Of a DNA stretch of 64,000 nucleotides, positions 1 to 64,000 are shown piece by piece. The notes beneath the pieces are model-generated. The model saw nothing but the letters and a program-made list of their open reading frames with translations, did not search any database and was not told the origin of the DNA. The stretch comes from Actinomycetota bacterium (GTDB lineage Bacteria > Margulisbacteria > Marinamargulisbacteria > GCA-2716485 > GCA-002719695): the NCBI GenBank assembly GCA_002697535.1, contig NZWE01000012.1, forward strand, positions 8,713 to 72,712. The letters run 5' to 3'. The stretch's first letter is position 1, and each line of letters opens with the position of its first letter. The position numbers were made by a program, and so were the translations under genes.

Positions 1-153
1 GACCGATTGTGAACATATTATCTTATAGTTCCTTTTAAATATACATTTTTGTAGCTATTACTTTTTTATAACTATGTATCTTTTAATTTATTATATTATT
101 TGTTCAAACTTATTTTTTATATTTATATACAAAAAATTATATAAAATAGGTTA

Positions 154-1020
154 TCATAGATGACTTAAAAAAACTAATAAGGCTTTTTGTGCGTGGTAGC
201 GATTTTCTGCTTGGTCAAACACTTTTGATTGAGGTCCTGTTAAAACAGCATCTGTAATTTCTTCATCTCTATGGGCTGGTAAGCAGTGCATGATAATGGC
301 GGTTTTGGGTGCTGATTGTAAGAGTGTTTCATTAAGTTGATAGGGTTGTAATTGATCGAGTAAGCTTTCATCTGTTTTTGCACCCATTGATACCCAGGTA
401 TCGGTATAAATAACATCGGCCTGTTCGATAGCTTGTTTGGGATCAGCTTCATAGTGAACCCCTGTTAATGGCTTGTTACTTTGTTTGGGCGAACTAATGG
501 TACAAATCATACCCGTAGCGAGACACACTTCAGCTAATGATCGCGATACATTATTATCGTCACCTAAATAGGTTACCTTAATATCTTCTAAGCGGTTAAA
601 ATGCTCGTATATCGTCAATGCATCCGCTAATGCCTGGCATGGGTGAGATAAATCCGTTAATCCATTTATAACTGAAATAGACGCCCTTTTAGCAAACTGG
701 GTTATATAATTATGTTCAAAGGTACGAATCATAACCATATCGATATAGCGTGATAATACGGTAGCAACATCATCGATTGATTCTCGTTTACCTAACTGTA
801 TTTCGTCTTGTTGTAAGGTGATACAATGGCCACCCAGATGATGAATTGCCATTTCAAAAGAAACACGCGTTCTTAGGGATGGTTTTTCAAAGATAAGGCC
901 TACTGTTTTATTATTTAATTCCTTACCTCGATAATTATCTTTTTTTAATTGATGTGCTGACATGATTAGGGCCTTAATTACGTCATTGCTATAATCACTA
1001 ATATCAATAAAATGTTTCAT
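154..1020 (-). CDS. argF: ornithine carbamoyltransferase
   Basis: 288-aa ORF with carbamoyl-phosphate motif SLRTRVSFE, plus HPCQALAD, TDTWVSMG and HCLPAHR (OTC-type rather than ATCase HPLPR). Last gene of the argC-J-B-F run. Confidence 0.85.
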   Translation of the reverse strand: MKHFIDISDYSNDVIKALIMSAHQLKKDNYRGKELNNKTVGLIFEKPSLRTRVSFEMAIHHLGGHCITLQQDEIQLGKRESIDDVATVLSRYIDMVMIRTFEHNYITQFAKRASISVINGLTDLSHPCQALADALTIYEHFNRLEDIKVTYLGDDNNVSRSLAEVCLATGMICTISSPKQSNKPLTGVHYEADPKQAIEQADVIYTDTWVSMGAKTDESLLDQLQPYQLNETLLQSAPKTAIIMHCLPAHRDEEITDAVLTGPQSKVFDQAENRYHAQKALLVFLSHL

Positions 1021-1033
1021 AGGGTGACTCGTT

Positions 1034-1897
1034 TTAGTTATCTTTGATCATGGTACCGATACCAGAATCGGTAAACAGTTCTAGTAATACGGCATGTTCA
1101 ATAGTTCCGTTAATAATATGCACATCTTGCACGCCATGTTTAATGGCGTTCATGGCACAGGTTAATTTAGGTAACATCCCACCTTTTACATCTGGATGTG
1201 TTAATAACGTTTTAGCTTGTTTGCTACTTATTTGTACTTGTAGTTTCTTTTCAATCACCAATCCTTTCACATCAGTTAAAAACACTAATTTTTGGGCGTC
1301 TAAAGAAGAGGCAATGGCTTCGGCAACATGATCAGCGTTCATATTTAATCCTTCAAAACAATCGGATTGACCGATAGATGATATCACGGGAATAAACCCA
1401 TCGGCTGATAGTGTGTGAATAAGAGTATTATCTACGTTAGTAATATCCCCTACAAAACCTAATTTTTTATATTTTTCAGATTCGTGACGTTTACCAAAAA
1501 ATAGAGGTCCATCTTTTCCAGATAAGCCAACAGCTTTACCGCCTTCACGATTAATTAGTGATACAATTTCAGAATTAATTTTTCCTACTAAAACCATTTC
1601 AGTAATTTCCAAAGTTTCTGAATCTGTTACACGTAACCCGTCAATAAATTCGGCTTCTTTTCCTAATTTATCCATCCATTTTGTAATTTCTTTTCCACCA
1701 CCATGAACGATAATGGGATTAAGTCCCACATATTTTAATAAGGCAATATCGCGAGCAAACTGATGTTTAAGATCATCATTAATCATGATCGATCCACCGT
1801 ATTTAATTACCACTGTTTTACCAGAAAATTTACGAATATAGGGCAACGCTTCTAATAAGATTGTTGCGCGTTCCATTTTATCTTCGAGTGACATCAT
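1034..1897 (-). CDS. argB: acetylglutamate kinase
   Basis: 287-aa amino-acid-kinase fold signature VVIKYGGS...IVHGGG. Lies between argJ and argF. Confidence 0.9.
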   Translation of the reverse strand: MMSLEDKMERATILLEALPYIRKFSGKTVVIKYGGSIMINDDLKHQFARDIALLKYVGLNPIIVHGGGKEITKWMDKLGKEAEFIDGLRVTDSETLEITEMVLVGKINSEIVSLINREGGKAVGLSGKDGPLFFGKRHESEKYKKLGFVGDITNVDNTLIHTLSADGFIPVISSIGQSDCFEGLNMNADHVAEAIASSLDAQKLVFLTDVKGLVIEKKLQVQISSKQAKTLLTHPDVKGGMLPKLTCAMNAIKHGVQDVHIINGTIEHAVLLELFTDSGIGTMIKDN

Positions 1898-3081
1898 TAG
1901 TTATACTCCGTATTTATATCAATATAACCTTTTGTTAAATCACAGCCCCATGCAGTAGCTGTTGCGTTTCCAATTGCACAATCAATGGTAATGATTACTT
2001 TACTTGTTTGTAGTTGTTTTTTTAGTTTGGTTCTAGCGATATCTGTTGGTTGTCCATTATTGATAATAGTTTCATTACCTAGCATCACCTGTATTTTATC
2101 AGGATTTAATTTGACAGTATGATTTTTTCCAATAGCCATTATTAATCGTCCCCAATTTGGATCTTCACCATGAATTGCTGTTTTTACTAAAGGCGAATCA
2201 CACACTTGTTTCGCAATTTGTTGAGCATCGCTATAACGAGCAGCATGGATGACGCGAACTTCTATTAATTTGCTTGCACCTTCTCCATCTTTAGCAATTT
2301 GCATCGCTAAATCAATACATGCCTCATCTAAACAATTTTGAAACGCATTAATTTGTTCTGGATCGTGTTGATTAATGGCGTATTCACCGCTAGCAAAACA
2401 AACGACCATATCATTGGTAGATGTATCTGTATCTACGCTAAGCATATTATATGACTTATTAATTGCCTTGGTTAAACACTGTTGTAAGATTTCTTGATTT
2501 AACTTTACGTTAGTTACTAAAAAGCCTAATGTTGTGGCCATATTAGGGGCAATCATACCGCTTCCTTTTGTAATCCCTGCAATTTGAATTGTTTTTTTAC
2601 CAATTTTTGCTTGTTTAAAGGTTGATTTAGGAACTAAGTCAGTGGTTAAGATACTTTCAGCTAACTGGTTACCTTGTTTATCTTCTTTTTGTTTACATAA
2701 GGTGATAATACCAGTTTCGATATGATTCATTGGTAAAGGTTTGCCAATGATCCCGGTTGAGGCGACCCCAACTTCGTTGGGATTTAGACCAAGTAACTTA
2801 GCGGTTTGACTAGCCATCAGTTTGGTATTTAGATTACCTTGTTTACCGGTAACAGCATTAGCATTACCAGAATTGATAATCATGGCTTTTAAGGTATATC
2901 GTTTTAAGCACTTTTGAGTATAGGAAACTGAAGATGCTTTAAATTTATGTTGGGTAAATACGGCAGCTGCTGCTACAGCATTAGGCACGTATAGTAGTCC
3001 TAAATCTAAGCCCTTACTTTTGATTCCAGATTCAATAGCTGATGCATAAACGCCGTTTATATCCGTAATTGATTGTGCCAT
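1897..3081 (-). CDS. argJ: bifunctional ornithine acetyltransferase / N-acetylglutamate synthase
   Basis: 394-aa ArgJ-like ORF with the autoprocessing-site region PNMATTLGF. Its end shares base 1897 with the argB start. Confidence 0.9.
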   Translation of the reverse strand: MAQSITDINGVYASAIESGIKSKGLDLGLLYVPNAVAAAAVFTQHKFKASSVSYTQKCLKRYTLKAMIINSGNANAVTGKQGNLNTKLMASQTAKLLGLNPNEVGVASTGIIGKPLPMNHIETGIITLCKQKEDKQGNQLAESILTTDLVPKSTFKQAKIGKKTIQIAGITKGSGMIAPNMATTLGFLVTNVKLNQEILQQCLTKAINKSYNMLSVDTDTSTNDMVVCFASGEYAINQHDPEQINAFQNCLDEACIDLAMQIAKDGEGASKLIEVRVIHAARYSDAQQIAKQVCDSPLVKTAIHGEDPNWGRLIMAIGKNHTVKLNPDKIQVMLGNETIINNGQPTDIARTKLKKQLQTSKVIITIDCAIGNATATAWGCDLTKGYIDINTEYN

Positions 3082-3083
3082 AA

Positions 3084-4091
3084 CTATACTCGTTGTGCGA
3101 CTAAAGGGAGTCCTGCAGTTTCAGATAAGCCAAACATTAGATTCATGGATTGAATGGCATTTCCACCAGCCCCTTTAATAAGGTTATCAATGACGGTAAT
3201 GATAATAGCGTGATTATCAGAGACTTGGTTAATAGTAATATTAGCCATATTGGAACCGACAACATCCTGAGTAGAAGGTAATGTTTTTTGAATGGAAATA
3301 CTGACACAGGGTGCATACTCGTAAGCGGACTGGTAACACTTAGCAATAGAGTCTATGGTTTGTTTATTGTTAAGTTCGATGTATGAGGATACAAGAATAC
3401 CGCGATTCATGGGTACTAAATGAGGTGAAAAAATCATAGGACAAGGACAATTTTCTTCAAACTCGGCCATATGTCGATGTTGATTGGTTTGGTAGGCACT
3501 TAAATGCTCGTTAGCATTAGCATACAAGAAATTTTCTTTTAAGGCTTTTCCAGCACCACTCACACCAGATTTAGCATCAATTACAGCGTGCTTTATTAGG
3601 TTTTGATCAGTTAATGGTTTTAAGGATAAAATTGTAGCAATGGCATAGCAGCCAGGATTGGCTACTAATTGACTAGTTTTAATCTTATCAGAATAAAATT
3701 CATTTAAGCCATAGACAGCATTATTTAGTATATCTTTACAGGAATGATCGTTCTGGTAATGAGTTTTGTAACGTTGTTCAGATTGCAGACGAAAATCAGC
3801 TGACAAATCAATAATTTTATAAGACTGTTTTATGATATCAGCCATGATAGGATGAACGTGGGTATGAGGTAAGGCAATGATTAAACAATCAATTTCATAG
3901 GATTGTGTTGGCTCAAATACATCACATGTTTTAGGTATTGAGTTAGACTCACCTAAATAACGATGAATATCTGTATCTGATTCACGTAAAGCAAACAAGT
4001 GAGTGATGGTCACATCAGGATGAAATTGTAACAGACGAACGCATTCAAACCCTGTAAATCCTGATGCTCCTAAAATAGCAACCTTTAACAT
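3084..4091 (-). CDS. argC: N-acetyl-gamma-glutamyl-phosphate reductase
   Basis: N-terminal Rossmann motif ILGASGFTG and active-site motif NPGCYA. 335 aa. Confidence 0.9.
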   Translation of the reverse strand: MLKVAILGASGFTGFECVRLLQFHPDVTITHLFALRESDTDIHRYLGESNSIPKTCDVFEPTQSYEIDCLIIALPHTHVHPIMADIIKQSYKIIDLSADFRLQSEQRYKTHYQNDHSCKDILNNAVYGLNEFYSDKIKTSQLVANPGCYAIATILSLKPLTDQNLIKHAVIDAKSGVSGAGKALKENFLYANANEHLSAYQTNQHRHMAEFEENCPCPMIFSPHLVPMNRGILVSSYIELNNKQTIDSIAKCYQSAYEYAPCVSISIQKTLPSTQDVVGSNMANITINQVSDNHAIIITVIDNLIKGAGGNAIQSMNLMFGLSETAGLPLVAQRV

Positions 4092-4093
4092 GA

Positions 4094-4456
4094 TTACTTT
4101 TTATTATCAGCTTTTACTTTTAATCGATTTGCTTTTGCGCCAACTCTATCACGCAAATAATATAATTTTGCACGACGTATTTTAGCTTCTTTAAGAATGT
4201 CTACTTTTGGTACTAATGGCGAATGTAATAAAAATGTTTTTTCGACACCAACACCGTCAATAATTTTACGTACTGTAAACGATTCTCTTGATAACGATCC
4301 TTTCTTTTTGATGACTGTACCTTGAAAGCGTTGTGTACGTTGTTTTTTTCCTTCCATAATAACTTTATGAACGATAACACTATCACCAACTTTTATTGAT
4401 GGAACATTCTCTTTACACTGACTTTTTTCAAATTCTTGTATCTCTTTATTTGTCAT
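4094..4456 (-). CDS. rplS: 50S ribosomal protein L19
   Basis: 120-aa basic protein with typical L19 sequence (VGDSVIVH...EGKKQRTQRFQGTVI). Follows trmD. Confidence 0.9.
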   Translation of the reverse strand: MTNKEIQEFEKSQCKENVPSIKVGDSVIVHKVIMEGKKQRTQRFQGTVIKKKGSLSRESFTVRKIIDGVGVEKTFLLHSPLVPKVDILKEAKIRRAKLYYLRDRVGAKANRLKVKADNKK

Positions 4457-5201
4457 TTTTTTTCACCGCCATTTCTTTTAATATCTCTGTTATTATATTT
4501 TTTTGTTGACTTGTTATTTCTTTATTCCCTATTAAATCCAGTCTATTAATCAAGGTATTTTTTAATGCTGTTTTTTCTTTATAGATACTAACAGCTTTAT
4601 GATTTCCTGATCGCAATAATTCGGGTACTGACACATCCTTAACAGTTACAGGTTGTGTATATTGATTACTCTCTAACAAACCTGTGTAATGAGATTCATC
4701 ATCAATACATTCTTTATTGCCTAATACGCCTGCTTCTTGTCGAATTAATGTTTCAGCAATAACAGCAGCTGCACAATCGCCGTTATTCACTATGTAATCG
4801 CCAATTGAAACAGGTTCAATAGGTAACAAATCAAAGATCCGCTGATCAATCCCTTCATAATAACCAGAAATCAAAATGATTTCTTTTTGTGATTGATACA
4901 GTTGCCTACTTACAGCTTGATTAAACACCAAACCTTTAGGACAGGTATATATTATACGCATGTTTTGATAATCTTCAATACTTGTTACTGCATCGTAAAC
5001 GACATCGGCACGTAGTAACATGCCTTTTTTATTAGAAAAAGGATAATCGTCAATCTTTTTATGTTTACCTATTCCATAGTCTCGTAGGTCATACAATTTC
5101 ATATAAAACAAGCCCTTGTCTAGGGCTTGTTTTATAATTCCTTTAGCTATAAATGCTTCTAATTCCTGTTTAAAACAGGTAATAAAATGCAGGGATAACA
5201 C
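4446..5201 (-). CDS. trmD: tRNA (guanine37-N1)-methyltransferase
   Basis: 251-aa ORF with TrmD pattern (DLRDYG..KHKKIDDYPF...GYYEGIDQR...SIGDYIVNNGD). Canonical position upstream of rplS. Confidence 0.9.
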   Translation of the reverse strand: MLSLHFITCFKQELEAFIAKGIIKQALDKGLFYMKLYDLRDYGIGKHKKIDDYPFSNKKGMLLRADVVYDAVTSIEDYQNMRIIYTCPKGLVFNQAVSRQLYQSQKEIILISGYYEGIDQRIFDLLPIEPVSIGDYIVNNGDCAAAVIAETLIRQEAGVLGNKECIDDESHYTGLLESNQYTQPVTVKDVSVPELLRSGNHKAVSIYKEKTALKNTLINRLDLIGNKEITSQQKNIITEILKEMAVKKNDK

Positions 5202-5204
5202 GTT

Positions 5205-5642
5205 TTAAGATTTGGCAGTTACTTTATCAAACTGAGATGAAGAAGCTGTTATTTTAGTGATAACACCATCTTTAACAATAATTTCAACACCACCTAATTT
5301 TTCATACAAATTATCGCCTGTACTAACTGTTACAAACCCTTCTACGGGACCTTGAGAATATTCAGAATCTAAATCTAAATCATTAATAAATGAACGTTGA
5401 CTTGCTTCAGATTGAATATACTGATCCGCTTCCTGCTTTTCAGCTTGTACTTGTGCTGCAGCTGGATCTGTTGGCGGTAATGCATTTAAGCGAGCTGTAA
5501 TATCGGCTAGTTTATTTTTATAAAACTTAACATTTTCTTCTAGCTCGTATTTTAAAAACTCTTTAAACTTCGGTGTTACAACAGCTTTTGTGACTACCTG
5601 ACGTTTTAAAATAATCTGTGCTTTTTTTGCTTTTTCTGCCAT
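5205..5642 (-). CDS. YlqD-like protein (uncertain), in the slot normally held by rimM
   Basis: 145-aa ORF with a coiled-coil N-terminal half and a C-terminal VTVSTGDNLYEKLGGVEIIVKDGVITKI. This resembles my recollection of the YlqD family in Bacillus-type rpsP-ylqC-ylqD-rimM-trmD operons. No RimM G.HG..GE.KV motif is present. Confidence 0.45.
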   Translation of the reverse strand: MAEKAKKAQIILKRQVVTKAVVTPKFKEFLKYELEENVKFYKNKLADITARLNALPPTDPAAAQVQAEKQEADQYIQSEASQRSFINDLDLDSEYSQGPVEGFVTVSTGDNLYEKLGGVEIIVKDGVITKITASSSQFDKVTAKS

Positions 5643-5657
5643 TTTCTTATCCTTTTA

Positions 5658-5894
5658 TCATTTCTGTGTAAGTATTTCTACCGTAACTTTTTTATCTAAT
5701 TTTGCGGCAGCTGCTTTTACAACAGTACGAATTGCGTTGGCAATTCTACCTTCTTTTCCAATTACTTTTCCGACATCTTCAGGAGAAACAGTGATTTCTA
5801 AAATCATAATACTTTCTCCGGATGTTTCATTGATTGATACCTCATCTGGATAATCAACTAGCGACCTTACGATCATTTCTACTAAACTTTTCAT
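5658..5894 (-). CDS. KH-domain RNA-binding protein (YlqC/UPF0109 family)
   Basis: 78-aa ORF with the KH GxxG loop VGKVIGKEGRIANAIRTVV. Directly downstream of rpsP. Confidence 0.85.
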   Translation of the reverse strand: MKSLVEMIVRSLVDYPDEVSINETSGESIMILEITVSPEDVGKVIGKEGRIANAIRTVVKAAAAKLDKKVTVEILTQK

Positions 5895-5948
5895 CTTACA
5901 CCACTTCCTTTTATTTCTACAGTTTATCTAATTATACTATATATCAAA

Positions 5949-6269
5949 TTATGATTCGTCCAAAGCAGAAGATTTCTTTCTATCTTTTTTTGCTACTTTT
6001 TGATTAGATGATTGTAATGGTTTAGCTTTCATTAAACCTAACCCAGTTAATAAGCGCTTTACGGTCTCTGTTGGTTGCGCGCCAACGGATATCCAGTAAT
6101 TAATACGTTCTTCTTTTACAGTTACAACAACAGGATCCTGAGTAGGATTATATTGACCTATATCTTCAATTGTTTTTCCATCACGAGGATTTTTTTGATC
6201 GGCAACTACTATTCTGTAAATTGGTTTTTTCTTTTTTCCAAATCGTTTTAATCTTATTCTTACTGACAT
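5949..6269 (-). CDS. rpsP: 30S ribosomal protein S16
   Basis: N-terminus [24 protein letters not shown] is canonical S16. 106 aa with a basic C-terminal extension. Confidence 0.9.
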
Positions 6270-6328
6270 ATACGCCTCCTAGGTAGAGCCTAGCTTAACA
6301 AACCTTGCTTTCTTGGTCAATATTAGTC

Positions 6329-7834
6329 TTATTGTGGAGGAGGCTGTGTTGAAACAGGTATTCCATAGGCCGCTACGCCATATGTAAATTTCTGAGCAGT
6401 TAAAGATGCTGTAGTATATATCTCATCTTGGGTGTTGGTGCCTGCATTGGCCATATTACAAAACTTTATATATCTACTTATATTTTTATCAGTATCCGCA
6501 TTAAAAGCTTCTACAAACATAAATGTAAACGATGCATTTTGATTATAATTTGATTGAAAATCAAATATACCGGTATTCGATACACCTTTTCTGGTAGCCC
6601 CAATATCATCATCAGGGTTTGCTAAGCAGTCCGGGTTAGTATTTGTGCCATCGTGAACTTCCATCCAATACACACCATGCGCGTTATGCGTTTGTAAGGC
6701 TGTTAAATAGCCAATATAGGATACCATAAACCCTTTTACACTATCATCAGCAGCAGCAGTAGCAGCAGCAGCATCACAGCTTGAATCATCACTATCACCA
6801 ATAAGATATGTTCCCCCATTATCCCCTCTACATTTATCCATATTTACATCTAAATATACTTCTAATGCGGGTTGGTCTTTGGGTACGTTGTTAGTTGTCT
6901 CAGTGGATCCTGTTCTAAATTGAACAAACCCTACTAAACCAAATATTTTACCTACAACAACATCACCTTTTATAAACATTCCTTTACCTGCACCATCATC
7001 TGGACAATGATCCATTGCACCAGGGTCTTCCAATGCTGTCTCTTGATTGATACATACTTGTCCTCCACTGCCAGGAAGATCCCTTACTAGCACATGATCC
7101 GTTAAATACGTATTTCCGGGTGGATAATACAATGTATTAGTTGTATCATCTTTTTTAGTTTGACGTATGGCATTGATACTAAATGGTTGTGGTACAGTTG
7201 GTTCTAACGACCAGTCAACTGACTCAAAGGCGCCCATCGTTAATAGATTTTTCTCTGAATCATTATAAATCCAGACAGATTCTCCATAACGTGAATTTCC
7301 TACTTGTAAATTAGAATACGCTTGAGGAATTTTCTTAACGGTCTGGTTAGCTAGAGTTTCTACTGTTATATCTCCCAAAGCTCCTCCCTTTGCTACCTGT
7401 AATAAGCAGTTAGTAGGGCAATCATCTGCTTCTACTTTCTTCTTGGTAAACCCTTGTATACTTCCTACTATAGATGGTGGACTTAAAAATTCACCTATAT
7501 ACTTACTTACCATAATTCTTAATTTTCTAGCATCTTCATCTGGGTTTACATTAATTCCTATATTCATCGTTCCAGGTACAGGATTTGTTGCAAAGCTAGT
7601 ATAATATTGACCGTATGTATACTCACACTCTACAGGTTCTATTTTTAATGTTTTTTTGTAGCATACGTTTTTTGGAATGGGAGATGTCATACCAGCTTCT
7701 GTATTAACATCATCTTGAATATAATGTCCTGTATCAAAAACCACTTCATTTGGTCTTACTGTATTAAAACCATAAGTTGATATACCGAAAATGATTATAA
7801 ATATTGCTATAAAAATTTTTGTTAATAACCGCAT
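6329..7834 (-). CDS. secreted protein of unknown function (501 aa)
   Basis: N-terminal signal-like segment MRLLTKIFIAIFIIIFGISTYG. G/D/T/N-rich with many Cys and no motif I recognise. Starts 17 nt after the upstream 953-aa gene. Confidence 0.7.
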   Translation of the reverse strand: MRLLTKIFIAIFIIIFGISTYGFNTVRPNEVVFDTGHYIQDDVNTEAGMTSPIPKNVCYKKTLKIEPVECEYTYGQYYTSFATNPVPGTMNIGINVNPDEDARKLRIMVSKYIGEFLSPPSIVGSIQGFTKKKVEADDCPTNCLLQVAKGGALGDITVETLANQTVKKIPQAYSNLQVGNSRYGESVWIYNDSEKNLLTMGAFESVDWSLEPTVPQPFSINAIRQTKKDDTTNTLYYPPGNTYLTDHVLVRDLPGSGGQVCINQETALEDPGAMDHCPDDGAGKGMFIKGDVVVGKIFGLVGFVQFRTGSTETTNNVPKDQPALEVYLDVNMDKCRGDNGGTYLIGDSDDSSCDAAAATAAADDSVKGFMVSYIGYLTALQTHNAHGVYWMEVHDGTNTNPDCLANPDDDIGATRKGVSNTGIFDFQSNYNQNASFTFMFVEAFNADTDKNISRYIKFCNMANAGTNTQDEIYTTASLTAQKFTYGVAAYGIPVSTQPPPQ

Positions 7835-7851
7835 TTTTTCTCCCTTAATGA

Positions 7852-10713
7852 TTATATTGGATCAGGAAACCCTAAGACCCATATAGCACCGCTATGATAT
7901 AATTCTGGATATGATGATGGTGCATAACTAACAACGTCTTTCGTGTTATCAAAATCTGTTCCTATATCTGCATGTGATGTCCAAACTGATATACTTAGTC
8001 GATAGGTCGTGTCGTTAGTACAATCACCACCTAGGCATTGGTCACTGGCAATCGCTTTAACATTTTCTAACATTGCTATATTTGTAAACGTGTAAGTTTT
8101 ATTTGCGCCCGATGGCGACTCAAAATCTCCTGAAAATAATGATTTATCTGTATTACAAGTTGCAGAGCCACTTCCACATTGCTTTCCATTTAAGTTTGCT
8201 GTATCGGAAGCTCTAACTAGATCAATACTTAAATAAGTGCCTTCTTTTTTTTCATACATATTTGTTGATAAACTTGTTAAAATCACAAATTTATATCCTA
8301 AATTTGGTAATCCATCTGTATAGATGTCATTCCCATGAATATGTAATTCCATTGTTTTTTGGGGGCCATCACCATTAGCCAAACAGTCACCTTCTGTTTT
8401 TGCATGACTCACGCTTGGTTTTACAAATACATTTGGTTGGGTTAAAGCACTCCCAACTGCAGCGCATTTTAAATAAAACATTTTTCCTATATCGCCTTCA
8501 TAGACACCTGTAAAGGCAACTTCTGCTGTTGGATTTGATAAAAAGTAACCACTTGCTTGTTTATCATCCATAATTAGCTGAGCGTATGATTCAGGGGTAG
8601 TCCCCATTTCCTCAAAATTTCTTTTTGGTATATTTACAAATTTTATTTCACTATTTGTTCCTACATCAATACCACTTGCCAACCTTAATGAGGTATTTCC
8701 TGTTATGCTAATATTCAGTGTTGTTCCATAGGTAGCAATTCCGTAATCGACAATTGAAGTTGTTTCATCAATTTTTACTTCTGCGTCATCTACGTCATAA
8801 TATTGGCCATAAGGTCCGCGCATGAAATCCTCTGTTGCATCAGGGTTGTTCGAATCTTTATAAGGTACAATAAAACTTAAGCGTGCAAATTCACCCATAT
8901 CAGGCCAAAAGTCACTGTCAGCATCGTTGTATCTTTGAATATTAAATAAATTTTCTGTTTTTTCATCTAGGATCTTTAGTACACTAATTTCATATTTTAC
9001 ATCAACATCTATAACAGGGGCTTTTAAAGTTATTGGACTTACGCCATCTGTAAAAATTATAAAATCGCCAGAAGCTGATATACCCGCTAATAATGTATCT
9101 GATGATCCTCCAGAATCTTCAGGTCTAAATATCATGGCATTTTTTTGAAATAGAGGCTTATCAGCAGCTACAAACTCAAGATCGCTATCATCAAACGACT
9201 CAAATTCAGGGGGTGGTACTGGACTAGGAACATTGGGAGATAACTCTCCTCCAGGTAATCCTAAAATAACAATTTGATTTTGTTCACCTTTCGCCTTGAA
9301 ATAAGTCTGCGAGTAAGAATGTTCATTACTTAATTTAAGACACGCTAGCCATGATGATTCTATACTTGATGAAGCTGACTCGTTTCCGTCAATCTTCTGA
9401 TTATCAGCTTCTAACTTTATTACAAGTTGTGTTGTAAGACTAGCCGAAGTTTGGGAAAAGGAACCCTCCATTACTCTTTCTGTTTGCTCTCTTATCTCGC
9501 TTTCCTTATAGTAGACAGCTTCACCATAATCATTATAATATTTTAGTGCTATCCAGGTAGTAACTTTTCCTACTCTGCCAGAACTATTAGGATTTTCTCC
9601 ACTTACAATCCCCATTATCAAAAAATTGTGAGGAACATAACTTATGGTAAATGGCTTACATCCAGGTATGACATCATAACCTGGAGGGTTACCCATATTA
9701 GTAGGGACAACTGTCTCATGAATTTCATTTGCTTCTTGGTACAAAACACCAAAATCTCCTTGAGATGTTAAACTTCCTAATACTTTAAATTTTCCAATAA
9801 CAGTCAGATCTCTCATAACGCGATCCGTATTTACTGAAATTTTTGCACTTGTACTATTCTCATCAGTAAATTCAGGAAATAATGTCATAATTGGCAAATT
9901 GGTTTCCTCATCATTACCAATATATATAGGGTTATTCCCCAATCCCATATGAACAGGCTCTTTTGAAATAACAGCTACATTCTCTGGCATTTCTGTAATT
10001 TTATATCTATTTATTTCAAAACCATTTATCTCACTTCTTGGACCAATCCCCATAAACTCTCTTGCTGAATCACCAACTAATATATAGGCCTCATCAGGGG
10101 AACTTTCTGCTGCATATAAACTTGATTTAGGATCACTATCAAAATGTAAAAAACCACTCAAACCTACAGTATCTTGCCAAAAATTATCTCTATGATCTAT
10201 TACATTGTTTCCTGTTGCAGGGTCATTGAAGGAATTATAATATTCCGTTATTTCTATTGGCAAATCTGCTTCTTCTTCCGTGCCATTTATATCTGGTATT
10301 TCAAACTTTTCCCAACCACCACCAGTTACATCAACAAAACTCTTATTAACTAAAAACCGGGGACATCCATAAAAAAATTCGTTTACGTCGAAATCGCTGG
10401 TACACATTAAATCTTCATCTCCATATGTCATTGCCGTTACTTCATATAATAAAGCTGTGTCCGTTTCACCTTCTATAATAGGCCGAACAAAATTAATACT
10501 TTTTGCTCTATAAGTTTGCCCTATTTCGTTATAGGGTAATGCTTGAATCATAGGTAAGTACTGTTCCGAACTATTTATAGTTGTTGTAGCTTCAAAACCA
10601 CCACCATCACCAAAAATTAATCGATATTCGTCTATAGTTGTGTAACCAGCATAAATACTACTAACACATAGCATACTGATAATATACATTAACAAAAAAA
10701 TTAGTTTCTTCAT
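7852..10713 (-). CDS. large secreted protein of unknown function (953 aa)
   Basis: Signal peptide MKKLIFLLMYIISMLCVSSIYA. Long uninterrupted ORF in an AT-rich genome, with no recognisable domain. Shares a short DCLANxD motif with the downstream 501-aa protein. Confidence 0.75.
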   Translation of the reverse strand: MKKLIFLLMYIISMLCVSSIYAGYTTIDEYRLIFGDGGGFEATTTINSSEQYLPMIQALPYNEIGQTYRAKSINFVRPIIEGETDTALLYEVTAMTYGDEDLMCTSDFDVNEFFYGCPRFLVNKSFVDVTGGGWEKFEIPDINGTEEEADLPIEITEYYNSFNDPATGNNVIDHRDNFWQDTVGLSGFLHFDSDPKSSLYAAESSPDEAYILVGDSAREFMGIGPRSEINGFEINRYKITEMPENVAVISKEPVHMGLGNNPIYIGNDEETNLPIMTLFPEFTDENSTSAKISVNTDRVMRDLTVIGKFKVLGSLTSQGDFGVLYQEANEIHETVVPTNMGNPPGYDVIPGCKPFTISYVPHNFLIMGIVSGENPNSSGRVGKVTTWIALKYYNDYGEAVYYKESEIREQTERVMEGSFSQTSASLTTQLVIKLEADNQKIDGNESASSSIESSWLACLKLSNEHSYSQTYFKAKGEQNQIVILGLPGGELSPNVPSPVPPPEFESFDDSDLEFVAADKPLFQKNAMIFRPEDSGGSSDTLLAGISASGDFIIFTDGVSPITLKAPVIDVDVKYEISVLKILDEKTENLFNIQRYNDADSDFWPDMGEFARLSFIVPYKDSNNPDATEDFMRGPYGQYYDVDDAEVKIDETTSIVDYGIATYGTTLNISITGNTSLRLASGIDVGTNSEIKFVNIPKRNFEEMGTTPESYAQLIMDDKQASGYFLSNPTAEVAFTGVYEGDIGKMFYLKCAAVGSALTQPNVFVKPSVSHAKTEGDCLANGDGPQKTMELHIHGNDIYTDGLPNLGYKFVILTSLSTNMYEKKEGTYLSIDLVRASDTANLNGKQCGSGSATCNTDKSLFSGDFESPSGANKTYTFTNIAMLENVKAIASDQCLGGDCTNDTTYRLSISVWTSHADIGTDFDNTKDVVSYAPSSYPELYHSGAIWVLGFPDPI

Positions 10714-10855
10714 TTTACCTTTTTTTCATAGACTATTTTCCATTTTTTCTTATACTAAAAAAACGTTTATTTTTATTTAAAACTTGTATAGAGATACATA
10801 GTTAAGTGTATCATAACTTTTATTAAATTTTAAAAAGTTTCAATATCATCGTATT

Positions 10856-13777
10856 TTAATTTTCTAATAACCATAAAAAGTCATCAGCAGTTAAAACGTC
10901 ATTTCGATTTACAATGGCACTATCATCTAACAACATATTAAATAAAGCTGCTTTTTTCTCTTTAATTTCTTGTATTTTTTCTTCTATTGAATTATGCATA
11001 ATTAATTTATATGAAAATACACGTTGTTCTTGTCCAATTCGATGAACGCGATCGGTTGCTTGATTTTCTACGGCGGGGTTCCACCATGGATCTAAATGAA
11101 ATACATAACTTGCTTTTGTTAAATTTAATCCTACCCCACCCGCTTTTAAGCTCATTAAAAAGACATTGGGTTCTTTAGATTGTTGGAATTCGTCGATATA
11201 TTGTTTTCGTTTAATAGCAGATACAGATCCATCTAATCTAAAATAAGATAACTTTGATTCTTTACACAAATTTTCTATTATATCCAAACTTTTTATAAAT
11301 TGTGAAAATACTAATACAGAATGACCTTCATCTTTTAATACTTTTAACTTTTCAATCAAAAATGTAAATTTAGGGGTTATTTCAGCAAATGATTCATCAA
11401 TCAAGTAAGGTGATACACAAGCTTGCCTTAATCGCATTAGTGCTGTAAAAACCGTAAAATTCTTTTCTTTTTTCTTCTTAAAATTCGCAACTTGTTTTCT
11501 AATGGCAACCACCAAAGAATTATACATTTTTTCTTGTGCAGGAGACATTGTTAAAAAGATATCTTCTTCTGTCTTGGATTTTAATTCATGACTAATTTGA
11601 TTTTTTAAGCGCCTTAAAACAAAAGGCTTTGACCGCTTTACAATCATGCTTACATGTTGATCTGTAATACTTGATACTAATTGTTTTGAATAAGGAAAAA
11701 ATCCCGGTAAAATGGTATTTAATATTGTCATATATTCACCAACATTATTTTCGATTGGTGTTCCTGTTAAACATAAGCAAAATTCGCGCTTAATTTGTTG
11801 AGCAGCTTTACTTCTGGCAGACATGTGATTTTTAATAAATTGTGCTTCATCAAAAATAGCAACATTAAATTGATGATGTGATAATTTGTTATAATCTCTT
11901 CGTAATAATTCGTATGATGTTATGATGATATCTGCGTCAGGATCAATAGAGCGTGACGGTCCTACATAAATAGATACAACCATATCGATACAAAATCGTT
12001 CAATTTCATGACTCCAGTTATAAATCAAGCTTGGTGGTACTACAATTAAGTGAGGTATTTTTTCTTTTACGCCATGTTTTTTGTCATTTTCTTTAATAGC
12101 AGCTAATAACATCAATGACTGAAATGTTTTTCCTAGCCCCATATCATCCGCCAATACAGCGCCTAACTTATGTTGATATAAAAACATCATCCAATTTAGC
12201 CCATCTTTTTGATATTCTCTTGGTTTTGCATCATTTAGATTAGGCACAGTGATTGGTTTTAATGATTTAAACGACATAAATGATGATATTTTCTTTTCTT
12301 GATCAGTAGATAATGTAATGGAAATACCTGCTGCTTTTAGTTGTACCCAATCTAATAAATGAGAGATTCGTTGAACAGGAAATTCTTCTGTTTTTGGAAA
12401 GGCTTTTTTCTGAAACTCTATCACCTCTAAAATACTTTCACAGTGATTAATTAACACATCATCTAAAACAGAAACATTTTTACCATCAATGTGAGCCCAC
12501 AAATTTGTTTTTAATTCTATTAATTTTTCATATGTTAATAATTCGTCGTTTAATTTTATGATAGGACTATCTTCTACCGTCTCCATATCTGTTAAGTCTA
12601 ACGTTAATGATTTTTTCGCAATTTCTACCTGATGATTTTCATATGTTATCTTGCAATTTAAGTTATCACATAGTTGTTGAAGTAATTTTAAGGATTGATT
12701 AAATTCTTGTTTATCAATTTTCAAGGTCATAATATCATTATCTAAGGATAAATAATTATCAAACAAACACCCTAAAGCAGCCCAAAAGCAAGACTCTTTA
12801 TGATAATCAATTTCACAAACAACCCATTTATTTTTATCTACAAATACTTTATAAATAAGTGATTTATTATCTTTGGCTATAAACGGATTTAATTTTTCTA
12901 TGATTTCTTTATTGATAATTTTTGGTAAAAAATGAGATTTAAGTCTTTCTTTTTGAGTATCACTTGCTTTTGCATAAGAGACGAACCATTTCATTAATTT
13001 ACGTTTTCTCTTTTTTGATAAGTCGAATTGATTTTCTTTTATTTCTGTAAATATTTTAAAAACATGTACGCCTATATCATATTTACTATCCTGATTTTTA
13101 TAATAAAAATTACATAATACAACGTGATTTTTATCATCATAATTTATATTCATAGCTAGCTTTGATTTGATATAATCGGGTTCATGAGCTGTATTATCAA
13201 ATAAGAATGAAACTTTTTTAATATCGGTGAGTGTATCAAAATAAAATAATAGTTGATTAAACTCTTGTGTTTCTAATGGTTTATCTAGAATATCTGCTAG
13301 TCCTTTATAGCCAGATTGTTCTGCTAATAATTTTATACTAGTTGGATTATTGGCATTAATTATTCGACCTAGTACATTCTTTGATTTTAAGTAACAAAAT
13401 TGATTGGATAAAAAGATAACATTCTTACTAGCTCCTTCGGAATGAATTACAACTGACTCGTTTTCATAAGATATGGTAATTTTTTTTTCGTAATTTAAGC
13501 TAGGGTCCCATTTACAATCAATAATATTATGTTTAATTTTTAATTGTAATTTAATCTTTGAGCTATATTTATCTAGTAATGTTATTAATTCTTCTGAAAT
13601 ATCTTTGTGTAGTAAAACATATCGTAAAATTTGTCTTATATCACTTGGTATACCCGATGAATAAGGGCTGATTGCTTTTCCTAGACAGGTGGCTTTTACC
13701 ATTAACCCTTTAAAAGGGTGCTGTTGTAATGTAAAAACAATGTCCTTAATTGAAGCCATTCGTATATTGTAGCACAA
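10856..13777 (-). CDS. SNF2/SWI2-family helicase with uncharacterised ~500-aa N-terminal region
   Basis: Helicase motifs LADDMGLGKT (I), FDEAQFIKN (II), LTGTPIEN (III) and QATDRVHRIGQ (VI) lie in the C-terminal half. The likely true start is MASIKD at 13759. Confidence 0.85.
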   Translation of the reverse strand: MCYNIRMASIKDIVFTLQQHPFKGLMVKATCLGKAISPYSSGIPSDIRQILRYVLLHKDISEELITLLDKYSSKIKLQLKIKHNIIDCKWDPSLNYEKKITISYENESVVIHSEGASKNVIFLSNQFCYLKSKNVLGRIINANNPTSIKLLAEQSGYKGLADILDKPLETQEFNQLLFYFDTLTDIKKVSFLFDNTAHEPDYIKSKLAMNINYDDKNHVVLCNFYYKNQDSKYDIGVHVFKIFTEIKENQFDLSKKRKRKLMKWFVSYAKASDTQKERLKSHFLPKIINKEIIEKLNPFIAKDNKSLIYKVFVDKNKWVVCEIDYHKESCFWAALGCLFDNYLSLDNDIMTLKIDKQEFNQSLKLLQQLCDNLNCKITYENHQVEIAKKSLTLDLTDMETVEDSPIIKLNDELLTYEKLIELKTNLWAHIDGKNVSVLDDVLINHCESILEVIEFQKKAFPKTEEFPVQRISHLLDWVQLKAAGISITLSTDQEKKISSFMSFKSLKPITVPNLNDAKPREYQKDGLNWMMFLYQHKLGAVLADDMGLGKTFQSLMLLAAIKENDKKHGVKEKIPHLIVVPPSLIYNWSHEIERFCIDMVVSIYVGPSRSIDPDADIIITSYELLRRDYNKLSHHQFNVAIFDEAQFIKNHMSARSKAAQQIKREFCLCLTGTPIENNVGEYMTILNTILPGFFPYSKQLVSSITDQHVSMIVKRSKPFVLRRLKNQISHELKSKTEEDIFLTMSPAQEKMYNSLVVAIRKQVANFKKKKEKNFTVFTALMRLRQACVSPYLIDESFAEITPKFTFLIEKLKVLKDEGHSVLVFSQFIKSLDIIENLCKESKLSYFRLDGSVSAIKRKQYIDEFQQSKEPNVFLMSLKAGGVGLNLTKASYVFHLDPWWNPAVENQATDRVHRIGQEQRVFSYKLIMHNSIEEKIQEIKEKKAALFNMLLDDSAIVNRNDVLTADDFLWLLEN

Positions 13778-13889
13778 TTCCCTCTAATTTTCAGAGTTTT
13801 ATAATAGTGGATTTCGAATTACGCTTGAGTTAATTTTACTTAACATTTTTAAATAGCTGCATATTATATCTTTTGTACTGCTAAACTAT

Positions 13890-14927
13890 TTGTTAATCTT
13901 ATTTAATATGAGTGAATCACTTTTTTTAAATGCATGTTATAAAAGAAATAAAGACCGCCCTCCTATTTGGTTTATGAGACAAGCGGGTCGCTATTTACCT
14001 GAATACAGAAAACTACGATCAAAATATTCTTTTCTTGAAATGGTACATACTCCGGATCTTGCTTGTGAGGTAACACTTCAGCCGATTACACGTTTTGGAT
14101 TTGATGCGGCTATTTTATATTCTGATATATTAGTTATTACAGAAGTATTTAATTTATATTTTGATTTTATAGAAGGAAAAGGGCCTCAGTTACGTGATTA
14201 TCATCTAAGTATTACAGAGATTGCTAAAACAGTTTCAAATGAACCTGTAATTGAGACATTATCTTATGTTTATGATGCGATTTCGTTACTTAAATCGTCA
14301 TTGGGGAACAGACCTTTGATTGGCTTTTCAGGTTCACCTTTTACGGTAGCGTGTTACTTAATTGAAAAGCAGAGTTCAAAAACCTTTTCTTCGGTTAAAT
14401 CATTGATTGAGTCTGATCCTAGTTTATTTCATAGTATATTACAGGCATTAACTGAGGTAACGATTACGCATTTAAGTAATCAAATTAAAGCGGGTGTTAA
14501 TGCTGTTCAAATTTTTGATACGTGGGGATCAATGCTAACAGATGATGATTATCATACATTTTCGTTCGATTATATTTATCAGATCGTTCAAGCTGTTCAA
14601 TCGTTTAATGTTCCGATCATTATTTATTCAAAAGATACAGCAAATAAACTACCGTCATTAATTAAGCTTAATACGAATGTTATTAGCGTTGACTGGAATA
14701 GTTCTTTAGATGTTTTACAGCAACAGTATCCAATGATGGCATGGCAAGGCAATTTAAATCCTCATACGTTATTGGAATCACTTCCTGCTGCACTTGAGGA
14801 AACCAAGATGATTTGTGAAACGATGAAGAATTCCCCAGGTTTCATTTTTAATCTTGGCCATGGTATTTTACCTAAAACACCGTTAGAACATGTTGATGCT
14901 ATTGTTAATTATGTTAAACAACTTTAA
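13890..14927 (+). CDS. hemE: uroporphyrinogen decarboxylase
   Basis: PIWFMRQAGRYLPEY signature near the N-terminus. 345 aa. The ATG at 13908 (MSESLF) is the more likely start. Confidence 0.9.
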   Translation: MLILFNMSESLFLNACYKRNKDRPPIWFMRQAGRYLPEYRKLRSKYSFLEMVHTPDLACEVTLQPITRFGFDAAILYSDILVITEVFNLYFDFIEGKGPQLRDYHLSITEIAKTVSNEPVIETLSYVYDAISLLKSSLGNRPLIGFSGSPFTVACYLIEKQSSKTFSSVKSLIESDPSLFHSILQALTEVTITHLSNQIKAGVNAVQIFDTWGSMLTDDDYHTFSFDYIYQIVQAVQSFNVPIIIYSKDTANKLPSLIKLNTNVISVDWNSSLDVLQQQYPMMAWQGNLNPHTLLESLPAALEETKMICETMKNSPGFIFNLGHGILPKTPLEHVDAIVNYVKQL

Positions 14928-15111
14928 TTATTCCCACCTACAATCCTGTAAGATAAACTCCCTATCTTTTTACCTTTAATTTTATTTATTTCTAATATTT
15001 ATCTGATTTTTTTATTTTTTATTTCAGATAAACTTGTTTTGTGATGTTATTTTTTTTAATAGTTAATTTAACATTAACTTTATCGACAAAATAGTCAAAA
15101 AGGATTGATAT

Positions 15112-15453
15112 ATGATAACTAATCATGCAGAAAACACTTTAAGTTCACAAAGTATAGCACAAACTCAACGAGGAATAGCGCCACATGCACCTTATATGCC
15201 AAAGAGAAGTTTTAAAGTAAATGATCTTGCTAGAAAAGTATTTATAGATAAAGAGTATTTACAACAAATTAATCACATTCGTTTCAATGAATCGACAGCT
15301 TCTAGAGAGAGATCTAGACAATCATCTAGAGTAATACCAGCCGTCGAAATACCAGCTCAAACTCAACAATATGCAATACCGGCCACACCTTTATTTGTAC
15401 ACTCCATGCAAAACAGCGATATATATGCTAGCAGAATCAGAGATAATGGTTAG
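15112..15453 (+). CDS. orphan hypothetical protein (113 aa)
   Basis: ATG preceded by a weak AAGGA. Low-complexity S/Q/R-rich sequence with no recognisable motif. Confidence 0.4.
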   Translation: MITNHAENTLSSQSIAQTQRGIAPHAPYMPKRSFKVNDLARKVFIDKEYLQQINHIRFNESTASRERSRQSSRVIPAVEIPAQTQQYAIPATPLFVHSMQNSDIYASRIRDNG

Positions 15454-15565
15454 GAATTAAATTATTATTTTTCAAAAATGTTTTAAGAAAACAGTTTTAA
15501 ATTTTACTATAGTATAGCCTGATAAAAATCTAAAAAAAATATAAGGTCAGAAAAACGAGGCCTAA

Positions 15566-15817
15566 CACAAAATAAACGCCAGCGAAGCGAAGCCTTACAC
15601 AATAAACGCCAGCGAAGCGCTGCGTTACAAAATAAACGCCAGCGAAGCGCTGCGTCACACAAAATAAACGCCAGCGAAGCGCTGCGTTACAAAATAAACG
15701 CCAGCGAAGCGCTGCGTTACACAAAATAAACACTAGCGAAGCGCTGCGTCACACAAAATAAACGCCAGCGAAGCGCTGCGTCACACAAAATAAACGCCAG
15801 CGAAGCGCTGCGTTCGC
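15566..15817. repeat. 8-copy tandem direct repeat, 30/32-bp period, GC-rich core
   Basis: AATAAAC anchors at 15571, 15601, 15631, 15663, 15693, 15725, 15757 and 15789. Consensus is AAAATAAACGCCAGCGAAGCGCTGCGTYACAC. The first copy is degenerate (GCGAAGCGAAGCC) and copy 6 has CACT for CGCC. Confidence 0.95.
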
Positions 15818-15831
15818 CAAAACCAATCTCA

Positions 15832-15961
15832 GGGACTGTCGTAAAATAGTGCTAGGTGGTCATATTTTGGAGTGCAGACTCCCGCGAGCCCGTAGCCTAG
15901 GCGAAGGGTGTGGAGTTAAGCTCCAAAATATGGCCAGATAGCGCTATTTTACGACAGTCCC
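15832..15961. repeat. 130-nt imperfect inverted repeat (long hairpin), possible structured RNA, terminator or MITE-like element
   Basis: Left arm 15832-15882 pairs with right arm 15912-15961, starting with an 18-bp perfect block GGGACTGTCGTAAAATAG. The 29-nt GC-rich apex is CGCGAGCCCGTAGCCTAGGCGAAGGGTGT. The element ends 1 nt from the ferredoxin stop codon. Confidence 0.9.
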
Positions 15962-15962
15962 G

Positions 15963-16217
15963 TTAGTATGTCATTTTTACAGTGCCCGAATTAATCACAC
16001 ACTGACATCCCAACCGTTTGTTGCCTTCCATACCAAGATCTTCTTCTTCCTGATTGATTTCAGATAAATTAGCCATACCATCCAAAACTTCAACTTCACA
16101 CGTACCGCAAACACCGTTACTACATCCAATTGGAACACCAGCTTCTTCAATCGTGTCAGTGATATTTTCACCATCATCAACCTCTATTTCTTCGTCATTT
16201 AAAATTAATTTAGCCAT
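15963..16217 (-). CDS. 2Fe-2S ferredoxin
   Basis: 84-aa acidic protein with the plant-type ligand pattern C-x4-C-x2-C...C (GCSNGVCGTCEVEV ... LGCQC). Confidence 0.8.
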   Translation of the reverse strand: MAKLILNDEEIEVDDGENITDTIEEAGVPIGCSNGVCGTCEVEVLDGMANLSEINQEEEDLGMEGNKRLGCQCVINSGTVKMTY

Positions 16218-16278
16218 TATTTTTCTCCACTATATAGGTTATACCTCAAAAACAGTTTAAAGAAACACTTTTTTATGG

Positions 16279-17388
16279 TCAAGCCATAACCTGTGATTTA
16301 GATTGATTTGTTGCTTGAAACGTTTTCATAAAGTTAATTAATGCTTCGACACCTTCTTTTGGGTGAGCATTATAAATTGAGGCACGAAGCCCACCAACTG
16401 AACGGTGACCTTTTAAGCCACTCAACCCTTGATTTTCAGCTTGTTGAAAAAACTCTTTTTCTTTTTCTTCAGTATCATTTAAACGAAATACAACATTCAT
16501 AAGAGAACGATCTTTTTTGTCTACGGGGCAATAATAATAATCACTAGAATCGATAGCATCGTAGAGCATACTTGCTTTTTTGTCGTTATTTTTTTCGATA
16601 GCATCTAAACCGCCCTGTTGTTTAATCCAGTCTATAACAGAAGAGATAATATAAATCCCAAAAGTGGGGATAGTATTGTATAAGGAATTACTATCAACAA
16701 ACGAATTATAATTTAACATTGATGGCAAATTATTAGGGGAACGATCTAATAGATCTTTACGAATTATTACGATAGTAACGCCAGCAGGTCCGATATTTTT
16801 TTGTGCGCCTGCAAAAATAATTCCAAACTTTGACACATCCAGTTTTCTGGACAAGATATCAGAAGACATATCAGCTACTAAAGGAACTGTGTTCGTGTTA
16901 GGAAATTGCTTAAACTGAGTTCCGAAAATGGTATTATTGGAACACATGTAAAGAAAAGAGGCATTTTGGTCAATTTGATCATCATTGATAGTGGGGATAT
17001 AAGAGAAGTTTTTATCTTCTGATGATGCAACAACATCACATTCTGATTGCTTTTTAATTTCTTTTAAAGCTTTTTTACTCCAAATCCCTGTATTAATTAA
17101 GGATACTTTTTTTCCTTCTTGGGCGATATTAAGGGGTACCATAGAAAACTGAAGGGATGCTCCGCCTTGCAAAAATAAAATATCGTGAGTATCAGGTACA
17201 GATAAAAGGTCTTTAATACCTGATTTAGCATTATCTAGAACCGCTTCAAAGATCTTACTTCGGTGCGACATTTCCATAATAGACATACCTTGATCTTGGA
17301 AATTTAATAGTTCTTGTTGAGCTTTTTCTAGTACATGAAGAGGTAGAGTTGCTGGCCCAGCGCTAAAATTAAAAATACGTTTTGACAT
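16279..17388 (-). CDS. serC: phosphoserine aminotransferase
   Basis: N-terminal FNFSAGPATLP, class-V aminotransferase length (369 aa) and SerC-like sequence throughout. Confidence 0.9.
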   Translation of the reverse strand: MSKRIFNFSAGPATLPLHVLEKAQQELLNFQDQGMSIMEMSHRSKIFEAVLDNAKSGIKDLLSVPDTHDILFLQGGASLQFSMVPLNIAQEGKKVSLINTGIWSKKALKEIKKQSECDVVASSEDKNFSYIPTINDDQIDQNASFLYMCSNNTIFGTQFKQFPNTNTVPLVADMSSDILSRKLDVSKFGIIFAGAQKNIGPAGVTIVIIRKDLLDRSPNNLPSMLNYNSFVDSNSLYNTIPTFGIYIISSVIDWIKQQGGLDAIEKNNDKKASMLYDAIDSSDYYYCPVDKKDRSLMNVVFRLNDTEEKEKEFFQQAENQGLSGLKGHRSVGGLRASIYNAHPKEGVEALINFMKTFQATNQSKSQVMA

Positions 17389-17405
17389 CTTTATTTATTC
17401 TCCTT

Positions 17406-18866
17406 TTATACGGTTAAGATTCGAATAGAATTAATTCCGTTTGATTTTCCTATAGGGATTCCGGCGGTAACAACAATGGTATCGCCTTTTTTTAAGATAC
17501 CAAGTAATTTAGCTTCTTTAACAGCAAGGGTAATCATATCAGTCCATCGATAAATATCTTTAAATTTTTTAGGCATCATCATGGGAGTTACACCGCGATA
17601 CAAGGTTGATCGATTACAGACGTGTACGGAATCTGTTGGAGCTAAAACGGGAAACAACGAATTTAATTTTGATGCAATTAAGGGTGTATTACCGGATGAA
17701 GTAAAAGCAATGATAGCGGCCGCATTATTTTCTTCTGCAATTTGGTCAGCAGCACGACAAAATGAGATGGCGGTAGAATCGTATTCAAATATTTTTTTTG
17801 AACGCGTTGTTTGGCTACGTCTCATATCATTTAAGTGATTGTCGGTTTCTTCACAGATTTCAGCCATAACTTTAATAACGTGAGCGGGATCAATACCTAC
17901 AGCTGTTTCAGCTGATAGCATTACAGCATCACAATGATCATAAATGGCATTTGCTATATCAGATACTTCTGCACGTGTGGCCGTTTTAGATTCAATCATA
18001 CTTTCTAACATTTGAGTGGCTACGATAACTGGCTTAATAAACTTATTACATAATTGAATAATTTGTTTTTGAATTCTGGGAACTCTTTCAATGCCAATTT
18101 CAACACCTAGATCACCTCTAGCAACCATGACAGCATCAGCATGCTTGATTATTTCAACGAGATTATCGATAGCTTGTTGACGTTCTATTTTAGCGATAAT
18201 TTTAATCTTTTCGCCTTTATTTTCATTTAAAAACTTACGAAATTCAATTAAATCGTAAGCTGAAGATACAAATGATAAGGCTACGTAATCGCAACCGATA
18301 TTAATTGCTGTAATAGCATCTGTTTTATCTTTGTCAGTAAAAGCAGCTGTACTTAACCGAGTTGAAGGCAAATTAACACCTTTATGATTTGAAATAACAC
18401 CACCCGTTGTGATACGGCAGCGGGCTACTGATTTAGTTACAGATTCAATGACACCTTTAATTTTTCCGTCATTAATAAATAAACTATCCCCGACTTGCAC
18501 ATCTTTTAAGAAATGGGGGTAATCGACTTGAAATTGGGTTGCAGTACCTATAATTTTTTTAGTATAAATTTCAACGATACTGTTATCAGTTAGGATAGCA
18601 CTGCCTTCTTTAAATTTTCCTACGCGAATTTTAGGACCTTGCAAATCTAAAAAGACACCCATTCGGTGTTTTTGTTTTGTTTCTGCAGCTCGAATTCGTT
18701 TAACTACATTACTTAATGTTTTTTTATCGGCACCATGGGATGCATTTAACCGAATTAAGTCAGCACCACTTTGAATTAATTTACTGATAGAACCGACCGG
18801 TTCACATGCAGGTCCGTAGGTTGCGATAATTTTTGTTTTTCTATTAAGTAATTGGGTTTTTTCCAT
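17406..18866 (-). CDS. pyk: pyruvate kinase
   Basis: KIIATYGPA, MVARGDLGVEI and the rest of the sequence are typical. 486 aa. Confidence 0.9.
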   Translation of the reverse strand: MEKTQLLNRKTKIIATYGPACEPVGSISKLIQSGADLIRLNASHGADKKTLSNVVKRIRAAETKQKHRMGVFLDLQGPKIRVGKFKEGSAILTDNSIVEIYTKKIIGTATQFQVDYPHFLKDVQVGDSLFINDGKIKGVIESVTKSVARCRITTGGVISNHKGVNLPSTRLSTAAFTDKDKTDAITAINIGCDYVALSFVSSAYDLIEFRKFLNENKGEKIKIIAKIERQQAIDNLVEIIKHADAVMVARGDLGVEIGIERVPRIQKQIIQLCNKFIKPVIVATQMLESMIESKTATRAEVSDIANAIYDHCDAVMLSAETAVGIDPAHVIKVMAEICEETDNHLNDMRRSQTTRSKKIFEYDSTAISFCRAADQIAEENNAAAIIAFTSSGNTPLIASKLNSLFPVLAPTDSVHVCNRSTLYRGVTPMMMPKKFKDIYRWTDMITLAVKEAKLLGILKKGDTIVVTAGIPIGKSNGINSIRILTV

Positions 18867-18948
18867 GTGTTTATTAATCGTAGCACAACTTTTGCTTTTG
18901 ATTAATTCCCAATTTCATTCTTTTCTTACTTGACGCAATAATAAGGAT

Positions 18949-20577
18949 TTAATTTATGATACATTCGATTATGTGGTGAGTTTTTAGAGTTTTGTATGAT
19001 GAGGTTAGTGTTAACAAGTCTTTTGTTGAAATTATTTTTTTATAGGTTAGATCGTAGGCATTAGCAATGTTTTTGATATTTATCTTTTGAGGCATCACAA
19101 ATAAGGGTTCACAAATAGGATCTTTATTAATATCTAATTTATTAAAAATTTGTCCACCGGCATTATTTATTACGATAAGTAATATGGGATTTTTTATCTT
19201 ATGTAGTAATGACAACCCGCCAACGTCATAAAAAAATGATATATCGCCCATGATTCCCATAGTTCGTTTAGGTTCTTGAGAGGCAAGCCCTGCCATAGTT
19301 GAAATTAATCCATCAATACCACTTACACCTCGTTGAGTTATTGTTTTTACGGGTGTTTTTAGTGGTTTTATATGTTCATTGATATGTCTAACGGTTAGAC
19401 TATTACCTAAAAACACGGTATTCATCTGTTGCATTAATGGTTCTAGGGCTTTGATACAGCGATTTTCTGATAACTTGCTTGTTTGATTTAAACGACTGCT
19501 TTCCTTGTTAGCTTGATTGGCTAAGTTTAGGCAAATTTCATAATAGGATTGATTCGCTTTTTGTGATGGTAATATATCGATTAAATCGATGCTTTGATCC
19601 ATTATTTCAAGGCATGGTATGTTCAACCAATTTTGAGTTATTTCAAAATCATGAATCAGTAATAGATTAGTTTGTTGTGATAATAATTCCTGTAAGGGTT
19701 TTGATATCCACTTGGCACCGATACATATTATATAAGATGGTAATTGATCGTGTTTTAACAAGGTATTGATAAAATGGTCAACCTGACGAATTACAGGTTC
19801 ATTCCAGGGAATAGAGCTACTACATTCGGCTAGAATTGGTATTTTATTATGCTGGGACCATGTTACTAATTTTTTATAATCTATAGATTTGATGGTATTA
19901 CTGACTATGCATAATACATTGTTATTATGAATAGGTTGATTACTAATTTTTTGGTGATAGGTTTTTAGTAATTTAGGCGAAATTTTTGTGACACCTTTTT
20001 TTATTTGAATCTTGATTAGGTTATCCTTTAATGGGAATGGAGATGATGATGTTAAAAAGGGTTCTCTAAAAGCCATATTAATATGGATAGGCCCTTTTTG
20101 ATATGATGGTAGTAGGGTTTGAATTCTTTTTGAGAATGCTTGAAAACAGTTTTTTTTGGAATCAACTAGTATTGAGATTTGTTGTTGGACGATATGATTT
20201 AATAGTGGTTCTTGTTCTAACGTTTGATTGGCACCGCAACGGTGTAATTCTGGGGGTCTGTCTGCGGTTATGTAGATGATTGGTATCTGTAAGGCACTTG
20301 CTTCTGTTGCGCTGGGCACTAAGTTTGCGACAGCGGACCCTGATGTGGTGATGATAACAACGGGCGCTCTATCATACTTGGCAGCTCCTAGTGCAAAAAA
20401 TCCTAACGATCGTTCATCGTAGTGTGTCACAATATTAAAGGATGGTATTTCGCTTGCTGCTTTAACTAGACAGGTTGAACGTGACCCGGGTGCAATGCAC
20501 ACTGTTTTGACACCGATAACCTGACACGTTTTTAGAAGTTGTAAACTCCATAAATGGCCATGAGAAAGAATTGTCAT
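18949..20577 (-). CDS. menD: SEPHCHC synthase (menaquinone biosynthesis)
   Basis: ThDP-enzyme N-terminus with PGSRSTCL, DERSLGFFALGAAK and ITADRPPEL. Overlaps menF by 4 nt. Confidence 0.8.
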   Translation of the reverse strand: MTILSHGHLWSLQLLKTCQVIGVKTVCIAPGSRSTCLVKAASEIPSFNIVTHYDERSLGFFALGAAKYDRAPVVIITTSGSAVANLVPSATEASALQIPIIYITADRPPELHRCGANQTLEQEPLLNHIVQQQISILVDSKKNCFQAFSKRIQTLLPSYQKGPIHINMAFREPFLTSSSPFPLKDNLIKIQIKKGVTKISPKLLKTYHQKISNQPIHNNNVLCIVSNTIKSIDYKKLVTWSQHNKIPILAECSSSIPWNEPVIRQVDHFINTLLKHDQLPSYIICIGAKWISKPLQELLSQQTNLLLIHDFEITQNWLNIPCLEIMDQSIDLIDILPSQKANQSYYEICLNLANQANKESSRLNQTSKLSENRCIKALEPLMQQMNTVFLGNSLTVRHINEHIKPLKTPVKTITQRGVSGIDGLISTMAGLASQEPKRTMGIMGDISFFYDVGGLSLLHKIKNPILLIVINNAGGQIFNKLDINKDPICEPLFVMPQKINIKNIANAYDLTYKKIISTKDLLTLTSSYKTLKTHHIIECIIN

Positions 20578-21935
20578 TGTTGGTAGGAAATATCATAGGT
20601 CATTGATAGATATGATTCCATTTTAATATCTAATTCTTGCCATTCATCTAAGGCGTTTGAATTGGCAACAATGCCAGCTCCGGTATAGATAAACAGCTTA
20701 TTATCTTGCATTAAACATGAACGAATTCCAACAAAAAATTCTGTGATATTATGACTTATCATCCCTAAAGCGCCTGTATATAATCCTCTATTAAATGATT
20801 CAATATTGGCGATGAGATCTAATCCAATTGATTTAGGTAATCCACCGGTAGCAGGGGTTGGATGCAATGTTTCTAGTAATTCAAAATCAGTGATAGTTGT
20901 TTTTAGCTTCCCTTCAATCACGCTATGAATATGTTGTAGATGAGACAACTCTAAAATATTTTTTTCTTTTGTTATTTTAATAGATTGGCATAAGGGTGTT
21001 AATGATTCTTTAACATACTCTGCTACATATTGATGTTCAGCTATATTTTTGTGACTATTGAGTAATGATTGAGCGAGATGTTTTGTTTGCATTGAGCTTG
21101 ATCCTTTAGAGGTTGTTCCGGCAATAGCATCACACTGAATATGATTACCTTTTCTAAGGTATAGATTTTCTGGTGTTACGGATAAAAATGCTGTTGTTGC
21201 GTTAATTTTTTGAAAATAGATATTACAGTTGGGTTCATTTTTGATACTTTCTGATACTAATTTGATCATAGAGTGATGATCGATGATTTCAACGGTTGTT
21301 TTTCTGGCTAAAACAAGTTTCTTTAGTGAGGATTGTTTCATTGCATTTAAGACCTGTTTAATACTATTTTCCCATTCTGGGTATTTCGGCAATGAGCTTA
21401 TTTGGTCAATAGTTAACTTAGTTATGCTTAGATTGTTATGGTAAGAAAAAGCATCATTAAGATACGAATCTAGGTGTTGAGATTGATCGGCGATTTCTAT
21501 GGGACAGTTACACCATAGTGTTATTGAAGTCTCAGTTTTTACCATTTCAATGGCAGGAATTATAAAGGTCATTTCTGCAAGATCATTCCAAAGACTATCT
21601 TTGTTATGATCAAGTGCTTGAAACATCATTGCGGAATAGATGTTAAACCCTTTATTTAGCCATGGCATAATGCTTATTTTTGCTTGTTGATAGTGATTAC
21701 TTTGATAGTTCCATTGTTTCGCAGAACCTAATGTTAGGGTTTCGGTATTTTGAGCCTGGCTTTTAATGTACCGCGTTTGGGTATTAATGCTATAACGTAA
21801 CCAAGTATGAATATTAATTTCGTCGAAAGTATATGATATAGCAACTCGTTTGATTCCTAAATGGGAATTATTTTCGGTCATTAGGGCTTGTTTAATTGTC
21901 TTGATTAAGTGGTTAACGTTATTTTGTTCAATCAT
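20574..21935 (-). CDS. menF: isochorismate synthase
   Basis: Chorismate-binding C-terminal region (HPTPATGGLPK, RGLYTGALG). Lies between ubiE and menD. Confidence 0.8.
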   Translation of the reverse strand: MIEQNNVNHLIKTIKQALMTENNSHLGIKRVAISYTFDEINIHTWLRYSINTQTRYIKSQAQNTETLTLGSAKQWNYQSNHYQQAKISIMPWLNKGFNIYSAMMFQALDHNKDSLWNDLAEMTFIIPAIEMVKTETSITLWCNCPIEIADQSQHLDSYLNDAFSYHNNLSITKLTIDQISSLPKYPEWENSIKQVLNAMKQSSLKKLVLARKTTVEIIDHHSMIKLVSESIKNEPNCNIYFQKINATTAFLSVTPENLYLRKGNHIQCDAIAGTTSKGSSSMQTKHLAQSLLNSHKNIAEHQYVAEYVKESLTPLCQSIKITKEKNILELSHLQHIHSVIEGKLKTTITDFELLETLHPTPATGGLPKSIGLDLIANIESFNRGLYTGALGMISHNITEFFVGIRSCLMQDNKLFIYTGAGIVANSNALDEWQELDIKMESYLSMTYDISYQQ

Positions 21936-22657
21936 TTTTTTCCGATATATAATGTAGCAATTCCAAATGTTAAAGGCTTCATGGTAACCTTGAACCCAAC
22001 TTTCTCTAATTCTTTTTTAAAGGCTTCCCCGTAAGGGAATGATTCAACTGTTTTATTAAGATATGAGTATGCTTTTTTGTCACCTGATAACAGCCCCCCA
22101 ATCATAGGTAAAACAAATCTAAAATAAGCGAGATAAAGCCAACGAAGGGGTGCAACAGAAGGTAATGAAAATTCCATAATCATCACCGTGCCTTGATCAG
22201 CTAACACGCGATATATATCTTGTAGACAAGTTTGATATTCAACAATATTACGGATACCAAAAGCCATGGTAACACAATTAAAGGTCTTGTCTTGGTATGG
22301 TATTTTTGTTGCACTAGCATGAACAAACTTTACTTTGTTATTGTAAGACATTTTTTTAAATCGTTTTTGTCCGATAGCCATCATATTTTTTGATAAATCA
22401 ATACCTGTGTAAGCCTTTATTGAATGGTGATGATTCTTCATCACAGAGACTATTACTTCACCTGTTCCAGTTGCGCAGTCTAGTGCTACCATGTTAGGGG
22501 TTAGAGGAAATGCTGTTACTAATTTTTTTCGCCATGATCGCAAAATTCCAGCCGATAAAATAGTATTAATTGTATCATAACGATGATAAATCTTATCAAA
22601 AATTTCCCATGATAAGGCTTTTTCATAATCATTAATGGCCGTATTTTTTATCGTCAT
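21932..22657 (-). CDS. ubiE: demethylmenaquinone/ubiquinone C-methyltransferase
   Basis: UbiE/MenG-like sequence with SAM motif LDCATGTGE. 241 aa. 4-nt overlap with menF. Confidence 0.85.
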   Translation of the reverse strand: MTIKNTAINDYEKALSWEIFDKIYHRYDTINTILSAGILRSWRKKLVTAFPLTPNMVALDCATGTGEVIVSVMKNHHHSIKAYTGIDLSKNMMAIGQKRFKKMSYNNKVKFVHASATKIPYQDKTFNCVTMAFGIRNIVEYQTCLQDIYRVLADQGTVMIMEFSLPSVAPLRWLYLAYFRFVLPMIGGLLSGDKKAYSYLNKTVESFPYGEAFKKELEKVGFKVTMKPLTFGIATLYIGKK

Positions 22658-22780
22658 GAGTATTTTGTATTATCCGCAACATTTATTAACGGGTCAAGTT
22701 TTGACTCTTATTTATCACCTATATAATTATGATACTTTTTAAAATCGCGCTTTTTATGGATAAAGGTTCATGATATTATT

Positions 22781-24259
22781 TTGTATATGATTTCATTTAT
22801 TATTGCTATTTTAGGATTAATTAACTCTGTTTATTTAACATCCTTAAAATTACTTCAAAAAGATGTTTGTATTATTGGTTCATCTTGCCAAGATGTTATT
22901 AATAGTTCATATGGGATGATACTTGGTTTACCTTTATCGGCTTATGGCATCCTATTTTTTTCGTTAGTATCATATATTACGTATCAACGACATTTTAATC
23001 AGCAATCATCACTCGGGTTTGAATTATCTTTGGTATCATTAGGAACTATATTTAGTTTATATTTAATGATTATCCAGTTTTTTGTTGTTAACTCATTTTG
23101 TATTTATTGTAGTTTATCAGCTTGTTTGACTATTGCTTTATTTGTATTGGCCTATTTAAATTTCAGAGATAATAAACTTGATTTTTCAGTGGCTAATTTG
23201 CAACCATCACGACCTATATTAATTGGGTCATCTATTTTAGTGGTTATTTTGGTATCGGTTATTGGTTATGTTAAATCAATCTCTAGTGCATATACGGTGG
23301 AATTCACATCCAATCATGCTGCTAAATCAACTATTCAAAATTTTTCTGTTAATGATCTTAATAATATAGCAGGTATTGAATATACAAAAATAATGATGCA
23401 ACTACAATCTGTTAGAGAACAAGCGTTTCTAACTTATTTAGCACGATTTGATGCTAATTCATTAGGTATTGATTTAAATCAATATTACAAAGCATTTGTT
23501 CAGAATGATATTAAACAGTCTGATAGAATGACTAGGACTGCTATTAAAAAACTTCAAGGAAATTCTAACCAATTTCAGCAGTATCTTGGTTCTGTGAAAG
23601 GTGTTGCTAAAAATCAGTTTAGGCAACGCTATCAAAACTTACAAAAGGATCTGTTAACTTATTATGATGCGTCGTTTTTATTGAACACGAGTTTTAAGGT
23701 AGATTTAACTAAAAACAAGTATGGAGAAGTATCGATTGGCAAGTCTGATGCTCCATTAGATATTGTTATTTTCTCTGATTTTTTATGTTCACATTGTGCA
23801 ACATTTCATGCAAACTTAGAACATTTATATCAACAATATCCAGATAAATTTCAGATTACGTTTAGAAACTTTCCTCTTCAAGGTCCGATTTCTGAACTAT
23901 TATCTAAGATAGGTATATGTGCACACGAACAAAATCAGTTTAATGCCTATGCGGATGCTATTTATGCTAATCAAAAAGAAGTTAAATTTGAAACGATTAA
24001 TGATTATTTGCCAAAGGGATTAAATTCTAATGATTTATTATCCTGTGTTCAGGATCCTAACGTTAGTTATATGTTAAATCAGGATGTAGAAGAAGTGACC
24101 CGACTTAATATACAGTCAACACCTACTGTATTCTTGAATGGATATTTATCTAATATAAATATGATTAAGGCAGAGCTTAGCAAACTAGTAGGTTATGATG
24201 TAAATAGCTCTCAAGCTCACTCGCATAACAACAATGATCATTCTGGACATAACCACTAA
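22781..24259 (+). CDS. VKOR-family quinone reductase fused to a DsbA-like thioredoxin-fold domain
   Basis: The N-terminal polytopic domain has the loop Cys pair VCIIGSSC and a membrane CxxC (FCIYCS). An extra TM segment follows, then a C-terminal domain with FLCSHCATF. His-rich tail. The start may be the ATG at 22787. Confidence 0.75.
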   Translation: MYMISFIIAILGLINSVYLTSLKLLQKDVCIIGSSCQDVINSSYGMILGLPLSAYGILFFSLVSYITYQRHFNQQSSLGFELSLVSLGTIFSLYLMIIQFFVVNSFCIYCSLSACLTIALFVLAYLNFRDNKLDFSVANLQPSRPILIGSSILVVILVSVIGYVKSISSAYTVEFTSNHAAKSTIQNFSVNDLNNIAGIEYTKIMMQLQSVREQAFLTYLARFDANSLGIDLNQYYKAFVQNDIKQSDRMTRTAIKKLQGNSNQFQQYLGSVKGVAKNQFRQRYQNLQKDLLTYYDASFLLNTSFKVDLTKNKYGEVSIGKSDAPLDIVIFSDFLCSHCATFHANLEHLYQQYPDKFQITFRNFPLQGPISELLSKIGICAHEQNQFNAYADAIYANQKEVKFETINDYLPKGLNSNDLLSCVQDPNVSYMLNQDVEEVTRLNIQSTPTVFLNGYLSNINMIKAELSKLVGYDVNSSQAHSHNNNDHSGHNH

Positions 24260-24265
24260 ATTTAT

Positions 24266-24805
24266 ATGAACATAACTTCATCAAAAGTAGTTAATATACT
24301 GCTTATAGTATTATTAAGTGTTTCATCGACGGCTTTTATTTATTTATCTTTTTTTAGTGACAATAAAGCTAATCCGACGTCTGTTTCTAGTGATATTTCA
24401 GTCGCTAATAAAGCGTTAATGATTAATCCTATTATAGGGGATCCATTTGATTTAAATGAGGTTACTAGTAAAGTTATTGTGGTTAATTTTTGGGCAACCT
24501 GGTGTGGTCCGTGTTTAATTGAGATTCCTGCACTGATATCATTAAAAAATACGTATGCAAGTGATGATTTACAGATTATTGGAGTTAGTATGGATGATTC
24601 AGAATCGACTGTAAAACGATTTTCTCAAAAAAATCCATTTAATTACCCTATTACGATGCAATCTTATTTTATTCGTAAAAAATTTGGTAACATTGCGGCT
24701 ATTCCAACCACGTTCGTTTTAGATGAAAACTTAAATATTATTAAAAAGTTTCAGGGATATCATCAAAAAAGTACGCTAGAATCTGTTATTTTATCTATTT
24801 TATAA
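24266..24805 (+). CDS. TlpA/ResA-like membrane-anchored thiol:disulfide oxidoreductase
   Basis: N-terminal anchor plus FWATWCGPC thioredoxin active site. 179 aa. Confidence 0.8.
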   Translation: MNITSSKVVNILLIVLLSVSSTAFIYLSFFSDNKANPTSVSSDISVANKALMINPIIGDPFDLNEVTSKVIVVNFWATWCGPCLIEIPALISLKNTYASDDLQIIGVSMDDSESTVKRFSQKNPFNYPITMQSYFIRKKFGNIAAIPTTFVLDENLNIIKKFQGYHQKSTLESVILSIL

Positions 24806-24806
24806 G

Positions 24807-25331
24807 ATGGGTCAGGTAAATCCTTTTACAAAGGTTCAACTTTTTACAGGTATTATCGTTCATCCGAGTATCCAAGTTGATCAGGTATATACATCATTGG
24901 AGTCAGAGTTTGGCTTAGTTATTGATAGTGTGTCGGATCTTTATGAGTTTGATCATTCCACTTATTATCAAGCTGAAATGGGCAAAAATTTAAAAAGACT
25001 TTTTGTCAGTTTTAAGGATATAGTATCTCCTGATTTGGCTTATAAATATAAAGTTAAGTCTAATCGTATTGAAACTTTATATGTTCAGGATAATAGACGG
25101 TTATTAAATATTGATCCTGGCATATTATCACTTCATAATATACTATTATTTTCGACAAAAAACTTTTCTCATCGTATTGCTTGTGGTCAAGGAATTTACA
25201 TAGAACTTACACTTATGTTTCGTAACGATTCGTATGTATCATTAGATTGGACGTATCCGGATTTCAAACAATCTAACATTCAAGATTATTTTTTAGAGTT
25301 ACGAAAACGTTATCATAAAAAATTAAATTAG
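24807..25331 (+). CDS. DUF4416-like protein
   Basis: 174-aa ORF whose overall pattern (F..I......SDLYEFDHSTYYQAEMG...NIDPG) matches my recollection of DUF4416. Family assignment not verified. Confidence 0.45.
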   Translation: MGQVNPFTKVQLFTGIIVHPSIQVDQVYTSLESEFGLVIDSVSDLYEFDHSTYYQAEMGKNLKRLFVSFKDIVSPDLAYKYKVKSNRIETLYVQDNRRLLNIDPGILSLHNILLFSTKNFSHRIACGQGIYIELTLMFRNDSYVSLDWTYPDFKQSNIQDYFLELRKRYHKKLN

Positions 25332-25344
25332 GGAGATCGTATGT

Positions 25345-26112
25345 ATGCTTAATGATATGTTTTTAATGCTAGGTTTTTGTGTACTTATCGGAGGCTGTTT
25401 TGGTAGTTTTGCTAATATGCTTATTTACCGGTTATGTTCTGAACAATCCTTAATGAGCGCACGTTCGATTTGCCCACATTGTCAATCTAAGCTTAGATTA
25501 AGGGATCTTATTCCTATTGTAAGTTTTTTATGTCTACGTGGTTGTTGTGGGTCATGTAAGAAACCTATTTTAAAACGCTATTTACTGGTTGAGTTGTTAA
25601 CTCCTATTTTATTTTTTTTCTTTTTGTACCCTAGTTCATTTATGACTTTTAATAGTCATTATCTTATTTTTGGTTATATTATATTGATTCTTTTTTTTAC
25701 AGATCTTGAATCTTATTTATTACCTTTACCGTTAACGAGTGCTTTAGTTGTGTTGGGCATTGTGGTCTCTTTTTTGGATGGCATCTTATTTTCGAGACTT
25801 ATGGTTTCGTTACTTATTGCTATGGCTTTGTTAAGTTTTCGTTATATTTTTAATCGTATTTATAAGCAAGATACATTTGGACTTGGCGATATTATTCTTT
25901 TGGTAGCTATTGCACTTAATTTTGGTTGGCAGATTTGTGTCTCGTCATTTTATTGTGCTGTAATTTTAGGGGGGTGTTATAGTCTTGTTTTGATACTATT
26001 AAAAAAGCGTTCCCGTAAAGATATGATTCCATTTGGCCCATTTATTATTATTGGGATTTTATGTAGTTTTAAATTTTTAGAAATAGCAGTCCCTTTCTTA
26101 CTTTTTACTTAA
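25345..26112 (+). CDS. prepilin peptidase (A24 family, PilD/GspO/ComC-like)
   Basis: N-terminal four-Cys motif CPHC...CGSC. Polytopic, with the two Asp motifs FFTDLESYLLP and GLGDIILL. Confidence 0.85.
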   Translation: MLNDMFLMLGFCVLIGGCFGSFANMLIYRLCSEQSLMSARSICPHCQSKLRLRDLIPIVSFLCLRGCCGSCKKPILKRYLLVELLTPILFFFFLYPSSFMTFNSHYLIFGYIILILFFTDLESYLLPLPLTSALVVLGIVVSFLDGILFSRLMVSLLIAMALLSFRYIFNRIYKQDTFGLGDIILLVAIALNFGWQICVSSFYCAVILGGCYSLVLILLKKRSRKDMIPFGPFIIIGILCSFKFLEIAVPFLLFT

Positions 26113-26115
26113 TCT

Positions 26116-26493
26116 GTGTTTCATTTTTTGCTTATTCTGTTGATTATTATGGGTACTACCTTTAGTAGTTTGTCTGTTACCTTTCATCACTTTTATAGTA
26201 AGTTACGGGTTTTACAGGTGGTTATATCAGCTCGGTACAATATCTTGATGGGACATATGATGGGTGATGATAGTACTGTTCATCATATTGATAACCGATT
26301 AGATTTTAGTTATATACCGGCCGTTTCTATTCCTAAGGGGATGGATGTTTACATGAATCGATTTCAGTTGGGTTCAAAACCACATTTAAATACAAGCTAT
26401 GCGGGAAGTATCTGGTTTTTATTTCATAACCAACACTATAAACTTACGTTTCCTGTTGGTTTAGCGGTGATTGGCTTATATCAACTTCATTAA
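26116..26493 (+). CDS. small membrane-anchored protein, possible degenerate pseudopilin
   Basis: GTG start 3 nt after the pilD-like stop. Hydrophobic N-terminus FHFLLILLIIMG without a G-F-x-x-E leader. Translationally coupled to the next ORF. Confidence 0.45.
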   Translation: MFHFLLILLIIMGTTFSSLSVTFHHFYSKLRVLQVVISARYNILMGHMMGDDSTVHHIDNRLDFSYIPAVSIPKGMDVYMNRFQLGSKPHLNTSYAGSIWFLFHNQHYKLTFPVGLAVIGLYQLH

Positions 26494-26774
26494 TGGTTAA
26501 TATGGCTAAAGGGTTTTTATTATTTGATGTTATTCTATCACTGTTACTAATAAGTCTGTATTTACCTGTTATTATTCAAGGAATTCTTAGTTTAAATATA
26601 ACTTTATCCCATCTTCAGAATTACCATCAGAACTTAATTCGTCTTCAGGCTCATATTAACGATCATTCTATCGGCTTTGAACCGTTGTCTCAACAAACTA
26701 CATCGGGTGATATTGTGATATATGTGACAGAAGAGTTTGGTTTACCTATTCGTTGGGCTAACTATACGCCATGA
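26493..26774 (+). CDS. pseudopilin-like protein
   Basis: The leader MVNMAKG/FLLFDVILSLLL resembles the prepilin cleavage motif G/F..xE, with Asp at +5. 93 aa. Overlaps both neighbours. Confidence 0.55.
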   Translation: MVNMAKGFLLFDVILSLLLISLYLPVIIQGILSLNITLSHLQNYHQNLIRLQAHINDHSIGFEPLSQQTTSGDIVIYVTEEFGLPIRWANYTP

Positions 26775-27196
26775 GTGTTTATATTAATAAAGGGTATAGT
26801 ATAGCTTCTTTAATGGTATGGTTAGTGATTAGTAGTACCGTTATTCCTTTACTTTGTTCTACTTTAATCCTAACTGCGACTTATTATTCTAAAACAGCTT
26901 CTAAATTACTTATGTTATCTGAGTTATCGTTTTTTAAATCGGTTATTCAGTTGGATGTTATGACAGGTTCTCTCACTAAACAAGGCGACACTGTATCCAT
27001 ATTCGCTTCTCCCGTTAGGATTTCGTATAGCCTATCAGAGTCTCGATTGAAACGAATATACAAAACACCTCGCTATTTAACCTCATTATTACATGTTAAA
27101 TCTTTGGCTATAGCAACTGACTATTGTATTCATGTTACTTTGTTAGCTAATGATCCACTAACCGTCTGTCAGCCAAAGTTATCACGTTATGATTAA
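26771..27196 (+). CDS. pseudopilin-like protein (ComGF/GspJ-like?)
   Basis: Leader MSVYINKG/YSIASLMVWLVISS followed by a hydrophobic helix. 141 aa. 4-nt overlap upstream and 8-nt overlap downstream. Confidence 0.5.
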   Translation: MSVYINKGYSIASLMVWLVISSTVIPLLCSTLILTATYYSKTASKLLMLSELSFFKSVIQLDVMTGSLTKQGDTVSIFASPVRISYSLSESRLKRIYKTPRYLTSLLHVKSLAIATDYCIHVTLLANDPLTVCQPKLSRYD

Positions 27197-27551
27197 GAGA
27201 TCCTTTTCTTTTGGATATCTGAGCCTTGTTATTAGTCTGTTACTGTTATCTTTATTGAGTTGTTTAATCATACTAACAGAGTTAACACACCTATATTATT
27301 CTCATGTTCAATCATCACGAGATCATCTTATTGCTTACGCTTCAGCCTTATCTGGGTTAAGACTTACTTCTGATTATCATGATCATGTTACAGCTACACT
27401 GATAGAATCACCGGTACAAACAGATTTTGATTCCCTACCCTTTTTTAACTATCAAGGGATTTCATTTAAGTTACTCCAAACACCATTTTCTATTTATGCC
27501 TATGGTACCTATAACAACGTTCATTGTATTTTAAATAAAGATTACCCTTAA
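27189..27551 (+). CDS. pseudopilin-like protein
   Basis: Leader MIKRSFSFG/YLSLVISLLLLSLL. 120 aa. Last gene of the operon, followed by an AT-only hairpin at 27563-27588. Confidence 0.5.
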   Translation: MIKRSFSFGYLSLVISLLLLSLLSCLIILTELTHLYYSHVQSSRDHLIAYASALSGLRLTSDYHDHVTATLIESPVQTDFDSLPFFNYQGISFKLLQTPFSIYAYGTYNNVHCILNKDYP

Positions 27552-27863
27552 CTCTTTATCTTTATGAAATTATTTTTTTTATTTCATAATAACCAGCTAA
27601 AATTAGTTTTTATGATGGAACATTGCTTTCTTTTTCATTTTTTTTAAATACCTTTTTGTATTCTTTTAGATATTTTTCTGATAGATACTTTAATAGATTC
27701 TAAGTTTGATATTTGTTATTTATTTACTTATGCGAAGTAGTGTTCTTGGATCAGTTTAAAAATTAACTGAAATTTTTTGTCTTTCAAAACCGATAAATAT
27801 ATAAAGGAAAAAAAATAAACAAAAAGTCTCCCTTTGGGGAGGGGATTTTAAGGAGCAATTAAA

Positions 27864-28229
27864 ATGCAAACACCACCAGATAGAAAATCACCTACAAGTG
27901 TGATACCCCTTGATAGTGCGACGACAAGAAAAAACCCAACTATGACTTCTGAAAAACATGAGATACAAAAAGACGATCAAAATGCGATAAAAACAGGCAA
28001 TAAAAAAAGAAAAAGAGGCATATATAAACAGAATCCAGACTTATACAAATATATGAGTTGGGATGAGTATAATAAAAATTTTCTTGATCCAGCCCAAGAT
28101 CATGGATATCCCCCTGGTTTACCACTATACAACACAGAGACAGACGGCACTGCTAGTTCGACGCAAACAAAAGAACCAACAGCGAAAAAAGTAAGATCAA
28201 ACGACAGCATAGTTGATGCAGATCTTTGA
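27864..28229 (+). CDS. orphan disordered protein with KKRKR basic cluster
   Basis: Strong SD (TAAGGAG) 8 nt upstream of the ATG. 121 aa, P/T/K/D-rich. Contains GNKKRKRG and a second basic patch AKKVR. Confidence 0.6.
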   Translation: MQTPPDRKSPTSVIPLDSATTRKNPTMTSEKHEIQKDDQNAIKTGNKKRKRGIYKQNPDLYKYMSWDEYNKNFLDPAQDHGYPPGLPLYNTETDGTASSTQTKEPTAKKVRSNDSIVDADL

Positions 28230-28250
28230 TTGAAAACTTATCTGTAACCA

Positions 28251-29165
28251 CTATATTGTAATTAATTCATCATATAACAGTCTTAATTCGGGTACATCAC
28301 ATTGATTATCATTCGCTCTTTGAATGGCATTTCCTAAAATAGCATCCGTTTCAAGAGTTCTTCCTGCTTCCCAATCTAAACACATACTGGTTTTATAGGG
28401 TTTCATGGTTAGTGTATCGTCAATATTTTTTTTGATACTATCATCGCTAATCTTATAACCATCACTGGCAGCTAAGCGTTGAACATCTTTCATAATAGCT
28501 ATAATACGTTCCTTAATTACTTTATCAGCCAACAATTCCTGAGTTGTTTTTCCTTTGTAAATAACGGATAACGGGTTAAAGGGAGCATTCCAAATAAGTT
28601 TTTTATACCGTTCTAGCTGAATGGTATCAGATACCTTACAACTAATATCTGATGAATCAAATATAGCGGCAAACTCCGTTACATATTTGTGGGTTCCTTG
28701 CGGGTAAAGACCTAGAATTAAACGACCATAATCTTGATGGTGAATGGTTGCTGGCGCTATTTTAGCAACACATACAAACGCTAAACCACTTATCAGGGGG
28801 GTATCTGGATACATATGTTGATAAGCTGTTTCTATATGAATACCATTTTGTAATAAGACAAGACAGGTTTTTTTTCCAATCAACGGCTTAATATCTTGTA
28901 CTAATGATTGATTGGGTAACACCTTTGTAGTGATGACGATATAATCAGGTTGATTATTGACATCTTTAATTGAGCTGAAGACTTCTTTTGGATAAAAAAT
29001 TGATTCATCGTTATTTGGATGTATGATTCGAATGCCTTTTTTCTGAATTTCATCTTTATCAGATCGTGCAACACAACTTATTTCAACGGTATTACTAACA
29101 CATTTGGATGCATATAATGAGCCTATGGCACCCATTCCGATAAATAATATATTTTTGGGTTTCAT
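28251..29165 (-). CDS. panE: 2-dehydropantoate 2-reductase (ApbA/PanE family)
   Basis: N-terminal ILFIGMGAIGSLYA Rossmann motif and ketopantoate-reductase-like C-terminal domain. 304 aa. Confidence 0.75.
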   Translation of the reverse strand: MKPKNILFIGMGAIGSLYASKCVSNTVEISCVARSDKDEIQKKGIRIIHPNNDESIFYPKEVFSSIKDVNNQPDYIVITTKVLPNQSLVQDIKPLIGKKTCLVLLQNGIHIETAYQHMYPDTPLISGLAFVCVAKIAPATIHHQDYGRLILGLYPQGTHKYVTEFAAIFDSSDISCKVSDTIQLERYKKLIWNAPFNPLSVIYKGKTTQELLADKVIKERIIAIMKDVQRLAASDGYKISDDSIKKNIDDTLTMKPYKTSMCLDWEAGRTLETDAILGNAIQRANDNQCDVPELRLLYDELITI

Positions 29166-29183
29166 TACTACACTATAGGTTTA

Positions 29184-29999
29184 TTATTTTTTGTAAGTCA
29201 ATAAGCTCTCTAAAGTTTCTTCAATTTCACGTTCATGTTTTATCTTTCTATTTATTCTTCTTTCTTCTTTTTTTTCACTTTCTTCTCTTTTATTATTATA
29301 CTCTTGCATTCTAATATAGCGCATCCTTTTTTCTATTTCTTTTCTTGCTATCTGTACTTCTGGGGAAGGTTTTTTTAGCATATTTTCACACTGCTTTTCA
29401 AGGTCAGTAAATTTTAATCTACAGTTGCCCCTCCTTCGGTTCCCAATGAGTTTATAATGGTTCCAAATGCGTGTATAATAATTTTCCAACTTTTGATTAA
29501 ACTTTATTATATTTTTAAAAACATTATCTCGAGTATCAAGACATATCAAATATTGTTTATTCTCTCTTAATCTTTGAAAAGGACATACATCTTTCCTACT
29601 ATCTGCTCCAACGAATATGGGTCTATTTTCACTCTTTAAATCCTCATTTGTTATATTATAAACATCCTGTAGCTTAAGAGGTAACTGAACATCATATTGT
29701 ACTAAACATATCTCTATATAAGGTAAAAATGTCTTTTCATAATAATTTTCAAATTCTAATACTAAATCTTGTTTTGATTTACTTTTAACAACAACAGATA
29801 GAATTTGATCTAAACGTTTTAATTGATCTGCTGCTTTCGATTCGTCAAAGATCATTTGCTTGAAAACTTCATCTATACGTGTCAAGAAGATTTTTACATC
29901 ATTGTTTTGAATTTGACCAATTCTAGCTAAACTTACACCGCTAGCATGCATTCTAGCTAAACTTACATAGCTATCTTGATTATATACTCCTTGGCTCAT
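29184..29999 (-). CDS. orphan hypothetical protein (271 aa)
   Basis: Long ORF with a K/E/R-rich C-terminal tail. The N-terminus carries a duplicated SLAR(M/I) segment encoded by an 18-bp direct repeat. No motif recognised. Confidence 0.55.
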   Translation of the reverse strand: MSQGVYNQDSYVSLARMHASGVSLARIGQIQNNDVKIFLTRIDEVFKQMIFDESKAADQLKRLDQILSVVVKSKSKQDLVLEFENYYEKTFLPYIEICLVQYDVQLPLKLQDVYNITNEDLKSENRPIFVGADSRKDVCPFQRLRENKQYLICLDTRDNVFKNIIKFNQKLENYYTRIWNHYKLIGNRRRGNCRLKFTDLEKQCENMLKKPSPEVQIARKEIEKRMRYIRMQEYNNKREESEKKEERRINRKIKHEREIEETLESLLTYKK

Positions 30000-30117
30000 C
30001 TACAACTTCTATTTTTATAAAATTTTATATTTTTTTTTTTAACAAACAAACTACCAAAACCATTGTATCAAATATCTTTTTAATATTTAATTACTTATTT
30101 TTTATAGATAATAATTA

Positions 30118-30657
30118 TTATTTAGTTACTTGATGATGTCTTGCTAAGCCTACATACTTTGCAGCCCAGCGTTTATTTTCTTCGTACTTATCTTGTGAGT
30201 ATTGTTTAATCTGTTTGGCTGGCACACCCGCCCATAAAGTATTTTCTTCTACCAAAGTGCCTTCTTTTATGACAGCACCGGCTCCAATCGTGGCACCTTT
30301 CTTAATAATAGCTCCGTTTAAAATGATCGCACCCATCCCAATCAAAACACCATCTTCTATCCTACAGGCATGCAAAATAGCACGATGCCCTACCGTTACA
30401 TCATCACCTATAATACAAGGCAAATCATTTTCTACATGAATGCAGCTTAAATCTTGAATGTTGCTCCGTTTACCAATTGTTATGTTATTAATATCGCCTC
30501 TTAGTACGGATCCATACCAAATGGACGAGTCATCTCCAATACTTACATCGCCAACAATGGTAGTTTGATTGGCTATAAAAACCGTTTTGTTAAAAGATGG
30601 CTTTTCTGTTTGAATTTTATCATTTAAATGTGTTTTATCTTTCATAGTCTTATACAA
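30118..30657 (-). CDS. gamma-carbonic-anhydrase-like / hexapeptide-repeat (LbH) protein
   Basis: Left-handed beta-helix hexapeptide repeats with VGHRAILHAC, as in the YrdA/PaaY-type family. 179 aa. Confidence 0.85.
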   Translation of the reverse strand: MYKTMKDKTHLNDKIQTEKPSFNKTVFIANQTTIVGDVSIGDDSSIWYGSVLRGDINNITIGKRSNIQDLSCIHVENDLPCIIGDDVTVGHRAILHACRIEDGVLIGMGAIILNGAIIKKGATIGAGAVIKEGTLVEENTLWAGVPAKQIKQYSQDKYEENKRWAAKYVGLARHHQVTK

Positions 30658-30770
30658 TAAGCTTACTATATACTAGTTTTTTTCTAAATAAACTTCTTTT
30701 TAGCTTTTTCAATTTCATGATATAATTAGTTATATTTACATAATATTTTTTTTTAAGAAGGGTATGAATC

Positions 30771-31466
30771 ATGTCAGAAAAAAACAAAGATGAATTTGAG
30801 CATAATGATGGACTGGGAGATCTTCTTAGAGAACGTGAAAAATTAGAATTTAGTTGGTCAAAAACAATTGTTATATTATGTAGCTTATTTGCCGTAGTTA
30901 TTGTAGGGATTTATTTCATTTTCAATATAGGAAGAAGTGTTATTCAAACAGAAATTAAAGATACAATTTCTTCTAGCAAAGTAGCTTCTAAAAAACCTGC
31001 TAGTAAGATAGTAAAAAAAATTCAACCTGTTAAAGAATCTGTTATTGCAAACAAAACAAACAAAAAAACTCCAGCAAAACAGACAAAGGCTAAAAAAATA
31101 GCTAAGGAAGTTATCTCAAAAAAACCAAAAAGGGTTGTTTCACGATCTGTTCCAAAAAAGATTGAAAAAAAGATAAAAATAGCGGCTAATACAAGCCCTA
31201 AAAAAAAGGTATCACGTACAAATGAACGATTACAGAACACGAGTTACAAAGTAATCACCGGCACATTTAGTAATTATGATAATGCTATTGCTCACCTTGA
31301 TACTTTAAAATCAAATGGTATAAAAGGGTTTGTAAAAGAATCTAAAACATCACTAGGCTCTACGTTTAGAGTACAAGTAGGTGCTTATACATCAAGAGAT
31401 AGTGCCTTAAGACAACAAGTCAAATTAAATCTGATAGATATTGATTCTTACATATATCAAGAATAA
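30771..31466 (+). CDS. SPOR-domain membrane protein
   Basis: N-terminal TM segment, K-rich linker and a C-terminal ~75-aa SPOR-like domain (YKVITGTFSNYDNAIAHL...FRVQVGAYTSRDSA). Confidence 0.7.
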   Translation: MSEKNKDEFEHNDGLGDLLREREKLEFSWSKTIVILCSLFAVVIVGIYFIFNIGRSVIQTEIKDTISSSKVASKKPASKIVKKIQPVKESVIANKTNKKTPAKQTKAKKIAKEVISKKPKRVVSRSVPKKIEKKIKIAANTSPKKKVSRTNERLQNTSYKVITGTFSNYDNAIAHLDTLKSNGIKGFVKESKTSLGSTFRVQVGAYTSRDSALRQQVKLNLIDIDSYIYQE

Positions 31467-32045
31467 TTGATAAAAAATTCTTATCTGTTACTAGCATCAA
31501 ATTCTCCACGTCGTGCTCAGATCTTAAAAAAATTTGGTTATACATTCACTGTTACATCCCATCATTTTGATGAAGATAGTTTAGACCCTAATGATTTTTT
31601 ATCTCCTAGAAATTATGTAAGGTTTCTTGCTAAATCTAAGGCTCACTCTATTAAATGTTCTTCATACAACCTGATTCTTTCAGCTGATACTATCGTTGTT
31701 TTTAACAACATTATTTTTAATAAACCTACAAATCGAGACCAAGCCTTTTCTTTTCTTTCTCAATTACAAGGATCTACTCATCAGGTTATATCTGCGTTTT
31801 GTTTATATGATAGGCTGCATTGCCGAACTACAATTCGATCTGCGTTATCTAATGTTACATTTAATACCTTAACAGACTCACAACTTTATAATTACATTGA
31901 CACATACCAACCATTTGATAAAGCAGGTGCTTATGGGATTCAAGAATGCCCGTCTTATTTTATAGCTTCCTATACCGGCTCTATTTATACCATCATGGGA
32001 TTGCCCATTTATTTATTCAACACAACAATTAAGGATAGTCATTAG
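31467..32045 (+). CDS. maf: Maf-like nucleoside-triphosphate pyrophosphatase
   Basis: LLASNSPRRAQIL N-terminus and DKAGAYGIQ motif. TTG start. Lies upstream of mreB. Confidence 0.85.
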   Translation: MIKNSYLLLASNSPRRAQILKKFGYTFTVTSHHFDEDSLDPNDFLSPRNYVRFLAKSKAHSIKCSSYNLILSADTIVVFNNIIFNKPTNRDQAFSFLSQLQGSTHQVISAFCLYDRLHCRTTIRSALSNVTFNTLTDSQLYNYIDTYQPFDKAGAYGIQECPSYFIASYTGSIYTIMGLPIYLFNTTIKDSH

Positions 32046-32071
32046 GTAAGCCTTTCGTTATAATAAATCTT

Positions 32072-33118
32072 ATGTTTAAACGATTACGGAATATGTTTGT
32101 CAGCGAAGGTATTGGAATTGATCTAGGTACTCGTAATACCGTTGTTTATTCGCCTGGTAATGGTATCGTTCTAAGTGAACCGTCCATGGTTGCCATCGAT
32201 AAAGAATCAGGCTCTGTTATGGCTACAGGATATGAAGCTTATAATATGGTAGGTCGAACGCCTGGCAATATCATTGCTGTTCGTCCTATGAAAGATGGCG
32301 TTATTGCTGATTTTTCTATTACTGAAAAAATGGTAGATGCTTTTGTTAACAAAGTGAATGTAAAACCTTTTTTAAAACGTCCTCGTATTTTAATTGGAAT
32401 TCCTTGGGGGATTACCAATGTAGAAAAACGCGCTGTCGCTGATGCTGCTTTAAAAGCGGGTGCTGGGGAGTCATTACTGATTGAAGAACCCATGGCCGCG
32501 GCTATAGGCTCTGGCATTGATGTCCGCCTTCCTCAAGGAAAACTGATTGTTGATATTGGGGGTGGTACAACTGAAGTAGCTGTTATTTCCTTATCTGGTA
32601 TTGTTGTTTGTAAATCGATTCGTGTTGCGGGGGATGAATTTGATGATGCTATTATTCAGCATTGTCGTCAACACTATAATCTCTTGATTGGTGATCGTAT
32701 GGCTGAACGTATTAAAATTGAAATTGGGTCAGCATTTCCTTTTGAAGAAGAAAAAAATATGGTTGTTAAAGGACGTGACCTTGTTAGTGGTTTACCTAAA
32801 ACGTTTACTATATCCTCTTATGAAATTCGCGATGCTTTAGCTGAACCTATCTCTGCTATCGTATCTACGATTCGATCAACCTTAGAAGAAACACCTCCTG
32901 AACTATCAGGTGATATTATGAGTGAAGGTATTCTTATGACGGGTGGTGGTTCTTTATTGTATGGTATTTGTCAATGTATCGAAAATGAAACTAAAATTCG
33001 TGTTAACCGTGCTGAAGATCCTTTAACCTGTGTTGCGGATGGAACTGGTAAAGTTCTAGAAGATCCTGACTTAATGTCTCATGTTAGTTCAACCATTTCT
33101 CATATTCACTCTTTTTAA
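32072..33118 (+). CDS. mreB: rod-shape-determining actin homologue MreB
   Basis: GIDLGTRNT, DIGGGTTEVAV and MTGGGSLL phosphate/adenosine motifs. 348 aa. Confidence 0.92.
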   Translation: MFKRLRNMFVSEGIGIDLGTRNTVVYSPGNGIVLSEPSMVAIDKESGSVMATGYEAYNMVGRTPGNIIAVRPMKDGVIADFSITEKMVDAFVNKVNVKPFLKRPRILIGIPWGITNVEKRAVADAALKAGAGESLLIEEPMAAAIGSGIDVRLPQGKLIVDIGGGTTEVAVISLSGIVVCKSIRVAGDEFDDAIIQHCRQHYNLLIGDRMAERIKIEIGSAFPFEEEKNMVVKGRDLVSGLPKTFTISSYEIRDALAEPISAIVSTIRSTLEETPPELSGDIMSEGILMTGGGSLLYGICQCIENETKIRVNRAEDPLTCVADGTGKVLEDPDLMSHVSSTISHIHSF

Positions 33119-33188
33119 CAATATGTCTTTTATCCCGTCCTTTTTTGCTATAAACTTTATATAGTATAAAAACGTAAAGGAATACGCT

Positions 33189-34181
33189 GTGATTGAAATA
33201 CTGAATTCGATAAAAACTGACTCCATTTCTAAAATTAATGAAATTGATTCTCTTCATGAACTTGATCAATTAAAATCCTTTTTATTAGGTAAGAAAAGTC
33301 CATTAATGGATGTTTTAAAAGATATTCCTAAAATACCTGTTGAAGAGCGTCCTATTATTGGTAAGCAAGCCAATCAATTAAAGCAAGATCTTACTCACCG
33401 GATAAATGAAAAACGTGATGAATTAATTAGCAAAGAACGCGATATTTTTTTAAATCAAGATCAAACGGATACTAGTTTACCAACCTCAGGATTACCGAAA
33501 GGTACTTATCACCCTATTACAACGGTTACAAAACTAGTATGTTCTATTTTAAATCGTTATGGGTATGCTATTAAACAGGGTCCTAATATTGAAACTGACT
33601 TTAATAATTTTGAAGCTCTTAATATCGCGCCCAATCATCCGGCACGAGATATGCATGATACGTTTTATTTAAAAAACAAAATGGTATTACGTACACATAC
33701 TTCTCCTGTTCAAATTCGAACTATGTTAGACCAAGAGCCCCCTATTAAAATGATAGCGCCTGGCAAAGTCTATCGATGTGATGCAGATGTGAGCCATTCT
33801 CCTGTTTTTCATCAAGTTGAGGGCTTATATGTTAATGAAAATGTTACCTTTGCTGATCTTAAAGGAACCTTAGAATCCTTTTTACGTGAATTATTTGGTA
33901 ATGATCATGATATTCGTTTTCGTTCTAGTTATTTCCCTTTTACAGAACCCTCTGTGGAAGTTGATGTTTCTTATACGATTAACGGAAAAACAACATGGTT
34001 AGAAATTATGGGTGCAGGTATGGTGCAACGCAATGTATTTCGTCATGTTTCTTATGATCCAGATCGTTATACAGGGTTTGCTTTTGGACTTGGTATTGAA
34101 CGTATCGCCATGATTCTTTATGAAATTGATAATATTCGCTTATTTTATGAAAATGATAACCGGTTTCTGAACCAATTCTGA
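33189..34181 (+). CDS. pheS: phenylalanine--tRNA ligase alpha subunit
   Basis: Class II motifs (HPARDMHDTFY, FRSSYFPFTEPS, GFAFGLGIERI). GTG start. Confidence 0.92.
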   Translation: MIEILNSIKTDSISKINEIDSLHELDQLKSFLLGKKSPLMDVLKDIPKIPVEERPIIGKQANQLKQDLTHRINEKRDELISKERDIFLNQDQTDTSLPTSGLPKGTYHPITTVTKLVCSILNRYGYAIKQGPNIETDFNNFEALNIAPNHPARDMHDTFYLKNKMVLRTHTSPVQIRTMLDQEPPIKMIAPGKVYRCDADVSHSPVFHQVEGLYVNENVTFADLKGTLESFLRELFGNDHDIRFRSSYFPFTEPSVEVDVSYTINGKTTWLEIMGAGMVQRNVFRHVSYDPDRYTGFAFGLGIERIAMILYEIDNIRLFYENDNRFLNQF

Positions 34182-34197
34182 TGTATAAGGAGATCGT

Positions 34198-36576
34198 ATG
34201 AAATTCCCATTATCTTGGCTACGTGATTATGTAACAATTAATTGTTCGGTTGATGACTTGATGGATAAGTTAACGATGGCCGGTTTAGAGGTAGAGCAAT
34301 CGGATTCTATTGGTGATTCACTAACGGGTATCATTACCGGGCGCATTGACTCCATTACCAAACACCCAGATGCTGATAAACTTGTTATTACGTCTATCTT
34401 TGATGGCAAGAATCATCATCAAATTGTAACGGGAGCCGCTAATATTTCAGAGGGAGATATTGTTCCTGTTAGCTTGCCAGGAGCTGTTCTTGCTAATGGT
34501 ATGGCTATTAAATCAACCCAATTACGTGGAGTTCAATCGGATGGCATGTTATGTTCCGAAGCTGAATGTGGCATTACTGAGGAATCAAGTGGCATTTGGA
34601 TTTTACCTCCAGATACTGCTCTTGGAATTGATTTTGTTTCTTTTGCAATGCTTAAGGATGTCGTTCTTGATATTTCTATCTTACCTAATCGTGGTGATTG
34701 TCAAAGTATGATCGGCTTAGCTCGAGAAATAGCCGCTATTACGAATCAATCCTTTTCTTTACCTAGCATTACATTAAAAGAATCAGCTATTAACCATTCC
34801 TATACGGTTACATCTAATAGTGACTTATGTCCTCTTTATGTTGGTCGTTATGTTACATCTTTAACGAATGGAAAATCACCTTTATGGATGCAACGTCGGC
34901 TACAGTTATGTGGGATTCGTCCTATTTCTACTATTGTCGATATAACCAACTATGTTTTACTTGAAACGGGTCACCCTTTACATGCTTTTGATGATCGTTT
35001 ATGCCACAAAAAAACATTTACTATCCAAGAAGCATCAGAACCCACATCTATGACAACCTTAGATGGTCAATCACGTACATTAAGCAAACAACAGCTTCTT
35101 ATTATGGAAGCTGATAAACCTGTTGCTGTTGCAGGTATTATGGGAGGTCAGGATACAGAAGTATCTATTGATACCTCGGATATCTTTTTAGAAGCCGCTT
35201 ATTTTGATCCAACATCGGTTAGACGAACCGCTACCTCCTTAGGATTACGAACAGAAAGTTCTATTCGCTTTGAAAAAGGAGTAGCTGCTGACACTGTTGA
35301 TTATGCCTCGCAACGTGCTTGTGCACTTTTAATAGAATTAGCAGGTGGAGCTTTATCTAAGAATGTTGTTATTTCGAAACATGATAAACATCCTTGCTTT
35401 CAACAAAAATTGATTCCTTTTTCTTTAACTCAACTTAATACATTTTTAGGATCTAACGTTTCACAAAAACAAGTTGAAACAGTTCTAACACCTCTGGGCT
35501 TTATCTTTAACAAGGATACGTTATCTGTTCCAAGTTGGCGTTCTCATGATATTACAGAATGGCCTTGTATTGCTGAAGAAATTGCTCGTCTTATTGGTTT
35601 TGATGCTATCCAATCTACGTTACCAAATAGTTTACCTATTCAAGATACCGATGATCCTATCGTTGATCTTATTGAATCAGCACAGGATTTCTTTGTCTCT
35701 AATGGATTTAATGAAGTTAATAGTTACCCTATGATAGCTGAAAATGACTTAACTATTATGGATTTAGGTACTAAGGAAACTTGGAATGAACTGGCTAATC
35801 CAATCTCTCCTCAACTCTCTGTTATGAGACCCTCGTTACTCCCTTCTTTATTACCCTTAATTGCTTATCACACAACACGCCAACTTCCCAATCAAGCAAT
35901 CTTTGAAGTAGGCCGTACGTTTCATAAAGATTATGAATTAACATCATTAGCAATTGCTATTAGTGGTAAACGTGATTTATCTGCCTATACACCGGCTGAA
36001 CGTGAATTAGAAACAGATATCTTTGGTTATCTTAGTCATACTTGCACTCGATTTTTTCAACAGTTGGGACTTTCTGTTACCTTAAAGCCCGATTCTAAGC
36101 ATAGCTCTAAATGGAAACATCCTCATCTTAACTATCTTATTTATAGCAATAAAACATGCCTTGGCGGTTTATCACACATTCATCCTACTATTCTTGATCA
36201 TTATTGTATTAAAGAACCTGTTGTTTATCTGGATATTAACTTAACAGCATTATTAGATCGTATTAACCAACCTAAAACCTATCAACCATTTTCGCGTTAC
36301 CCATCTATTCGGCGTGATATTGCTTTATGTGTACCCGATACACTTTCATTTAATGACATTATGGATGTTGTTACCAAGTTTAAACATAAGTCGGTGCTTA
36401 AAACCGGTGTTTTTGATGTCTTTGAATCAGAAACATTAGCTCCTTATACTCGTAGTATTGGTATTTATCTAATTTATCAATCGATGACAGAAACGTTATC
36501 TGACGATACAGTAAATGCTAATCATCAGCGCTTATGTGATCGTCTTACCGAATCATTACCCATACAAATTCGCTAA
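34198..36576 (+). CDS. pheT: phenylalanine--tRNA ligase beta subunit
   Basis: N-terminal MKFPLSWLRDY plus tRNA-binding, B3/4, B5 and FDX-ACB-like regions. 792 aa. Confidence 0.92.
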   Translation: MKFPLSWLRDYVTINCSVDDLMDKLTMAGLEVEQSDSIGDSLTGIITGRIDSITKHPDADKLVITSIFDGKNHHQIVTGAANISEGDIVPVSLPGAVLANGMAIKSTQLRGVQSDGMLCSEAECGITEESSGIWILPPDTALGIDFVSFAMLKDVVLDISILPNRGDCQSMIGLAREIAAITNQSFSLPSITLKESAINHSYTVTSNSDLCPLYVGRYVTSLTNGKSPLWMQRRLQLCGIRPISTIVDITNYVLLETGHPLHAFDDRLCHKKTFTIQEASEPTSMTTLDGQSRTLSKQQLLIMEADKPVAVAGIMGGQDTEVSIDTSDIFLEAAYFDPTSVRRTATSLGLRTESSIRFEKGVAADTVDYASQRACALLIELAGGALSKNVVISKHDKHPCFQQKLIPFSLTQLNTFLGSNVSQKQVETVLTPLGFIFNKDTLSVPSWRSHDITEWPCIAEEIARLIGFDAIQSTLPNSLPIQDTDDPIVDLIESAQDFFVSNGFNEVNSYPMIAENDLTIMDLGTKETWNELANPISPQLSVMRPSLLPSLLPLIAYHTTRQLPNQAIFEVGRTFHKDYELTSLAIAISGKRDLSAYTPAERELETDIFGYLSHTCTRFFQQLGLSVTLKPDSKHSSKWKHPHLNYLIYSNKTCLGGLSHIHPTILDHYCIKEPVVYLDINLTALLDRINQPKTYQPFSRYPSIRRDIALCVPDTLSFNDIMDVVTKFKHKSVLKTGVFDVFESETLAPYTRSIGIYLIYQSMTETLSDDTVNANHQRLCDRLTESLPIQIR

Positions 36577-39032
36577 TGACTATATCTATTGACGTCAGTC
36601 AACAGACTCCGATGATTCGGCAATACTTAGCTATTAAAGAAGCGCATCAAGATGCTATCTTATTTTTTCGTTTAGGTGATTTTTATGAAATGTTTTTTGA
36701 CGATGCTAAACAAGCTTCTCAGGAATTAGATTTAACCTTAACAGGACGTGGTAAAGATGAACGCCGTATTCCTATGTGCGGAGTCCCTTATCATGCTGCT
36801 GATGGTTATATTTCAAAATTAGTTGATAAAGGGTATAAGGTAGCTATTTGTGAACAAGTTGAGGAAGCTGATGATACTAAAGAAATTACTAAACGAGATG
36901 TAGTCAAAATTGTTACACCAGCCACTCATTTATCGGATACTCGTTTAGATAGTGAGGATAATATTTACCTGGCTTCACTTTATACTTCATCACCTAATAC
37001 AGATTATGGGTTTTCTTTTGTTGATTGTTCTACAGGGGAATTTAAATGCTGTTTATTTGATTCAAAGCAAGATTTATGTGACGCTTTACTTCGCTTAAAT
37101 CCAAAAGAATGCTTAGTTCCTCGTTCGCTTGATTTTGATTTTGATGCTCCTTTTTTGTTAACTCACTATGATCCGTTATCTATTAACCATGCCATTAGTA
37201 AATTTAACAACTTTTTTAGCATTCACCATCTTGAAAGTTTTGATTTATCAAATCATGAGTTAGCCATTCCTTCGGCTTGGTCTATTATTGATTATTTATC
37301 ACATACTCAAAAACATGCGTTAGCTCAATTAACCACCTGTTCTGTGTATCGATGGGATACAGCTATGGTTTTGGATGCTCAAAGTATTCGTAACCTAGAA
37401 CTGCTAAAACCCTTATTTAATGCTCAAAAAACAGGTTCCTTATTTTGGGTCATTAATAAAACAAAAACATCGCTTGGTGCTCGTGAACTAAAACACTGGC
37501 TTTTACATCCCTTAACCTCTATTAAGTCTATTGAGGATCGCTATGATGCTATTGATTATTTAAAAACTGATTTATTAACACGTGAAGAAATTCGTGAACA
37601 ATTACATCTTGTTTATGATTGTGAACGGTTATTATCTCGAATTGTTTCTCATACACATAATCCTAGGGATATGATTGCTCTTACCGAGTCTTTAACAGCC
37701 TGTATTGAACTTGCTTCTATTTTACAAGATGCTTCTGGTTCACTCTTACATGACTCTGCTTGCTTTTTTCAACAATTAACTCAGGAAAAGCACCCTATTC
37801 GTATCATGATTCAAACGATTCAAGCTGCGTTGCTTAATCCACCTCCCAATACTATTACAGCTGGTAATATAATTAAACCTGGCTATAACGAAGAACTGGA
37901 TGCACTCACACAATCTTTTAAAGATATCAAAGACTGGATTGGAGGATTAGAAGCAAAAGAACAAGAACGCACTGGAATTAAAACCTTACGTGTTGGATTT
38001 AATAAAGTATTTGGCTATTATTTTCAAGTTTCAAAAGGTCAAACGGATCATGTTCCGGATGATTATATCCGAAAACAAACTTTAACCAATGCTGAACGAT
38101 ATATTACTCCTGAACTTAAAGAAAAAGAAACTGTTCTGTTACATGGAGAAGAAAAACAAACTCAACTAGAGCAAACGATTTATCAAACTCTTGTTGACTG
38201 TATTACCAAGCAAACGCCTCTTATTCAAGAATGTGCCATGCATATTGCTCGACTGGATTGCTTACAATGCTTAGCTACGGTTGCACAACAACTTAATTAT
38301 ACCCGCCCCACGCTCTCTGATACGGATACCGATTTAAAACTTGTTCAATCACGTCACCCTGTCTTAGAAAAACAACATCCACACGATATCATATCTAATG
38401 ATATTACCTTTGATAACAAAACCCATATTTTACTTATTACAGGTCCTAATATGGCTGGTAAATCAACGCTGATGAAACAGGTGGCTTTAACGGTCATTTT
38501 AGCCCAGATGGGCTCTTTTGTTCCGGCAGAATCAGCTCATATTAGTTTAGTTGATCGCTGTTTTACCCGTATTGGTGCTTCTGATAATTTATCTCATGGC
38601 CAATCTACGTTTATGGTCGAGATGACTGAAACATCAACGATTTTACATAATGCAACGGCTAAAAGTTTAATTATTTTAGATGAAATTGGTCGAGGAACAT
38701 CTACCTATGATGGTATGAGTATTGCGGCAGCTGTTATCCATTATCTTCATAACCACATTCAAGCTCGTACATTATTTGCAACTCATTATCATGAACTCAC
38801 ATCTATTACAAAAGATTGTGATCATGTTAATAATGCGTCTATGGCCATTAATGATGATGAAGGTTCTCTGATTTTTACGTATCAGCTAGTAGCTGGACCA
38901 GCTGATAAAAGTTATGGAATTCATGTTGCTGAAATGGCAGGACTTCCAAAAGCGTTAATTGATCATGCACAATCCTTATTAGTGCGTTACGAAAACACAC
39001 CACCATCAGCTGATCAACTATCATTATTTTAA
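36576..39032 (+). CDS. mutS: DNA mismatch repair protein MutS
   Basis: N-terminal TPMIRQY...FFRLGDFYE mismatch-binding motif, Walker A GPNMAGKST, and DEIGRGTSTYDG. 818 aa. Confidence 0.92.
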   Translation: MTISIDVSQQTPMIRQYLAIKEAHQDAILFFRLGDFYEMFFDDAKQASQELDLTLTGRGKDERRIPMCGVPYHAADGYISKLVDKGYKVAICEQVEEADDTKEITKRDVVKIVTPATHLSDTRLDSEDNIYLASLYTSSPNTDYGFSFVDCSTGEFKCCLFDSKQDLCDALLRLNPKECLVPRSLDFDFDAPFLLTHYDPLSINHAISKFNNFFSIHHLESFDLSNHELAIPSAWSIIDYLSHTQKHALAQLTTCSVYRWDTAMVLDAQSIRNLELLKPLFNAQKTGSLFWVINKTKTSLGARELKHWLLHPLTSIKSIEDRYDAIDYLKTDLLTREEIREQLHLVYDCERLLSRIVSHTHNPRDMIALTESLTACIELASILQDASGSLLHDSACFFQQLTQEKHPIRIMIQTIQAALLNPPPNTITAGNIIKPGYNEELDALTQSFKDIKDWIGGLEAKEQERTGIKTLRVGFNKVFGYYFQVSKGQTDHVPDDYIRKQTLTNAERYITPELKEKETVLLHGEEKQTQLEQTIYQTLVDCITKQTPLIQECAMHIARLDCLQCLATVAQQLNYTRPTLSDTDTDLKLVQSRHPVLEKQHPHDIISNDITFDNKTHILLITGPNMAGKSTLMKQVALTVILAQMGSFVPAESAHISLVDRCFTRIGASDNLSHGQSTFMVEMTETSTILHNATAKSLIILDEIGRGTSTYDGMSIAAAVIHYLHNHIQARTLFATHYHELTSITKDCDHVNNASMAINDDEGSLIFTYQLVAGPADKSYGIHVAEMAGLPKALIDHAQSLLVRYENTPPSADQLSLF

Positions 39033-39051
39033 CGCTTTGAAGAGTGTTATA

Positions 39052-39600
39052 TCAGGCGTTATATAGCATGGCTTCTTTTAACTCATTTACCTTAGTAATT
39101 GAATTTAGATTTTCTAGAATAGCAAATGCAAATTGATGTGCTGTAGCGGGCCCTCGACTTGTAATGAGATTATCATCTACTACAACAGCTTCTTCAGAAT
39201 AGTTGCAAGATGTCATCGCTTCTTTAAAAGCAGGATATGACGTAGCTCTTTTTCCGGCAATAACGCCTATCTTATCTAGCACTCTTGGTGCAGCACAAAT
39301 AGCGGCGATTAATTTACCTTGGACATGATGATTTTTAATAACGGTTTCTACTTCCCTACTATTTTCTAAATGTGTTGTCCCTGGTTCTCCGCCTGGTAAT
39401 ATAACAGTATCAAATATTTCATCATGATTATCAGCCAATGTTTCGGTAACAGAAATAATTGTGTTATGAGCGGATGTAATCGACAAACTCTCTAACCCCG
39501 CTACCGTTACATCGATATCACCTCGACGTAAAATATCAATAATGGTCATGGCTTCAATATCTTCAAACCCATTGGCTAATATTACTAAAGCTGTTGGCAT
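39052..39600 (-). CDS. DJ-1/PfpI/ThiJ-family protein
   Basis: 182-aa ORF with the nucleophile-elbow motif LIAAICAAP. Confidence 0.85.
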   Translation of the reverse strand: MPTALVILANGFEDIEAMTIIDILRRGDIDVTVAGLESLSITSAHNTIISVTETLADNHDEIFDTVILPGGEPGTTHLENSREVETVIKNHHVQGKLIAAICAAPRVLDKIGVIAGKRATSYPAFKEAMTSCNYSEEAVVVDDNLITSRGPATAHQFAFAILENLNSITKVNELKEAMLYNA

Positions 39601-39832
39601 AATTAAGTCCTTTTTTATGTTTTATATAGCTTATTTTATATCATACAAAGTTTGGTTCTCAAGCCAAATTTTCTCTTTTTATTTCACTATTTATAGCTTT
39701 ACTATTCGTTTCTTTTTTATACCTAGTTTAGCTCAAGCTGTCTTTATTTATTAGCCATTCAAAATTACATATAGATTTTCCCAACACTTTCATATAATAT
39801 AGAAGTATCTCAGCATAAAAGGAGCATGTAAT

Positions 39833-40024
39833 ATGGCTATAGAATTTTATAATGTTAAAAAGAAACAAAAAGTTTCGATTGACGAATCAAAAGTAAAAAA
39901 AACTAAGTACGAGAGAAATGGAACTACTCGATATGCATTCAGATCTCAAGATGATGATGGAACAAATTTAACAAAATTCTGTTCTAAAGCTGATTATGAT
40001 GCAACTAACGTAGAAGTTGTATAA
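39833..40024 (+). CDS. small basic protein of unknown function (63 aa)
   Basis: AAGGAG SD 8 nt upstream and a canonical intrinsic terminator 27 nt downstream, so it looks like a self-contained transcription unit. K-rich, apparently beta-rich sequence. Confidence 0.65.
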   Translation: MAIEFYNVKKKQKVSIDESKVKKTKYERNGTTRYAFRSQDDDGTNLTKFCSKADYDATNVEVV

Positions 40025-40050
40025 GCATATTAGTTTAATTTAAAATTATT

Positions 40051-40088
40051 AAAGGACTAACATTTATTATGTTAGTCCTTTTTTTTTT
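40051..40088 (+). terminator. rho-independent terminator
   Basis: AAAGGACTAAC-atttattat-GTTAGTCCTTT stem-loop followed by a T-run. Confidence 0.8.
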
Positions 40089-40125
40089 GTAGACTGTCTA
40101 TTTTTAATGGATTAAGCTAATAGAT

Positions 40126-41190
40126 ATGCGTACGTTATTTTTATATCTTATTTTTTTTCTTATAGCTTCGACCGTCGTTCAGGCTAACCCTAAGACGTTT
40201 TATCTGAAAAATGGGGATACCATTACGGGGGATGTTTTATCTTATGATCGATCAACGGGTGTCTACAAAGTTCAAGCTAGCTTTGGTGTTATTGATATAA
40301 AAGACAGCGATATTGCAAAACAAAATCTTCGTGTTACGTTAAAAACAGGTGATATCCTTACAGGAATATTCATAGAACGTAATGATACAAATTATAATAT
40401 TCAAACATCTTTTGGAGATATTTCTCTTCTTATTTCGGATATTGATCGTGTTGATATCATTGAAGAAACCAAAAAATTACCTACAAAAGCTAGTGCATGG
40501 GTTTTTAGTAATGAAGAGATAATGGATTTATATTCAGATCCTACTGGATTTACCATGAAAAAAAACACTCTATATATCAGTGGTTTATCATGGGGTTATA
40601 GTCCTACGGATACATTTCAACTTACTACCCGTTATTGGGATGCTATATCATCTGGAGATTTAAATTTACGTTCTAAATGGATGATTTTTAAAGGGGGATC
40701 TTTAGATCATAGAAAAGCATTTTCTATTGGATCTCATATTCATATGGGAGGTTATCCTTCCAATAAACTTGTCTATCAAAAGGTTGATAATGATGATGAT
40801 GAAGAATCGTATTATCGCTGGGAATCTATTGGTGAATCTGATGATGTAGAGGCTTCTTTATGGGGCTCTCTTTTTGCAGCTTATACACAGTCTTCTCTTA
40901 ACAAAGGTAAAATAGGTCGTTTGGCTAAAACAATTGGTTCTGAAATCACTTTTTATCGAAACTACCCTATTATGATACGAAGCTATGCAGGAATATCTTA
41001 TGATCTACGAAAAGATTTAAAATTATTGTCTATCATATCCTATGATCCTTACTGGGGATCTATCCAATCTGATCAAGATATTACCCTTCCGATTCACCTT
41101 GATTTAGGATTTATTTATGCTTATAACGAACACTTACGTGTTGGCATTCACTTTCAACGTTATTTCTTTACTATTTACTATAAATTTTAG
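40126..41190 (+). CDS. outer-membrane beta-barrel protein with duplicated N-terminal module (DUF481/YdiY-like?)
   Basis: Signal peptide ...STVVQA/NP. Two ~38-aa repeats (LKNGDTITGDVL...IDIKDSDI and LKTGDILTGIFI...LLISDIDRV). Alternating-hydrophobic C-terminal half ending in YYKF. Confidence 0.6.
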   Translation: MRTLFLYLIFFLIASTVVQANPKTFYLKNGDTITGDVLSYDRSTGVYKVQASFGVIDIKDSDIAKQNLRVTLKTGDILTGIFIERNDTNYNIQTSFGDISLLISDIDRVDIIEETKKLPTKASAWVFSNEEIMDLYSDPTGFTMKKNTLYISGLSWGYSPTDTFQLTTRYWDAISSGDLNLRSKWMIFKGGSLDHRKAFSIGSHIHMGGYPSNKLVYQKVDNDDDEESYYRWESIGESDDVEASLWGSLFAAYTQSSLNKGKIGRLAKTIGSEITFYRNYPIMIRSYAGISYDLRKDLKLLSIISYDPYWGSIQSDQDITLPIHLDLGFIYAYNEHLRVGIHFQRYFFTIYYKF

Positions 41191-41306
41191 TTTTTTATAG
41201 TCTTATTTTTTTTTATTTTAAATATCTTTTTATATTTTGTTTCCTATATTATAATTTTTTAAATTACAATACGTTAGTTTGTATTATTTATATTAAAGGA
41301 TTTATT

Positions 41307-41570
41307 ATGGCTTATTTATCTTGTTCTAAACTTTTGTCACATTGTGCCCCATGTTTTTTTAAAAACAAAAACTCTTCTACCAACAGATCCCTTTCAGAGC
41401 CGTTCATAGACAGTGACCCATTAAAAAGAAATTCCAAGATATCTTCTGATCTTAATAAGACACCCAATCGATTCCCCTACCGTAGTTTGTTGAGTTTCCA
41501 TGCTCCACGAAAATCCCCTTCAAAATCTGACTCTCGATCATCTCTAGCATCTATTGAAGAAGAAACTTAA
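41307..41570 (+). CDS. orphan Ser-rich protein (87 aa)
   Basis: AAAGGA SD. Cys-rich N-terminus MAYLSCSKLLSHCAPC followed by S/P/K/R-rich disordered sequence. Confidence 0.5.
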   Translation: MAYLSCSKLLSHCAPCFFKNKNSSTNRSLSEPFIDSDPLKRNSKISSDLNKTPNRFPYRSLLSFHAPRKSPSKSDSRSSLASIEEET

Positions 41571-41626
41571 TAGTTTTTAATTTTCTTATAATTGATACCC
41601 CTTTTTGTTTATAGTAGACTTTTTCC

Positions 41627-42049
41627 ATGCAAACATCTCTTGCTTTTCATGCAGCATACCCCGTTTTAGAATTAGAAAAAACCATAGCGTTTTATACCGA
41701 TGTTTTAGGTTGCAATAAGGGTAGATCTGATACATCTTGGGTCGATTTTAATTTATTTGGGCATCAAATTGTGTTTCATAAAGTTGAAGGGTTTGAACAA
41801 CGACATTATTTTAACCCTGTTGATAAACATAATGTTCCGGTACCTCATTTTGGAGTTGTTTTGGATTGGCAGGATTGGCAACCCTTTGTAGATCGATTAA
41901 ACCACCATAATATCTCATTTGAAATAGAGCCACATATCCGTTTTCAGGGACAAGTTGGTGAGCAAGCTACTATGTTTTTTTATGATCCAAATCACTATGC
42001 CTTAGAATTTAAATCATTTCGATCATCAGACATGCTTTTTGCAACCTAA
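41627..42049 (+). CDS. glyoxalase/bleomycin-resistance/dioxygenase (VOC) family protein
   Basis: 140-aa ORF with paired beta-alpha-beta-beta-beta pattern and conserved H/E positions (FHAAYPV..., HFGVVL, ALEFK). Confidence 0.65.
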   Translation: MQTSLAFHAAYPVLELEKTIAFYTDVLGCNKGRSDTSWVDFNLFGHQIVFHKVEGFEQRHYFNPVDKHNVPVPHFGVVLDWQDWQPFVDRLNHHNISFEIEPHIRFQGQVGEQATMFFYDPNHYALEFKSFRSSDMLFAT

Positions 42050-42323
42050 TTAATCATATATAACGTAACCCAAAGAACAACCAAAATGTATTTCTGTTTA
42101 GAAGGTTATCTTTTTGATATCATCATTGATACTCGCCCAGCTTCATAATCTCAATATTAGGTGACCTGAGATGCCCTCTGAAAAAGACCAATAAGGTCTT
42201 TCCTTAGATGAATTTCAGCATTCTTAATTTTCCCATAACTATTTTTACTGTGTTAAAATTAGATTTTAAAGGGGAGTTAACTATGGTAAACTCTCTCTCA
42301 TTAACGTTTTGAGGTGGCCTATT

Positions 42324-44135
42324 GTGACTATTGAATTAAATAACCGACGATACTGTTCTGATTTATCCCTAGATCTAACCAATCAAGATGTCGTACTGGC
42401 TGGATGGATTGATACGATTCGTGATCATGGACAGCTGCTGTTTATGCATTTGCGTGATCGTAGCGGTGTTGTTCAAATTGTCTTTAATCCAGAAGAAAAT
42501 AAAGACCTTCATAGTCAGGCTGAACAATTGCGTAGTGAATACTGCGTTGCCCTTAAAGGCACGGTTATCGAACGTGATGATGAAGCTAAAAACCCTCATG
42601 TTCCAACAGGTATGCTTGAAGTTCATGTATCTAACTTAATACTTTATAATAAAGCAAAAACGCCACCTTTTTTAATCAGTGAAAAAAGTGTTACGGATGA
42701 AGATAGCCCTGATTTTAACGTAGATGAAGATTTACGACTCAATTACCGCTACCTTGATCTTAGACGACATAGTATGCAACAAAATATGATAACTCGCCAT
42801 AAGATTATGCGCTCTATCAGAGAATATTTAGATGAGAAGGGATTTATTGATGTTGAAACTCCTATTTTAACAAAATCAACTCCAGAAGGAGCACGAGATT
42901 ATCTCGTTCCCTCTCGACATCATGATAACTGCTTTTATGCCCTTCCCCAATCCCCCCAAATGTTTAAACAACTGTTAATGGTTAGTGGGCTTGATAAATA
43001 TTATCAAATTGTTAAATGTTTTCGTGACGAGGATTTACGCCCTAATCGCCAACCTGAATTTACTCAATTAGATCTTGAAGCCTCGTTTATCGATGAGCCC
43101 TACATATACTCTTTACTAGAACCTTTAGTAGAACGTGTTTTTAGTATTGTTGGTAAGTCTTTACAAGGCCCGTTTCCTCATATTACCTATGAAGAGGCGA
43201 TGAATTCTTATGGAAATGATCATCCCGATTTACGGTTTGATATGAAAATGGTTGACGTTACCGATCTTTTAACAGACGTAAATTATAAGATTTTTAATAG
43301 TATTGCTAATAATAATGGATCGATTAAAGGTATTAAAGTACCTAATAAAGCAGCTGATATGAGCAAAAATATGCTTCAAGAAGAATTAGCCAAAAAAGTA
43401 GTGCCACAATTTGGTGGTAAAGGTATGAGTTGGATGAAAGTTATTGATGGCAAACTTGAATCTAATATTGTTCAATTTTTTTCAGATCAAGAACAGACTG
43501 CTCTTATTAAAGCTTTAGATGCTAACGATAATGATGTCTTATTATTTGTTGCGGATACTAACAAAGCATTGGTTAATGATGTTCTGGGTAGATTACGATT
43601 ATATGTTGGTCAAAAATGGGGTTTTATTGATCCATCAAAAATTGCTGCTTGCTGGGTTACTGACTTTCCAATGTTTGAATTAAAAGATAATCGACTTAAT
43701 TCGATGCACCATCCATTTACCCAACCTGACGATTCTTTCCTATCAGCCCAAACCACTGAAGACTTTTTAGCGATTAAATCACGTGCTTATGATTTGGTAA
43801 TTAACGGAGAGGAAATTGGAGGAGGGAGTATACGTATCCATGATGCTGAAACACAGGCTAAAATCTTTCAGACTTTAGGCTTAACTGATGATGATATTAA
43901 ACAAAAATTTGGCTTTTTTGTAGATGCATTAACCTATGGTACACCGCCGCATGGTGGCTTAGCTTTAGGTATGGATCGTTTAGTATCTATGGTCTTAGAT
44001 ACGGACTCTATTCGAGAAGTTATTGCTTTTCCAAAAAACCGAGTAGCATTCTGCCCACTAACCCAAGCGCCAGCTAATGTTGGAAACCAACAATTAGATG
44101 AGCTAAAGTTATCGTGTATTGTAGAAGAAGCTTAA
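42324..44135 (+). CDS. aspS: aspartate--tRNA ligase
   Basis: Class IIb motifs (FRDEDLRPNRQPEFTQLD, GGGSIRIH, GLALGMDRL). GTG at 42324 follows GAGGTGG. The track start at 42309 lies on the SD itself. Confidence 0.9.
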   Translation: MTIELNNRRYCSDLSLDLTNQDVVLAGWIDTIRDHGQLLFMHLRDRSGVVQIVFNPEENKDLHSQAEQLRSEYCVALKGTVIERDDEAKNPHVPTGMLEVHVSNLILYNKAKTPPFLISEKSVTDEDSPDFNVDEDLRLNYRYLDLRRHSMQQNMITRHKIMRSIREYLDEKGFIDVETPILTKSTPEGARDYLVPSRHHDNCFYALPQSPQMFKQLLMVSGLDKYYQIVKCFRDEDLRPNRQPEFTQLDLEASFIDEPYIYSLLEPLVERVFSIVGKSLQGPFPHITYEEAMNSYGNDHPDLRFDMKMVDVTDLLTDVNYKIFNSIANNNGSIKGIKVPNKAADMSKNMLQEELAKKVVPQFGGKGMSWMKVIDGKLESNIVQFFSDQEQTALIKALDANDNDVLLFVADTNKALVNDVLGRLRLYVGQKWGFIDPSKIAACWVTDFPMFELKDNRLNSMHHPFTQPDDSFLSAQTTEDFLAIKSRAYDLVINGEEIGGGSIRIHDAETQAKIFQTLGLTDDDIKQKFGFFVDALTYGTPPHGGLALGMDRLVSMVLDTDSIREVIAFPKNRVAFCPLTQAPANVGNQQLDELKLSCIVEEA

Positions 44136-44263
44136 CTATTCGCCGTATTATAACGAGTATTCTGTTATATCAAAATATTGATATAACACTTCCAAAACGT
44201 TTGTAGCATACTCATCTCATTTCTGAATGTTTACTTTCAAAATCATAGCGGTATAGTAATCTT

Positions 44264-45154
44264 ATGTTTCTGATACTTTATATGTTTGTTAGCACACTTT
44301 CTAAACGTGTGTATGATGATTTTTCAAACCAATTTTCTGATTTTTATAAAAGCCAATTAATATCTATTCAATCGTCACCTCCATCAGATGATACCTTGAA
44401 ACGTCCTGTCATTATTACAGCTCATGGCTTTGGAGCATCTCCCTTTGAATGGCATGATTTTTCAGATTATATCGCCTCTAACACCAATGCACTTGTTTCT
44501 AATGTTTACTTAGGTTCTCACGATAGTTTAACTCAGTTTGCTAATTCGTCTTGGGAAGATTGGCTGCAACCGATCTGTCATGAGTATCATCGATTAGTTA
44601 ATCTTGGTTTTGAAACTATCTATTTATGTGGCTGCTCTACAGGATCCACCTTAATTATCCAAGGATTACTTAATAAATGTTTTCGACCTAGCTTACCTCT
44701 TAAACATATTTTTTTAATTGATTCATTAGTTGAACCCAAAGAAAAAATGCTATATTGGCTCCCTTGGATTAAACCCTTTATGTATGACCAATCATTAACA
44801 CTAAATGAAAAAGAAATACCTCACTGGCTTCCTTACCGCCCTAAAAAATCATTAATTCAATTATTAAAACTTATCAAAAAAACCAAATCTGATCTCCAAC
44901 AAGGGATTGATTTTCCTGATCATATCCATATCTCGTTATTCCAATCTCAAGACGATCCGGTGATTGATCCTATTTCTCACTCTAAACTCCACAGAGGTTT
45001 ATCTAAATGTATAACGCGCCCTATTAATAGCATTACTCTTAATTCAGAACTGCATGTTTTTTCTCGATTATCTCATCGACCTAACGTTAACCCTAGTGAT
45101 ATCGAAAACCAATCTATATTTTTTAACTATGTCAAAGATTCAATAATCTCTTAA
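44264..45154 (+). CDS. alpha/beta-hydrolase (carboxylesterase-like)
   Basis: HGFGASP oxyanion region, nucleophile elbow GCSTGS, and candidate acid and His residues (QDDPVID, ELHVF). Confidence 0.6.
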   Translation: MFLILYMFVSTLSKRVYDDFSNQFSDFYKSQLISIQSSPPSDDTLKRPVIITAHGFGASPFEWHDFSDYIASNTNALVSNVYLGSHDSLTQFANSSWEDWLQPICHEYHRLVNLGFETIYLCGCSTGSTLIIQGLLNKCFRPSLPLKHIFLIDSLVEPKEKMLYWLPWIKPFMYDQSLTLNEKEIPHWLPYRPKKSLIQLLKLIKKTKSDLQQGIDFPDHIHISLFQSQDDPVIDPISHSKLHRGLSKCITRPINSITLNSELHVFSRLSHRPNVNPSDIENQSIFFNYVKDSIIS

Positions 45155-45204
45155 AACTAAAATATGTTCAGTTTTTCTTAAATCATGTAAACTATCCGTA
45201 ATAG

Positions 45205-46602
45205 ATGGGACTTAAAGAAGAATGTGGCGTTTTTGGTATATTTGATATTGATGAAGCAGCTGTCTTAACGACTTTAGGGCTTCATTCATTGCAGCATCGT
45301 GGTCAGGAAGGCGCGGGTATTGTTAGTTATGATGGCACATCATTTCATGCTGTCAAAAAAGAAGGTTTAGTTGGCGATAACTTTAATAGTGCTGAAACGC
45401 TTGATAAGTTACCAGGTAGGCGTGCTGTTGGACATGTTCGTTATTCTACAACGGGTGATACAAAAATTACTAATGTACAACCTTTATTCGCCAATTTGTC
45501 TGCTGGTGGCTTTGCTTGTGCTCATAATGGGAATCTTACCAATACGCATAAACTTACAAAGCAATTAGTCCAAACAGGCTCTATCTTTCAAACTACATCT
45601 GATACAGAAATTATCTTACAACTTGTTGCTCGATCTAGAAAACGAAAAACTATCGATAAAATTAAAGACGCTTTATCGCATATTCAAGGTGCCTATTCAT
45701 TAATTATTATGACAAATAAAAAACTAATTGGTATTAAAGATCCTTTTGGAATTAGACCGCTTGTGCTTGGAAAAAAGAATAAAGCCTATGTATTAGCCTC
45801 AGAAACCTGTGCTTTAGATATTATTGGTGCAAAATATATTAGAGATGTAGAAAATGGAGAAATGGTTATTATCACTGAATCGGGTTTAGAGAGTATTAAA
45901 ATTTTTCCAAATAGCCCTGAAAGACCCTGTATTTTTGAACGTATTTATTTTTCTCGACCCGATAGTATCATAGACGGAAATAGTGTTTATACCTATCGAA
46001 AAAATCTAGGCGAACAACTAGCTATAGAAAATAACATTGATGCTGATGTCGTGGTTCCTGTTCCAGATTCTGGGGCACCGGCTGCTATCGGTTATTCTCA
46101 AAAATCAGGTATTCCATTTGAGTTAGGTATTATTCGAAACCACTATGTGGGCCGTACTTTTATTGAACCCTCTCAATCTATCCGACAATTTGGCGTAAAA
46201 TTAAAACATAGTGTTAATAAATCTAGTATTAAAAACAAACGTGTTATTTTAATTGATGATTCTATTGTTAGAGGTACGACCGCTAATAAAGTTGTTAAAA
46301 TGGTCTTTGATGCAGGTGCTAAAGAAGTTCATTTTGGTATCTCATCACCCCCTATTCTTCATCCTGATTTTTATGGTATTGATACCCCTCAATATAGTGA
46401 ATTAATTGCAGCTAATCATAATATTGAGGAAATAACTAAGATTATTGGTGCTACGTCTGTGTTTTTTTTAAGTTTAGAAGGCACTTACAAAGCTATGGGC
46501 CATGAAACACGAAATCCGAAAAACCCTCAATTTACAGACCATTGCTTTACGGGTGATTACCCTATTGATGTTCGTGATATCTTAAAACACGGTAATTCTT
46601 AA
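45205..46602 (+). CDS. purF: amidophosphoribosyltransferase
   Basis: N-terminal nucleophile ...EECGVFGI, PRPP loop LIDDSIVRGTT, and C-terminal Cys ligands (CFTGDYP). Confidence 0.92.
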   Translation: MGLKEECGVFGIFDIDEAAVLTTLGLHSLQHRGQEGAGIVSYDGTSFHAVKKEGLVGDNFNSAETLDKLPGRRAVGHVRYSTTGDTKITNVQPLFANLSAGGFACAHNGNLTNTHKLTKQLVQTGSIFQTTSDTEIILQLVARSRKRKTIDKIKDALSHIQGAYSLIIMTNKKLIGIKDPFGIRPLVLGKKNKAYVLASETCALDIIGAKYIRDVENGEMVIITESGLESIKIFPNSPERPCIFERIYFSRPDSIIDGNSVYTYRKNLGEQLAIENNIDADVVVPVPDSGAPAAIGYSQKSGIPFELGIIRNHYVGRTFIEPSQSIRQFGVKLKHSVNKSSIKNKRVILIDDSIVRGTTANKVVKMVFDAGAKEVHFGISSPPILHPDFYGIDTPQYSELIAANHNIEEITKIIGATSVFFLSLEGTYKAMGHETRNPKNPQFTDHCFTGDYPIDVRDILKHGNS

Positions 46603-46636
46603 TTATTAAGATAGCAGATCTACTTAAACCATTATT

Positions 46637-48205
46637 TTATCGTAAAATAGAACATTTTCCTTTATGCACTTCATTTAAACCATTTAGTGTTACTGTATAC
46701 AAATAAGTTCCATTTACCATATCAGCTATATTAAGGGTAATGCTATTTAAACTCTGGGTTATAAAATCTTTCTTTTTTTGTAATACCCCCTCTAGATTAT
46801 AAAACGTTACATATCCGCCTAACCCATCTTCTTGCGCTGAAAAATAAATAACTGCTTGATTACTACGTATTGGGTTTGGTGCAACCATAACATTACTGAT
46901 TTTTTGACTCGTACTAGATCCTCCATAAAATGCTAGATTAGCATCAACACCAGCCTTTACATTAAACTCTTCTAATAAGGCATATACATTAGGGACTCTA
47001 ATATTATCTGGTAATACCTTTGGTGAGGATTGCATTAAAATAGACTGATAGGATTCTGCCGTTAAATTAGGATAATAACTTACCATCCTTCCTAAAATCC
47101 CTGAAATAATGGCCGTACTTGTTGATGTCCCTGATAAATGGGCATATCCATTATTCAGCGATGTTGAAAAAACATCTTTTCCTGAAATAGCAACATCCAA
47201 CCCATATCCTTGATTTGAAAATGATTCCAATTGCTTCGTCCCTTTTTCGATCGAACCAACACCAATAACCGACTTAAATCTAGCGGGATACATCACCTTT
47301 TTCATAGCATCGTTACCTACAGCAGCTACGACAATCACATCATTGGCTAACGCATACTCAATAGCATCTTCTAACACCTTTGTTTTAAAGATAAAACCCC
47401 AACTACAGTTAATAATTGAAGCACCCTGATCAACGGCATATCGGATGGCTAAAGCAGCTTCTAATTGATACCCTATACCAAATTGATTAAACACTTTTAA
47501 AGGTAATATCTTAGCGCCAGGATGAATACCAACAATTCCCTTTTGATTGCTTAAACCTGCGATAATACCAGCCATATGCGTTCCATGACCATGATCATCT
47601 TCTGGATAACTAGATATCTTATTACCCAACCAATCGAGCCACTGATAACCTGCTATATCATCAATATAGCCATTTCCGTCATCATCTTTTCCATTGATTA
47701 GCTCTCCCTCATTTTTGTAAATAGCATCTTTTAAATCATCATGATTTAGATTAACCCCTGTATCAATAATCGCAATTACAACATCTCTTTTTGATTGCAA
47801 AGACCATAATTGAAATAAATCATCTTCAATTAGATAGTGTTGTTTAAAACTTAAGGGGTCCAAAGTTTCTTGATATAGCTCTAAGGCATAATTGGGTTCT
47901 GCAACACTAACATAAGGTAAGGTTTCTAACTGCTCACATATAACCTTAAGATCTAATGATGATTCAACTCTAATAATATCAAGTGTTTCATCATTATTTT
48001 TTGATAGTAAAAAATTAAGTCTCTGCTTCTTTTTTATCGTTACTGTCTTTTGTTTTAGTATCGTTATATCTGTTAACGGTGTTGGATTTGCTAAAAATTG
48101 GATCCCACTATCAGATTTATGTAAAATAATATCGTAGGTAGCTGCAATAAGACTATTACTGATACTTAACATTAACCATAATGCTAAGAAGGCTTTAGAT
48201 ACCAA
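46637..48205 (-). CDS. secreted subtilisin-like (S8) serine protease with T9SS-type C-terminal sorting domain
   Basis: Signal peptide. Catalytic triad motifs AIIDTGV, HGHGTHMAGI and SGTSTSTAIISG. The last ~80 aa (APNPIRSNQAVIYF...VTFYNLEGVL...VNGTYLYTVTLNG...) match the Por_Secre_tail pattern. Confidence 0.8.
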   Translation of the reverse strand: MVSKAFLALWLMLSISNSLIAATYDIILHKSDSGIQFLANPTPLTDITILKQKTVTIKKKQRLNFLLSKNNDETLDIIRVESSLDLKVICEQLETLPYVSVAEPNYALELYQETLDPLSFKQHYLIEDDLFQLWSLQSKRDVVIAIIDTGVNLNHDDLKDAIYKNEGELINGKDDDGNGYIDDIAGYQWLDWLGNKISSYPEDDHGHGTHMAGIIAGLSNQKGIVGIHPGAKILPLKVFNQFGIGYQLEAALAIRYAVDQGASIINCSWGFIFKTKVLEDAIEYALANDVIVVAAVGNDAMKKVMYPARFKSVIGVGSIEKGTKQLESFSNQGYGLDVAISGKDVFSTSLNNGYAHLSGTSTSTAIISGILGRMVSYYPNLTAESYQSILMQSSPKVLPDNIRVPNVYALLEEFNVKAGVDANLAFYGGSSTSQKISNVMVAPNPIRSNQAVIYFSAQEDGLGGYVTFYNLEGVLQKKKDFITQSLNSITLNIADMVNGTYLYTVTLNGLNEVHKGKCSILR

Positions 48206-49172
48206 CCGTCATTCCTAGCTTATGAGAATCGCCTAAGGCGACATGGTGTCCATATGAATAATGCATATTTAATGAGTTAATGTTCATGCTTGATCCAGCA
48301 CGAAACTGATTACTCATCCCAACATCTCTAATTCCTACGGTTAGATTTATATAGGATGACAAGTCATAAGTTAAAGCAATATTTTTAATCATTTTTTCTT
48401 TTATTATACTCATATCTGATAAAAATTCTAAATTTCTTATGGGTCTTATCGATACCCCTGTATTAACCTGCACAGGTTTTTTATCTCTTTTTCCCGTACT
48501 CCAATACTTACGATAACCTATATTTTGTACAGATACCCCAATATTTAGCATCCCACCTGTTAATAACACTCCCGTATCTACTGAAATGCCTTTTCCAACA
48601 GCGTCACTAATTCGGTCATACAAGCCTATAACTGAACTTCCTATTAATATCCTGTCATGAATACGTGTTGCAACACTTACCTGCGGATTTGTATTCAAGC
48701 TAGCATACTGGCCTGTTGTTGTGGGTATACCGTCAATCACCTCATTTTTATCCATATTACCTATTGTAGTAAATGGTAATAAAACACTCATAAATAAGGT
48801 GTCATTATTTTTATAACCAAAACCTAATAATCCATGATAGATACCCATAGCATAACTCTGATTAAGATTAACCAACACCTTTCTATGCATATTCTTAATA
48901 CCCGTAGCGGGGTTTTTAATACCGCCTTCTAAACCATTCTCTTTTCCTGTAACCGCATAGGCACTTGCATACCCTTTTACCAATCGTATATCGCCAGCAT
49001 AGACACTACTATCTATTGACAATAAAATGATAACAAGCAATAATAATAATAATATAAAAATATTATTTAATTTATCTTTTATTTTTTTCAAAACCAAAAA
49101 ATAACCCATTAAATTCAATGGATTTCCCCTTTTTTTAATATATCTTTGTAGACTAGTTAGAATCTTTTCCAC
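48195..49172 (-). CDS. outer-membrane beta-barrel protein (PorP/SprF- or PorV-like?)
   Basis: Signal peptide if started at M22 (49109). NPATG motif near the N-terminus and alternating beta-strand pattern. Its stop overlaps the S8 protease start by 11 nt. Confidence 0.55.
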   Translation of the reverse strand: MEKILTSLQRYIKKRGNPLNLMGYFLVLKKIKDKLNNIFILLLLLLVIILLSIDSSVYAGDIRLVKGYASAYAVTGKENGLEGGIKNPATGIKNMHRKVLVNLNQSYAMGIYHGLLGFGYKNNDTLFMSVLLPFTTIGNMDKNEVIDGIPTTTGQYASLNTNPQVSVATRIHDRILIGSSVIGLYDRISDAVGKGISVDTGVLLTGGMLNIGVSVQNIGYRKYWSTGKRDKKPVQVNTGVSIRPIRNLEFLSDMSIIKEKMIKNIALTYDLSSYINLTVGIRDVGMSNQFRAGSSMNINSLNMHYSYGHHVALGDSHKLGMTVGI

Positions 49173-49267
49173 AAAAATTTATGTTTTAAACCTTTTTTAT
49201 ATCACTATTATTTTTTACCGTTTATAAACTTTGGGTCATGGCTGTTTATATGTTAAATTAGTAAGAC

Positions 49268-50671
49268 ATGATACTTACGGATGATTCTGTTATTAAATTG
49301 TTTCAAACCAAAGCACCGATAGGTCGTCCAAATACGCCAGCTTACGCTTTATATAATACGCAAGAAGAATGTGATTATTTATTAAATCATGCTATTAAAG
49401 AATTAAATTTACCTGTCAATCGTTCTCCTTATACGATCACACCAGATACCCACCTTAAACTAGAGTTCAATATGATCTATACGCAACTTACCTTTTCGTA
49501 TTCTCAACATTACTCTAAACCTGATCTTATTATTTATACGGAAAAAGGGTTTACTATCTTTAAACTCTGTATTTCTTATAATCCCATCAAACACCCTATC
49601 AGACGTTTAGGCCTAACTTATTTTATTATCTCTCAGCTGGGTTATCGCACAACGTCTTCTTACCTTTTATGTATCAATCCTCACTTTCGGATTGATCATA
49701 ACAAAACACAATTCTTCAAACGATTTAATATAACCTCTAAAACAAAAAATATTGCATCAAAAATTTCTCGTTATCTTGAATCTATCTCTAAGCAAAGTAA
49801 TCAACATCCTGATATAGACTCTAAAGAGCCTGCAACTAATTTAAATGACACTCACGCTAACACCACTATTCCTGATATTTTTCAACTTATTGATATGCCC
49901 TATAAACAAAAGGCCTTTTATTATGAAGAAGGAATTTTATCCTTTCATGATATCTTACAATCCTTATCTACTCTTTCTGATATTCAACGAAAGCAATGCT
50001 TAGTTGAAACAACACAACAACCATTTTTTGAACCTTCTTACCTAAACTCATTTCTCACTAGGCTCACACCTAACATTCAATTTTTTGATATCGAAGCATG
50101 CCAATTCCCTTATCCAATCTTTTTTGCTAAAACCCCCTTCGAAACCTTTCCTTTTCTTTTTTCTATTCATTACCTTCATACTCATACAAAACAAGAAGAT
50201 CATACCATTCAATTTTTTTATCCTGATTCAGATTTTAGACGTAAATTTGCTGAATCCCTGATTACTCATCTTAATCCAAACCAGTCTATTATCATTTTTG
50301 ATGCAACAATGGAACGAAAATTACTTTCAGAACTTGCTTACTTATTTCCTGATCTCAGAAACAAACTTAACAAACTGCTAGATCAATTCGTCGACATTTC
50401 ACCCTTATTTCTTAATCACCATGTTATGTTACCGGGAATGCAGGGTAAATATTCTATTAAACAAATTATCCATGCTATCACACCAGCCAATCCCTATGAT
50501 TCATTAACCGTCCAATCTGGCTTTTTTGCCTCTCATCATTACAAAACACTTATTTATGATTCTAATACTGAAAAAATCGCTATAAAAAACATCATATCTG
50601 ATTACTGTAAAATGGACACCTATTCTTTAGTTTTAATTTATAATCACCTTCATAGTTTATCCCTTAAATAA
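49268..50671 (+). CDS. DUF2779-like protein
   Basis: 467-aa ORF. The FFDIEACQFPYP segment resembles the DUF2779 F.DFE motif. Family assignment unverified. Confidence 0.5.
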   Translation: MILTDDSVIKLFQTKAPIGRPNTPAYALYNTQEECDYLLNHAIKELNLPVNRSPYTITPDTHLKLEFNMIYTQLTFSYSQHYSKPDLIIYTEKGFTIFKLCISYNPIKHPIRRLGLTYFIISQLGYRTTSSYLLCINPHFRIDHNKTQFFKRFNITSKTKNIASKISRYLESISKQSNQHPDIDSKEPATNLNDTHANTTIPDIFQLIDMPYKQKAFYYEEGILSFHDILQSLSTLSDIQRKQCLVETTQQPFFEPSYLNSFLTRLTPNIQFFDIEACQFPYPIFFAKTPFETFPFLFSIHYLHTHTKQEDHTIQFFYPDSDFRRKFAESLITHLNPNQSIIIFDATMERKLLSELAYLFPDLRNKLNKLLDQFVDISPLFLNHHVMLPGMQGKYSIKQIIHAITPANPYDSLTVQSGFFASHHYKTLIYDSNTEKIAIKNIISDYCKMDTYSLVLIYNHLHSLSLK

Positions 50672-50691
50672 TTTGTTTAGCTTCGCATACA

Positions 50692-52851
50692 TTGGTGTAT
50701 AATAGGTCGATGTCTATTTTATTTAAAAAGTTATTTCGTAACAAAAAAACTAGCGTTTTAGCTTTTATTCTTCTCGTTTCTATATTTTTATTTGGATATT
50801 CTAAACAAAAAGCCTTACAAGAGCTTGTTGTATACAGTGTCCTAAACAACCATTTTAGCCCTGTTCAAATTAAAGATGATTATTCTGAAAATGTATTTAA
50901 TCAATTTCTTAAAAAAATGGATCCAAACAAGCGATTTTTCACCCAAGAAGATATTGCCCAGTTATCCTTATATAAATATGCTATTGATGATCATATTGAA
51001 TCAGGTAATTTTAAATTTTTAAATACAGCTTTTGATATATATATGGCTCGCTTAGAGTTTCTAAACACTTATATTCCAACCTTATTTGACAAGCCTTTTT
51101 CTTTTACAAAAAAACAAACATTAGAAACAGACTCTGATAAACGCACTTTTTCTAAAAATGAAACTGAATTACAAGCATACTGGAATAAACTTATCGAATA
51201 TCAAGTACTTACTCGTTATATTAATTTAAAACAAGGGCTTGTTAGTAAAAATGAAACCATTTCACATACGTTTGATAAAAAACTTGAAAAAGAAGCAAGA
51301 GAAAAAACTAAAACTGAAGTTTTAGAAAGTTTTACTAGATTACAAGAAGAAACATTAGATGATTTTCGAGATTTATATTTTGATAGCATGATTAATGTGT
51401 TTGACACGCATACCAGCTATTTCCCATCTGAACGTAAAGAAGATTTTGATATTAGTATCTCTGGAAAACTAGAAGGGATTGGTGCTGTGTTACGGGAAGA
51501 AGATGGATTCATTAAAGTAGTCCGCATTGTTCCTGGTAGCGCGTCCTGGAAACAAGGTGAGCTAAAAGCAGAAGATGTTATTTTGAAAGTAGCTCAAGAT
51601 TTAGACAAAGATCCCGTTAGCATTGTAGGCGTTCGAATTAAAAAAGCTGTTAAGTTAATTCGTGGTAAAAAAGGAAGCACTGTCAGACTTACCGTAAAAC
51701 ATCCTACAGGAGAAGTTTCTGAAATACCTATTGTTCGTGACATTGTTATCATTGAAGAGACCTACTCAAAACATGCTATCTTAAAGGATTCTCGTTTCGA
51801 TAAAACCTTTGGCTATATTTCCTTACCTAAATTTTATCGTGACTTTAAAAACCCTCTAGGTCGTAACACAACAAACGATATCCAAAAAGCACTCGTTGAT
51901 ATTAATAAAGCAGGTGTTGATGGCGTTATCTTTGATCTTCGTGATAATGAAGGGGGTGCTTTAGTTGATGCGGTTTATTCAGCTGGTTTATTTATTAATG
52001 AAGGTCCCATAGTTCAAGTAAGAGGTCGCACCTCTATGTATGATAAAATTCTCAATGATACTGATGAAGATATACTTTATGATGGTCCTTTGATTATTTT
52101 ACTTAATTCTTACTCTGCTTCTGCTTCTGAAATTTTCGCAGCTGCGCTTCAGGACTATGGACGTGCTGTTGTTGTTGGCTCCAACACCTTTGGAAAAGGG
52201 ACCGTTCAAACCTTTGTAGAACTTGATAAATTAAGTCCTACACGATCTGCTTTTTTTAAAGATCTTGGTTCTGTAAAATTAACTATTCAAAAATTTTATC
52301 GTATTAACGGTGGGTCTACGCAACATAAAGGCGTACTACCCGATATTATACTTCCTAACAAAGCTGACCATCTTGAAGTTGGTGAACGATACCTGGACTA
52401 TGCTTTAGGTTGGGATACGGTTAAACCACTTAGCTATTCACAATGGTATCATCAAAATCTTGACATTGATAAATTAGCTAAATTATCAAAAAAACGTATT
52501 TCAAAATCAGATCGTTACAAGTCTTTATATTCTCACTTATCTTTTATTAAGAAACGTTCCGAAACTACCTATGTCTTTCTTGATTCAAAAAAAGCTATAT
52601 CCAAAAAACTTGAAGCAAACAAAGAATTAGATACCTATAATGAAACCATTAAAAAACTTGATAATTTATCGTTTACAATTCCTCATAATAAACAACTATC
52701 TGAAGCGCAGCAAGAAAGTTATAAAGATTGGGTTGAAAATATTGAAAAAGATATTGATATTAGTGAATCATCTGCTATTTTAAATGACCTTATCTCTGAA
52801 ATATCGTCCCTAACAGCTCGTCATAGCGAGGACATGTCTGTCATCGAGTAA
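50692..52851 (+). CDS. prc: tail-specific (carboxy-terminal processing) protease, S41 family
   Basis: PDZ region followed by YSASASEIFAAALQDYGRAVVVGSNTFGKGTVQ (catalytic Ser and Lys). 719 aa. The ATG at 50710 is the likely start. Confidence 0.9.
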   Translation: MVYNRSMSILFKKLFRNKKTSVLAFILLVSIFLFGYSKQKALQELVVYSVLNNHFSPVQIKDDYSENVFNQFLKKMDPNKRFFTQEDIAQLSLYKYAIDDHIESGNFKFLNTAFDIYMARLEFLNTYIPTLFDKPFSFTKKQTLETDSDKRTFSKNETELQAYWNKLIEYQVLTRYINLKQGLVSKNETISHTFDKKLEKEAREKTKTEVLESFTRLQEETLDDFRDLYFDSMINVFDTHTSYFPSERKEDFDISISGKLEGIGAVLREEDGFIKVVRIVPGSASWKQGELKAEDVILKVAQDLDKDPVSIVGVRIKKAVKLIRGKKGSTVRLTVKHPTGEVSEIPIVRDIVIIEETYSKHAILKDSRFDKTFGYISLPKFYRDFKNPLGRNTTNDIQKALVDINKAGVDGVIFDLRDNEGGALVDAVYSAGLFINEGPIVQVRGRTSMYDKILNDTDEDILYDGPLIILLNSYSASASEIFAAALQDYGRAVVVGSNTFGKGTVQTFVELDKLSPTRSAFFKDLGSVKLTIQKFYRINGGSTQHKGVLPDIILPNKADHLEVGERYLDYALGWDTVKPLSYSQWYHQNLDIDKLAKLSKKRISKSDRYKSLYSHLSFIKKRSETTYVFLDSKKAISKKLEANKELDTYNETIKKLDNLSFTIPHNKQLSEAQQESYKDWVENIEKDIDISESSAILNDLISEISSLTARHSEDMSVIE

Positions 52852-52855
52852 ATCA

Positions 52856-54232
52856 ATGACCAATTCTCAACCTCTCTCTTTCTCTGAATTCTCTACAACA
52901 TCTCTAGACCCTGCCATTCAATCACTTTTACAAGGGTTGCCTCCCTCCTCATTTTCAATCTTAAAGGCAGACAGTACTAACATCACCACACTTACTCCTA
53001 AACGACTTGCCGTGTGTTTTTCTGGGGGACCTGCTCCTGGAGGACATAATGTCGTTTTAGCTATTGCTAAATTATGCCATAATCATCATCAACTCTTTGG
53101 GATTATCGGAGGGCCCGCCGGTCTTATTAAGGGTCAACTAAAACCCTTAACCGTTAACGATTGTCTTCCCTACCATAATCAAGGTGGTTTTGATTTACTA
53201 CAAACAGATCGCACTAAAATTAAAGACAACTCTCAACTTAAGGCTATCAAAAGGGTTGTGAAACGCTTTCAGCTAGATGCCATTATCATTATTGGGGGTG
53301 ATGATTCCCATACTAACGCTCTCTTTTTAGCACAAGCCCTTTATTCAGATACATGCGCTGTTATTGGTGTTCCAAAAACCATTGATGGGGATTTACGTTA
53401 TCCTCCCTACTTACCTATTTCTTTTGGCTTTCACTCAGCTTGTGAGCTCTATACCAAACTGGTTCGTAATTTAATTTGCGACACACAATCCATATTAAAA
53501 TATTGGCATTTTGTTAAACTGATGGGTCGTAGCTCTAGCCACATCACCCAACATGTTGCTCATAAAACAAACCCTGATCTTTATTTTATTGGGGAACAAA
53601 TTGCTCATGATAACATACCTTTATCTGCTATTATTATGCAAATTGGGGATACTATTATTGATGCTAGCTTACATAACAAAACTTATGGCGTGATTTGTAT
53701 TCCTGAGGGACTGTTGGAATGGGTTCCTGATGTAAAAACACTCATAGAATCGCTTAACAAACATATCAATCTTAACGATCGATCTGCTATCCTTAAGAAA
53801 CTATCCTCATCAGAAACTGCTTTATTTGCAAGCTTTCCAACTTATATTCAAGACCAACTCCTTTTAGATCGCGATTCTCATGGTAACATTCAGTTATCTC
53901 GCATCGAAACCGAACGATGTTTAATTCATATGGTTGAAGCTTATATCGCTGATCTTGATCCAACCTTTACATTAGAAGCGATGCCTCACTTTTATGGTTA
54001 CGAAGGTAGATGCACAACACCTAACGCTTTTGATGCTCAATTCTGCACACTATTAGGTCAAGTAGCAGGTTCACTTGCCTTACATGGCTATACAGGGCAT
54101 ATGGCAGCGGTTGATAGTATTACAGAATCTTATCAAGCTTACGGAATACCTATCGCTGATTTATTAACAATAGAAACCCGTCATAATGAACAAATTCCAG
54201 TTATCAAAAAAACTATTGTTACTGATTTTTAA
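52856..54232 (+). CDS. pfp: pyrophosphate-dependent 6-phosphofructokinase
   Basis: PFK fold with GGDDSHTNA (Asp rather than the Gly of ATP-PFKs) and PKTIDGDL (Lys rather than Gly), plus MGRSSSH. Confidence 0.8.
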   Translation: MTNSQPLSFSEFSTTSLDPAIQSLLQGLPPSSFSILKADSTNITTLTPKRLAVCFSGGPAPGGHNVVLAIAKLCHNHHQLFGIIGGPAGLIKGQLKPLTVNDCLPYHNQGGFDLLQTDRTKIKDNSQLKAIKRVVKRFQLDAIIIIGGDDSHTNALFLAQALYSDTCAVIGVPKTIDGDLRYPPYLPISFGFHSACELYTKLVRNLICDTQSILKYWHFVKLMGRSSSHITQHVAHKTNPDLYFIGEQIAHDNIPLSAIIMQIGDTIIDASLHNKTYGVICIPEGLLEWVPDVKTLIESLNKHINLNDRSAILKKLSSSETALFASFPTYIQDQLLLDRDSHGNIQLSRIETERCLIHMVEAYIADLDPTFTLEAMPHFYGYEGRCTTPNAFDAQFCTLLGQVAGSLALHGYTGHMAAVDSITESYQAYGIPIADLLTIETRHNEQIPVIKKTIVTDF

Positions 54233-55686
54233 GATGTCGTTAAAATAGCCTGAATCAAGGTTCGTGTCCCTGACCCATTCATCCCTTTCACCTGATACCC
54301 TTTTGTAGATTTATTTTCCATGGTCGATGCTATATCAATATGCACCCAGCTTGACTCTCCAACAAACTGCTTTAAAAATATCGCCGCTGTTGATGTGCCT
54401 GCTAATCTATTTTCTGCACAGTTAGTAAAATCTGCTACTGATGATTTTAAATAATCTAAATACTCATCATATAAAGGCAGTTGCCATAAACGCTCCCCTA
54501 CGTCATCCTGCTTACTTAATATCGTATCGACTACATTTTGTGGCGATCCTAAAACAGCACTAGCAACATTCCCAAGTGCCACTGAACAAGCTCCTGTTAA
54601 CGTTGCTATATCTATAATAAGCTTTGGCTTAAAGGTTGTTGCTAAACATAAAGCATCGGCTAAAATTAACCGTCCTTCCGCATCGGTATTAATAACCTCT
54701 ATTGTTTTTTTGTTCATAGCTGTTATTACATCACCTGGCTTATAGGCATTTGCCGATGGCATATTTTCAACTAAAGGGATCAACGCTTTAACATGTTTTT
54801 TTACTTTTAATTCTTCTAAAGCGCTCATTGTTGCACAAACAGCAGCGGCTCCTCCCATATCTCCTTTCATACAAGACATAGAATGACTGGGTTTTATTGA
54901 AATCCCCCCTGTATCAAACGTAACCCCCTTTCCCACCATCACTATTGGAGCTTCTTTTGACTGATTTAAGGTTAACTCTAATAAATAAGGCTCTTGACTA
55001 GATCCTTGAGAAACCGCCAAAAAAGCTCCCATACCTTTCTTTTTAGCACTTTTTTTATCATATACCTTGATAGAAACGCCTGTTTTAGAAAACCGTTTTT
55101 TTGTCATTGTCATAAATTCTTTTGGTGTTAAATAATTTGCTGGTGTATTAGCTAAATCTCTAGCCATATTTTGAGATTTTGCTACTACAAATCCTCTTTT
55201 TATAGCAGCTGATATATCTGTTTGTTTTGGTACATCTAACACTAAATTAAAGGCTTTTCTTGCTGGCCTTTTTTCTGATTGATACCCCTTATACTCATAA
55301 TCTCCTAAATAAAACCCTTCACACCATTGCTGAACCGTATCAGCTTTAAGCGGGTGAGCACCCGTAACTATTAATTTAAATTGCTTTTCCTTTCTTGCTT
55401 GCCTTGCTAAATCTCCAGCTATATTCCGTACATTATTAACGGCTGACATTTGGTCAAAATAAACAAAATAAATATGCTGAATCAATTTCTGATGAGATAA
55501 TACACCTTGTTTTATTGGCTCATTTTTTTGTAATAACTGATCTGATTTATAATAATGCTCTACTAAGGATTCTACTACTTCGCCTTTAACATACCTTTTT
55601 AACTCGTTTATGGTTTTATATATAATTACCTTATTAACATACTCTACTTCCCAAAAATCATCTTGTTTTATAAGAGGGCTTTTCAT
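54229..55686 (-). CDS. pepA: leucyl aminopeptidase (M17)
   Basis: VGKGVTFDTGG and NTDAEGRLILADAL signatures. 485 aa. Confidence 0.92.
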   Translation of the reverse strand: MKSPLIKQDDFWEVEYVNKVIIYKTINELKRYVKGEVVESLVEHYYKSDQLLQKNEPIKQGVLSHQKLIQHIYFVYFDQMSAVNNVRNIAGDLARQARKEKQFKLIVTGAHPLKADTVQQWCEGFYLGDYEYKGYQSEKRPARKAFNLVLDVPKQTDISAAIKRGFVVAKSQNMARDLANTPANYLTPKEFMTMTKKRFSKTGVSIKVYDKKSAKKKGMGAFLAVSQGSSQEPYLLELTLNQSKEAPIVMVGKGVTFDTGGISIKPSHSMSCMKGDMGGAAAVCATMSALEELKVKKHVKALIPLVENMPSANAYKPGDVITAMNKKTIEVINTDAEGRLILADALCLATTFKPKLIIDIATLTGACSVALGNVASAVLGSPQNVVDTILSKQDDVGERLWQLPLYDEYLDYLKSSVADFTNCAENRLAGTSTAAIFLKQFVGESSWVHIDIASTMENKSTKGYQVKGMNGSGTRTLIQAILTTS

Positions 55687-55891
55687 AATCTCTCTCCTTT
55701 TTTATACCGTTCATTATTATGATACCTTAACCATAGGGTATATCAATATTTTTAAAAATTAAGATACTAATATTCTTATTGATTTTATTTTATAATAGTG
55801 TATAATTTTGTTGCTTTTTAATTATTTACTTAGCTAACTATCAATAAACAGTAAGTAATTTCAAAGAAATTAATAAAAAAATCAAAATATT

Positions 55892-56008
55892 ATGTTAACT
55901 AAAACTGAATTTGAAGATGCTAATTTATTTAGAAACAAGCCATTTACATATGGTGCTATTCGTTTTGGTTGGAACCCTCCTTATTTTTCTACTACATTTT
56001 TGGTATAA
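55892..56008 (+). CDS. small ORF A (38 aa), paralogue of small ORF B
   Basis: Encodes MLTKTEFEDANLFRNKPFTYGAIRFGWNPPYFSTTFLV. No clear SD. Supported only by similarity to the 63557-63682 ORF. Confidence 0.4.
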   Translation: MLTKTEFEDANLFRNKPFTYGAIRFGWNPPYFSTTFLV

Positions 56009-56149
56009 GCATAGTCGTTACAACCCAACAATTTGATATGCTGTGATGGCAATCTAATTATTATATCGATTTTATGCTACCGCTTTCATATTAAGATAAA
56101 TCATTATCTTAGTTCCATCACATTTAAAATTAAAATAAGGAGATTATAT

Positions 56150-64000: not shown

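What the first reader, a model, noticed from the sequence alone, without database searches (positions are those of the whole stretch)
15566..15817. GC-rich 8-copy tandem array (30/32-bp units) carrying the GCGAAGC mini-hairpin motif
There are eight head-to-tail copies of AAAATAAACGCCAGCGAAGCGCTGCGTYACAC. Spacings between anchors are 30, 30, 32, 30, 32, 32 and 32 bp. The 18-nt core is far more GC-rich than the surrounding genome. Each unit contains the palindrome CAGCG-AAG-CGCTG and the heptamer GCGAAGC, which is known to fold into an unusually stable DNA mini-hairpin. There are no unique spacers, so this is not a CRISPR array. The mix of 30- and 32-bp periods changes the reading frame between units, so it is not coding. 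No rep, par or recombinase gene is nearby. It could be an iteron- or centromere-like protein-binding array, a replication or recombination hotspot, or a repeat-containing RNA transcribed from the 113-aa ORF upstream into the long hairpin downstream.
Basis: partly seen in the sequence, partly recalled or inferred. Interest (0 to 1): 0.65.

Follow-up and report, generated by a model that had tools for sequence, protein, structure and literature searches.

The report
Variable tandem array of terminator-like hairpins
The eight-copy GC-rich repeat is real, but it is a copy-number-variable minisatellite of small terminator-like hairpins found at one place in an uncultured marine bacterium, next to one copy of a dispersed 130-base palindromic repeat, and nothing points to a replication or partition site.

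Summary
In detail: 15565-15814 carries 8 head-to-tail units of 30/32 bp, each with GCGAAGC.

- **Source.** The window comes from a marine Candidatus Marinamargulisbacteria genome, 33% G+C.
- **Position.** The array lies between the convergent genes hemE/ORF113 (+) and a 2Fe-2S ferredoxin gene, fer2 (-).
- **One locus.** Every AT-rich metagenome hit to the unit is this locus. Contig depths fit one array per genome.
- **Variable.** Assemblies of near-identical populations carry 2 to 22 units, with different unit variants. Short-read collapse may account for the lowest counts.
- **Restricted.** Relatives with fer2 77-92% identical have hemE and fer2 0-150 nt apart, with no array.
- **Not pure junk.** In a lineage with fer2 dS 0.79, the unit core and the neighbouring hairpin are still conserved.
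- **Terminator-like.** On the fer2 sense strand each unit is a GC hairpin followed by UUUAUUUUGU. RNA contigs run from fer2 into the array.
- **Dispersed hairpin.** The 130-nt hairpin has at least 5 further copies with other flanks, shows compensatory changes, and tolerates G.U only on the + strand.

Best reading: a slippage-driven minisatellite of terminator-like hairpins in the fer2 3' region. The iteron or centromere reading has no support. This is a new member of a known kind, of modest interest.

The parts
13890..14927 (+). hemE (uroporphyrinogen decarboxylase), the upstream gene of the convergent pair
   Evidence: ORF. The called gene matches PF01208 URO-D. It is conserved in all relatives.
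15112..15453 (+). ORF113, an orphan 113-aa ORF that is probably not a conserved protein gene
   Evidence: It has no Pfam family. Only two homologue clusters exist, at 89-93% identity. dN/dS against L112 is 1.2, compared with 0.04-0.10 for its neighbours. It is absent in L135, where the array follows hemE directly.
15565..15814 (+). Tandem array of 8 units of 30/32 bp. Units start at 15567, 15597, 15627, 15659, 15689, 15721, 15753 and 15785. Each unit is an A-rich linker ACA(CA)AAATA followed by the hairpin AACGCCAGCGAAGCGCTGCGTY.
   Evidence: On the - strand 13 terminator-like sites fall in it, against 1.1 +/- 1.2 in shuffles. Copy number and unit variants differ between assemblies.
15815..15831 (+). 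C/A-rich spacer CGCCAAAACCAATCTCA between the array and the long hairpin
   Evidence: Read directly from the sequence. A homologous spacer lies in L130 (AAAACCCCCAATCTCA). Similar spacers lie upstream of two other hairpin copies (loose ends).
15832..15961 (+). 130-nt imperfect palindrome, one copy of a dispersed palindromic repeat family that folds best as the + strand
   Evidence: One search gives the arms. One search gives -88.3 kcal/mol and z -10.5 on the + strand; one search gives -71.2 on the - strand. All 54 predicted pairs form on the + strand, six of them G.U. L130 is 93% identical although fer2 dS is 0.79. Other copies with different flanks and compensatory changes appear.
15963..16217 (-). 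fer2, an 84-aa 2Fe-2S ferredoxin whose stop codon lies 1 nt from the hairpin. The hairpin and the array lie in its 3' region.
   Evidence: One search gives the ORF and the PF00111 match. RNA contigs cover fer2 and run into the hairpin (X13, X16) or across it into the last array unit (X26).

Best explanation
**What it is.** The array is a single-locus, lineage-restricted minisatellite (VNTR) in a marine Marinamargulisbacteria genome. Each 30/32-bp unit is a 22-nt GC-rich quasi-palindrome, AACG-C-CAGCG AAG CGCTG-CGTT, tipped by GCGAAGC, plus an 8-10-nt A-rich linker.

**Where it sits.** On the - strand, which is the sense strand of the ferredoxin gene fer2 ending about 150 nt away, each unit is a GC hairpin followed by UUUAUUUUGU. 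That is the shape of an intrinsic terminator. The array therefore lies in the 3' region of fer2, distal to a 130-nt palindromic element.

**How it changes (inferred).** The array grows and shrinks by replication slippage or unequal exchange between units, helped by hairpin formation. The unit variants GCGAAGCG and GCGCTGCG differ by two adjacent bases that make or break the palindrome. This is the signature of quasi-palindrome template switching.

**Likely role (inferred).** It acts as a stack of redundant terminators, or an insulator, between the convergent fer2 and hemE/ORF113 genes.

**Shown:** anatomy, single locus, copy-number and sequence polymorphism, restriction to a narrow clade, conservation of the unit core, and presence in RNA-derived contigs joined to fer2.

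**Inferred:** termination, the slippage mechanism and template switching.
For: **Real and non-random.**

**Single locus.**
- The 21-mer unit scanned over JGI metagenome contigs gave 4 AT-rich hits (L123, L128, L130, L135). All four are at the hemE-fer2 locus. The other 16 hits are single chance matches in GC-rich contigs.
- In DNA runs X1, X2 and X4 only array unitigs, at 1-2.5 times the single-copy depth and with no foreign flanks, lie on the array at 80% likeness.
- The window holds no other copy.

**Polymorphism.**
- An identical 8-unit allele was assembled in three samples: the window with L001/L118, and L120.
- A 10-unit allele was assembled in two independent samples (L002, L119).
- The sister population has 6, 8, 21 and 22 units.

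**Restriction to a narrow clade.** L142, L145, L146, L147, L153, L154 and L158 (fer2 77-92% aa identity) have hemE and fer2 overlapping or 17-153 nt apart, with no array.

**Constraint.**
- In L130, four-fold sites are only 44-52% identical and fer2 dS is 0.79.
- Even so, the unit core AACGCCAGCGAAGC is identical there, and the T-rich tail is kept.

**Terminator shape.**
- 13 terminator-like sites lie on the - strand, against 1.1 expected.
- All unit variants keep a 5-9-bp stem on the - strand, at -6.4 to -9.7 kcal/mol for the common ones.

**RNA.**
- An X26 contig of depth 35 joins the fer2 coding sequence to the last unit. A separate array contig has depth 8.
- The X13 and X16 fer2 contigs end inside the hairpin.
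- No contig covers ORF113.

**Literature.** Template switching at quasi-palindromes is described in PMC7202029.
Against: - No stranded reads were available, so the direction of the RNA over the array is not shown and no 3' ends are mapped.
- In the sister population most units read GCGAAGCGAAGCGT and have lost the inner stem. That leaves weak hairpins of about -6.5 kcal/mol, which is poor for a terminator.
- The two inner-stem variants seen (TAGCG...CGCTG and CAGCG...TGCTG) are G.U on the + strand, not on the - strand.
- The neighbouring hairpin is also + strand biased.
- Copy numbers from short-read assemblies can be collapsed. The 2-unit contig L114 may be an example.
- Conservation of the unit core could reflect a function other than termination.
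Confidence: 0.5

Rival explanations
1. The array is a neutral minisatellite with no function. A hairpin-forming GC-rich motif next to a palindromic insertion expanded by slippage, is tolerated between two convergent genes, and will drift or be lost.
For: Copy number and unit composition vary freely among near-identical populations. The array is absent from all but the closest relatives, which manage with 0-150 nt between the two genes. In L112 most units have lost the palindrome.
Against: A GC-rich 14-nt core and its T/A-rich linker are unchanged in L130 and L135. Four-fold sites of the flanking genes are only 44-52% identical in L130, and the genome is 33% G+C. Neutral decay should have erased both.
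Confidence: 0.2
2. The array and the long hairpin form one non-coding RNA read on the + strand. A row of small hairpins separated by A-rich linkers would act as a multivalent binding platform or sponge, closed by a very stable 3' hairpin.
For: The long hairpin folds much better as the + strand (-88.3 against -71.2 kcal/mol). All wobble positions in the window copy, in L112 and in L130 are G.U on the + strand, and almost all pair-affecting changes in the other copies fit + strand pairing too. Two inner-stem unit variants are also G.U on the + strand. The module is conserved across saturated synonymous divergence. Array pieces occur in RNA runs X26 and X28.
Against: No promoter-like site lies on the + strand between ORF113 and the array. 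No RNA contig covers the region upstream of the array in the run that covers fer2 and hemE. RNA depth is higher on fer2 than on the array. The other hairpin copies are not seen in four RNA runs, so the family is not an abundant RNA. Copy number of 2-22 and loss of the inner stem argue against a tuned platform. Rfam gives no match.
Confidence: 0.15
3. The array is a DNA-level protein-binding array, such as an iteron, a centromere-like site or another phased binding site. The 30/32-bp period is close to three helical turns.
For: The repeats are direct and sit in helical phase (30-32 bp against 31.5). The core sequence is invariant.
Against: There is no rep, par, recombinase or other DNA-binding gene in the neighbourhood, only housekeeping or unassigned ORFs between 0 and 39 kb. 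No DnaA box lies within 14 kb. Copy number is unconstrained. The array is absent in relatives that have the same gene order.
Confidence: 0.05
4. The array is the amplified 5' module of the dispersed palindromic element. The mobile unit would be a small GCGAAGC hairpin, a C/A-rich spacer and the long hairpin, and only the small hairpin was multiplied at this insertion.
For: Another hairpin copy is preceded by GGCGGCGAAGCCACGCC and then CACCCCCACAAC. Copy C is preceded by TAAAACCCC...CAGCAA, which resembles the L130 spacer AAAACCCCCAATCTCA (loose ends; L130).
Against: Only 30 nt of each foreign flank could be read. The small hairpin of the other copy shares 11 of 17 bases with the unit and pairs in a different register. 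Copies B and D show no such motif. This explains the origin of the array, not its function, and is compatible with the best explanation.
Confidence: 0.3

Closest known systems
Intergenic bacterial VNTRs or minisatellites, such as the mycobacterial MIRU-VNTR loci (from general knowledge)
   Same: Both have head-to-tail units of tens of bp, lie between genes of transcribed regions, and vary in copy number between close strains.
   Different: MIRUs occur at about 40 loci per genome and often carry small ORFs coupled to the flanking genes. This unit occurs at one locus, has a period that is not a multiple of three, and is a hairpin followed by a U tract.
BIME-2 clusters of REP sequences in E. coli, and REPINs (PMC3116915, PMC3337134)
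   Same: Both are arrays of GC-rich palindromic units at the 3' ends of genes. Their copy number varies between strains and they are co-transcribed as hairpins.
   Different: REPs alternate in orientation, are dispersed at hundreds of loci and are tied to a RAYT transposase. Here all units are direct and confined to one locus, and no RAYT was seen in the 64 kb.
ERIC/IRU and Correia/NEMIS elements, the bacterial MITEs (PMC2229807). This comparison is for the neighbouring long hairpin.
   Same: Both are non-coding imperfect palindromes of 100-200 bp, present in several copies with different flanks, and co-transcribed with the adjacent gene into a long stem-loop. As with the 107/155-bp Correia forms, one DNA contig here carries a form that lacks the internal part.
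   Different: TA termini and target-site duplications could not be established. This element is G+C-rich (0.51) in an AT-rich genome, whereas MITEs are usually AT-rich. It comes from a different phylum and shares no sequence similarity with those elements. Its pairing tolerance is strictly one-stranded.
d(GCGAAGC) mini-hairpin DNA (PMC13037366)
   Same: The heptamer is present in every unit and is the only part of the hairpin that never varies, apart from one GCGAAGT unit.
   Different: The known natural contexts are phage ssDNA origins, ssi signals and the phage N4 promoter, always as single copies. The review notes that the RNA version is much less stable. Nothing here links the array to priming or to ssDNA replication.
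Multi-hairpin sponge RNAs such as CsrB/RsmZ and CrcZ (from general knowledge)
   Same: Both are rows of small stem-loops separated by A-rich linkers.
   Different: This array has no GGA or CA motif pattern, no promoter or terminator that defines a discrete RNA, and an unconstrained copy number. It gives no Rfam match.

Membership tests
Bacterial VNTR / minisatellite | Head-to-tail copies of a unit of about 10-100 bp | tested here: met
   There are 8.0 copies with period 32 and score 402. The register was checked by hand.
Bacterial VNTR / minisatellite | Copy number differs between closely related strains at the same locus | tested here: met
   Assemblies with identical or at least 93% identical flanking proteins carry 2, 6, 8, 10, 21 and 22 units. 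The 8- and 10-unit alleles were each assembled independently more than once. The lowest count may be an assembly collapse.
Intrinsic (Rho-independent) terminator | G+C-rich stem-loop directly followed by a U tract on the transcribed strand, downstream of a gene | tested here: met
   There are 13 sites on the - strand inside the array, against 1.1 +/- 1.2 in shuffles. The array lies 150 nt downstream of fer2 on that strand.
Intrinsic (Rho-independent) terminator | Transcript 3' ends map to the U tract | not testable with these tools
   Only unstranded assembled contigs of metatranscriptomes were available. They show fer2-linked RNA that reaches the last unit, with lower depth beyond it.
Iteron array / partition centromere | Adjacent rep or par gene | tested here: not met
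   The neighbours are the SNF2 helicase, hemE, fer2, serC, pyk, the men genes, S16 and others.
Iteron array / partition centromere | DnaA boxes or origin features beside the repeats | tested here: not met
   TTATNCACA occurs only at 1414, 40881 and 60115, which is fewer than chance expectation.
CRISPR array | Repeats separated by unique spacers, with cas genes nearby | tested here: not met
   The units abut with no spacers. No Cas family is among the scanned ORFs.
REP / BIME | The same palindromic unit dispersed at many intergenic loci | tested here: not met
   The unit is found only at this locus in the window, in the metagenome contigs and in the Logan contigs of three runs.
Bacterial MITE, ERIC or Correia type (long hairpin 15832-15961) | Non-coding element under 200 bp that forms a long stem-loop | tested here: met
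   It has 41-nt arms and folds to -88.3 kcal/mol with z -10.5.
Bacterial MITE, ERIC or Correia type (long hairpin 15832-15961) | Several copies with different flanks in one genome | tested here: met
   At least 5 further copies lie on contigs of depth 8-14 where the locus depth is 12, and of depth 2-6 where the locus depth is 2-6. That they share one genome is inferred from the matching depths.
Bacterial MITE, ERIC or Correia type (long hairpin 15832-15961) | Terminal TA and target-site duplication; precise filled and empty sites | tested here: inconclusive
   The flanks are TCA|GGGAC...GTCCC|GTT, with no evident duplication. Relatives lack the whole module, so no precise empty site is available.
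Any Rfam family | Covariance-model match | tested here: not met
   There is no match at gathering score in 64 kb. Over 14900-16300 only chance-level hits appear at E up to 10.

The most novel reading that the evidence does not exclude
The module is a functional, strand-specific structured element. The long hairpin would belong to a new family of RNA or ssDNA elements kept by selection on pairing, and the array would be an expandable set of hairpins. Its copy number would tune read-through or insulation, or protein binding, between the convergent fer2 and hemE genes. That would make it a contingency locus acting at the level of termination in a streamlined marine bacterium.
Probability: 0.12. 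Interest if true: 0.6.

Novelty: new member of a known kind. Interest (0 to 1): 0.3.

Why it matters
- **Clear negative for the exciting readings.** The array is not an origin, a centromere or a CRISPR-like array.
- **First repeat elements described for this group in the papers searched.** It documents a hypervariable minisatellite and a dispersed 130-bp palindromic repeat with compensatory changes in Marinamargulisbacteria. This is an uncultured sister group of Cyanobacteria, and none of the nine papers that mention it concerns repeat elements.
- **Strain marker.** The array could serve as a natural strain marker in ocean metagenomes, although it also breaks short-read assemblies.
- **A small test case.** It could show whether stacked weak terminators between convergent genes are selected in streamlined genomes.
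- **Otherwise ordinary.**

Tried and rejected
- **Coding repeat.** Rejected, because 32 is not a multiple of 3 and copy number varies. The 51- and 67-aa - strand ORFs in the array are by-products.
- **CRISPR.** Rejected, because there are no spacers and no cas genes.
- **Known RNA family.** No Rfam match.
- **GTDB scan for CCAGCGAAGCG twice, 28-35 bp apart.**
  - It gave 108 hits in unrelated phyla. None shares the full unit and none is from the source organism.
  - Many are coding repeats (PAKR or SEA peptides) or short arrays with 14-17-nt periods.
The apparent excess is therefore unproven.
- **Phage or viral origin.** Two scans of viral contigs with hairpin patterns found nothing, and a blastn search against phages gave only chance-level partial hits.
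- **Second hairpin copy in the window or in the related loci.** A covariance model (R1) found none in the window or in 12 related loci.
- **Hairpin-less transcript in RNA run X26 (skips 15842-15973).**
  - It is not an ancestral empty site. It removes the fer2 stop codon and the last three codons, which are conserved as KMTY* in all relatives.
  - The junction has TGTC(G/A) microhomology.
  - It is most likely a reverse-transcriptase jump across the hairpin, or a rare deletion.
- **Whole-array folding.** It is uninformative, because units can pair with their neighbours. The z-score is 0.22 on the - strand and -4.4 on the + strand.
- **Strand of the RNA.** It could not be determined, because every run is held as unstranded contigs.

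Full report
**Observation.** Tandem Repeats Finder gives 15565-15814, period 32, 8.0 copies, 89% matches. Anchors at 15581, 15611, 15641, 15673, 15703, 15735, 15767 and 15799 give the spacings 30, 30, 32, 30, 32, 32, 32. The palindrome motif occurs 8 times in the array and once elsewhere (with 2 mismatches), against 0.22 expected. Six units carry the perfect CAGCG-AAG-CGCTG. Unit 1 reads GCGAAGCGAAGCCTT and unit 6 reads ACACTAGCG. All eight contain GCGAAGC. The palindrome extends to AACG-C-CAGCG / CGCTG-CGTT, and 8-10 A-rich bases link the units. Downstream lies a 130-nt imperfect palindrome (15832-15961, 41-nt arms). It is the only long inverted repeat in the window.

**Source and neighbourhood.**
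- The same sequence is on a 74-kb Tara Oceans contig.
- The nearest ferredoxin homologues with the same gene order come from single-cell genomes named Candidatus Marinamargulisbacteria. One MAG is labelled 'Rickettsiales bacterium'.
- The gene order is SNF2 helicase (-), hemE (+), ORF113 (+), array, hairpin, then fer2 (-), serC, pyk and menD. The array therefore lies between convergent genes.
- Every scanned ORF from 0 to 39 kb either matches a housekeeping family or matches no Pfam family. The window has no tRNA, and no DnaA box lies nearby.

**Single locus.**
- A scan of the metagenome contigs with the 21-mer unit gave 20 loci. The four AT-rich ones are all this locus: hemE or ORF113 lies upstream, or the hairpin and fer2 lie downstream. 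The rest are single chance matches in GC-rich DNA.
- In three DNA runs only array unitigs lie on the array at 80% likeness. Their depth is 1-2.5 times the single-copy depth and they have no foreign flanks.

**Polymorphism and distribution.**
- The same 8-unit allele was assembled in three samples.
- A 10-unit allele with GAAG-type units was assembled in two other samples (L002, L119).
- The sister population, whose ORF113 is 93% identical, has 6, 8, 21 and 22 units, mostly GCGAAGCGAAGCGT or GCGAAGCAAAGCGT.
- Several contigs end inside the array. The 2-unit contig L114 may be a collapsed assembly.
- L135, with hemE 95.6% identical, has the array directly after hemE and no ORF113.
- L130, with serC 79% identical and fer2 dS 0.79, has the array (49-nt units with a partial internal duplication) and the hairpin in the same position.
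- Seven more distant lineages (fer2 77-92% aa identity) have hemE and fer2 overlapping or 17-153 nt apart, with neither array nor hairpin.
- The simplest history is one gain in a narrow clade.

**Constraint.** Between the window and L130, four-fold sites are only 44-52% identical. Even so, the unit core AACGCCAGCGAAGC is identical, the linker is nearly so, and the hairpin is 93% identical. A GC-rich motif would not survive this much divergence by neutrality in a 33% G+C genome. ORF113 shows the opposite pattern. Its dN/dS is 1.2, against 0.04-0.10 for its neighbours. It has no Pfam family, and its only homologues are at least 89% identical.

**What a unit looks like on each strand.**
- On the - strand, the fer2 sense strand, every unit is a GC stem followed by UUUAUUUUGU. 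The scan finds 13 terminator-like sites there, against 1.1 +/- 1.2 in shuffles, and none on the + strand.
- Nearly all unit variants keep an outer stem of at least five pairs on the - strand; the rare GAAGCCTT unit (3 of 99 units counted) does not. The common variants fold to -6.4 to -9.7 kcal/mol.
- The T-rich tail is kept in L130 and L135.
- Two rare inner-stem variants are G.U on the + strand instead.

**RNA evidence.** Every run is held as unstranded contigs, so direction is unknown.
- In X13 and X16, fer2 contigs of depth 14 and 9 end inside the hairpin. In X13, hemE has depth 3.6 and ORF113 has none.
- In X26, a contig of depth 35 runs from the fer2 coding sequence, skips 15842-15973 and continues into the last unit. 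A separate array contig has depth 8.
- The skip removes the conserved fer2 end KMTY* and has TGTC microhomology. I read it as a reverse-transcriptase jump across a very stable hairpin.
- X28 holds array pieces from a related allele.
- Together these runs show that fer2-linked RNA reaches the array.

**The long hairpin is a dispersed repeat.**
- At 80% likeness its summed depth in X1-X4 is 50-130, where the flanks have depth 12. At least five other contigs align to it with different flanks, some of them 2-5 kb long. Each has depth 8-14 there, and 2-6 in runs where the locus itself has depth 2-6.
- Differences between copies are compensatory or wobble-compatible on the + strand:
  - 15871 A>G occurs with 15922 T>C.
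  - 15839 T>C occurs with 15954 A>G.
  - CTGTCG/CGACAG becomes CCAGCG/CGCTGG.
  - GGAG/CTCC becomes AAAA/TTTT.
  - There are also several changes between U.G and C-G.
- In the window copy all 54 predicted pairs form on the + strand, six of them G.U. On the - strand 48 form. The fold energies are -88.3 and -71.2 kcal/mol.
- The element therefore appears to be selected, or propagated, as a single strand in the + orientation. None of the other copies shows up in four RNA runs.
- This fits the bacterial MITE class (ERIC, Correia; PMC2229807). Termini and target duplications could not be read.
- One other copy has its own GCGAAGC hairpin and a similar C/A-rich spacer upstream. This hints that the tandem unit derives from the 5' part of the element. 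It is a lead only.

**Interpretation.** The array is a slippage-driven minisatellite of terminator-like hairpins in the fer2 3' region, beside one copy of a dispersed palindromic element.
- The two-base GAAG/GCTG difference between unit variants makes or breaks the palindrome, as expected from quasi-palindrome template switching (PMC7202029).
- GCGAAGC is the invariant tip of the hairpin. As DNA it forms an exceptionally stable mini-hairpin (PMC13037366), which may favour slippage.
- A role as redundant terminators or an insulator between convergent genes is the most likely function. It is inferred, not shown.
- The rivals are pure neutrality, a + strand ncRNA and a DNA-binding array. They are ranked in the report sections.

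Noticed in passing
window 15842-15973 (RNA run X26): An RNA-derived contig of depth 35 joins 15841 to 15974. It skips the whole hairpin together with the fer2 stop codon and the last three codons. The junction has TGTC(G/A) microhomology. It is probably a reverse-transcriptase jump, but a rare deletion variant is not excluded.
   Followed up: partly
window 15849-15955 (DNA run X10): A DNA contig from a related lineage replaces the apical 107 nt of the hairpin with 25 nt (TGCTCAGATAGCGCTATTTTTTGGT) and keeps only the basal stem. This recalls the long and short forms of Correia elements.
   Followed up: no
window 15112-15453: ORF113 is an orphan with dN/dS 1.2 against its 93%-identical homologue. 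It has no Pfam family, no RNA contig in X13, and is absent from a relative whose hemE is 95.6% identical (L135). It may not encode a protein.
   Followed up: partly
L130 (reverse strand, about 520-700 of the reverse complement): In this relative the fer2 start and its upstream region are followed by a second, truncated copy of the fer2 5' end with the same upstream sequence. This is a tandem partial duplication.
   Followed up: no
L004-L111 (GTDB genome scan): Short tandem arrays containing CCAGCGAAGCG recur in many unrelated phyla, sometimes at several loci of one genome: archaeon SI039_bin30 (L005, L030, L056), Prevotellaceae RUG378 (L031, L059, L061, L082) and 'bacterium 6_bin.52' (L045, L070, L077, L079). 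Some are coding (PAKR or SEA peptide repeats). Others have non-coding periods of 14-17 nt. L083 is a tandem array of terminator-like units. No control scan could be run, so the excess is unproven.
   Followed up: partly
window 56033-62451: A 1490-aa ORF and a 641-aa ORF carry several internal tandem repeats with periods of 6-30 (58480-59788, 61149-61312). The AT skew turns strongly positive here (+0.27), unlike the rest of the window.
   Followed up: no
window 6329-10713: Two large ORFs (500 and 952 aa) beside the SNF2 helicase gene have no Pfam family at E up to 0.001.
   Followed up: no
whole window: Public names conflict. The ORF113 homologue comes from a MAG labelled 'Rickettsiales bacterium'. 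The closest syntenic genomes are named Candidatus Marinamargulisbacteria.
   Followed up: partly
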